Source of the DNA: the human T2T-CHM13v2.0 reference genome, Homo sapiens
Direction: 5' to 3' (one strand)
DNA: 64,000 nt
Assembly: GCF_009914755.1 (NCBI RefSeq)
Contig: NC_060933.1
How positions within the stretch are numbered: position 1 is the stretch's first letter; every line of letters starts with the position of its first letter. This document shows positions 1 to 64,000 of the stretch, piece by piece. Under the pieces are notes generated by a model. It ran no database searches. It saw only the letters and a program-made list of their open reading frames with translations, and had not been told where the DNA came from. A program made the translations under genes and the position numbers.

Positions 1-3000
1 AGAAGTTATCATCTCCCTGAAAAGGTGAGGGTCAGGGCTAAGCAGAAGGGTTTAAGGCGAGGACCCCCCAGCACCCAAAGGACAACCCCGCTCTGCCCGC
101 CTCGCAGTGCCTCCGCGAAACTGACAACTCCTCCGGGCGGTGACCGGCTCCATTCATTCTCTGTGTGTGCCAGGGCCTAAGGGACAAACAAGATGCGAGG
201 GAGCGCCCCACAGGTGAAGCGAAAGATGGCTGTAAGGCCCCCTCAGCGCTAGAAAGCCTCCTTGTGCTCTCCCTGGGCATTGGATTTCTGAGCTTTGGGT
301 GGAGGAAGGCGGGAAGGGGCACGGGGTGGGAAGGGCTCCTTCTGGCCGTGATCCACCCCAGCTCACTCCTGTGGGTGGTGCTGGACTGGAGCCAGCGTGG
401 TCAGAGGCCTAGTTCCTGTTGGAGCTACTGGCTGGGCAGGTTGCGCCCCTGCCTAGGTGGGGATCCAGGGCACACGCTGGCAGCAGGAGGAAGGACAGGT
501 GGCTGCTGCCACCTTTGCCGCTGGGCCTCCCGGGCTCTCACTTTTTCTTCGAGGTGTCAGGGATCTTCCAAGTCCTTTTTTGAGCCCCTTCCTTACAGAC
601 TTTGAGGAAAAGAGGACTCAGAGAGGGGGTTCCCATTGGAGCTGGTGGTGGCAGCCTGCCGTGTGCACCAGGCACCTGCCACTCCTCTCCCCTTCAAGCC
701 ATTCCTGCTTTACAGGTGTGGAAATAGGTTCGGAAAGGATAGGTGACCCACCCAAGGCCCCTCAGCTGGAATGTGGTAGGACTGGTCTGGAGGGACTATG
801 GCCCTTCTGGCCCACTTGGCACCATGCTGATCTCAGGATTTTAGGGGCCTGCTCCATGGTACCTTGGCCAGAGAGACCATGAATGATGGAATGAGGATGC
901 CCCACCTCTGCCCCACTGTTTCCACTGTCTTCCCTGTTTTGGGGATCTCCTCATGCCTAGCCTCATGCTTCTGCCTGAGGCATTTTTCACTGTTAGTCTT
1001 TTTGAATAAAACTTTGTTGGGATTGATAGTAGTTCCTCCACTCACCAGCCTAACGCATGTTTAGCTCCTCGAAACCCCGAGGGCGCCCGCTGAGGCAAGG
1101 TGGAGGGGAAGCTTTCAGGTTATACCCAGCTTCAGATTAAATCCAGCCCAGGGGAGATAAAATCCTGGTTCTTTTGCTCGTCACTTCTGTGATCTCTGGC
1201 AAGCTGCTTAGCCTCTCAGAGCCTTGGTTTCCCTTCGTTTGCGAAATAGGAAACTCATAAAAGTGAGTCTCCATGCATTCTACATAAAAGTGAGTGGAAA
1301 GAACACAACTTAGGAATTAATAAAGCATCAATACCTGGGAGCACACTGTGTGCTTAAATCTTAGTTTTTTCACCTTTCCCTGTTGCCAAGAATGTACTCA
1401 AGAGGTTGCTTTTGAGAGTCATCCAGGGATTGGTTGTAGTTTTTCTTTCCTGGATCCAACTTCCTTTATTGTCGCAGGTTGTGAATATCTCTTTGAAACA
1501 CTGTGGACAATCTGTGGGGCTTATGGTAACCTGTCTCCATGGTGACGCAGCTGCCCTGTGTCCTCTCAGGATTTGCTTGTAGATCCTGCTGTTGCATTGA
1601 CCCTGGAAGTTAAGCCAAACCCAGCATGATAAGGAGTGTGAATGCCTCCTGCTTCTAATTCCTGCAGCAAGGCCTGTTGGGTTATTCTTACCCAGCCAGA
1701 GAGAAAGGTGAGCCTGAGCTGTGTGGGTCTCTGTTGGGCCAGGCTTTGAGATGTAACTTCAGAGTGGTCAGTAGGGTCAGGGTATTTTGTGGCATCTCAC
1801 TTTTATTACAGTTCATCCAGGAGCTAATCAGGGTCTTGAGATTTTGCCTGAGAAACCTGAATGGCAGATCATAAGTTCACAGTGTGGGTATGGGGTTCTC
1901 TGCGAGTCTAATAAACAGAGGGATAATGAGGGTCCTTGAATGTTGCAGGAGGGAGGGCCCTGAGGGAGGAGCATCTAGTCTAACCAGAGAGGAAAAGCCA
2001 CACCCCCAGGTCACATAGCACATCTCAGGCAGAGCCACAGTCCATATCTGTTACTCGTTCCTCCCTTTTTGGGTGGGGATGATTATTTCTATGTTTATTT
2101 TAATTATGAAAGCAATGCATATTCACTCTAGAAATGTTGGCATGCACAGAGAAACAGAAAAGGAAAAAAATGAAAATCCCCAATAAACCTACCACTCAGG
2201 GAGAACCATTGTTAACATTTTGCTGTGCCTCCTAGACTTTTAATGAAAGTCTTTACTCTGCAGTGCCTTTTATCAGAGGAAAGGAGTTGGGAATGACTAA
2301 GGGACCACTTGGTTTGACTCTTCCTGGTGTCAGCAGGGTGTGGCACTGTGTCTGCCTTCTTGAAGAAGGCCAGACCACTAAAAAGACATTTTAGAGTACT
2401 GGTCCTAATTCTGTGAGAGCCAGTATAGACCTGGGCCCCTCTATGAATCTAATAATTTACATGCCAGTGGATTCGAGTATAGTTTTGTTAGTTACAGCAC
2501 TGAATTGAAGAGGAGGCTAATGATGACTAGGAATCCTTCCTTGCATGGTAACATAGTAAGTATTAATATATATTAATATAAATAAGTATAGTAAGTAAGT
2601 CAGTAAGCATAGTAGTATAGTATGACTAGCATCTCAGCAAAGAAGGTGAATTTTTACTCTGAGATGATAGCGGGTCAAAGTGGGGAGACAGATAGTTGGG
2701 TGTGTGGCCCTGGGGAACTTTAAAAAATATATTGATGCCAGGAATCTTCCCCAAAACAATGAAATCAGAATATCTGTGGCTAGGACCTAGGCTGAATCTG
2801 ATATGCAACCACGGGTGAAAGCTACTGGCCTAGAGCCTGTGGATTTCTGAGTCAGAAGATTTAGGGTGAGTGTTTTGGAGGGTGTGGAGAATACCAGAAC
2901 TAGAGAAAGTAAGGATTAATAACAGGTCAAATGTAGTTCAAGCCAGTGATGACATCATAGTCAACTGAGTGGTGTGTCACAAGGAAATGGTTATTAGTAA

Positions 3001-3185
3001 TGTTGTACCAAAATTTGCAAAAAGTTTTAGTTTCCATAGAATACGGGGAACTTGAGATGATCACTGTAACATCATTCTCATTTGCATTCTGATATTTAGT
3101 AGAAGAGAGAGTGGAGTAACAGACAGTGCCCTCAGGGCTGGACATTTCTTCAGGTCTATCTATGACAGGAATCCCATATGTGTGA

Positions 3186-3734
<549 letters not shown>

Positions 3735-3990
3735 TAGACTGATGTTTATTTTGTTTCCCCAACAAAGTTGTGGATATTTTATGAATTCTTATTAGATCCA
3801 TCTTGAGAACATCAGAGTGGCATTCTTTCTTGAGTCAGTACTCCAGTACTTCAAATCCACAGAACATGTTCAATTTCGGTTAGTATTTTCCTGATACCTT
3901 TTTCTTTCACTCATTCTGTGTCCATATGTTTTTGGTGTGTCTTTGAATAGTATGTTGCTCGATTTTGTGTTGTCATTAAAAAAAAATCCA

Positions 3991-4282
3991 GGCCAGGAGT
4001 GGTGGCTCACGCCTATAATCTCAACACTTTGGAAGGCCGAGGTGGGTGGATCACTTGAGGTCAGGAGTTCGAGATTAGCCTGGCCAACATGGTGAAAACC
4101 TGTCTGTACTAAAAATAGAAAAATTAGCTGGGCGTGGTGGTGGGTGTCTGTAGTCCCAGCTACTTGGGAGGCTGAGGCAGGAGAATTACTTGAACCCAGG
4201 AGGCTGGAGGTTGCAGTGAGCCAAGATTGCACCACTGTACTCCAGCCTGGGCGACAGAACAAGACTCCATTTAAAAAGAAAA
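3991..4282 (+). mobile_element. Alu (S-type)
   Basis: Full dimer, TSD aaaatcca. Confidence 0.95.
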
Positions 4283-4289
4283 ATCCAAA

Positions 4290-5140
4290 CTGACAATCAT
4301 TAACTTTTAACAAGATAGTTATATCCACTTACATTTATTGTGCTTACTGATGCTTTTGGATTTGATAGTGCTGTCTTATTTTATGTTTTCATTTGTTATG
4401 CTTTTTTGGTGTTTTCCCCCTCTTTTTTCCTACTGCTTTTTGAGTCGATAGAGGCTTTTCCCCTCATTCCATTTTTTTCCTCTCTACTAATTTAGTAGTT
4501 ATATTATCTATTTCTAACCTTAGTGGTAAATTTTAAAGTACATATTTAACTCAACAAAGTCTAAAATTAAATATTAACTATGGACCATAGAATGCTTTAG
4601 TATTGATCATCTTCTCTCCTAATTTGTATGCCATTTTGCTCCAATATTTTAATTCTGTCTTGCTTTTAAACCAACAAATTAGAATAGCTAAAAATGCAGT
4701 ATTTATTTGTTCAGATTTATCCACAAGTTTACCATTTTCTCTGCTCACTATTCTTTCCTGAGTCAGAGACCTTTCTGGGATTCTTCTCCTTCTTCCTGAA
4801 ATACATCATGTATTAATTGCTGTAGAGAGGTCTATTGTTAGTCCTCAGTTTTCTTTATCTGAAAATGTTTTTATTTTGCTCTTGTTCATGAAAGTTTTGC
4901 TGGGTATATAATTCTACATTGGTAGTTTGACATTTGAAGGTATTATTCCCTTGTCATCTGGTTTGCACCATTGCTATGAGATGCCTACAGTGACCCAGAT
5001 CTCTCTGTCATTCTTGTTTCTTTGTCATTCATTTGAGGTCTTCTTTTATTTAAGCATATTAAGCATACTTATTTTATACTCTATGTCTGGTAATTATGTT
5101 ATCTAGATTAGTGTTTTCTTGTTGTTCCTTCATGAAGAAG
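4290..5140 (-). mobile_element. Old L1M fragment
   Basis: Degenerate T-rich L1-like sequence; ends approximate. Confidence 0.5.
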
Positions 5141-5183
5141 ACTTCTTTTACTTTCCTGTCGGCTAAGCCATCCATTTAAAAGA

Positions 5184-5600
<417 letters not shown>

Positions 5601-6108
5601 TAAAAATAATTATTTTCTACACTAGACAGGATTCTTTTGGTTAAAAGTAACTGAAAGCCCAATGCAAACTGCCTTAAATATAAAAGAAAATATATTGGGT
5701 TCTATTATAGAAAAGTCTGGGATGAGAACTGAGTTCAGGTTATTCTGGGCCCTGGATTCAGGGACTCAATTGATGTCATCACGAAATTATTGATTGGTCA
5801 GGCCTGAGGCATGTAACCTTCCCAGGGGTAGGGGTGTGTGTCTGTGTGTCTCTGTGTGTATATGCATGTGCTTGTGTATGTTCAGCCCTCCACAAACCAC
5901 ATAGACTGAGAATTGGAAAAGGTTGGCTCTTGAAAGGGAAATCAAGATGCAGTGTACAGTGAAGAAAGGAGAAAGGATTCTAGGCAGGTAAGACACAAAA
6001 ATGTACATCACGATCTCCTTGGCCTTTTCTACAGAGGATATGATTTGATTTTTTTTAAAAGACATTTATGTGATAACCTTAATATAAAGATAAAAGAAGA
6101 TCAGGAGG

Positions 6109-6418
<310 letters not shown>

Positions 6419-6530
6419 TCATTCATATCCATATAATAAGTAAATATTCTACCAGCAGAGATTATTGTAGTCCCTACCCAGTAGGGTTGTTAGGAAGGCT
6501 ACATGAAGTAATGTGTATAAAATGCTTATA

Positions 6531-6608
6531 TGGTGCCTCTCCTGTATTAAGCACTCAACAAATGGTACTGTTACTACCAGGTAAAGTACAAGGCGTGCTG
6601 AAAATACA
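6531..6608 (+). repeat. 78 bp direct repeat, copy 1 (MIR end plus flank)
   Basis: 73/78 identical to 7655-7732. Confidence 0.9.
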
Positions 6609-6863
6609 GAGACAAACACAGCTCAGTCTCTGCCCTTACAAAGCACATGCAATATACCAGAAACTTAGGGAAATGATTGTGTGCTGTGATGTAGCATTAA
6701 ATCCAGTTCTGAGCTTCCTTTTGTCCTCAAGGCAAAAGTGGAACCTTAAAGTGATCCATAGCTGTCTTTGTATGATCAAAAGATGCACAGCTTTTTATTA
6801 GTCAGGAAAAGGAGAAAGTGTTTTTTTCTGGAAGCAAACTTAAAGACATTTCAAAAAGATATA

Positions 6864-7188
6864 CAGACGATCTCCGATTTAAGATCGTTTGACTTAAGAT
6901 TTTTCAACTCTATCATAGTACCCATTGCAACCAACCTGGTTTTCACTTTTGGTACATATTTGGTAAATTATATGAGGTATCCAATACTTTATTATACAGT
7001 AGATTTGTGTTAGATGATTTTGCCCAACTATAGACTAATGGAAGTGTTCTGAGCACATTTAAGATAGACTAGGCTAGGCTGTGGTGTTCAGTAGGTTAGG
7101 TGTATTAAATGCATTTTCTACTTAGAATGTTTTCAACTTACGATGAGTTTATTGGGATGTAACCCCACCGTAAGTCAAGGGGCATTGG
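6864..7188 (-). mobile_element. MER47A-like Tigger (TcMar) DNA transposon
   Basis: TA-flanked, CAGACGATCTCCGATTTAAGAT / GTAAGTCAAGGGGCATTG termini; internal sequence matches remembered MER47A. Confidence 0.75.
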
Positions 7189-7654
7189 TATTGAACCTCA
7201 TAAAACAGAATGCCTTTAGGAGATGTTTTCAAAAAAGAAACAGAAACTATACCAGGACAAGAAAAAGAGAAAGGGCAGAGTATTAAATTATTGCTCAATG
7301 AAGGCATTTGCTGTGAGGAACTAAAGAAATATGATCTAATCTTTTAAAAATAATATTTCTTTGTGATTATAAAAATTATAGATGTTCATTTTAGGACAAT
7401 TTTAGAATGCACAAAAATATAAAAAGTAAGAATCAGCAATAATCTCACTTCTTAGAGATCACCATTGATAACATTTTGGCATATTTCTTTCTATTGTTTA
7501 TTGTTTATGCGTGAACGCGCTCACATACACGTTGTTGTTTCTAGAATTGGCTATCTGTAGATTTCTATCCTGCCTTTTTGATTTAACATTATAGTGTGAC
7601 CATTCTCCTTTATCATTAAATATTCTCTAAAAAATGTTATTTTGTTGTTTTACG

Positions 7655-7732
7655 TGGTGCCTCTCATGTAGTAAACACTCAACAAAGGGTACTGTTATTA
7701 CCAGGTAAAGTACAAGGCGTGCTGAAAATACA
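7655..7732 (+). repeat. 78 bp direct repeat, copy 2 (within old L1-like sequence)
   Basis: 73/78 identical to 6531-6608. Confidence 0.9.
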
Positions 7733-8333
7733 TGGCCATGATTTCCTCATGCAGCCATACTATACTATATTTTCTTCTTGTTCGACATTGAAATTGTTTG
7801 CAACTTTTTGCTATTATAAATAATGTTACAAAGAAAAATTTTTACAACAAGCCTCCTTCAGGGTATTCTGACTATTTACTTAGGCAAGAAATGTTTATGT
7901 ATGTTGATATGAGATCAAAGAAAAGAGGAACATTTTAAAGCTCTGAATATTAATTGAAAAATTGGCACCCAGCCTTCTTGTGATTTAGATGGCACAAATG
8001 AAGAGCCCACCTAGACATTCTAGAATGGTGGCCCTAGGCTATTGGTTTTAGTGGAAACACATTAAAAAAAGAAAAAAAAAAAAAAAGCAGGGCTGACAAG
8101 AGAAGAAATAAATTTTCATCCAAAATACTAAGGATGTGATTTCAGACTAAAGGATTGTTCTCTACATTGAATGCACCTCACTTTGAAAACCTCACTTCAC
8201 CGTCCTTATTGTCAATTATTTCTCTTGAACTTGTGCATGTTTGAAACAAAGTTTTAGCAGCATCTTAAGAAAAAATATTTATTTTAGGTTTCACAGAAAC
8301 ACTTTTGTTTTTCATGTAGTGTAAGCAATTAAC

Positions 8334-8946
8334 TTTTTTTTTTTTTTTTTGAGTCAGGATCTGGCTCTGTCACCCAGGCTGGAGTGCAATGGCGCCATCT
8401 CAGCTCACTGCCACCCCCGCCTCCCTGACTCAAACCATCCTTCCACCTCAGCCTCCTGAGTAGCTGGGACTACAGGTGTGTGCCACCATGTCCAGCTAAT
8501 TTTTTTTTTTTTTTTTTTTTTGAGACACAGTCTTGCTCTGTTGCCCAGGCTGGAGTGCAGTGGCCCCTGATCTCGGCTCACTGCAAGCTCTGCCTTCCGG
8601 GTTCATGCCATTCTCCTGCCTCAGCCTCCCAAGTAGCTGGGACTACAGGCACCAGCCACCACGCCTGGCTAATTTTTTGTATTTTTTTAGTAGAGACGGG
8701 GTTTCACCTTGTTAGCCAGGATGGTCTTGATCTCCTGACCTCGTGATTCACCCGCCTCGGCCTCCCGAAGTGCTGGGATTACAGGCGTGGGCCACTGTGC
8801 CCAGCCCAGCTAATTTTTGTATTTTTGGTAGAGACAGGTTTTTGCCATGTTGCCCAGGCTGATCTCCAACTCCTGGGCTCAAGCGATCCTCCCACCTTGG
8901 CCTCTCAAAATGCTGGGATTACAGGTGTGAGCTACCGCGCCTAGCC
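8334..8946 (-). mobile_element. Nested Alus: older AluJ-like with a younger Alu (8500-8806) in its central linker
   Basis: Duplicated cagctaattttt at ~8493 and ~8808. Confidence 0.9.
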
Positions 8947-8978
8947 TCGCGGTTAATTCTTTCTGAGGCTCCTGGTGA

Positions 8979-9442
<464 letters not shown>

Positions 9443-9584
9443 CAGAGTGAGGATGTTTTGGTAGATATGAGAAATAATGAGATTGAGGAGGGCATTTGTA
9501 AGGGCCACTAAAATTGAGCTACATAGCTATAGATCAGAATAGACTTGGTGTTTGGATGTGTCCACAACATTGGACCTTTTTTTC

Positions 9585-10440
9585 CTCTTTTTATATTAAA
9601 GTTTTAATTTGGAAAAATTTAAACCTGGAGAAAATTTATGACACACCAGCATAACAAACTTCTATAAATCCTCCACCTAGATCCACCCATTATTGTTTTG
9701 GCCCATTTAATCACTTTTTCTCTTTCTGTATGTCTACTATAATATTATATACATTTGAGAGTAAGTTATAGAAATAACAGTTCTTTACCTGTCTCTACTT
9801 CAGCATGTATTTTCAAAGAACAAAGACATTCTCTCATGATACCATGATATAATATCAAGTCCAGAATATTTATCCAATATCGGATGTCTATAGCTGTCCC
9901 AACTTATTATTTTTTTTTTTTTAGACGAAGTCTCGCTCTGTTGCCCAGTCTGGAGTGCAATGGTGCTATCTTGGCTGACTGCAACCTCCGCCCCCCGGGT
10001 TCAAGCCATTCTCCTGCCTCAGCCTCCTGAGTAGCTGGGATTACAGGCAGGCGCCGCCATGCCCGGCTAATTTTTTTGTATTTTTAGTAGAGATGGGGTT
10101 TCGCCACGTTGGTCAGGCTTGTCTCGAACTCCTGACCTCAGGTCATCTGCCGGCCTCGGCCTTCCAAAGTGCTGGGATTACAGGTGTGAGCCACCACACC
10201 TGGCCAGCTGTCCCAACTTTTATAGCAAGATTTTTCCTTCCTAATCTAGTATCTAAGCAAGAATCAGGTGTGACACTTTAATCAGGCCATTGCTGTGCCT
10301 CTTTAGCCTCACTCAGTCGGGAACAGTTCCTCAGTCTCTCATGGTCTGTTATGACGTTGACATTTTTGAAGAGTAAAGACCCGTTGGTTTATAAAATGTT
10401 TCAGTTTGGGTCTGTCAGACACTTTCTTTGTGATTTATTT
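9585..10440 (-). mobile_element. Old L1MC-type 3' fragment with inserted Alu
   Basis: Degenerate L1 3' end motifs (aagaacaaagacattctc; ttgacatttttgaagagt). Confidence 0.5.
9906..10205 (-). mobile_element. Alu
   Basis: Full dimer, TSD agctgtcccaactt. Confidence 0.95.
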
Positions 10441-10444
10441 TATG

Positions 10445-10870
10445 GTATGTATTACTGCAAAATTTAGTGGCTTAAAATAGCAATAAACACTTGTTATTTC
10501 ACATAGTTTCTATGGACTAGGAATTTAGGAGTAGCTTAACTGGGTGGTTCTGACTTGGAATCTCTCTTGAGATTATAGCCAAGATGTCACTTGGGACTTT
10601 GATCCCCTGAAGGCATAATTGGGTGGGGCTGGAGGTTCTGATTCCAAAATGGCTCATTCACGTGGCTGGAAAGATTGTACTGGCTGTTGGCAGGAAGTGT
10701 CAGTTGCTTGCCACATAGACTCCTCCATAGGGCTGCTTGAGTATCCTCACAACATGGCAGCCGGCTTTCTCCAGAATGGATGATACCTTCCATTGAGGAA
10801 ACAAGAGGAATCCTCAATGTTTTATGATGTAGTCTTGGAAGTCACATACTGTTTCTCCTGCATTTCATGT
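10445..10870 (-). mobile_element. MLT1-type MaLR LTR
   Basis: aaaatttagtggcttaaa...tcacatagtttctatgg...ggctgcttgagtatcctcacaacatggcag. Confidence 0.65.
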
Positions 10871-11767
10871 GTGGTGGTTTTAAAATATATCCACAAATTC
10901 TTTGATAGCCTCTGTCTAAGAGATGGAGCCGCATTCTCCTCCCCTTGAATGTGGACCAGGCTCCCTTCTCTGGAGCACAAAGCCTTCCACGGGGTCAGTG
11001 CTAAGTTAACTACTTGCATGAGTTGAAAGCCTATGGTGTCTGGGGATTCGGCTCCTGGCTGGCTAGGTGCTGGTGGGGATGCCCAGTGGCTTCACAACAC
11101 CAGAGCTTTCATGCTTCCAGCCTGGGCTGACCTTTTCTCAAGTGCCCAGAGCAGGGCCTCCTGATGCAGCCAGGATGAGTATATAAAGCTGACTGAGAAC
11201 AGCCAGCCCCTATCAGAGATTCTCAGATAAGCCTGTTCACAGCTGAAGGGAAATCATCCCAGTGACAGCAGAGCAAGGCCACTGCCAGGGAGCCTTGGAA
11301 CTTGCTGTAGAGGCTGTCCTGGCATTAGGAAGAGGGACCTAGAACTCATTCCAGGGAAGAGGACCCTGGACCCCGAGAAGGAGAAGAGTAATTGTCCTTG
11401 TCTTGGTAGGAGGGAAGGCCAGGTGGGGAGATGTGATACAGGGATCTTTAGATTCAGATGGCCCACCTGAGCCTCCTGTTGGGTAGAAGGAACAAGCCAG
11501 AACCTTGCAACAAGATCCCTGGACACAAAGATCTCAGCCCAGTACATACTAGCAGGTGCTCTGTGAACTGACCAAGTCACTCTACCTTTCTTAGCCTTTA
11601 ACGTGGGAGCAATAAATGCTAACATAGGAAGTGGTTTTGAAGGTAAAATGAAGTACTACATGTCATCAATTCAGAGGCACATTTTTTTCCCACATTTCAA
11701 CATTTCTAAAATTAGCATGTGTCTTAAAAATCAATGCATCTTACCATTATGCCAGGTAGCACTTGTC

Positions 11768-12495
11768 TTTTTTTCCCCCCAGGTTTTAAGTTTATAGGTA
11801 CATGTGCAGGATATACAGGTTTGTTACATAGGTAAACGTGTGCCATGGTTGTTTGTTGTACAGATCATCTCATCACCTAGGTATTAAGCCCAGCATGCAT
11901 TAGCTATTCTTCCTGATACTCTCCCTCCTCCCACCCCCGACGACAGGCCCCAGTGTGTGTTGTTCCACTCCATGTGTCCATGTGTTCTCATAATTCAGTT
12001 CTCACTTAAAAGTGAGAACATGTGGTATTTGGTTTTCTGTTCCTGCATTAGTTTGCTGAGGATGATGGCTTCTAGCTCCATCCATGTCCTTGCAAAGGAC
12101 ATAATCTCATTCCTTTTTATAGCTGCATAGCATTCCGTGGTCTACATATATACCACATTTTCTTTATCCAGTCTATCATTGATGGGCATTTAGGTTGAGT
12201 CCATGTCTTTGCTATTGTGAATAGTACAGCAATGAACATGCGCGTGCATGTATCTTTATAATAGAATGATTTTTATTCCATTGGGTGTGTACCCAGTAAT
12301 GGGATTGCTGGGTCAAATGGCATTTCTGCCTCTAGGTCTTTGAGGAATCGCCACACTCTTTTCCACAATGATTGAACTAATTTACACTCCCAACAACAGT
12401 GTAAAAGCTTTCCTCTTTCTCCACAACCTTGCCAGCATCTGTTGTTTTTTGACTTTTTAATAATAGCCATTTTGACGGGTGTGGGATTGTATCTC
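11768..12495 (-). mobile_element. L1PA/L1PB 3' fragment
   Basis: ORF2 end peptide MAIIKKSKNNRCW...PAIPLLG (12273-12470) plus typical 3'UTR. Confidence 0.9.
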
Positions 12496-12739
12496 TTCTT
12501 ATTGGTTCATTAAAGAATGTCGTGTCTTCCAACCCAGGGCTGCTTAACTTTGTTGAAATACTGTAGACTGGAGCACAAAGGTAATTTTCTAAGGTATGAC
12601 AAAAATACTATGCTTATTAAAAAAGAGTCCTTACCTGTTAGAGACACATATCGAACTATTTTTGGATGCTACAGTATGCTGGATTTTCTTTAGAAATAAT
12701 CTGGGGCAGAGGGAGTGGTGTTGACACAGATGAATCAAG

Positions 12740-12990
12740 AGTACAGTGGCACGATCTAGGCTCACTACAACCTCCATCTCCTGGGGTTCAAGTGATGCTC
12801 ATGCCTCAGCTCCCTGAGTAGCTGAGGTTATAGGCGTGTGCCATCATGCCCGGCTAATTTTTGTATTTTTAGTAGAGATGGAGTTTCACCATGTTGGTCA
12901 GGCTGGTCTCGAACTCCTGGCCTCAAGTGATCTGCTGGCCTCAGCCTCTGAAAATGCTGGGATTACAGGCATGAGCCATCATGCCCGGCC
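12740..12990 (-). mobile_element. Alu lacking its 3' end and tail
   Basis: Starts abruptly at gagtacagtggcacgatc. Confidence 0.9.
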
Positions 12991-13020
12991 CTGTTCTGCT
13001 TTTTTAATGTTGAAATTTCT

Positions 13021-13347
<327 letters not shown>

Positions 13348-14954
13348 CTAATAGTAAAATAAAAGAGGAAAAAACAAATACTTTTGTATGCTAAGGGCTC
13401 TTCCCTGACTTTTCATGGGGTTCATCATTCAGGTCTCATCCTAAATGTCACTTCCTCTAAGTGCCCCTCCCAGATTACCTGTCCTATAGTTGCTCTCCTT
13501 CCCCCTCCCCACTCCTCTGCTTTTCATTTTCATAGTTTCAAAGTTGTTCTCTTTCATCACTCTCCTTTCCATTTTCCATAGCACAATCACTTTCTGTAAT
13601 TCCTGATTTGTTTGTTTAGTTGATTACTGTCCCCCTGAATATGAGCTGCATGGGAGCAGGGGCCTGGCCTATCTGACATGCGGTAGGTGCTCGGGAAGTT
13701 TTTGGTGACTGACTGATAAAGGGCCCAGTAGCACATGCTGACATGTGGTAGACAGCAGATGTCAGTTTCCCTCCTCCTCCTGCCTAGTTTGGCATCTTTT
13801 CTCCTGTCCTCTTTGATCTGTCACTTAACTAATCTGGGAAGGCCTTGCCTTAGCAACCCAGGGAGCCTAGCTGGTCTCCAGCATTTCACCCCCTTCTTGA
13901 GTATCTAGCTGATCTCTTGGCCTAGCCTTGGCCAGCCCCCAGCATTCAAACTTTGTCCCTTCTGGTATCCCTGTGGTTTCACTCTCCCACCTTCCCATCA
14001 GCTACTTCCCACTGATAGTCTCCAGGCACTGCCCCTTAGTCAGTCCCGTGACACTGGGAATTTGTCATGTCACTCAGGATAGAATTCTGTGTCAACCAGG
14101 GAACCTTCAGTTCAAAGTGACGGCAAATTGCTAAACAAAGAGGGAGCTTATTGGTTCTAATCACTGCCAGTCAGGCCCACTGCTGGAGTTGGGTGGGCTC
14201 AGTCCCACCCCACCACATGACTACCACATCTTGGGGGGCAGGTGGCAGCGGGGATTTGGGGGAGGTAACCAATGTCCTCTGTAGAGTCCTTCCTGGAGTG
14301 TCTGTAGGTCCTAGCCACAATTCTAGTTTATGCATTTGGGACACCACCTTTGCTAAGCCTAGACAGTATTGGATGCTGGGAGAGGGTAGGGAGTGGTACA
14401 GTGGTACATGAGGACTCAGAATACTGTCAGTGGTGCATGCTGAGATGGAGGTGGGCCGGGTGTTGGAGGAGCATTGAGGAGACAGCAACTGCCCAAGATA
14501 CGTGGTCCCAGGCGTTTCACAAAGGAGAACAGGCCTGAGCTGGGAGCTTGCCAAGTACAGAAGGGAGGAAGGGGCATTCCAGGCAGAGGGAACAGTCTGA
14601 GCAAAGGCCTGGGAGTGAGACTGGGGCAGAGTAGACAGAAAGGAGGGCGATGGGGAAGGAAGACGTGCCAGTTCCCTTCCTTCTGATTCTGTCTCGTTTG
14701 TATGTTGCTCAAATCAAAAAGTTGCTTGACAGCTTAAAACAATATCCCACAGTAAAAGCTAGGTGGGTGCCATGGTTAGGACCTTTCTTGGAGTCTGCTG
14801 GGGCTCCTAGTGCCACAAGGGGAGCTCTGGAAGATCCTTCAGTGGATTATGTCCCCTTCCCCAGGGGACCATGACCTATGTCCCCTTTGTCACTCCATCC
14901 CCAGTGCCAGCCTGGGCTAGATCCTGAGTTCCTGAAGTTCCGCTGTATTTGCAG

Positions 14955-15124
14955 GTGCAAAGAGAAGAAATATGATTATGATAATTTGCCCAGGACATCT
15001 GTTATCATAGCATTTTATAATGAAGCCTGGTCAACTCTCCTTCGGACAGTTTACAGTGTCCTTGAGACATCCCCGGATATCCTGCTAGAAGAAGTGATCC
15101 TTGTAGATGACTACAGTGATAGAG
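14955..15124 (+). CDS. GALNT12: GALNT12 exon 2 (170 nt; CKEKKYDY...[18 protein letters not shown]...VDDYSDR)
   Basis: ttgcag|G acceptor, AG|gtgagt donor; GalNAc-T signature [16 protein letters not shown]. Confidence 0.97.
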
Positions 15125-16956
15125 GTGAGTCCCGGCCAGGGCTCTGGGAAGAGCCTGTCCTTCTGTAGCAGTGTCTGGGAGGTGAGAGTGGGATGCAGGA
15201 GGGCTAAAGTAGGCCCAGTAAGGATGGGCTTCCTGTATCCTCCTGTACCCAAGGAAGACCTCAGGGATAGTAGCCCAGAAACAGTAGGCGTGGGAAACTG
15301 GAAGGAGCAGGGCATTCTCTTGGCAGTTTCTGGGACTGTTCATTTCATTGGCCAGTGGAGGTGATGTAGGAGGTGAGGTTGCAGGATGGGCAGGGCCAGA
15401 TCTGGAAGAGCCTTGGAGGCCACCATAAGGGGTTGAGGCTTAAGTGCAAGCTTGATGGGGAGCTTTGCAGACAGCAAGGTCCAGGTCCCTCTGAGGAGCT
15501 CACTGAGCCAGCTGTGCGGGGAATGGCCAATGGCAGGGGAGGGGCTGGGTGAGGATGGAGGCAAGGAGGGTGGAGGGGCCTCTGTGGTGCCCACATGCAG
15601 CAGAGCCTTGGCTTGGCTGGGACTGGCAGTGCCAACGGAGTAGCATCAGCCCGTGAATCCTTGGGGCCTAGCTGAAGTGAGAGCAGCTAAGCTTAACCAA
15701 GGACAAGTGTCAAGTCTGTAACAGCAGGTAGAGCTGTGGGCTTAGTCACTACAGCCTGTCTCAAAGGGAAGCAACCCCTGCTGATGGGGCATCTGCTGCC
15801 TCAGATGCTGCACTTGCTCTGACTTCAAAACTGGCCTCTGTGTGTTCTAATAGGTGTGTGCATTGGGCTGTTTTCACAGACTCAATAGTGACTCACACAA
15901 GATAGAAACAGGCTTCTCACATCACAAATCTGGTGTGCTAGTCTAGAATGGGTGTGGTGGCTCCTTGGTGGATGGGGCCTCAGCTCCTTCTGCACCTGTT
16001 CCCACCTTCTCTAGGGTGCTCTGCTGCCTTGGTCCTCATGGACCAGGCTGGTTTTTCACCTCCTACTCACTCTGGTCAACCAGAAGACTTAAAGGGGAAG
16101 GAGAGCCACACCCTTCCTCCCGAGGGCACTGCTTGGAAGTTCTCCACACATCCCATTGAGCAGAGCGTGGTTGCCTGGCCACGTGTAGCTGCAAGGGAGG
16201 CTGGGAGCTGTGGCCTTTATCCTGCTGGCTGTGTGTTCAGTTACAGGTCACAGGGAGAATGGGTTTAAGGCACAAGGAGCAGTGTCTGTGACAGCGTGTA
16301 AGCCAGGCTGGGGTAAGCCAGGCTGGGGTTTGGTGCTGACTATAGCCTAGAAGGCATTGGGTTCTGGGGTCAGGGCACCTGGGTCTGAGACGATGATCCA
16401 GTTATGGCACCTTGGGCGAGTTGCTTGTCTTTTCTGAGCCTCAGTTTCTCACCTGTGAATGGGTCTGTCCACACCTATCTCAAGAGAATTATAGTGGGGA
16501 ATAAATGGGATCATGTATAGGACAGAACCTCATGTAGCAGCCGGCACATAGTAGGTGCTCATCTGCATTTCCTTTTTCCGTTTCCCCCCAGGGTCGTTTT
16601 AAATCTCTCCGTGTGGACATTGGTTCTGGGCCACACTGCACGGGCTTGAATCCCCCTCCCCCAACACCTAGCGACTAGACAACTTTGAGCAATGACCCTA
16701 ACCAGTTTCAAACTTGGCTTCAGCCTCTATAAAATGGGAATAATGATAGCTTCTACCTTGTAGGATCATCGTGAGCATTGAATGAGATGAGGAGGGTAAT
16801 GTGCTGGGTAGGTGCTTGGCATTTAGTGAGCTCTTGTTAGATGATAACTTCTATTTTTATAATGTTTAAATGTTTAAAAAGTTGCAAAATGAAAAAAACA
16901 GCATTTCACAAATATATTAATCTAAAGTCAAAGAGCGGATTATTTATTTTATAATA

Positions 16957-17357
16957 ATGGGATTAAATAGCTCCTCAGTAGGCAGGAATACAGTAGAAAT
17001 TCCTCTGACACATCTCAGTTCTCTCATAAAAATGTGAGGCAGTGTGGACCAAGCTTCCCTTCCTGTCATTGTGGGAACTTGGGAAAACAGGCATGATGCC
17101 CTGCTTTAACCTGTAATGAGTTAGGAAGTCCTGCCTTGCCTCCCCTCCCCACCATTTCTGCAGTGTCAGTGTAAGCTTGATGAAAGGGTGTCAGGCCCTC
17201 TCAGATGCAGGGAGACAGTTCAGGCAGACATAAAATTAATGCTGACAAGATCCATCACGAGTGCAGGGCAGCCATGCTGCACTCATGGGTTCACTGGGTA
17301 CAGTAGCTAATTAGCTTTGCTTGCAAAATTACCTGCCTTATTCCTGCCATCAACTTA
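16957..17357 (+). repeat. Dispersed ~400 bp duplicated element, copy A (intron 2)
   Basis: Aligns by eye with 44003-44392; 17202-17248 is identical to 44231-44277. Confidence 0.9.
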
Positions 17358-17367
17358 TTTGTGGTTA

Positions 17368-17804
<437 letters not shown>

Positions 17805-18450
17805 TCAACTTCCTTACTCTGTGACCTTGGGCAAGTTACTTAGCCTCTCCGGCCTCAGTGCCCTCATCTGTGAAATAGGGATAATACTATCACCTGCCTC
17901 AGAGGATTGTTATGAGGATCAGATAGGTTATCTAGAAATCACCTAGGTAGTACTTGGCACAGCAAGTCCTCTTTAGTTTTAGCTGCTATTATTATTGTTA
18001 CTACTACTGAAACTGTAAAGTACTCCTGAGAAAATTTCTATTAACATAACTACTGTTTTTATAAAAATTGCGATTAGATGGTTCACGTGTTTTTTGGTTT
18101 TTAAATGCTCATGAGTCAAAACTGTAAAGCATTTTTTGTAACAGCTTTATTGAAATATATTCACACACCATTCAATTCACCCATTTGAAGTGTACAATTC
18201 AACGTGCATGTGTTTAGATGGGGAGCAAATGGTGGTTCTGGAATTCCTCCCCCAGCCTCCTCCTGGCCTTCGGAGCACTTCCAACCTTGGTTCTGGGTGA
18301 GGTAAGGATGTCCCAGGTGGCAGAGCAAAGGAGGCTCCTGTCTATTTCATCTTCTGTTTGGGACAGGGAGGCCCAGAAGGCCCCGGGTTGGGATGAGGCG
18401 CTCCTCCGAGATTGTCACGGTGACCCCTGTTGCTTTGTTTGCCTCCCTAG

Positions 18451-18640
18451 AGCACCTGAAGGAGCGCTTGGCCAATGAGCTTTCGGGACTGCCCAAGGTG
18501 CGCCTGATCCGCGCCAACAAGAGAGAGGGCCTGGTGCGAGCCCGGCTGCTGGGGGCGTCTGCGGCGAGGGGCGATGTTCTGACCTTCCTGGACTGTCACT
18601 GTGAGTGCCACGAAGGGTGGCTGGAGCCGCTGCTGCAGAG
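18451..18640 (+). CDS. GALNT12: GALNT12 exon 3 (190 nt; contains Mn2+-binding DxH motif FLDCHCEC)
   Basis: ccctag|AG acceptor, AG|gtacgt donor; [12 protein letters not shown] and DCH (18591-18599). Confidence 0.97.
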
Positions 18641-18886
18641 GTACGTGAGCCGCCCACCATGGGAGAGACAGCATGTTACCTGGAGTAGGTAGCATGAGGA
18701 ACAGACTCATCACGTCACTTGAGGGTTAACGGGTTGCCTGGGCTCAGCTGCTTCTCTGTCACTGGGCAGGAGAGCAGTCCCTGCTTAGTTCGGCTGTTGA
18801 GACCGTTAAATGATTTAGTGCATGGCAAGTGCCTGGGAGTGCCAGCTGGAGAAGGCCCTGTGTCACTGTTTGCTTTTATTATTCCT

Positions 18887-19170
<284 letters not shown>

Positions 19171-20529
19171 TTATTATTCCTTTTTATCCGGGCTTGTTGC
19201 AGAAAACCGAGGAAGTATCATCAACCAAGAACATTTTAAAAAATCCTCAGTCAAATAGAATGGCACTCCTAAAGAATACACATTTTGATGTATTTCTTTC
19301 AAGCAGGGCTGACTTAACCCTTACACCCAGGAGGAACAATGCCTAGGGCCCATGAAACTGGAAGGAACCCAGATAAATGTTATGAATTTCTTTTAAAATC
19401 AGAAGGGAAAAATGAATATCATAATAATGGGTATGTAATAATGAATCTAGCATGGATTGTATTTGTCTTTATACCAGTATAGTCATAAAATATGCTTTTT
19501 AATATGTCTGGTTGTTATAGAGGAAGGGTCCCTGAAAGTCATAATGTAACCCTGTTCTCAAGGCCATTGTCCTTGCTGTTCCACGGCATCTCACTCTCAC
19601 CCTCCTACCTTCCCCCCTCAAGAAGCCACCATCTACTGGGGCCCACTTTTTGTTCCCTTCTGTCTCTTTCCTCCCCATGCTCTGCCTCGTCTCTCTGCCC
19701 TTTCTGTTTCTGCATCATAGAAGTCAGGAGCTGGGCTTGCCAACCAGAAGCTCCCCAGGTGGGAGAGGAAGGAAGGGATCTTTGCTTGGCCTCCCCGCTG
19801 TGGAGCAGGCAAAGGGCTGGAGGGGCAGGGTCTCTGCAGCTGGGGAACTGCTTCCCCGCAGATGCCAACTCCATGGTTGTTAGGGTTGTCTGAAAGAGCT
19901 GGGGACCCACTTGCCTTCCTTCCTGGGTGTGACCCAGCTGCCCCCTGCCCTGCCACTTCCTACTGTCCTGGCTTCTTGTCAGCTGCAGGTTCTATAGCTG
20001 TCTCTTTCTCCTCCTCAGCTCTGATGAGCTTTCCTAGCAGCAGATTCGAGGCTCCTCTGGCCTGTGATGGAGCTGGAGATTAGAGCACAGTTATGGCCGA
20101 GTGCTCCCTCTGGAACCCAGACCAATGGGCTCCCCTTCCTTCGTTCCCCCACTGCACTCATAGATGGCCACCTCTACACAGGTCTGAAATCATGGGGAGA
20201 GGACATTTCTTTCTCTGCAGCTGATGGATTAATGCTTTTAGAATTCCTCTTCATCCCACCCTTTGGACATGGGCCAGCCGCCTCCTTGCTGCATGCCTGT
20301 AGAAGAGGGGATTTTCCACCTCGGTTGTCTGTTAGAAATACCTGGGAAACTTTAAAAAATTTATATTTTAATTTTTAATTGTTGTGGGTAAATAGTAGGT
20401 GTATATATTTATGGGGTACATGAGATATTTTGATACAGGCATGCAATGCATAATAATCACATCAGAGGAAATGGGATATCCATCCCTTCAAGCATTTATC
20501 TTTGTGTTACTAATAATCCACTCATACTC

Positions 20530-20827
20530 TTTTTTTCTTTTTTTTTTAGACAGAGTCTCACTCTGTCACCCAGGCTGGAGGGCAGTGGCGTGATCTTGGC
20601 TCACTGCAACCTCCGCCTCCCAAGTTCAAGTGATTCTCCTGCCTCAGCTTCCTGAGTAGCTGGGACTACAGGTGCGTGCCACCGCACCTGGCTAGTTTTT
20701 GTATTTTTAGTAGGGACAGAGTTTCACGATGTTGGCCAGGCTGGTCTCGAACTCCTAACCTCAGTGATCCACCCACCTCAGCCTCCCAAAGTGCTGGGAT
20801 TACAGGCGTGAGCCACTGCACCTGGCC
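20530..20827 (-). mobile_element. Alu
   Basis: Full dimer, TSD tcatactctt. Confidence 0.95.
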
Positions 20828-20845
20828 CAGTCATACTCTTAGTAA

Positions 20846-20851
20846 TTTTTT

Positions 20852-20905
<54 letters not shown>

Positions 20906-21187
20906 GAGACAGAGTCTCGCTCTGTTGCCCAGGCTAGAGTACAGTAGGGTGATCTCGGCTCACTGCAGCCTCTGCCTCCCAGGTTCAAGTGATTCTCCTG
21001 GCTCAGCCTCCTGAGTAGCTGGGATTACAGGCATGCACTACCATGCCAGGCTAATTTTTGCATTTTTAGTAGAGATGGGGTTTCACCATGTTGGCCAGGC
21101 TGGTGTAAAACTCCTGACCTCAAGTGATTTGCCCGTCTCAGCCTTCCAAAGTGCTGGGATTACAGGCATGAACCACCACGCCCAGCC
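20846..21187 (-). mobile_element. Alu whose tail has become a (TAGA)n STR
   Basis: Dimer 20905-21187, TSD agtWattttt. Confidence 0.93.
20853..20904 (+). repeat. (TATC)13 microsatellite
   Basis: Perfect tetranucleotide run. Confidence 0.95.
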
Positions 21188-23470
21188 AGTTATTTTTAAA
21201 TGTACAATTAAATTATTTTTTTTTTTTACTATAGTCACTCTGTTGTGCTAGCAACTGGTACGTCTTATTCATTCTTTCTATTTTTTTGTACCCATTAACC
21301 ATCCCCACTCCCCCAACCAACTACCCTTCCCAGTCTCTGGTAACCATCCTTCTGCTCTCTGTCTCCATGAGTTCAATTGTTTTAAGTTTTAGCTCCCACA
21401 AATAAGTGAAAACATGCAAACTTTGTCTTTTTGTGCCTTGCTTATTTCACCTAACGTAATGACCTCCAGTTCCATCCATGTTGTTGCAAATGACAGCATC
21501 TCATTCTTTTTTACGGATGAATAGTACTCTATTGTGAGTATATGTACCACATATCCTTTATCCATTCATCTGTTGATGGACACTTCGGTTGCTTCCCAAT
21601 CTTGGTTATTGTGAATAGTGCTGCAACAAACATGAGAGTGCAGATATATTTTCGATACACTGACTTCCTTTCTTTTGGATATGTACGTAGGAGTAGAATT
21701 GCAGGATCATATGGTAGCTCTATTTTTAGTTTTTTGAGGAACCTTCAAACTGTTCTCCATAGAGGTTGTACTAATTTACATTCCCACCAACGGTGTGTGA
21801 GGGTTCAACCTGGGGAGCTTTTTAAACACACCAATGCCTGGTCCCATTTGGATCTAACTCTTGGGGCTGGGGCCTCGGCTTCTGCATGTTTCAAAAGCTC
21901 CCCAGGGGACTTTGGTGTGCACGAGCATTGGGACACATCAGACTGTGGACTCTCCCTAAGGTGGCCCCAGACAGGAGTGGTAACCCTTTCCATCCAGGGG
22001 CTTTTGGAAATGTGGGAGGGTATTCTTGGTTGTCATGTCAACCAGGTAGGGCTCCTGGCATTTTGTGTATCAGGGAGGCCAAGTATCCTGCAGATCAGCC
22101 CTGTTCAGTGGAGAATGGTTCTGGCCCAGATGCCAATAGCATCCCTGTGGGTCCTGCACATTCTCCAGCCACGACTGGGAGTCCTATACTCCAATGCTGG
22201 TACAGCATTCCCCTAGTTTTCCCCTCCTTGTAAAAATTAGGCTTTCTGTGGTTCCAGCCAGCTTGATCACAAGCCATCAGTTCCTGGGGGAGCTGGCCTT
22301 TGCCAGGGGCCAGCTAGAACTTGCCCAGCAGGTCTGATGTTGGCCCTTTCAACCTTTTAAATAATGCCCTCAATTGCTTTAAATAAGCGGATGTTGGTGG
22401 ATACCTAGTATGCAACTTCCTCAATTTGGGGAACTCACAGATCTAAGACCCTGTCTCACGCAACCTGTTCTGAACAGTGCAATTTCCCGATAGTTGTAAT
22501 TCTTACCCCAGAGTGGTATTTCTAATATCCCCTCTGACTTTCTGGTGTCATTCTAAGGACACCGAAAGCTCAAGTCTGGTTGATCTCTGTTGCACTGTCC
22601 TGTGTGGCAGGACTCTTAGGATTTTTAGGTCTCAAATTCCAGACAACGTCCCCCAAAATGTACTCAAGGAAATCTAGTGTTCACACGTGGTCTAGTCTCA
22701 GTCCATCTTTCCTGGTGTAGTGGCAAATGCAAAGAAACACGGCCTGGAAGCATGCTGAGGGATGGCCAGATTTGTAATAATGTGGAGAGAACCGTTGAAG
22801 CCAACACACAGGCTGATACCTGCAAAAGGAAATTATAGCATTTTTCACTATATGTAATATTTCACAATAACAAACATTAAAATAAAAAAATAGCAATAGT
22901 TTCAGGTTCTCTGCCAGCTATCTTAAAAACATTTTCCCAGGAAGTCCTCACATTAACCCTCTGAATGGATATTATAATTCCAGTGTTACCACTGAGGCAA
23001 TAGGCTCTGAAGTTAGGTGACTTGGCTAATGTCACACAACAAATAAATAGCAGGATTAGAATTTATATTCTAATTCCAAAGCTGACCCTTTGGTCTGGGT
23101 GCACCTTTGTTCTTAGGAGATAAGTATTTCTTGATGTTAAGGTGTTTCATTGTGATTAAACCTCTTGCACTTCTGAGAAATTGAAATCATAGAGCGTTTG
23201 GTCAGAATGTCCATGGATAGAATCAGAGCATATTAAAGTCATGGGACTTTTTGTTTTAAAGCCCTCCGTGGCCCCCAGATCTCCCCCATGGTGGTCACCG
23301 GCCAGGGCTCTGACACGGCTGCAGACACCTGGAATAAGAGAAGCAGGTCTTTCTCAGATGTTCCTCCCTCTTATTGGAAGGAAGACAAGAATTCACCCTT
23401 GAATTTCCCAATTGTCTTCCTGCTGCCCGTCTGCATAGGAGAGACGGATGGATGTCTTGGGTGCTTTCAG

Positions 23471-23656
23471 GATCCATGAAGAGGAGTCGGCAGTGGTGTG
23501 CCCGGTGATTGATGTGATCGACTGGAACACCTTCGAATACCTGGGGAACTCCGGGGAGCCCCAGATCGGCGGTTTCGACTGGAGGCTGGTGTTCACGTGG
23601 CACACAGTTCCTGAGAGGGAGAGGATACGGATGCAATCCCCCGTCGATGTCATCAG
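23471..23656 (+). CDS. GALNT12: GALNT12 exon 4 (186 nt; IHEEESAVVCPVIDVID...GGFDW...VDVIR)
   Basis: tttcag|G acceptor, AG|gtcagg donor; VCPVIDVI and GGFDW motifs. Confidence 0.97.
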
Positions 23657-23859
23657 GTCAGGAGCTGACTTCTGGGTGACTTGTTTTTTAAGCATGCCTC
23701 ATTGAATCTGGCTGACCTGTGAGCGGAGGCCCTCGGGAGGAATGGTTAGCTGTCAGCTTAACTACCTCCCCTCTTCCCACTTTTTTGCCCAGAGTATTTG
23801 TTTATTTTTATTAAACGTGTCTGCTACACATGTCAATTTTATATCGGTATATTTTATTT

Positions 23860-24715
<856 letters not shown>

Positions 24716-25824
24716 ACATCTTTAGGCCCCTTTGACCTGGGGTGTGGGTGGATCCATGGCAGGTGGAGGAGTCTGCTCTGGCCAGTGGGTGAGTCAAGCT
24801 CTGAGTAGAATGGGCCCAAGGGAGGCTCAGCAGCTCTCATTCTGGAGGTTTTGAAGTGATAGCCTGGCTTCTTCCTCCCCTTCCAAGTTCAGAAGCAAGT
24901 GGGAGACAGATGTGGGAGTTGGGCAGGAGGAGGTCAGGACTTCAGCCTCACCGCTGGTGTGTTGAACCGGAAGTAGGCTCTGAGTTTTGCGTCCACATTT
25001 GGCAGTTGGGCTTCTGAATTCTTTCACCAGAGTCCTGACCTTAAGATGACCCGCTGCTGGCAGGAGTGGAGCAAGCAAGGAGAGTGTCCAGAGATAAGGC
25101 TGGAGAGATGGGCGGGGCCAAGGGAAGGGGTTTGGACTTGACCCTGAGCAGGTAGAAGCCACTGAAGGGATCGGAGCAGGAAGTGACCTGAGCATGTGCT
25201 GCGTGCCATGTGGTGAGGGCCCTGGGGGGACCGTTGTAGGCAGGGATACCATTAGGAGGCTCTGCAGTCTTCCAGGTCAGAAACAATGGTTCAGGAGATG
25301 GTGGGCACTGTGGATTCCAGAGATGTTAAGATGGAAGAATTGGAAGAAATTGAGTGGGAATTGGGGAAGGAAGGAATTAAGAATGGCACCCAGGCTTCTG
25401 TAGGAGCCCTTAGTGAGAACATCCTGCTCAATCCCTCACTGAATAGGTTTGGAAACTGAGACACAGAGCAGGAGGCTCTAATCTAGGCTACTTAGGCAGC
25501 CTGTCATGAATTCATGGGGGTCCATGAATTCTAATTGCCCCGTTACCCCACATGCTCAGGGCACCTATCCTCCCCATCCCATAATATCCCTGTGCCTCAG
25601 TTATCTCATCTGTATAATAGGTACCAGCATATCCACCCTGCTTATTTCCTAGATTTTTAGGATAAACACACGTGAAGGTGCTTTGTAGTCTAGAACCTTC
25701 CCTTCCACTGGGGATGTTGCTGTTGTCTTCTCAGTTGGCCCCATGCTTGGAGTCCAGGGCAGGCCCCGATGCTGCAGGATGTTAACATTTTCAGTGGTTG
25801 CGCTCTCAATGTTCTCTTTCCCTA

Positions 25825-26119
25825 TTTTTTTTTTCAAGTTGGGGTCTCGCTTTGTCACCCAGGCTGGAGTGCAGTGGCATGATCTCAGCTCTCTGCAACC
25901 TCTGCCTCCTGGATTCAAGTGATTCTCCTGCCTCAGCCTCCTGAGTAGCTGGGATTATAGCTGTGGGCCACCACACCCAGCTAATTTTTGCATTTTTTTA
26001 GTAGAGACAGGTTTTCGCCATATTAACCAGGCTGGTCTTGAACTCCTGACCTCAGGAGATCTGCCCGCCTCAGCCTCCCAAAGTGCTGGGATTACAGGTA
26101 TGAGCCACCGTGCCCAGCC
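25825..26119 (-). mobile_element. Alu
   Basis: TSD ctttccctattt. Confidence 0.95.
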
Positions 26120-26947
26120 CTTTCCCTATTTCTGAATTCATCCTTTTGCCTGTGCAACTCTGGGACGTGCTGACCTTACAGTGTTCTGCCGTGTAGGCTG
26201 GAAGCCGTGGGCCGTTTCTGGTTAGTGCTGGCTTCCAGATAAACCTGGTGGTGGGTGGCGGGAAACAAGGCTGGCTGAAAAAGCAGCCTGAGGCTGGCTA
26301 GCTGGGTCCTAGTGGAGGAAACCACTCAAGAGGACCTGGCCCTCGGGGCACTTTCAGATGCCAGAGTTGCCTTTAGGGCCTTCTGCATACTGGCCTCTGA
26401 GTGGCATCTGTGAGTGCCTGCCTTGTGAGATCACACCTCCTCAGATGACCATGGCCTGGAGCCTGCCTTCTTCTCGGAACGTGGTCTCTTGCTTCTCTCT
26501 TCTCCTTGCTCTCTATGCTTCTAAATGTCCCTGGATTTCTCCCACCCTTAAGCCTTTGCTCATGCTGGAGAACCATTCCATTTCCCTTCTTCTTCTTGGC
26601 TAACTGTCCTTTGTCCTGCAGACCTTGCTTCCTCCAGGGAACCTAGTCCTGCCCTTTTGCCCCTGCCCTCCTCAGTGTTCTCCCAGGGCCCTGGCTGACC
26701 TTAGTTAACATATTTAGCACACACATAGTACTTACCTGCTGAGAAGCCTGGGAGCCACCTCAAGGCAGGGACCGTAGGGTACATCTATGCCTCCAGGCCC
26801 AGCCTAGTGTGGGGCACAGAGGTGAAGGCGGGATATGCTTAGAGATGACAGATGAACAGATGAAAGGGCTCGTGGTGGGAAGGTAGTTGGATAACTGTGA
26901 TGGTTTTCTGCTGTCTACAGTGAAATAAGGATATCATACTTTTTTAG

Positions 26948-27065
26948 GTCTCCAACAATGGCTGGTGGGCTGTTTGCTGTGAGTAAGAAATATTTTGAAT
27001 ATCTGGGGTCTTATGATACAGGAATGGAAGTTTGGGGAGGAGAAAACCTCGAATTTTCCTTTAGG
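26948..27065 (+). CDS. GALNT12: GALNT12 exon 5 (118 nt; [10 protein letters not shown]...[11 protein letters not shown])
   Basis: ttttag|G acceptor, GG|gtaagt donor; Gal/GalNAc-T motif WGGENLE. Confidence 0.97.
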
Positions 27066-27438
27066 GTAAGTATTTCAGTCTTCTCTTTGGACATGTTCTT
27101 AACTGATTCTCTCTTTGGGAACGATGGGATTTGCTGTAAGAGCCTGGTGGACCCTGAAAGATGATGACACGCATATCCTATAAACATGCTTGCTTTCTTG
27201 TTTTAGCTTTTTAAAAAGTGTACTTTTTCTAGATTTGGGGCCAGCAAGGGCCTTGCGAGTCACATAGTTCTCTCTCACTCTATGGAGAGGAGGAAATGAA
27301 ACCAGGAGAGAGGTGACTTGCTCAGGGTTAGGTTCCTCCTGATCCTGTCTTCTGGAGCCTTTACTTGATTAATTCCTTATGAAGTGGCCTCTTTATTTAG
27401 CACAGTGCCTTTCAAACTTTGACAGATGTAAGAATTTC

Positions 27439-27756
<318 letters not shown>

Positions 27757-28670
27757 TAAACTTGTTAGAAAGACAGATTCACAAGCACAATCTAGAATTC
27801 TAGCTAGATTTGATAGCTTTAGGGTGGGACCAAGATTCTGCTTTTTGTAACAAGCCTTCCTACTGATGCTACTCTACATGGCCCGTGAAAACCGTATTGG
27901 AAAACTCCTAGCATTTCAGTAGATTTTCCAGTTAATGAAGTCTTACATTTTAAGCATCAAAACTTTGTGTAAATGTTGGTGCTTTTCAGTGGAAAATTAA
28001 GATTTTTAATAATATTTTATATGGTGTTCTGCCCTCATAAAAACTGAATAAACAAGAATTTGGCCTTCTACCGAGGACTCACGCCCTCTGTAATAAGTAC
28101 CAGATGCTGTGCTTGGTTGTCCCATCTTTGGGAAAATGAGATATTCAAGGCTGTCAGTCCCAGTGTGAGATGGGCTCAGATGCCTTCGCCTGTTGAGTCT
28201 TTGGGTGTGCTTTTAATGGTCTCTCTGCCTCTTCCTTAGGTGTCAGGCTGCTCTACCTGTTTCTAGACGCTCTTCCTTTCCCCCTTCCAAACCTCTTTTC
28301 TTCCTTGCTGCTTTCCTATCTTCTGTGGCTAGGAGATCAGGTAATCAAGCCTGTGTTTTCTGTAATGAGTAAGTGGGTTGCCAGCGAGGTCTCTGTGGAT
28401 GCTCCTGTGAGTCAAGTGCATGAGCTTTAGTGCATGGACTTTGGGGTCTTGGTTCCCACAGCTTATATGTTTTGGGGGCTGCTTTCTTGCTCTTTACCCA
28501 CATTCTGTGTCATGAGTGTGCCGGGTAGGTGGCCTCCTGCCCGATGGAGGCTGAGCATCTTGGCAGTGTCCATCATGCCTTGCGTGTGCCTGGCCTCTTT
28601 GCTGCAGATACTATGGACCCGCAGCTCATCCCCTGCTCACCACCTGGCCTCTCCTTTTCTCTGTGTGCAG

Positions 28671-28847
28671 ATCTGGCAGTGTGGTGGGGTTCTGGAAACA
28701 CACCCATGTTCCCATGTTGGCCATGTTTTCCCCAAGCAAGCTCCCTACTCCCGCAACAAGGCTCTGGCCAACAGTGTTCGTGCAGCTGAAGTATGGATGG
28801 ATGAATTTAAAGAGCTCTACTACCATCGCAACCCCCGTGCCCGCTTG
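28671..28847 (+). CDS. GALNT12: GALNT12 exon 6 (177 nt; IWQCGG...CSHVGHVF...NPRARL)
   Basis: gtgcag|A acceptor, TG|gtgagt donor; PCSHVGH motif. Confidence 0.97.
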
Positions 28848-29012
28848 GTGAGTTCCTCGGCCCACCTGCACTCCATCTGGCTTCATCTGAACAACAGCAG
28901 CTAATCGTGGCTTCCCCAACATAGTCGATCTGGTTCCAGAAATAGAGAATAAATTGGGTGCTCAGATACGAGTAAGGGGAGAATTTATTCCTCCATTTAT
29001 AATAATTATATG

Positions 29013-29656
29013 CAGTCAAATCTTCTTATTTACAGCTGTTATAGTGCATAAAGCCACCACAAATGCTGAATTCATGAAAACAGAGCCATTGTTCTTAGGG
29101 GAAATACAGGGTTAGGTTCCTGCCAGACTTGGGGCACAGTTTTGTCAGCAGATCAATACAGAACCTTGTTTTCTATGTGTTTCTGTTCAAAGACACCTGT
29201 TTAACATATATCGTTGCATCATTAACATTGCACTCATGGCTAACAGCACGGTAACTCATGCCAGAATGAAGCTTACCTAGCACGTGTTATTTTCTCTTCA
29301 TCACAACCTTCTTGCATTTAGGAACACTAGGTAGCACTTCAGCACTACGACTGGGGGACATTCTAGAATAGCTGGTGCAGTCACCAATACAAAGCAGGAA
29401 AAAATGTGGTGCCCAACAGATGGTGAAAAGAACACTGGTTTACAGGATGAGAGCTGAAACAAGAAGGCGGTGTGTGCCCTTGTTATATATCACCTGGAAA
29501 TGGGAGTTAAGTGTTGGGCAACTCAAATTTTTTGTCCATGAATGTGTGTGAAAATTAGAAAACACCACAAGTATTGATTTGGAGGTTACAAATCAATTTT
29601 ATTATAGCATGTAGGGAAATTCAGATACAGAACCAGTAAATAATGAGGATGGACTG
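29013..29656 (+). mobile_element. MER82-like Tigger DNA transposon
   Basis: Degenerate TIRs cagtcaaatcttcttatt / aataatgaggatggactg; internal ggggaaatacagggttaggttcctg. Confidence 0.75.
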
Positions 29657-31700
29657 TACCAACATAGATAGTTGGGGATACCTGGTGTCACAGGCCAGGC
29701 ATTGTCCATGTGTTTTGGTTTTCCTCTTTGTAGCCAGTAGGGTGAGTCCACAAACACAGGGTACAAGTTAAGGCACAGTTCTTTACCTTAAAGCTATTGC
29801 TCAGGGACACATCCGCCTTATTAGTTAGGGGTCTGTTACCTCCCTCTAGAGCCTTCTTGTTAGCACCCTGGAAGCTTCCTTTTCTAAAACAGGGAGTCTG
29901 TTCTGCTTCCATTTCCAGATGGAAGGACTACTGGAGAGTGGCCCAGGCCCCCGCTGCTACTCTTTCTCACCATATGTCATGGTCATGGAAACCCCCCCAC
30001 CGCCAGCCTAACAGATGTCTATCTTCCTCCCCACTCAGAGGCCTTGCTGGGCCCATCTCTCTGACCAATGGTGAAGGTGTGCCTGCAGTCACTGAAGTCT
30101 CAGCTCAGTTGGCTTGCTCCCCTGGGTCTCAGCCACACACTACAGGGACACTGGCCCATCCACCCACTGCACTGAGTCTGTCGGAGGCTGAGGTTCAGCC
30201 CAGACTGTGTCCTTCCTCATAGCGATTTATCTCAGGGACTTGTTTTCTGGTCCGGATCCTTGCTCTGCCTCTACCTCCGGGACCATTGTGGATGAGGGAT
30301 CTGCCTCTTCTTTCCCAGGTCTTGGGCTTCAGATGAAACACAGTCCACTGCCTCTGCCCCAGCCAGCTCTGCATGCTCCATGGCAGGGTGCCTGCTTGCC
30401 CTGCATTTGCATAACTAGTAGGGCTGCTTGGCAATACAAGAAGGTCTTGCTCTAAGGCTTCTCATCAGGCCACTTCATGGAAGTCTCTTCTGAGTCCTTC
30501 CAGCAACCCTGCAGGGTAGCAATAAAATTCTCATTTTATAGATGAGAAAACTGAAGCTCAGAGAGACGCTGTTGGAAGGAACTTGTCCAGGCCCTGTGGC
30601 TGATAGGAGGTAGAACTGGGCTTGGGGCCTGTACTCTGCAGCGCACCTCTTGCTCTGCTCTGCAGAGCCCATGGGTTCTCAGCTGGACTCCCACTCAGCC
30701 CCTCTCTGGCTCTGGGCTCCATGGTCATTTGCTTCTGCCTCCTCCGTCTTGCCCAGCACCATAGAGTAGAAACACCCACTCTTTCCTCATGCACAGTCTG
30801 GAACCCATAGTTCCCTTTTCCTGAGGGTTCCCAGAGAATATTTTAGGGGGGCACTGAATGCACCCTTAGGCTTCATGTCCAAGGCCAAGTGCTAAATGGA
30901 TACTTGGCTGAAGCTGGGGGCGCAGTGACTTTCACCAGTGAAAGAACTCTGGGAAATAGCAGAAATCTGAAATCTTATTCAAACATGTACTTATTATTAC
31001 CATTTTGTTCAATATTTAACTTGTCAGCTTTTAATTGTTTAACATGACAGTGCAGGTACGGTAATATTTCTGCACTCAGCATTTTTCTTGTGGCTGCACA
31101 TTTGCGATACTAAATAGAGGCTTGCTGTATTTAATTATTCAAAAGCTCTCAGTCATTAGTTTTGCCCATAAAACCAAACTTGCATAAGTATTTCTTTTTG
31201 CTTATTTCATACTGAGAACATGATTACATCTAGAATATTTACCTGTGTTTGAAAGTGGATATTCAGATATTAGTAGTAAACCAGAAAGTCATGGCATATG
31301 TTTCGGTGAAACTGACATTTCCCTGGTTGGGTTTCAGGATGACTTCTGATCACAAGCATGGGTCACAGGTCCGGGATCCATAGATGCCAGTGCAGCCCCA
31401 GGGCTTGGCTCCTTCACTCCATCAGCAGGCGGGTTGTCCTCTACCCTTGTGCACCTGGTCACACCCCCCTGCCAACAGAGCACCTAGGAATGGAATTGTC
31501 TGTGTGACAGCCTCTCATACTAGAAGCTAGAATTAGGTGCAAGGATGTTTTCTATCCTCTGTGCTCCACACAGGGCCTGGCATGCGACGAATGCTCCATC
31601 AAAGCTGGCTGGTGGTTAGTAAGTGAGCATCAGTGAACACAGGGGCTTTGAAAGGAAGCACTAGGACCCATGGGGTCTCACTGTTTTGTTGTTTTCTCAG

Positions 31701-31832
31701 GAACCTTTTGGGGATGTGACAGAGAGGAAGCAGCTCCGGGACAAGCTCCAGTGTAAAGACTTCAAGTGGTTCTTGGAGACTGTGTATCCAGAACTGCATG
31801 TGCCTGAGGACAGGCCTGGCTTCTTCGGGATG
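31701..31832 (+). CDS. GALNT12: GALNT12 exon 7 (132 nt; [10 protein letters not shown]...[14 protein letters not shown]...FFGM)
   Basis: tctcag|G acceptor, TG|gtgagt donor; CKxFxWFL motif. Confidence 0.97.
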
Positions 31833-33316
31833 GTGAGTGAGGGTGGTGGGCCCACGGCAGGCAGGGACTTCCCTGGCCTCTGGGTCTGCTCTGCAAATCC
31901 TGGGCAAGAAAGGCCACGTCATGGGGAGCACTGGCTTCCTCCACTCCCACCCGCCTGCCCACCCCCCACCACCTTTTTATCCACTGCCCTTCTTTCTCCC
32001 TGTGAGCGTCTGGGCCGTAGGTGCAGAATGTCAGAGCTGGAAGCCATCTCAAAATTGACAACTATTTTGTAGGTAAGGAAACTGAGGCTTATCTGGTGTT
32101 TCCATGTCCTAGTTTTTACCAACGCCTTATCATATTACTTCTAGTCTCAATGGCTGGACTAGTTAATAATTCCAAGTTTGGAAGTCTACAGAGGCAATAG
32201 TGGGTATAGGGGAGTCACTTCGAGTATTTCAAAAAACCTAAAAAATGTTTTTGGGATGAGACCAGATAAAATGTCCAGTGTCTTTTGTTTTTGCTGGGAA
32301 TGACACCAGCTTAGCAAGGTCTCCTCTGCTGTGATGTGTTGATCAGAAGTGCTGGTGTTCCATTCTAGAAGTCTTTGATACATATAAAGCAGGATATTCA
32401 TGTTACATTCTATTTTCATTATGAAAATATTCAAACATATAGAAATGCAGAGAGAATGGTATGAGAATGGTATAATGAATACCATCCCTGAGATTCTAGA
32501 ATTTTCAAGATCCTGCCTCTCTTTATCTCTTTCTCTCTCCTGTACTTCACCTCCACATTTTCCTCTTTTTAAGCAAATCCCGGGCATTGTGTCATTTCTC
32601 TCCTCTGCATTTTATGCATTTTCATAACATTTGGACATTATCTTACAAAACCGTAGAAATGAACAAGTATTTCTTGGTATCATTTAATGTCTAGTTCTAA
32701 TACATATTCCCCCAACTTTTCCAGTTTCTCTTTGAGTGGCTGGCTAATTCGAATTGGGATCCAAACAAGGTGCACACATTGCATGTGATGGTTGTGTCTT
32801 GTCTCCTAAATCTCTTTTAATCTAAGGCAGCCCTCTTCCTTTTTCTTGTTAATATCTTTAACTTGTTGAAAAAACAATATGTTACCTGTGGAGTGTCTCA
32901 CTCTTGCAATTGCTATTTTTTTCTTTGTGGTGTCTTCAAGTTGTGCCTCTCTCCCCCATATTTCTTTAAGATAGAAGTGAGTTCTAAAGGTTTGATTAGA
33001 GTCAGGATCCACCTTTTTGGCAAGAACACTTTGTGGGTGATGTTATGTGTTCATGTTGTGTCATATCAGGAGCATAGGAAGTATGGTCATCTTTAGTGAT
33101 AAGGTTGACCAGTGGGTTAATGGAGTATCCCTCACCTGGACCAGTCATTATAAGACCCCCATCAGCCTCTGTCTCATGTTTTTAGTAGCCACTGATAACC
33201 ATTGCCTAGGCCCATTATTTCAAATGGAGTTGCCAAATGGTGATTTTTCTCTTTCATTTCTTCCACATTTATTAGCTGAAATTTTTCATAAAGAAGAACA
33301 CTCCCTCATTAACTAA

Positions 33317-33725
<409 letters not shown>

Positions 33726-33877
33726 TAAGAGTTGGTATTTTAGTTTCCTCCAGTTGTATCTACTGGGTTGTTTTTTTTTTTGTTGTGGCTCATTGTTTTT
33801 TTTGGCTTTTTCTCTTCTTGAGTGTCATTGTAAACTAATGGGTGTTTAAATAGCCGGTGTGCTTCAATCAATTCATC

Positions 33878-34187
33878 TTTTCTTCTTTGTATTGTTTTTT
33901 GAGACAGGCTTCTATTCTGTCACCCAGGCTGGAGCACAGTGGCACCATTGTAGCTCACTGTAGCCTGGATCACTGGGCTCAAGTGATCCTCCCACCTCAG
34001 CTTCTTAAGTAGCTGGGACTACAGGTGAGCACCACCACACCTGGCTAATTTTTTATTTTTATTTTTAGTAAAGACTAAGGTCTCGCTATGTTGCCCAGGC
34101 TGGTCTTGAACTCCTGAGCTCAAGCATTTCTCCTGCCAAGGCCTCCCAAAGTGCTGGGATTACAGGTATGAGCCACTGTGCCCAGCC
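33878..34187 (-). mobile_element. Alu (J-like)
   Basis: TSD caattcatctttt. Confidence 0.93.
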
Positions 34188-34440
34188 CAATTCATCTTTT
34201 TAAAAAATATATGAAAATTGTTTTTGGCCAGTGGGAGTCCCTTTATTTTGGCTTCTGAGGTCTTTGACACCTTACAGTGGCGTTGATAGCCTCCTTGATT
34301 CTGGCCAAGTTGTCCCATTCGAGTTTTAAACATTTCCTGCCATTCCTCCCAGAAGCCCTGCTCCTTTGTTGGGTAACGGTATTGGGAGTCAGTCTGGATG
34401 CTGGCGGTGCCCGTTGCTATGCGTTGTCATTGCCTCCAGA

Positions 34441-34740
34441 CCATGCAGTTTAACAGAAATATAATGAGAGCCACCGTTGTAACTTAAATTTTTTTAGTAA
34501 CCATATTAAAAAAAAAGTAAAGTTAATGAAATGTTTAACTCAGTATATCCCAAATAATATCATTTCAACATATAATTAATATAAGTATTTATTCATTGAG
34601 GCATTTTACATTCTTTTTTCATACTAAGCCTTGAAATCTGGTGTGAATTTTATACTTATAGCATATCTCAATTTGGATTAGTTACATTTCAAGTGTCCAG
34701 TAGCCACAGTGGCCAGTGGCCGCCACATGAAATAGCACAG
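34441..34740 (+). mobile_element. MER33-like hAT-Charlie element
   Basis: aacagaaatataatgagagccac...tagccacagtggccagtggc...atagcacag. Confidence 0.7.
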
Positions 34741-35097
34741 CTCTAAATTTTTCTCATTGGGCAGAGAAAGGAAATTCGTATTTTTGAGAAACAGATCATG
34801 AGCTTATATTAATATCTGAAAATCCAATGTAGTCTTGAAAAATTTTCTTTGATAGCATACTCATATTTCTTTTTTCTTACCCTGAAAATCTTGGTTTTAA
34901 ACAATATTAACATAATTACTTATTTTCTTTATCCTAAAATATATTGAAAATAGTTTCAAGATAATTAATACAGTACTACAGCTTAGAGTATTATACTGAA
35001 TGAGGTTTATAATTTCTTTGCAGCTCAGTTTGTTTATAGAATATATTTCATAGGTGGTATTTTCAAACATACCATGCTCTAAAGTGATTTAAATTAA

Positions 35098-35405
<308 letters not shown>

Positions 35406-35794
35406 TAAAATAATTCTTTCTTTGTGTCTATCGCCTGCTTGATTTAGTTAGCTTAATTAATCTAGTTCGAGGTATCAACCCAGGTATATTTGGACTTGCA
35501 CAGCAGTAAGGCTGCTACTAATGAGAAAGAAAGAGAGAGGAGCTTTCAGGCCATGAAGAGTTTATCTCTCTGGTCCTCAGGCTTATCAACTTAAAATAGG
35601 GGTAAGGATTCTTGCCTGCAGAACAAGGAAGCACTTTTAAAGCTAGAAGGTGCTGTACAGAAAAGACTCTTACCTTTGCGTCTAGCTCTTGAAGCAGGCT
35701 CTCCTCTCATGCCAGGTACCCTCCCCAAGCCTTGTGTGGCATCTGTTAGTGTCTATAAATCTGGACTGAAATGCCACATTTATGTTTTATTTAG

Positions 35795-35908
35795 CTCCAG
35801 AACAAAGGACTAACAGACTACTGCTTTGACTATAACCCTCCCGATGAAAACCAGATTGTGGGACACCAGGTCATTCTGTACCTCTGTCATGGGATGGGCC
35901 AGAATCAG
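35795..35908 (+). CDS. GALNT12: GALNT12 exon 8 (114 nt; LQNKGLTDYCFDY...LCHGMGQNQ; lectin alpha repeat)
   Basis: atttag|C acceptor, AG|gtaggt donor; not in the ORF track, translated by hand; CFD...CHG.G.NQ ricin-B motif. Confidence 0.95.
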
Positions 35909-37675
35909 GTAGGTATGAGCCTCAAAAGAGGAGAAAGCTGTGTGTTTTGTTAAAAAAATTAAATAGTTGAATTTTTTTCTTGTAAAAGTAATATTTGGGA
36001 AATATAAAAAGTAGAAGCCTAGGGTGGCCAGACTCAGAGAGACCACTGTTAAAATTAAAATGTGTTTTCTTCCCATCATTTTTTACACATAACACACAGA
36101 GATTATGTGTTGTAAATAGTTGTCATAATGTCTGTATGTTTTATATTCCATTATTTCCATTCCCTTCATCTACTTTTCTTATGTTATTAGATACCCCTTG
36201 AGAATATCATTCCTAGTGGCCACTTGATATTTCATTTTGTACCTGTATTACTGTTTCGTTAACTGGTTCCCTGCCTCCCTGTCTTTGCAATTATAAATAA
36301 CCCTGCCTCTAACACCTTGGGTCAGACAGAAGGAAGGATAAAGTAACAGATCTGCATTTCAGATGATTTCCTTAGAATTAATTGTTAAGTGGAATGACAG
36401 GTTTAATGCATAGGGCCACCTTGCAAGGTGGTGTTTAGGGACATTGCCTCAGCTGGGGGCCAGGTGTATCTGTCTGGGTGAAGGGCTGTAATTCAGGCTG
36501 GGCAGGGGAGATTCAGTCCTGGGGGAGTCTGAAGACCAGAAAAGGACCCCCAGCCCTGGAAAGCAGTTGACAGGACCCTTGGAGGATGCAGGAATGGAGA
36601 GAAGTGTTGGTTCTGGGCCTCTGAAGCTTCACCGTACCAAGGAGTTATCAGACACCAGGAAACAAAGGGATAGAGATTCAGATGTTGTTTTTTCCAATCT
36701 GGATTCACCCCAATGCCACTTGAATATGAGGCCTTCTTATGGTCAAGAGTAAACTTTCTTAATTCCAACCCCTGCAACCTTAAATTATTTAGGTTTTCAA
36801 CACTGTTTAGAACAGCCTTCCTCAAAGCTGATGGTACCTGAGTGCTACCATCAGCATCATCTGGGAGCTTGGAAATGCACATTTTCAGACTGATCCCAAC
36901 ACTACCGAATCCCAGACTCTTGTTTTAAGCAGCTTTTCAGGAGATAATGGTGTGACAAGCCCTGCTCTGTGCGCCTTAAGAACACCCACCTGTGTCAGAA
37001 TTTTTGAAAGGGGCTGGTGGGGTGGGTGGGTGTCTTGTCAAAGATGCAGAAAATGCAGCTTCCTAGGCCCCACCTCACACATAAGGAATCCTTATTCCGT
37101 CTCTGGGATGGGGCCAGCAATCAGCATTTTTAACAGTCACTGTAGGTAGTTCCTAGTACACTCAGGTAGGAAAACCATTGTCCGGGAAGAACCAAGTCTT
37201 CCCGTTAGCGGTCACATTGTCTGCTTGTGCACAGCACTTTACATCTTCTAGGAACTGTCATATTGGGGGTTTGGGAGGAGAGACTGAGGAAAAGGAGAGG
37301 AAGTAGCTAGTCAAGGTCACAGAGAGCCCCCAAGAGCTAGTGCTGCGATGGGTCCATTTCCCTTCCTCCCATCCCACACCAACACAGCATTCAGCACTGC
37401 AGGCAGGAGGTGACATGCACCAGCCCTGTCTCCCTGTCTAGCAAGCTGGGCAGGCATGGGAAGGGCCATTTCCTCCACGCTCATGAAGCACTGCAGTAGC
37501 GGTTCACTGAGGGCTGTGGGATGCGGAGGAACCCATCACACAGGCTCGTGTTGGTGGTGACGCAGGTGCATGACCCCACCCATGCTCTCGTGATCCCAGG
37601 TTCTTGTCCAGCGATCTTTCCTCTTCCCACATCAGTGGAAAATGTTGTGTTACATGTTGGCTGCCCCATTTTTAG

Positions 37676-37822
37676 TTTTTCGAGTACACGTCCCAGAAAG
37701 AAATACGCTATAACACCCACCAGCCTGAGGGCTGCATTGCTGTGGAAGCAGGAATGGATACCCTTATCATGCATCTCTGCGAAGAAACTGCCCCAGAGAA
37801 TCAGAAGTTCATCTTGCAGGAG
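37676..37822 (+). CDS. GALNT12: GALNT12 exon 9 (147 nt; FFEYTSQKEIRY...CIAVEAG...QKFILQE)
   Basis: ttttag|T acceptor, AG|gtaggt donor; translated by hand, frame continuous with exons 8 and 10. Confidence 0.95.
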
Positions 37823-38161
37823 GTAGGTGAACTCTCTCCTTCCTTCCTGCTGACAGTCCCTGGGCTATAAGGGAGAGTGTGAGAGTCAGACGTTCTCTCT
37901 GGCATAGTCCTGGTGAGGATCAGGGATGTGGCCATGCATGGACAGGAGCTCTGGAAGACCTGGAACCTCAGTCCCAGTGAGCCTGGGGGGCGGTGATGGC
38001 AGGAGATTGGAGTCCCCTGGCACACGGTGTCATTAGCACTGCCTTCCTTCCTCATTGTCCAGTCCCTTTTAGTCTTTTCCATTTCCCTTGCACCCCCATG
38101 AGCTGCAGGCACCGACATGGAAACAGCTCTTACAAATGCATTCAGAGATGAAAGGGCTTTA

Positions 38162-38574
<413 letters not shown>

Positions 38575-39475
38575 GGTGCAATAATAGCAGACTTACTTTA
38601 CTGAGGATTAGATGCATAGCCAGAAATATTCTTTGGAAACTATAAAGCTCGATAGAGATTAGTTGTTGCTTGTGGTATTATAACCAAGAAAACACCTCTG
38701 ATAGAGTAGTCTCCCTGGATAGTCACAGTTGATTTGAAACTGAGGGTTACCTCAGACCTGAGGGTGCTGGCCCCACCACACTTGCAGTCAGCTTGCATCA
38801 GGACTTGTAAATCGATCATATCCTTTGACTCACTAAAAAGCATGTGAGGGAATAAATCCAAAGAAAATCATTTGAAAGAAAAAAATTCATTGTTTTTTAT
38901 CTCCCTGGGCAGCTTTCACTCCCAATATACTGCTTATAAATGGGTTTATTCTAAAGATGATTAAAAGCTGGAATATGTTTTCCTGCAGAAAAATGTTGTC
39001 ACTAGCAATGACATTTGCAGGCTGCCCAGAAAAGCCACACACCATGGTGTTACCTATTGAATACAGGAAAATAAGAAGGAAAAATACTTCTGCACACCCC
39101 AGACGTCTCTGATCTTCTTGAATGTCCTCCTCTTCCCATCTTTCTCCCAACCAGAAGCCATTGTAAGCCCTCAAGGAATGGTAGTGGACACTAGAAACAA
39201 TAAAATCAGTTTGACATATCAAAAATTTTATCTTAAATTTCAGTGACCATTTAAGGAAAAGGAAGTTTGTTCAGGAGGCTGGGAAGAAGGATACTGAATT
39301 GGATTTTTTACCTTTCTTCAGGACGCTTAATACTTTGATTCATATGTGAAAAGGATACAGCTTGATTTATTATATTTCATCAGTCATGCCCTAAATATAT
39401 ATATATAAAACAAATATATATTGAACAGAAACATATGTGAATTCTGAAGGAAATGTCCCCACTTATATTCACTAG

Positions 39476-39813
<338 letters not shown>

Positions 39814-40418
39814 TTGTATTTTCTTATGTAGGCCTAAAAACCTCTGAAATGTCATTTCTTGGATTCTACAAAACATGAGTTTGGATTTTTTTGAATGAAA
39901 AAAGTTCCATTTAGTGAACAGCACATCACAAAGGTTTTTCACTGATGTTGTTATTCACTCTGCCTGTTTGCTGCTCAGCCATGATTAAGTTCGTTGCATA
40001 CAGCTTATAACAGAGAGGCAGAGGGAAAAGATAAACACCAGGCCTGAGAGAGAGACTTGCTGAGATAATTGAGCAAGGGCTGGCAGAAAGGAGAGAAGCA
40101 GGAGGTCATTAAAGAAGACCATCGTCTTTGGGGTTTGGGAATTGGCACAAGGCATATAACCCACTGATTCTCTGATGTGTGACAGGTGAGTAGCTCAGGC
40201 CAAGTGACTGGCTTCCTCATCCATCTGGTCTGTGGCTGAGCTGGGACTACAGCCAAGTTTCCACACTCTGTTTAAATACCTAAGAGAAAGAGATCACCCT
40301 GCACGGAATGAGTTGACCTAAGAGGAGTGAAAGAGATAAACAAAGGATCTTTGTTCCTGATTTCCCTGAAGGAAGCCAAATGCAATAGGGAGATGTAGGG
40401 TATGACACATGCCCAGAG

Positions 40419-40437
40419 CAGCCAGCAGGTGGCACCA
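40419..40437 (+). promoter_or_regulatory. Candidate CTCF binding site
   Basis: CAGCCAGCAGGTGGCACCA matches CCASYAGRKGGCRS at every position; local CpG retention. Confidence 0.65.
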
Positions 40438-40650
40438 TCGGTCCTGTGAGAGGCAAGCGGGACGCAGCCTGTACAAGCCTGGTGCTGTGTCCCCGGGACA
40501 GTCCTGAGTTGCTGCGTTACACGGAAGACACTTACCCCTCAATAAATATTTCTGAAATGGTAAAAATCAGACCCTGATCTCTTTAAAACATGTCTTTAGG
40601 AAAAAGAGACTTTTCTGATGACTTGCCTGTCATTCTGTTATCTTTTGTAG

Positions 40651-40791
40651 GATGGATCTTTATTTCACGAACAGTCCAAGAAATGTGTCCAGGCTGCGAG
40701 GAAGGAGTCGAGTGACAGTTTCGTTCCACTCTTACGAGACTGCACCAACTCGGATCATCAGAAATGGTTCTTCAAAGAGCGCATGTTATGA
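40651..40791 (+). CDS. GALNT12: GALNT12 exon 10 coding part (DGSLFHEQSKKCVQ...HQKWFFKERML*)
   Basis: ttgtag|G acceptor; QKW ricin motif; TGA at 40789-40791. Confidence 0.96.
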   Translation, partial: DGSLFHEQSKKCVQAARKESSDSFVPLLRDCTNSDHQKWFFKERML

Positions 40792-41057
40792 AGCCTCGTG
40801 TATCAAGGAGCCCATCGAAGGAGACTGTGGAGCCAGGACTCTGCCCAACAAAGACTTAGCTAAGCAGTGACCAGAACCCACCAAAAACTAGGCTGCATTG
40901 CTTTGAAGAGGCAATCATTTTGCCATTTGTGAAAGTTGTGTTGGATTTAGTAAAAATGTGAATAAGCTTTGTACTTATTTTGAGAACTTTTTAAATGTTC
41001 CAAAATACCCTATTTTCAAAGGGTAATCGTAAGATGTTAACCCTTGGTATTTAGAAA

Positions 41058-41063
41058 ATTAAA
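41058..41063 (+). terminator. Candidate proximal poly(A) signal ATTAAA
   Basis: Hexamer with T-rich sequence downstream. Confidence 0.35.
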
Positions 41064-41756
41064 ACCTTATAATATTTTTCTATCAAGATGTATATTTTAC
41101 AGTCGTGCCTTTTACTCTCATTAGCAAAAAAGATAAAGATTTTATTTTGGTATTTACAAGAATTCCCAGGTACGAAGATATCTGCATGGGTGGAAATCAG
41201 GTTCAAGCAACGTACTTTGCATTAACTGATAATACCTCAGCTGCGGGGTTAAAGTTTTCCCAGTATAGAGAGACTGTCACTAGGAACATTGTATTGATTT
41301 ATTCAGGTCATTGAGATCTTCTAGATGTATTTTAAAAAGAATGCTTTTTGGTTATGTGTTGCTACCACAGTTAACACTCCATAATGTTCATGTCAGCCAA
41401 AGAGGACTAACCAAAGCTGAAATCTCAGAGAACAATTTGCTTTACTAAGCTGAGTCAACTTGAGAGCGAACTTCTAACAATGCCGCACTGTAGTGTGGCT
41501 GGTTCTACCACTATGACTTTAAAACATGTTTATATCATTTTTAATTTTTATGATACGGTAGTGTCAGGGAGAAATGTAATGTTCTATATGAAATTCCTTT
41601 TTCAAGTTTGTTCATTAATAACAGTTATTAATTTAAATCAGCGTTAGAGTTTGTGCTGCTGCAACTGCTGTGAAAATTTCTCTGAGTAATTCTGATTTGT
41701 GAATGATCCCAGACCAACCCTGAGATTTTGTCAACCTGATTAAGTCAATATGAATG

Positions 41757-41762
41757 ATTAAA
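41757..41762 (+). terminator. Distal poly(A) signal ATTAAA
   Basis: ATTAAA, then a CA ~15 nt later and a T/GT-rich element (tcttttt gt) at ~41788-41796. Confidence 0.7.
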
Positions 41763-41798
41763 AAGATGTGAGAACACTGACTGCAGATCTTTTTGTAC

Positions 41799-42996
<1,198 letters not shown>

Positions 42997-43281
42997 GGAC
43001 CAATCAGATGGGAGCGATGAAGATACACGTGGAATTGATTAAAAGGTATCAATTTGTGTCTCAGGCTCTTTTTGACATACATTCTCCACTCAGATCCTGT
43101 CAAGGACCAGTTTAACATTTACCCAGAAACAACTTGGCTTGGGCTGGCTCGAATCCATCTGATGCAACTTAACTTATCTGTACTTCAGTTTCTTCATTGG
43201 AAAAACAGGGATAATTAAACCAAGATATGGGATAGCTGTGAGGATTAAATAACACATAGCAGGTCAGGGCTTAGGCCCTGG

Positions 43282-43896
43282 TGTTACCAGAAAGGGATCT
43301 GGATCTTGGATTACGCACAAGAAAGAATTCAGGGTGAGTCCAAAGAGTAAAGTGAAAGCAAGTTTATTAGAGAAGTAAAGAAACAAGAATGGCTATTCCA
43401 TTCTTGGGGGTCCAGAGTACCCCCGAGGACTACTGGTGGGCTATTTCTGTAGTTATTTCTTGATTATATGCTAAACAAGGAGTGGATGATTCATGAGTTT
43501 TCTGAGAAAGGGGCGAGGACTTCCCAGAACTGAGGGCTCCTTCTCATAGACCATATAGAGTAACTTCTTAGCATTGCCATGGCACTTGTAAACTGTCATG
43601 GTGCTGGGGGGAGTGTCTTTAGCAGGTGAATGCATTATAATTAATGTATAATAAGCAGTGAGGACCACCAGAGGTTGCTTTCATCCCATCTTGGTTTTGG
43701 TGGGTTTTGGCTGGCTTCTTTACTGCATCCTGTCTTATCAGCGGGTTCTTTGTGACGTGTATCTTCTGCTGACCTTCTATCTCATCCTGTGACTAAGAAT
43801 GCCTAACCTCCTGGGAATGCAGCCCAGCAGGTCTCAGCCTCATTTTACCCAGCCCCTGTTCAAGATGGAGTTACTGTGGTTTGAACACCCCTGACA
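43282..43896 (-). mobile_element. ERV1 solo LTR, MER41B-like
   Basis: Reverse complement begins TGTCAGGGGTGTTCAAACCACAGTAACTCCATCTTGAA and ends GGTAACA; perfect CTGG TSD; retains the STAT-motif segment. Confidence 0.88.
43500..43529. promoter_or_regulatory. Tandem GAS (STAT) motifs in MER41B
   Basis: TTCTGAGAA (43500-43508) and TTCCCAGAA (43521-43529), both TTCN3GAA. Confidence 0.6.
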
Positions 43897-44002
43897 CTGG
43901 CCCACAGTATGGGCTTATTAAATATCAGCTTCTATTTTCAGAAATGTACTTTAATATTTATTCAAAAATAAATATTAAGTAGTTTAGCTTTTTAAAATCT
44001 TT

Positions 44003-44392
44003 ATGGGATTAAACAGCTCTTTAGCAGGCAGGAATAGCTTTCGACACAGCTCAGTTCTCATAAATGTGAGGCAGTGTGGGCCAAGCTTCCCTTCCTACCG
44101 CTGTGGGAACTTGTGAAAACAGACGCAATGCCCCCCCTCAACCCATGAGTTAGGAAGTCCTACCCTGTCTCCCCTCCCCACCGTTTCTGTCACATCAGTG
44201 TGAGCTTGATGAAGGGGTGTTGGGCCCTCCCAGATGCAGGGAGACAGTTCAGGCAGACATAAAATTAATGCTGACAAAATCCATCAAGAGTGCAGGGAGG
44301 CTGCAGAGGTTGCATGTCTGGAGAGTCTGCCGAGCATGGCAGCTAATTAGTTTTGCTTGAGAAGTCGCCCCTCTAACTCCTGCATCCGCTTA
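44003..44392 (+). repeat. Dispersed ~400 bp duplicated element, copy B (downstream of gene)
   Basis: Same orientation as copy A, offset ~27.0 kb. Confidence 0.9.
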
Positions 44393-45092
44393 CATTCGGT
44401 CATTTTTAGGCTCGAAAACAGTCAATATAAAATAGAAATCATATTTTGGGGGGTGTCAAGGGAAATCTTTACACAGACTGGGAGGGAATTTACAACATCT
44501 CGAGAAAACGTTCTCTTCACCGATGGGTGAAGAGCCTGAGAAAAAGCCCATAGGGATGTGAGGGAATTCACACATCTATTCACTGTACCCGAGTGGGTTC
44601 CCACCTGCCCCCACCTGCCCCCACCTGCCTCCCTGGCAGGTGTGAATCCAGGGCTGATGTGTGGAGTTGGAGTCCTGGGGGCCAGCCCCAGCTGTGGCAG
44701 ATTGGCAGATTGTTTCGCCTTCTAGGACTCTGTTGTAGTTTCCTCTAATTTGGTCTTGAGGTCTGTCTCAAGAGCATGGGTAAAAACTCTAGCCCTGCCC
44801 TGCCAGGGCTCTAGGGATTTGGTCATGAATGTTTATAGTGTGTCTTTCATGGGACACTTCATCCTGGCAGACAGCCTAATGCCTGGGTGTCCAACCCATG
44901 ACAGGGTGTTCCTCTCACAGAAAACTTGGTTTATACTGGAAGATGCCTTTGTGGCTCTTGTCTGACCTGCTCAGTTTATTCCTACCAAGACAGCCCCTCT
45001 CCAGGAGAGCCCTGACGGGGGAAGAAGGTAGGTTTGGGTGTGTTGGTCAGGTGAGACACAGAAGAGGCAACTCAGCAAAACACATGAAATAA

Positions 45093-46020
<928 letters not shown>

Positions 46021-46515
46021 TAGCTGTCCCCTAGGGAGGTAGTCACAAGAAGGCAGTTGTATAAGCAGATATCTGGATCAACCACATTGAGGAACTGGGA
46101 AGAGGTGGAGAACTGGAAATTGTGTCTCAAGGGTGACTAAGTCCTGCTTCTGGTATGAAAAATTCCAATTTATATTCAAAACAGATGCTGAGGCAACATA
46201 AAATTATAAGAATTCACTACAGACTCATTTTCTTATCTGCATAATGAGGATAAATATGTCCTCTGTTGATTTCTTAGCTATATTTCTTAGTTACTTTTTT
46301 AGCGGTTGCCTTAGGGATTCCAGTGTGCTTCCTGAATTCATCACAATTTTCATCAGTTTAGCATGGAGTTAATTCCAGTAAAATTTGGCAAATTTACACC
46401 AATGCAGCTCTACTTCCTAGCCCCTCCTCTGTGCTATTATGGACATATATACTATATATATTATATACTCAATAAGAGAAGGGTATAATTACTGCTTTCA
46501 ACAGTAAAAGAAGAT

Positions 46516-46549
<34 letters not shown>

Positions 46550-46565
46550 CACACTCACACACACA
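46516..46565 (+). repeat. (TA)n(CA)n compound microsatellite
   Basis: Seen directly. Confidence 0.9.
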
Positions 46566-47125
46566 GAGTCTGTTATATTTACAGACATATGTACCATTTC
46601 CCATGTTCTACATTACTTCCTGTGAATCTGAGTAACCATTTGGTGCCATTTTCTTTGAGCATAAGAACTTTAGTAGTTTATCTAGGAGAGGTCAGTTTGC
46701 AACAAATTCAGTTTTTGTTTATCCAGGAATATATTTATTCTGCCTTCCATTATTGAAAGAGTTTAGTTGGATCTAGAACTCTAGTTGACAGGTTCTTTAT
46801 TTTTCCTTTCAACCCTGGAATGTGTGATTGGACTGCTGTAGGATCTCCCTGTTTTGAATGGGAAGGTGTTTGTTGATATTGTTACTTCTGTGTGATAATT
46901 CATGTTTCTCTTGCTGCCTTCCAAGATTTTCTCTTTGTCTTTATATTTCAGCAGTTTGATTATGATGTGTCTAGGTGTGGTCTGCTTGTGTTTTTCATAC
47001 TTGGGGTTTGTTGAACTTTTTGGAATGTAATTTAATGTTTTTTATTAATTTGGGAAGGTTTTAGCCATTATTTCTTTAATTTTTTTTCTACCCCTTTCTG
47101 TGTTCTTCAAATTGGACTTCTGCTG

Positions 47126-47433
47126 GTTTTGTTTGTTTGTTGTTTGTTTGTTTGTTTTTAGAGTCAAGGTCTTACTCTGTCACCCAGACTAGAGTACAGT
47201 GGTGCAATCATAGCTCACTGCAGACTTGAACGCCTCCTGGGCTCAAGCAATTCTCCTGCCTCAGCCCCCAAGCAGATGGAACTACAGGCACACACCACCC
47301 CCAGCTAATTTTTTTGTATTTTTTTTAGGGTCTTGCTATGTTGCTCAGGCTGGTCTTGAAAGTCTGGCCTCAAGTGATCCTCCCAACTCTGCATTCCAAA
47401 GTGCTGGGATTACTGGCATGAACCACTGGGACC
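47126..47433 (-). mobile_element. Alu (J-like)
   Basis: Diverged dimer. Confidence 0.88.
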
Positions 47434-49231
47434 AGTCTTTATCTATCTTTAAGTTCACTTATTTCTTCCGCCATCTCAAACCTGCTGTTAAGCCTATCTC
47501 ATCACCTTTTCATTTCAGTTATTGTAGTTTTCAACTCAATATCCATTTGGTTCTTTATTATAGTGTTTGTTTCTCTGTTGAGGTTCCCTATATATTGACT
47601 CATTGTTGGTACATTTTCCTTTAATTGTTTGAATATAGTTTAATTGTTGAATATAGTTTTCTTTAATTCTTTGACTATATTTGTAATGGCCAATTTGAAG
47701 CCTTTGTAACTTTGCAGATTAAAACAAGTATATTATTTCATAGTGTCTGTAGGTCCAAAGTCTGGCCATGGCTTAGTTGGATTCTCTGCTTAGAGTCTCA
47801 CCAATTGAGGTGTCATCTAGGGCTGTGATCTTATCTTGGACTCAGGGTCCTCTTCTAGGCTCACTGGGTGTTGGCAGAAATCACTTCCTTGGGGTGATAG
47901 GATGGACCAATGGTCTAAAAGACCATTTCCCATTCCCTGCTATGAGGCCCTCTCCACATGACATTTGCTCATTTAAGGCTAGTAGGAGAGTGTTTGTTAC
48001 TGATTCTTATCTCTTTCAAGGGGCCACTTGATTAAGTTAGGCCCACTCAGGATAATTTCCCTTCTGTTTACACAGAAGTCAACTGATTAGGGATCTTAAT
48101 TACATCCACATAATTGCATCACTGGAGTACTATACCATCATACTCACAGATCCTGTTCATACTCAAGGAGAAGGGGATTATGTGGGGTATGTACAACAAG
48201 GGGTCCTCTTAGAATTCTTGCCTACCACAGCCCACCCTCTGGCCCCCAACAATTGACATCCCTTCCACATGCAACATACATTTACACCCTCCTAAGATTC
48301 CCTGGAGTCTCATTACAGCATGAGCTCAAAGTCTAAAATGTTATCATCTTAATCTAAATATCATTGCCTTAAAGTTCAAAATCTAAATCAAGTCCAGGTA
48401 CAGATGGGCTTCTGGTTGTTAGCCAATAGGTACAGCCGCTGGGGCACAATTCCTCCCCATCTGTGGTCCTGGGAAACTAGAGTTATCTGCCCCAGCATTC
48501 TCAATATACAGTGGTGGGACAGGCACAGGATTACAGTTGCAGACATTCTGGGTCAAAAAGTGGGGAATGCAAAGTCAAAAGGCATCATGAGTCTGCTGAG
48601 TCTATCACGGTTTGGAAATCCAGCCAGGCAAATATTTGACTATTTTTGATTAGCTTGCAAGACCTAGGAATAATCTCAGGGGCTCTTAGCTCCTTCCTCT
48701 GGGCATGGTTCCACCCTCTCATCACTCTTCCTTTTTTATAAGAGATAGCACATATTTGCAGCTCAGTAGTTTTATCAGCCTGCTTCCTGACTTTTTTAGC
48801 GCAAGCTGGCAGCATTTCTACTTGGACAATTTTCTCAAGAACTCTGTGGGTCTTGCATGGATTTCAGTGGTTTTCATTCCACCAGACAGAAGCCACATCC
48901 GCAGATCTTTGCAAACTAATTCCTTTTCGATGTTGGCCTCCTGCTAAGATGGCTGAGGAATAATGGCCTTGAGCTCCCTAGCTGTCCCTGACTGAGTCGA
49001 GAAGATATGTGAGGTGCACACACCCTTCATCTCTCGAAAGAGCCCCTTGTGGGACTGAGTACTCTGATCTTTTGATCTTTCTGAGGTTTTAGCCAAAGGC
49101 TGTACAGCCACACACTCAGCCTCTTCTCTATGTCACATTTTCCACAGCCATTGACTTTTAGCACCTTTTGCCACCTGGAGAGGTGGAGTTTTTTCTAAAC
49201 AATTCAGTCCTAGTTCATTTTTGTGCCATGG

Positions 49232-49235
<4 letters not shown>

Positions 49236-49271
<36 letters not shown>
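49236..49271 (+). repeat. (CT)n microsatellite
   Basis: Perfect dinucleotide run. Confidence 0.95.
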
Positions 49272-49274
<3 letters not shown>

Positions 49275-49466
49275 TCACTCACATTTTACTCTAAGCATCA
49301 AGGAGAAACCAAGCAGCATTGGCAACATTGGATGAAAATCTCCTTTTGCTGCACAACAAAGCTCATCCCTTACTTCCACACACTGTACTTAAAATAAATA
49401 ATAAATAAATAAATGGTTCATCTTTTATAAGTTCTGCTTTCCACATAACTTCAGGAGACAATTTTT

Positions 49467-51012
<1,546 letters not shown>

Positions 51013-51124
51013 CAGGAAACAATTTTGTTAAGGTTTCTGCCACTATCCAGCAAAGATCCCTTTCCTCCAGTTTCCAATGACATGTTCCTCACTTCCTTCC
51101 TCTTATTGCCATATTGTGAATATC

Positions 51125-51362
51125 AGTCTGTCGCCCAGGTTGGAGTGCAGTGGTGCAATTATAACTCACTGCAGCCTCGAATTTCTGGGCTCAAGTGATC
51201 CTCCTGCCTCAGCTTCCTAAGTATGTGGGAGTACAGGCATGCACCACCATGCCCAGCTAATTTTTAAAAATTATTTTTTGTGGAGACGGAGTCTCACTTT
51301 GTTGCCCACGCTGATCTTGAACTCCTGTCTTCCAGCAATCCTCCTGCCTCGGCCTCCCAAAG
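51125..51362 (-). mobile_element. Partial Alu (J-like)
   Basis: Truncated at both ends. Confidence 0.85.
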
Positions 51363-52169
51363 CAACCATCCACATTTCTACAAGGAGATGCAGGCTTTAT
51401 CATGCTCCTCAAAATCCCTCCACCCTTCTCCATTTTAGGTATTTGTTACAGCAACATCTCACTTCCAGGCACCGAAATCTGTATTAGTTTTCTATGGCTA
51501 CGCAGCAGCTGAAAATACCCATTTATTATCTCACAGTTCCTGTAGGTCAGAAATCAGGGCTTGCTTGGCTCAACTGGGGATCGCAGCTTTGGATCTTGCA
51601 GGCTGAAATCAGGGTGTTGGCTGGGACTGGTGTCTCATCTGAGCCTTGGTGTCTTCTTGCAAGCTCACTGTTTTTTGGCAAAATTCATTCCTTGTGGTTG
51701 TAGGACTGAGAACCTCAGCTCCTAGAGGCCACCTGCTGAGAGTGTCTGCTGCTGGCTTTGAAGAAGTGAGCTGCCACGTTGTCACAGGGCCACGTGCCTT
51801 CGACCTGAGTGTGGCCTCTAGGCGCTCAGAGTGGCCAAGTTCATGCTGAATTCCTGGAAATGGAGACTCATCAGTGGGATTATTATGTTAATAGCAATGT
51901 AGACAATGCAGGTGCATTGGAAACTTGGGCTCAGGAGCAACCATCGCTGTCATCAGATATTTACTTACCATTCAAGAAGATTCTGTTTTGAAAATTTCCA
52001 AAAATTCTCAAGAAATGGAATCTTTGTCATGTGACAGGCCCTTTACATGTCAGTTGGAAAGGATGTGTTTTATTTCTAGGGGCCAATTCTGGATTTCTTT
52101 ATAGGTTGAATATCTGTTCAACTTAAATTTCCTTTGCTAACCTACTTTCCTTTTCTCCTCCTATTAAAA

Positions 52170-52650
52170 TAGCGCTTTTCACACTTTCATGTGCATAGTG
52201 GGAATCCCCTGGCATCTTGTTAAAAGGCAGATTCAGGCCAGGCGTGGTGGCTCACGCCTGTAATCCCAGCTCTTTGGTAGGCCGAGGCAAATGGATCACT
52301 TGAGGTCAGGAGTTCGAGATCAGCCTGACCAACATGGTGAAACCCCATCTCTACTAAAAATACAAAATTAGCCAGATGTGGTGGCACATGCCTGTAATTC
52401 CAAACTACTCGGGAGGCTGAGGCAGGAGAATCACTTGAACCCAGGAGGCGGATGTTGCAGTGAGCCAAGATCAAGCCATTGCACTCCAGCCTGGGAGACA
52501 GAGCGAGACTCCATCTCAAAATTAAAAACAAAAAAAGGCAGATAGATTCAGGTTCAGTAGGTCTAGGATGGGGTCTGAGATTCTGCATGTCCCCTAAGCT
52601 CTTACATAATGCAATTGCTGCTGGTCTGTGGACCACATTTTGAGTAGCAA
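52170..52650. mobile_element. MER5-type hAT element split by an Alu
   Basis: gcagattcag...ggtctaggatggggtctgagattctgcat...ggaccacattttgagtagc. Confidence 0.6.
52236..52537 (+). mobile_element. Alu
   Basis: TSD aaaaggcagat. Confidence 0.95.
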
Positions 52651-53348
52651 CATATATGTGAGAATGAGACGGAGAGGAGAAAGCGCCTGGTTAGCCAGGC
52701 AGTCATGTCTTCCTTGCACACACACACTAGATGGTGTTGTCAGCTCAGGAAACATGACAGTGCTTTCCTGGAGACCAAGTCTATTGGTCTAAAAATTCTC
52801 CAAGTCAGAGATCCCGGGATGGCAGACTTGGAAGGCTCCCAGAGATCATCTAGTGCCAGATGTAGCCGATGGGGAACTGAAGCCAGGGAGGGAAGAGGTT
52901 TGCTGGATATCACGCAGCAAGTCAGGGACCAATTCCCATCATTCCACTTAGCAGTCAGTGTTCTAAATGTGGCCTGGGTGTGTCACTTTTCTTAAAGTGT
53001 TAAAGTGGTACTCTCTCCTTCTTTTTAAAAATTGTAGCTTCAAAAATTGGCTTTGCTATATTACATTGTATACATTTTAAAGTCAAATTAATTTCCTATC
53101 TTAACAAAAAGTTCTAGAGACTTTGCCACGCAGCTTGGTGTATCATAGCCACAATATTTATTTAATTAGTGAAGTTGGAAATACTGGCCTCTTACAGTCT
53201 CCTAATGTTTGTGAGGTTTAATACACTACACACCAAATTTCTCACACCTATACACAACTTCCAAGGTTTTTTTTTTTAAAACAAACATTTTATTTGATCT
53301 TATGAAGTCAGTTAGCTGAAGGTTGCTACCTTCTGTTTGCAGCTGCTG

Positions 53349-53392
<44 letters not shown>
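53349..53392 (+). repeat. (AAT)n microsatellite
   Basis: ~14 perfect units at the end of a MIR-like sequence. Confidence 0.95.
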
Positions 53393-53394
<2 letters not shown>

Positions 53395-54311
53395 TACTAT
53401 GTGTTCAGCACTTTTCTAAGCACTTCATATAAATGAGCTAATTTAATTCTCAAAATTAAAAACATTCCACCTCCCGCCCACCACCCCTGCTTTAAAAGGT
53501 AAGGACATTGAGACTCAGAGAGGGTAAGGAACTGGTCTAAGTTTGCACAGATAATAAGCGGCAGGGCTGGGATTTGCACTTAGTCTTGCTCCAGAGCTCA
53601 AACAGCTCTGTCTTCCTCTCTCTGGGAGGGGAGGAGAGGGCCTGCCCAAGTCACGCAGCTCATATTCCCTGATCACTCTTAATCCATGTACACAACACTG
53701 CCAGTTACAGCCTGACGGTTAATGAGAGTCTGTCCTGCTTGGAGAGTGCAGGAGTTTATAGCTGATTGATATCTCTGGGCAAGCACATTTCTTTCCAAAG
53801 TGTCAAGTCAAGGAGAAGAACTAGGGACAGGGCTCCAAGTTCAGAGTTGCCTGTGGACCAGACCTGCTCCTCCACATGCAGCTGTCCGGGTGGAATTCCA
53901 TCCTTGCCCATGTCACACTCTGCCCTCTTTCTCTTTCAAACAGGATGCGGGTGGGAGGTATGTCTTCAGTTTCCCTCTCTGAGGTTCTTGCTGCTCAGTC
54001 AGAGAGGCCTACAGGCAGTGGCCAAATTGACTGCGATTGCTTCATCCAGCCCTTACCCATCTTCAGTGTGCTTAATACCCAGGGGATAGAGAGTTCTGTC
54101 TCAATCGCCATGTCATGATTCCTTTCTGAATCATCTTGAACTTTCTTTTACGAGGTAAGGGTCAGTGGAACAGATTGCTCATGAGAATCTTAAGACAGTT
54201 ATTTCAGTATCCTATAAAGAAATTGCCAGAATGGGTGTGTCTGTTGGGTGGCTTGAGTTATTAACTCAAGCGTGATTGCAAAGCACCACTGGATTCTAAT
54301 TGCCAACAGTT

Positions 54312-54614
54312 ATTTTTCATTTATTTATTTATGAGATGGAATCTCGCTCTGTTACCCAGGCTGGAGTGCAGTGGCACAATCTCGGCTGACTGAAATCTCC
54401 ATCTCCTGGGTTCAAGCAATTCTCCTGCCACAGCCTCCTGACTAGCTGGGATTATAGGCACCTGCCACCATGCCTAGCTAATTTTTGCATTTTTAGTAGA
54501 GACGGGGTTTCAACACGTTGGCCAGGCTGGTCTTGAACTCCTGACCTCAGGTGATCTGCCTGCCTTGGCCTCCCAAAGTGCTGGGATTACAGGCATAAGC
54601 CACCGTGCCTGGCC
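54312..54614 (-). mobile_element. Alu
   Basis: TSD ccaacRgttattt. Confidence 0.95.
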
Positions 54615-55170
54615 ACCAACGGTTATTTTAACAAGCAAATTACTGGGTTATAGACCTTGAAGGGACTTTAGAAGTCATGTGCTCAACTCCTTCCTAATGC
54701 AGAAATTCCTCCTCCACGTTCCCAATACACAGCCAGCTGACCCTAGCTTGTCCACTGCCACTTACTCCACAGCCATCCCGTTCTGTTCTTGGGTGGCTTC
54801 CTGATGAAGCGGGAATCACTTTCCCTGCAACTTCCCTTATTGCTCTGGGATCCCTCTGAGGCCACCCAGTGCGTTTGCTCTCTCTGCTCCAGGACACCCC
54901 TCAGAAAGTCAAGTAGGGAGGATATGGCCTTACACTTACTCTGCTCCAGGCTAAGCAGCCCTAGTTTCTTCATTGTGGTGTGTGGTTTTCACTGGGATTC
55001 TGGGAGTGAGTGAAGACAGAGGTTTGCATGAAATCTGCTGCATTTTACCAAAAATCAAGACTGTCTTCTGTATCCTTACAGAGAGGTCCAGGCCAGCTCA
55101 GGCTGACCCCCAAATGCTGTGAGGGTAGTAAAACATTGGCAGGCTGTGGGGTGGGGACTGGCTGCGTGCA

Positions 55171-55220
55171 TGTGTGTGTGTGTCTGTGTGTGTGTGTGTG
55201 TGTGTGACAGAGAGAGAGAG
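55171..55220 (+). repeat. (TG)n(GA)n compound microsatellite
   Basis: Seen directly. Confidence 0.9.
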
Positions 55221-55288
55221 AAAACCAGAAATGGTGTGAGACCCCAAACCTTCATTTTCCATAATAGGAAGTCAAGAATAATCATCTA

Positions 55289-55814
<526 letters not shown>

Positions 55815-57156
55815 TTATTAGTAGGGAAAAAATTAGGGACCTTAGTTTGCCTTTGTTTGGCATGATCGATTGAAAACAGGCCAGGATTTGCAGTAGGAGA
55901 GACCTGAGTATAAATTCTGCTTGGTCACATGGACTTTGAGCAAGTTACTTACCCACTCCGAGCCACGATATCCTCTTCTGTATTATAGGGGCAGTGCTAC
56001 TACCTCTGAGGGGGTGGTGAGGATTGAAGGAGGTGAGGGGGGCCAAGCTGGGAGCCTGGGGCACCAGCCAGAATCAGAGCTCAGGGACCACTTCCTGAGG
56101 GAGAGAAGATGCTGACCAGACAAAGATCCCAGGTTGCTCAATCCCAGAAGTGTCCTGGGAACCAGATCAGCCTCAGCCAGCAGAGTGTCTGGGAACTGTT
56201 GCTCTTCACAGAAGCCCTGAGTTCTGTGCTGTTTGCTGCATGTGGTAGAACAAAGAGGTCCTTGGAGGTTCCCAATCCTCCTTCCTTCTCCATCTGCAGG
56301 AATATCAACTTTTCAACACTTCTCTTGTAATTAGTCCATCTCCCTGGGAAAACATTGAATCCAAGAGCTGCAGGGATGTTTAGGGTTCATTTTATCCAAT
56401 CTTTTCACTGTGGAGTTGAGGGCACGGCTCCCTCAGAGAGCACAGGAAGGGGCCCCAGAGGCTAGTTCATAGTTTGTGCCTGGAGAAGGGAGGATGAACT
56501 TCGGCCACTCTGCAGAACCCTGCGGGCAGTAGGATTTGGAAGACTCAGGGAGCTTGTCCTGATGTGGACTGGGCTCTGTGCACAACCTTTGCAACCAGAA
56601 GCTGAAGGGAAATCAAACTGCCTTTTCTGGGTCAGATTCTGGACAATTCTGGGAACTTGTCTGCAGAACAAATTGATTTATGGGGACCCAGCTGTGAGGA
56701 ACTGTACAAAACAGGGATCAGAGGAGATACACTCCAGATGTGGCTTCATTAAAAGCAGGGAGAGAAAAATACGGCTGAAGGGCTTCTTAGGTCCATTGGG
56801 CCGTGACTCGGAGTCTTGGGAGAAAGTATGGCAAGGGCCTGTGGCATCAAGCGGCTGACTTTGAGCTGGATAGCAGCTTAGAATTCATTCTGTCCAACCT
56901 CCAGACACTAGGGATGGGGAAGCCAGAGGCCTAGAGAGCAAAGGGGCTGATTCGGTATCACACAGCCAGGGTAGCCAAGGTTGGGACCAGAACCCACGTC
57001 TTCTGCTGCCAGTTCCAACGTCTGTCCCATCACCTGCCCCTGCCTCTCACTCTAAGAGTCTGCCTTTTAGAAACCAACTCAAGGCTGTTTTCTTAATTAA
57101 AAGCCAATCTCACTGTGTTGGTGAGATTGGCCACACTTTGAAGAATGAGGCCAGGC

Positions 57157-57200
<44 letters not shown>
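57157..57200 (+). repeat. (ATCT)11 microsatellite
   Basis: Perfect tetranucleotide run. Confidence 0.95.
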
Positions 57201-57201
<1 letters not shown>

Positions 57202-59984
57202 ATTAGCTTTCTTGGATGGAAAAGATCCTTTTGTATTGCCCAGAGGGAATCCTTGCCCTAATGCTGGGGTGAAAAACTTCCTCCCCATCTCACAGACTTC
57301 CAAGGCTCTCGGCAACACTTTCCATTGGAGTAGTTGGTTCTTTGTCAGGTGTCTGCTCTCTGTCTTCTGAGGGTGCAGGTGGAGGTGGTCCAAGAGACGG
57401 GAGCATGATCCTCTCCAGCTGCATTGTCTCTGTTGGGAATGGATTTCAGTTTTCTGATGCTCGGAAACTAGATTCACATTTGGTAGAATCTCAAATCCAG
57501 CTTGGTTTCCCATTCCTATAACAGCATTCCTGATGTGTGTGAAATTCTTCTTTTTCTTTAACACTTTAATTTTCCCAGATTATTTAAAAATATAAGATTA
57601 CTGCTGAAAATCTGGAAACTACACAAGAATGTAAAGAAACCACTTAAGTTCTCACTACCCAAAGACAGCACCATTTGGAATTACGTCCTTCCAGTCTTTT
57701 TTCGTGATCACACTTCCTTTCATTTGGCTGAAATTGGCTGGATAATAACTTTTGCCCAGTGAGCATAGTTCTGTTGCTTGGAAAAAGGCAGAATTAGTCT
57801 CCTTCCTAACAAAAGTTCAGATGCATGAAGTCAACATCTGTCCCCAGATTCTTCCTACCTCTGGGAAAAAACCTCAACCCCATTTAAATGCCAAGGTTTA
57901 TAACAGCACTTCTGATTATTACCATTTACTAAGTGTGCACTACTTGTAAGGTACAGTGCTAACTAATTCTCATACATTCCTTGTTTAATCTTCACAACAA
58001 CCTCATGAAGGAGGCATTTTCTAGCTCCAAGTTTTAAAAGAAACTGAGACTCAAAGAGAATGGGTCCCATTTAGGCTGACGGGAACCAAGTTCAGTGAGA
58101 TGAGAGCCTCCTTTATTCTGGACCCTTTATCTCTATTATGGTGGCCAGAGGACACAGCAGCATTCCTGATGCTTTATCAGAACTGCCCCTTGAATGCCAT
58201 GCTTGCAAAGCAAACTTTTACATTTGTTCCTGACAAATTAATCTCTTTCATTCTGGCTCATAAAGACCTTTTTTTCCCTCATAAAAATCTCTGAGGCAAC
58301 ATGACTCATGTAGAATTCCTGGAAACAATATTTTTAAAAAGCCTCCTAGCTATAGCACCTGGCACACACGACACATCCCATACCTGGTTACTATTACTAC
58401 AGAAGGCAGGTGACACTGTTTGTTTCGTTCCCTGGGTTTCCCTCTGTTCCCCACAGTAGAACAATGGGCTAAAAGTAGCTCTGTGCTAAGGAGGGCCCAT
58501 CCGCTGTGGTTGGTCTCTGAGGTGGCTTCCAGAAGCATCCATCCTTTCCAGCTATTGGCAGAAACAAGAAGCCAAGAAGATACTTCCTTGAATGTGGGCC
58601 CATCTGCTCTCATGCCTGGCTCTGCTCTCCCTCATCATCCCTCCCATTTGCGGGTGGGGTGGGTTTGTCTGTCCTTGGTGGGAAGACCTCTTCCCTCCCC
58701 AGCCCTCAGACCCCAAATCCATGACACCACAGCCCACCTTGCTGCTACTTCGGCTGCTGATTCCTCACCCACGTTGCTCAGAAGTGACATTCCTTTTAGT
58801 GGGGTGGAGCTGTTGAAATGGATTTTAAAATATGGGTTGAATTTGAATTTTTGGTTGTTTTCTAAATTTGGTCACAATCATGTCTTCTTGTTCTAAAACA
58901 AGAGAGAAAGGAAGCAGCTGCCCTCTGGGAAGCCTCCAGAGAGGAGAGGGGAAGAAGAAAGCCCTCACGTGTCTCTGTTGATTGTTCTGCTTCCTTCCTG
59001 AGCTCTCTAAAGCCAGGTCTGTAGGAGTGGAAGGAGATAGACATGGCCCTGAAGATGCCCACTTGGTATCCCTGGCCTGGGAAACTCTTGCAGGGCACAC
59101 CATAGCCACCCAACAAGGCTACTGGCTCCTGCTCATGCCAGACCGGTGTGCTCTGCCCTGTGGGGAACGGAAAACACAGACACTGTCCCCACCCTGGGGA
59201 GCAAATCCCACTTGAATCTGGCCAATATAATTCAAGGCAGATACAGAGAGGTGCAAGGAGCCCAGATAAAGGAGTGACCTTGTCTTCATTAGAGGGGGTG
59301 ACATTTGTGCCACCTCAGAAGGCTGAGTAGGCTCCAGATAGTCTGTGGAGCAGGGGAGGGCAGTCCAAGGGTGGACATGGAGGCCAGGAATGGGGGGAGG
59401 GGGGATCCTACAATATGGAGAAGGGAGGCTGGGCAGGGGAGGCCACAGCCTGGCTGGGTCCACATCTTCAAGGGTTGGATGCCAAGCTGAGTTTAGATTT
59501 CATCTTGGAGGCAAAGAGGAGAAATGGTCTGTGCAGTGAGGACAAGGTTGCAGCTGGCCAAGCAGTGGTTTCCTCCCATTGCATCATCCTTCCTCAAGCG
59601 TCCATCCCCCACGGAGGGAGCTGCAGAGGGCTGGGATTCTGCAAAGGGCTGTGTGGTTTGGCTTCTGTCCCCAGCCCTGAACTAAACCTTTCCTGCCAAG
59701 GTCAGGGACCTCTCATTTACTAAATCCTTTGAAAAGTTTTCTTCCTCATGTGCCTGAATCTCACTGCTGCATTTGGCCTGGTCTGTCCCTGTCTCTTGTT
59801 GAGATACTCTCCTCTTGTGGCCTGTGGCCACCACACATCTGGGTTCTCCATCTACTCTCCCTGCTTCTCAATCACTTCTCTGGGCTTCTTCTCCAGCATT
59901 CTTAAGTCACATTCCCCAGGATTCCATGAGACCTGCTTGTGACCCTTCATGCTTTTCCTGGGGGATCTCAAACACGGGTGTGGC

Positions 59985-60637
<653 letters not shown>

Positions 60638-61258
60638 TATCTATCAGGAATTATATCAGAAGTAGCAGAAACCTGTAAAACAGTGATTGAATCAAATTGA
60701 GGTTTTATTTTTCTTAGGTAAGAGGAAGTTCAGATTTAGGCATTTCTAGGCTGATACAATGTCTCTGTGGTGCTGAGGGATGGAGGCTCCTTCTGTCTTT
60801 CCACACGGCCTTGTTTAGTGTCTTCCTGTGACCTGTGGTTGTAAGATGGCTGCCTCCTCTCACCCCTCCAAGCATTGAGCCTGTCTTCATTCAAGGAGAC
60901 GGGAAACCTGCCAGCTGAGTCTGTCTTCTGTTAAAGAGCTTTCCTGGGGGCTCCACCAGTGATGTCTATTTACATCTCTGCATCAGTCAGTTATTGCCAG
61001 GGTAATGCTCTGTAACAACCACTCCCAAATTCAGGCTCGGCTCATCTGAGCAGTAGTCCAGACTTGGATCGGCTGGCCTTGGCTCTAAGAGCACTAGTTC
61101 TGGGATCTAGAATTTGCTGGGATCCGAGCAAGCAGTGATTACCTGGGTGGGTTCTTCTAATGGTGAATCATGAAAAGAAGGAAACCAAACTATGCAAGCA
61201 AATAAAAGGTTTCTGCTTATTCCTTCCACTAACATTCCAAAGGAAGTCATGTTACTAA

Positions 61259-61730
<472 letters not shown>

Positions 61731-64000
61731 AAGTGTGGCTTTTCTAGTTGGCACATTGCCATCCTAAACAAATGCAAGGTTTTGATAGTAAGGAAGTAGA
61801 GGAGAGTGGATGTTGGCTAGGCACACTTTGCCAGGACTTTTTACAATAGTCATGGGCCAGGAGTTTCCAGGCAAAAATTAATGAAGATAGGGATCACACT
61901 GGCTTACAGTAACACTGGAGAAGCTTATTATCCTTGTGAAGACACAGAGACAGGCAATGCCACATCTCAAACATATCCAAGATTTACATGGGCCACTGAG
62001 TTCCTTTCTCCCATTGCAACATTTCACAAACTTTCCCCCATTTTGGTGTCCTCCCAAGTACTGTCCCTCATTTTGGCACCTCTCCTAGTACTGTCAGAGG
62101 TGCAACGACATGATGGGCATGGGAAGGTTACCAGGAGAGGTGGAAGAGTCATCAATGTCATCCCCATTTGGAGTTGCTTGTCCTTACGTCTTCTCGGGAG
62201 ATGCTAGCCTGTGTCAGTCCTAGCACATGCCCATCAGCCCTGAAGGACTCTGGCTCTGTCACATGTCCTGGTCCCAGGGCCCAGCATCAATCTCTTTCAT
62301 TTGTAGCATCAGTGCTTCAAATCACTATCAAATATATTCAGGTCCTGACATCAATTAAGGGACAGGAAGGTGCAAAGCAATCTAAGACAAGAAGTGAGAG
62401 CTGGTGTTGAAAGAAGGAGGCTAGGGCGTTGCTAACTTCAGGATCACAAGGACTGTTCCACTGCCTAATCCTAAAGAGCAAAGAAAGCAAGAGACTTTTA
62501 CTAGATCAAACTTGCAGTTCCTGAAGCAGGGAGTCCAGAATGGTTTCCAAAGTCTGCATCATTATTGTCTTCTTCAGCTTCTCACTCACCACCTACACAC
62601 TGGCAATTCCAGATCCCTCTCCAGCATGGGTCTCTCTCTACCCGACTGCCTGCTGACCATCTCCTCTGCTTGCACCACAGAGCCTGCAAACACAACACCT
62701 TCTAATCTGGACTCGTCATCTTGTCCTCCCCTAACCTACTATTCTTTCTCTCGTGCTGCCCACAAAGCTGAAAAAATCTGGTCTATCTCACTGGCATCTA
62801 TTTCTTTCCCTTTGTCCTAGCAAGAGCCTGAGTATTTCTTTGGGGTCCACTCCTTTGCCTCTTAGTCCCTACAGTTTCTATGGCTCCACCAAAGCTTAAG
62901 GGGTGGAGCTCATGGATTAGGTCTAAGTCAATTAGCAAAGCCATAGTGATTGGCTGGAGGTGAGCATGTGACCAAAGCTGGTCCAATCAGGGCAAATCTC
63001 AGACTATTCATGGGAATGCTTGGACACAAGCTCTTGTGTGTTTTTGTTGAATTTAAACCTGGAGGGATGTAGTTCAGAGAGGTGCTGGCAGCCATCTTGA
63101 AAAGATATGGGACGAGCTGTCAAGAATGGAGTCAGCACAAAGTACTTGAGTCGGGAGATGGGGGGAGGAAATGCTGATCATATGACCCTCATACTGTTCA
63201 GTTATATGAACACTGCACTCCTCTTCCCTTTTTTTAAAGGTCAGTTTGACTAGTTTTTCAGACATTTTCAACCGAAAGTGTTCTGCTACACCCTTCTCAC
63301 TGTAGGACTACACCACTGATTCAGCCAGTTAAGCCAGAAACCTGGGACCCACCTGTCGACTCACTCCCCACGTCTAAGGAATACCAAAAAGCTCTCAATC
63401 CTTTAGGCAGTCCCCTCCCTGCCATCCCCACTGCTATTGCCTCTGTTCGGGCCTGTGTCCTCTTTTGCCTGAGCCATGGCCAGTGACCATCAAGTGGCCT
63501 CCTCTTCAAACTTGCCGTTTCAATCTCTCCTCCTCCCCATCCAGCAGCGTAGCCTTTCTAAGAGCAAACCTAACCATGGTACAGTGCCTTATCACCTCCC
63601 AAGCTCCGCTGGCAGGTCCTCCTTGACCTGGCCCCTGACTGAGGCTGTGGTCTCACCTCCTGCCACCTCTCACCCCCTGGAAGAAGATGCCTGTTCCGCC
63701 TGCACATCCCTGAATGGACGAGGCTGTCTCACACCTCCACTGGAAGACATGATCTTCCTACCTTTTCTTCCAAGAACATTCTTCCTCAACCTCTGATGTC
63801 CAGTGCAATCAACTCTGTGTAGCCTTCTCTGACCACCCTGCTGTAGTTGTTTATTCCTGCCTTCCTCAACACTGTTCCTTGTCTTACCTTTATCATAGCA
63901 GTTGATCCGGTTTGTGAGGGAGGGCTTCTAGAAGGCGGGTGTGATGTGTCTGGTCATTACTGTAGCATTTGCCACAAGGCCTGGCCCAGGGGTGGTCATC

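What the first reader, a model, noticed from the sequence alone, without database searches (positions are those of the whole stretch)
16957..17357. Unexplained ~400 bp element duplicated 27 kb away (copy B 44003-44392) with a 47 bp invariant core: candidate twin (shadow) enhancers bracketing exons 3-10
Seen: intron 2 (16957-17357) and the region ~2.2 kb past the poly(A) site (44003-44392) align in the same orientation. Conservation is blocky. CAGATGCAGGGAGACAGTTCAGGCAGACATAAAATTAATGCTGACAA is identical over 47 bp (17202-17248 vs 44231-44277) and extends to 67 bp with 2 mismatches. 17031-17064 vs 44063-44096 has 1 mismatch in 34. ATGAGTTAGGAAGTCCT is identical in both. Spacers and ends are much more diverged and carry indels. 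I do not recognise it as a TE family, and see no TSD or TIR. Both copies follow a MIR tail, so the duplicated unit may be longer, with MER41B inserted later into copy B's MIR. Established motif knowledge: the conserved blocks contain CATAAA (CDX/posterior HOX), AT-rich + TGCTGAC (small MAF), AGGAAGT (ETS, e.g. ELF3/EHF), an AP-1-like TGAGTTA, CCCCTCCCC (KLF/SP), an E-box CAGATG and TAATTA. Inference: an old local duplication kept by purifying selection or gene conversion, acting as paired enhancers, plausibly for gut-epithelial GALNT12 expression. A structured ncRNA is an alternative.
Basis: partly seen in the sequence, partly recalled or inferred. Interest (0 to 1): 0.8.

Follow-up and report, generated by a model that had tools for sequence, protein, structure and literature searches.

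The report
Two-copy local non-coding duplicate at GALNT12
A roughly 415-base non-coding stretch in GALNT12 intron 2 has one diverged twin 27 kb away and no other detectable copy in the human genome, and its patchy conservation hints at function, but an enhancer role could not be tested here.

Summary
Copy A (16957-17375) and copy B (44003-44410) align on the same strand: 312 of 396 ungapped columns are identical, with an exact 47-mer.

They are the only two copies found in the T2T genome. The same search found thousands of candidates for two real repeats in this window, at 79-87% identity. A repeat family of similar divergence is therefore unlikely. A much older family cannot be excluded.

Homology has sharp ends. 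The spacer to the upstream MIR, the MIR bodies and the 3' flank are no more alike than chance, so a longer duplicated unit is not supported.

Divergence is far from uniform: 53-94% identity by segment, chi-square p = 2e-7. K2P is 0.16 in the centre and 0.64 in the 3' third. This points to selection or gene conversion.

There is no support for a structured RNA, a coding exon or a larger tandem duplication.

Enhancer activity, cross-species constraint and target gene could not be tested. Duplication-born redundant enhancers are already described as common. Modest interest.

The parts
16957..17375 (+). Copy A of the paralogous non-coding unit, in GALNT12 intron 2
   Evidence: Pairs with 44003-44410. 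The 5' limit is set by a spacer with no similarity and the 3' limit by a flank with no similarity.
44003..44410 (+). Copy B, about 2.2 kb past the GALNT12 poly(A) site
   Evidence: The reciprocal genome search finds only A and B. Alignment.
17202..17248 (+). 47-bp invariant core, copy A
   Evidence: Exact match to B. Only 2 places in the genome at 3 or fewer mismatches; reversed-pattern control 0.
44231..44277 (+). 47-bp invariant core, copy B
17030..17064 (+). Conserved block of 34 of 35 identical bases (B: 44062-44096)
   Evidence: Exact runs of 18 and 16 bases split by one mismatch. A 25-mer from it at 3 or fewer mismatches finds A, B and two chr20 places that do not extend.
17116..17153 (+). 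Conserved blocks: an exact 17-mer (17116-17132) and an exact 14-mer (17140-17153). B: 44145-44161 and 44169-44182
17257..17305 (+). Least alignable segment within the unit: 26 of 49 identical, plus a 7-column gap (B: 44286-44341)
17305..17375 (+). 3' third: homologous but much more diverged, 48 of 69 identical
   Evidence: Local alignment score 25.5 against a shuffle mean of 8.1; 0 of 2000 shuffles reach it. Segment table.
16668..16836 (+). MIR upstream of copy A. By my reading of the sequence it runs about 16610-16862. Not shown to be part of the duplicated unit
   Evidence: nhmmer MIR-profile hit, E = 4e-32. Identity to B's MIR is 51%, rank 6 of 28 pairs.
43133..43281 (+). MIR upstream of copy B, 5' part. 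Its tail resumes at 43897-43940
   Evidence: nhmmer hit 43133-43284, E = 8e-26. Tail read.
43282..43896 (+). 615-bp interspersed-repeat insert that splits B's MIR, flanked by the 4-base direct repeat CTGG. Not part of the unit
   Evidence: 3969 first-look candidates in the genome, 40 scored at 79-87% identity, matching from query base 20 onward. The direct repeat was read. The family name was not tested.
17392..17690 (+). Alu directly 3' of copy A. Not part of the unit
   Evidence: Rfam Metazoa_SRP matches at 17393-17509 and 17528-17675. Many Alu-like pairings. The hub's mask covers 17365-17726.

Best explanation
A and B are the two surviving copies of a short (about 415 bp) non-coding segment that was copied locally, 27 kb away and in the same orientation. 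Since then the unit has not evolved neutrally as a whole. A central part of about 300 bp, and above all a core of about 67 bp, has changed several-fold less than the unit's own 3' third and 5' edge. The most likely reason is purifying selection on a set of short protein-binding blocks kept in both copies. That would make them a pair of paralogous cis-regulatory modules, that is, duplication-born redundant enhancers or similar elements.

Shown: two copies only at the search's sensitivity; sharp ends of homology; non-uniform divergence; no RNA-structure or coding signal.

Inferred: selection rather than gene conversion; regulatory function; any link to GALNT12 or to gut epithelium.
For: Copy number:
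- Searches find only A and B. One search used the 5' half without the core and still recovered B at 78%.
- Positive controls with the same tool: a repeat at 21387-21796 gave 10453 candidates. The 615-bp insert gave 3969 candidates at 79-87% identity.
- Inside the window each copy matches only the other.

Bounded unit:
- The spacer (p = 0.55) and the 3' flank (p = 0.93) are not alike. The 3' third is alike (0 of 2000 shuffles).

Mosaic divergence:
- Segment identities are 80, 89, 62, 85, 94, 53 and 70%. Chi-square p = 2e-7, or 4e-4 without the worst segment.
- K2P is 0.162 in the centre and 0.637 in the 3' third.
- Run-of-47 permutation p = 0.0011 within the central part.
- The centre is about as diverged as copies of the insert family (79-87%). 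The 3' third (59% ungapped by the K2P proportions; 70% for 17306-17375) lies at or above the top of the MIR-MIR range (40-56%). No single neutral age fits both.

Motifs and literature:
- All seven motif strings are kept at homologous places.
- Duplication is a documented route to redundant enhancers (PMC13345019, abstract and section 11 read).
Against: - No cross-species, chromatin, reporter or population data could be consulted, so constraint is inferred from one pairwise comparison only.
- Gene conversion could give the same mosaic.
- Part of the heterogeneity may come from one complex mutation in 17257-17305.
- The motif strings were picked after the fact.
- Neither copy overlaps a RefSeq functional element in the hub's table (enhancer 40346-40640, silencer 51644-51854).
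- A published RAMPAGE TSS catalogue lists no peak at either copy. Its only peak between hg38 chr9:98,807,593 and 98,943,469 is at 98,833,416-494. The mapping to the window uses a recalled hg38 gene start.
- Copy A has lost nearly all CpGs (1, against 8 in B). That shows no special protection of A.
- A second small two-copy local duplicate lies in the same window, so such pairs need not be functional.
Confidence: 0.4

Rival explanations
1. Gene conversion. An old local duplicate has no function, and its central part was homogenised one or more times by non-allelic gene conversion between the two same-orientation copies. The 47-67-bp core is the latest tract.
For: Same chromosome, same orientation, 27 kb apart. 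The identity pattern is nested: 94-97% in the core, 85-89% around it, 53-70% at the edges. Transitions dominate the central part (P = 0.117, Q = 0.024), as expected for a more recent split.
Against: Present identity (about 80%) is low for conversion to start (recalled knowledge of homology requirements, not tested). The conserved blocks are several and separated, not one tract. There is only a weak GC asymmetry (A weak/B strong at 44 sites against 28 the other way).
Confidence: 0.2
2. Neutral relic. A short templated or repair-mediated local copy made tens of millions of years ago, with no function. The unevenness comes from local mutation-rate differences, CpG decay and one or two complex indel events.
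For: Another small two-copy local duplicate exists in the same window (6526-6608 / 7650-7732). The core has no CpG. The segment 17257-17305 looks like a complex event. There is no functional annotation at either copy (hub table).
Against: Permutation and chi-square tests reject uniform divergence even without the worst segment (p = 4e-4) and within the central part (p = 0.001).
Confidence: 0.25
3. Two members of an ancient, low-copy interspersed repeat family that the tools here cannot see, whether exapted or not.
For: The unit has discrete ends and unrelated flanks. There is a 10-base perfect inverted repeat near both ends of A (16981-16990 / 17339-17348). Both copies abut AT-rich sequence beside a MIR tail, a common insertion target (recalled). 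The genome search misses old repeats: the MIR control found only 2 other places, and the 3' third did not find B.
Against: No third copy was found. Two independent old insertions would be about as alike as MIR pairs (40-56%), not 79-82%. Landing 27 kb apart in the same orientation would be a coincidence. No target-site duplication can be read. The inverted repeat is internal and only partly kept in B. A MIR profile does not match the unit (best E = 0.21).
Confidence: 0.1
4. A structured non-coding RNA gene, or a coding exon or exon relic, present in two copies.
For: One stop-free frame of 61 codons in A and 68 in B is shared at homologous positions.
Against: RNA: Rfam gives nothing apart from Alu-related matches and one chance-level match (NEAT1_2, E = 0.53, 17282-17399) at A, and nothing at B. 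Folding z-scores are -0.52, -0.15, -1.51 and 0.02, and the predicted structures differ between copies. Coding: pN/pS in the open frame is 0.45, inside the range of the other five frames (0.38-0.96). No Pfam match for 4 of 4 ORFs. Gap lengths are 10, 4, 3, 1 and 7.
Confidence: 0.04

Closest known systems
Duplication-born redundant ('shadow') enhancers (Ness, Kosztyo and Wunderlich, PMC13345019; abstract and section 11 read)
   Same: Two sequence-homologous non-coding elements in one locus, tens of kb apart, with recognisable homology confined to the element body. That paper reports 31.5% of mouse enhancer-hit pairs without detectable flank homology.
   Different: Those sets are defined by measured enhancer activity on a shared target gene. 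Here no activity, target or tissue is known.
Regulatory-element families made by segmental duplication in the human T2T genome (Weaver and Lowe, 10.64898/2025.12.03.692127; abstract only)
   Same: Families of non-coding elements defined by sequence similarity within the same assembly.
   Different: Those arise from large, mostly recent segmental duplications. This unit is about 415 bp, about 79% identical, and has no homologous flanks.
Transposon-derived shadow enhancer pairs (Barth, Li and Taher, 10.1101/703314; abstract only)
   Same: Paired redundant elements near one gene.
   Different: According to that abstract, those partners are independent exaptations of different transposon types. 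Here the two copies are homologous to each other, and no transposon family was detected.
Non-allelic (interlocus) gene conversion between dispersed duplicates (recalled general knowledge; no paper read)
   Same: Produces patches of near-identity inside otherwise diverged paralogues on one chromosome.
   Different: It usually acts on longer and more similar duplicates. It cannot be told from selection without orthologues.

Membership tests
Interspersed repeat / transposable-element family | Many dispersed copies in the genome | tested here: not met
   Only A and B were found. The same search returns 10453 and 3969 candidates for two real repeats. Caveat: copies below roughly 75% identity are missed.
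Interspersed repeat / transposable-element family | Terminal hallmarks: target-site duplication, terminal inverted repeats or LTR ends, or a poly(A) tail | tested here: inconclusive
   No target-site duplication can be read at the ends. The only notable inverted repeat is internal (16981-16990 / 17339-17348) and is degraded in B. The flanks are AT-rich but not alike.
Interspersed repeat / transposable-element family | Match to a curated repeat library (Dfam/Repbase) | not testable with these tools
   No repeat library is available. A MIR profile built from the window does not match the unit (best E = 0.21).
Duplication-born redundant (shadow) enhancer pair | Two homologous elements within one regulatory landscape | tested here: met
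   same strand, 27 kb apart, one in GALNT12 intron 2 and one 2.2 kb past its poly(A) site.
Duplication-born redundant (shadow) enhancer pair | Each element has enhancer activity or enhancer chromatin | not testable with these tools
   No chromatin or reporter data. No RefSeq functional element overlaps either copy (hub table). No RAMPAGE peak at either copy, which does not test enhancer activity.
Duplication-born redundant (shadow) enhancer pair | Same target gene and overlapping expression pattern | not testable with these tools
   No data.
Conserved non-coding element under purifying selection | Slower substitution than neutral sequence of the same age | tested here: inconclusive
   Within the pair, K2P is 0.16 in the centre and 0.64 in the 3' third, and the core has 2 changes in 67. 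There is no independent neutral reference and no orthologues.
Segmental duplication (conventional definition, recalled: at least 1 kb and at least 90% identity) | Length and identity thresholds | tested here: not met
   About 415 bp, 78.8% ungapped identity. No further collinear low-copy homology. No relic GALNT12 exons downstream (best tblastn E = 2.5).
Structured RNA family | Rfam match, or a fold more stable than shuffles and shared by the copies | tested here: not met

The most novel reading that the evidence does not exclude
The duplication is as old as the MIR elements around it (early mammals). Both copies have been held by purifying selection ever since, as sequence-homologous, redundant cis-regulatory modules bracketing GALNT12 exons 3-10. 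The 67-bp core would be a shared composite binding platform. That would be a rare case in which the common ancestry of a mammalian shadow-enhancer pair is still legible after more than 100 million years.
Probability: 0.2. Interest if true: 0.5.

Novelty: new member of a known kind. Interest (0 to 1): 0.3.

Why it matters
If both copies are constrained and active, the locus gives a compact natural test of enhancer redundancy. There would be two homologous modules with a small set of shared blocks, each of which can be deleted singly or together. The gene, GALNT12, has been linked to colorectal-cancer predisposition (listing titles only; not read further).

If they are neutral, the pair is one more small local duplicate. 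It would then be a useful warning that long identical runs between old paralogues need an outgroup before selection is invoked.

Tried and rejected
- Longer duplicated unit including the MIR: rejected. MIR bodies are 51% alike, rank 6 of 28 pairs. Spacer p = 0.55 and 3' flank p = 0.93.
- Large 27-kb tandem duplication with decayed exons: no relic GALNT12 exon downstream of B (tblastn best E = 2.5; exon 3 DNA best E = 3.4). The collinear-looking pair 21387-21796 / 50471-50867 is a high-copy repeat.
- Third copies: two 3-mismatch matches to a 25-mer on chr20 do not extend beyond 23-26 bases.
- Structured RNA: rejected.
- Coding exon: rejected.
- Cross-species evidence from stray host DNA in microbial and viral collections: 0 matches in 3 scans. 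This says nothing about conservation.
- Literature on GALNT12 enhancers: 60 papers hold both terms and 15 were listed. None of the listed titles or abstract starts concerns these elements. Two were opened for passages; only the RAMPAGE paper was relevant, and its peak is elsewhere.
- CpG and GC asymmetry between copies: weak (44 against 28 sites) and left uninterpreted.
- MIR control for search sensitivity: ambiguous, because the tool skips very common words.

Full report
**Observation.**
- blastn pairs 16904-17375 with 43936-44410: 73.8% identity over 493 columns including gaps, E about 1e-82.
- The whole-genome search reports 82% identity over 16957-17268 / 44003-44297.
- In a MAFFT alignment of the unit, 312 of 421 columns are identical, or 312 of 396 ungapped columns (78.8%). 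Gaps are 7 columns in A and 10, 4, 3 and 1 in B.
- The 47-mer at 17202-17248 is identical at 44231-44277.
- The best 67-column window has 65 identities.
- 17030-17064 differs at one base, and the 17-mer at 17116-17132 is exact.

**Copy number.**
- Whole-genome DNA searches with A and with B each return only A and B, with 2 first-look candidates each.
- The 47-mer with up to 3 mismatches occurs at 2 places. The reversed-pattern control gives 0.
- The 5' half of A, which lacks the long core, still recovers B at 78% and nothing else.
- A 25-mer from the 17030-17064 block with up to 3 mismatches finds A, B and two places on chr20. Their similarity stops after 23-26 bases, so they are chance matches.

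The sensitivity of the search was checked in both directions.
- A true interspersed repeat at 21387-21796 gives 10453 candidates, with 40 scored at 85-87%.
- The 615-bp insert at 43282-43896 gives 3969 candidates, with 40 scored at 79-87%.
- So a family whose copies are as alike as A and B would have been seen.
- On the other hand, a MIR piece finds only two other places, and the diverged 3' part of A does not even find B.
- A very old family, with copies below roughly 75% identity, therefore cannot be excluded.
- Independent members of such a family would be about as alike as MIR pairs (40-56%), not 79-82%.

**Extent of the unit.**
Both copies do lie downstream of a + strand MIR (profile hits 16668-16836 and 43133-43284). 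B's MIR is split by the multi-copy 615-bp insert, which is flanked by the 4-base direct repeat CTGG (read).

The MIRs show no sign of having been copied together with the unit.
- Their identity is 51% over 198 shared columns, sixth of 28 pairs among 8 MIR copies of the window.
- The AT-rich spacer between the MIR tail and the unit is no more alike than shuffles (p = 0.55). Neither is the 3' flank, taken with A's Alu sliced out (p = 0.93).
- The unit's own 3' third is clearly homologous: 0 of 2000 shuffles reach its score.
- A self-comparison of the whole window finds no other collinear low-copy homology.
- No relic GALNT12 exon lies downstream of B.

The unit is therefore about 415 bp with sharp ends: 16957-17375 and 44003-44410.

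**Non-uniform divergence.**
- Identity by segment is 80, 89, 62, 85, 94, 53 and 70%. Chi-square p = 2e-7, or 4e-4 without the worst segment.
- A run of 47 identities is reached in 0 of 20000 permutations of the 421 columns. Within the best-conserved 307 columns, p = 0.0011.
- K2P distance is 0.162 in the central 290 ungapped sites and 0.637 in the 3' third.
- The central part is about as diverged as copies of the insert family are from one another. The 3' third lies at or just above the top of the MIR-MIR range.
- No single neutral age fits both. If the copy is old, the centre is too conserved. If it is young, the edges are too diverged.

One caveat applies. 17257-17305 may reflect a single complex mutation, and all of this rests on one pairwise comparison.

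**Alternatives tested.**
- Structured RNA:
  - Rfam gives nothing apart from Alu-related matches and one chance-level match (NEAT1_2, E = 0.53, 17282-17399) at A, and nothing at B.
  - Folds of the core region on both strands of both copies have z-scores of -0.52, -0.15, -1.51 and 0.02, and the predicted structures differ between copies.
- Coding:
  - One frame is open in both copies, 61 and 68 codons.
  - Its pN/pS (0.45) is within the range of the other five frames (0.38-0.96).
  - None of 4 ORFs matches Pfam, and the gaps are not multiples of three.
- MIR derivation of the unit: no significant profile match.
- Transposon hallmarks: no readable target-site duplication. A's only notable inverted repeat (10 bases, 16981-16990 / 17339-17348) is internal and only partly kept in B.

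**What it most likely is.**
It is a short local duplicate, unique to this locus, whose central blocks have been retained non-neutrally.
- I put about 0.4 on purifying selection on paralogous cis-regulatory modules.
- I put about 0.2 on gene conversion without function.
- I put about 0.25 on a neutral relic with mutational unevenness.
- I put about 0.1 on an undetected old repeat family.

The enhancer reading, the transcription-factor assignments, the gut-epithelial context and GALNT12 as target are not supported by any result here. They are not contradicted either. No vertebrate genomes, chromatin tracks or repeat library were available. Scans of the microbial and viral collections for stray host DNA found nothing.

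The only functional data reached were these:
- The hub's RefSeq elements do not overlap either copy.
- A RAMPAGE TSS catalogue (PMC8805725, Table S1B, searched) lists a single peak between hg38 chr9:98,807,593 and 98,943,469, at 98,833,416-494. By a recalled hg38 gene start, that is roughly window 25.1 kb and not at A or B.

**Comparison with what is known.**
- Redundant enhancers born by duplication are described as frequent. [quoted passage not shown]
- Families of regulatory elements made by segmental duplication are described for the same T2T assembly (10.64898/2025.12.03.692127, abstract).
- An earlier preprint argued that most human shadow pairs are independent transposon exaptations (10.1101/703314, abstract).

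If active, this pair would be a new member of a known kind. If not, it is an ordinary small local duplicate. Another one lies in the same window (6526-6608 / 7650-7732).

**Verdict.**
Interest is modest (0.3). The decisive step is a comparison of the orthologues of both copies across mammals, together with a Dfam search and chromatin data.

Noticed in passing
window 6526-6608 and 7650-7732: A second small two-copy local duplicate, in GALNT12 intron 1: + strand, 92% identity over 83 bp. The whole-genome search finds only these two places, at 94% over 78 bp.
   Followed up: partly
window 16409-16561, 16668-16836, 17822-17972: Three + strand MIR-profile hits cluster within 1.6 kb around copy A. 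There are 13 MIR hits in the 64-kb window in all.
   Followed up: partly
window about 25.1 kb (hg38 chr9:98,833,416-98,833,494; mapping uses a recalled hg38 gene start): A published unannotated intronic TSS of GALNT12 in K562 (RAMPAGE rPeak ZH38T0050003, PMC8805725). It would fall between exons 4 and 5, not at copy A.
   Followed up: partly
window 16981-16990 and 17339-17348: A perfect 10-base inverted repeat near both ends of copy A. The 3' arm is only partly kept in copy B. Chance expectation is about 0.08 by my own rough estimate.
   Followed up: no
window 16962-17375 vs 44008-44410: CpG asymmetry: copy A keeps 1 CpG and copy B keeps 8. At most of these sites A has TG or CA where B has CG. 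CpG observed/expected is 0.05 against 0.31.
   Followed up: partly
window 20348-21796 and 49460-50867: Pieces of a high-copy interspersed repeat (10453 genome candidates for 21387-21796), interrupted by Alus, lie in the same order and orientation at an offset of about 29 kb. They are less alike (77%) than each is to the best copies elsewhere (85-87%), so they look like independent insertions.
   Followed up: partly
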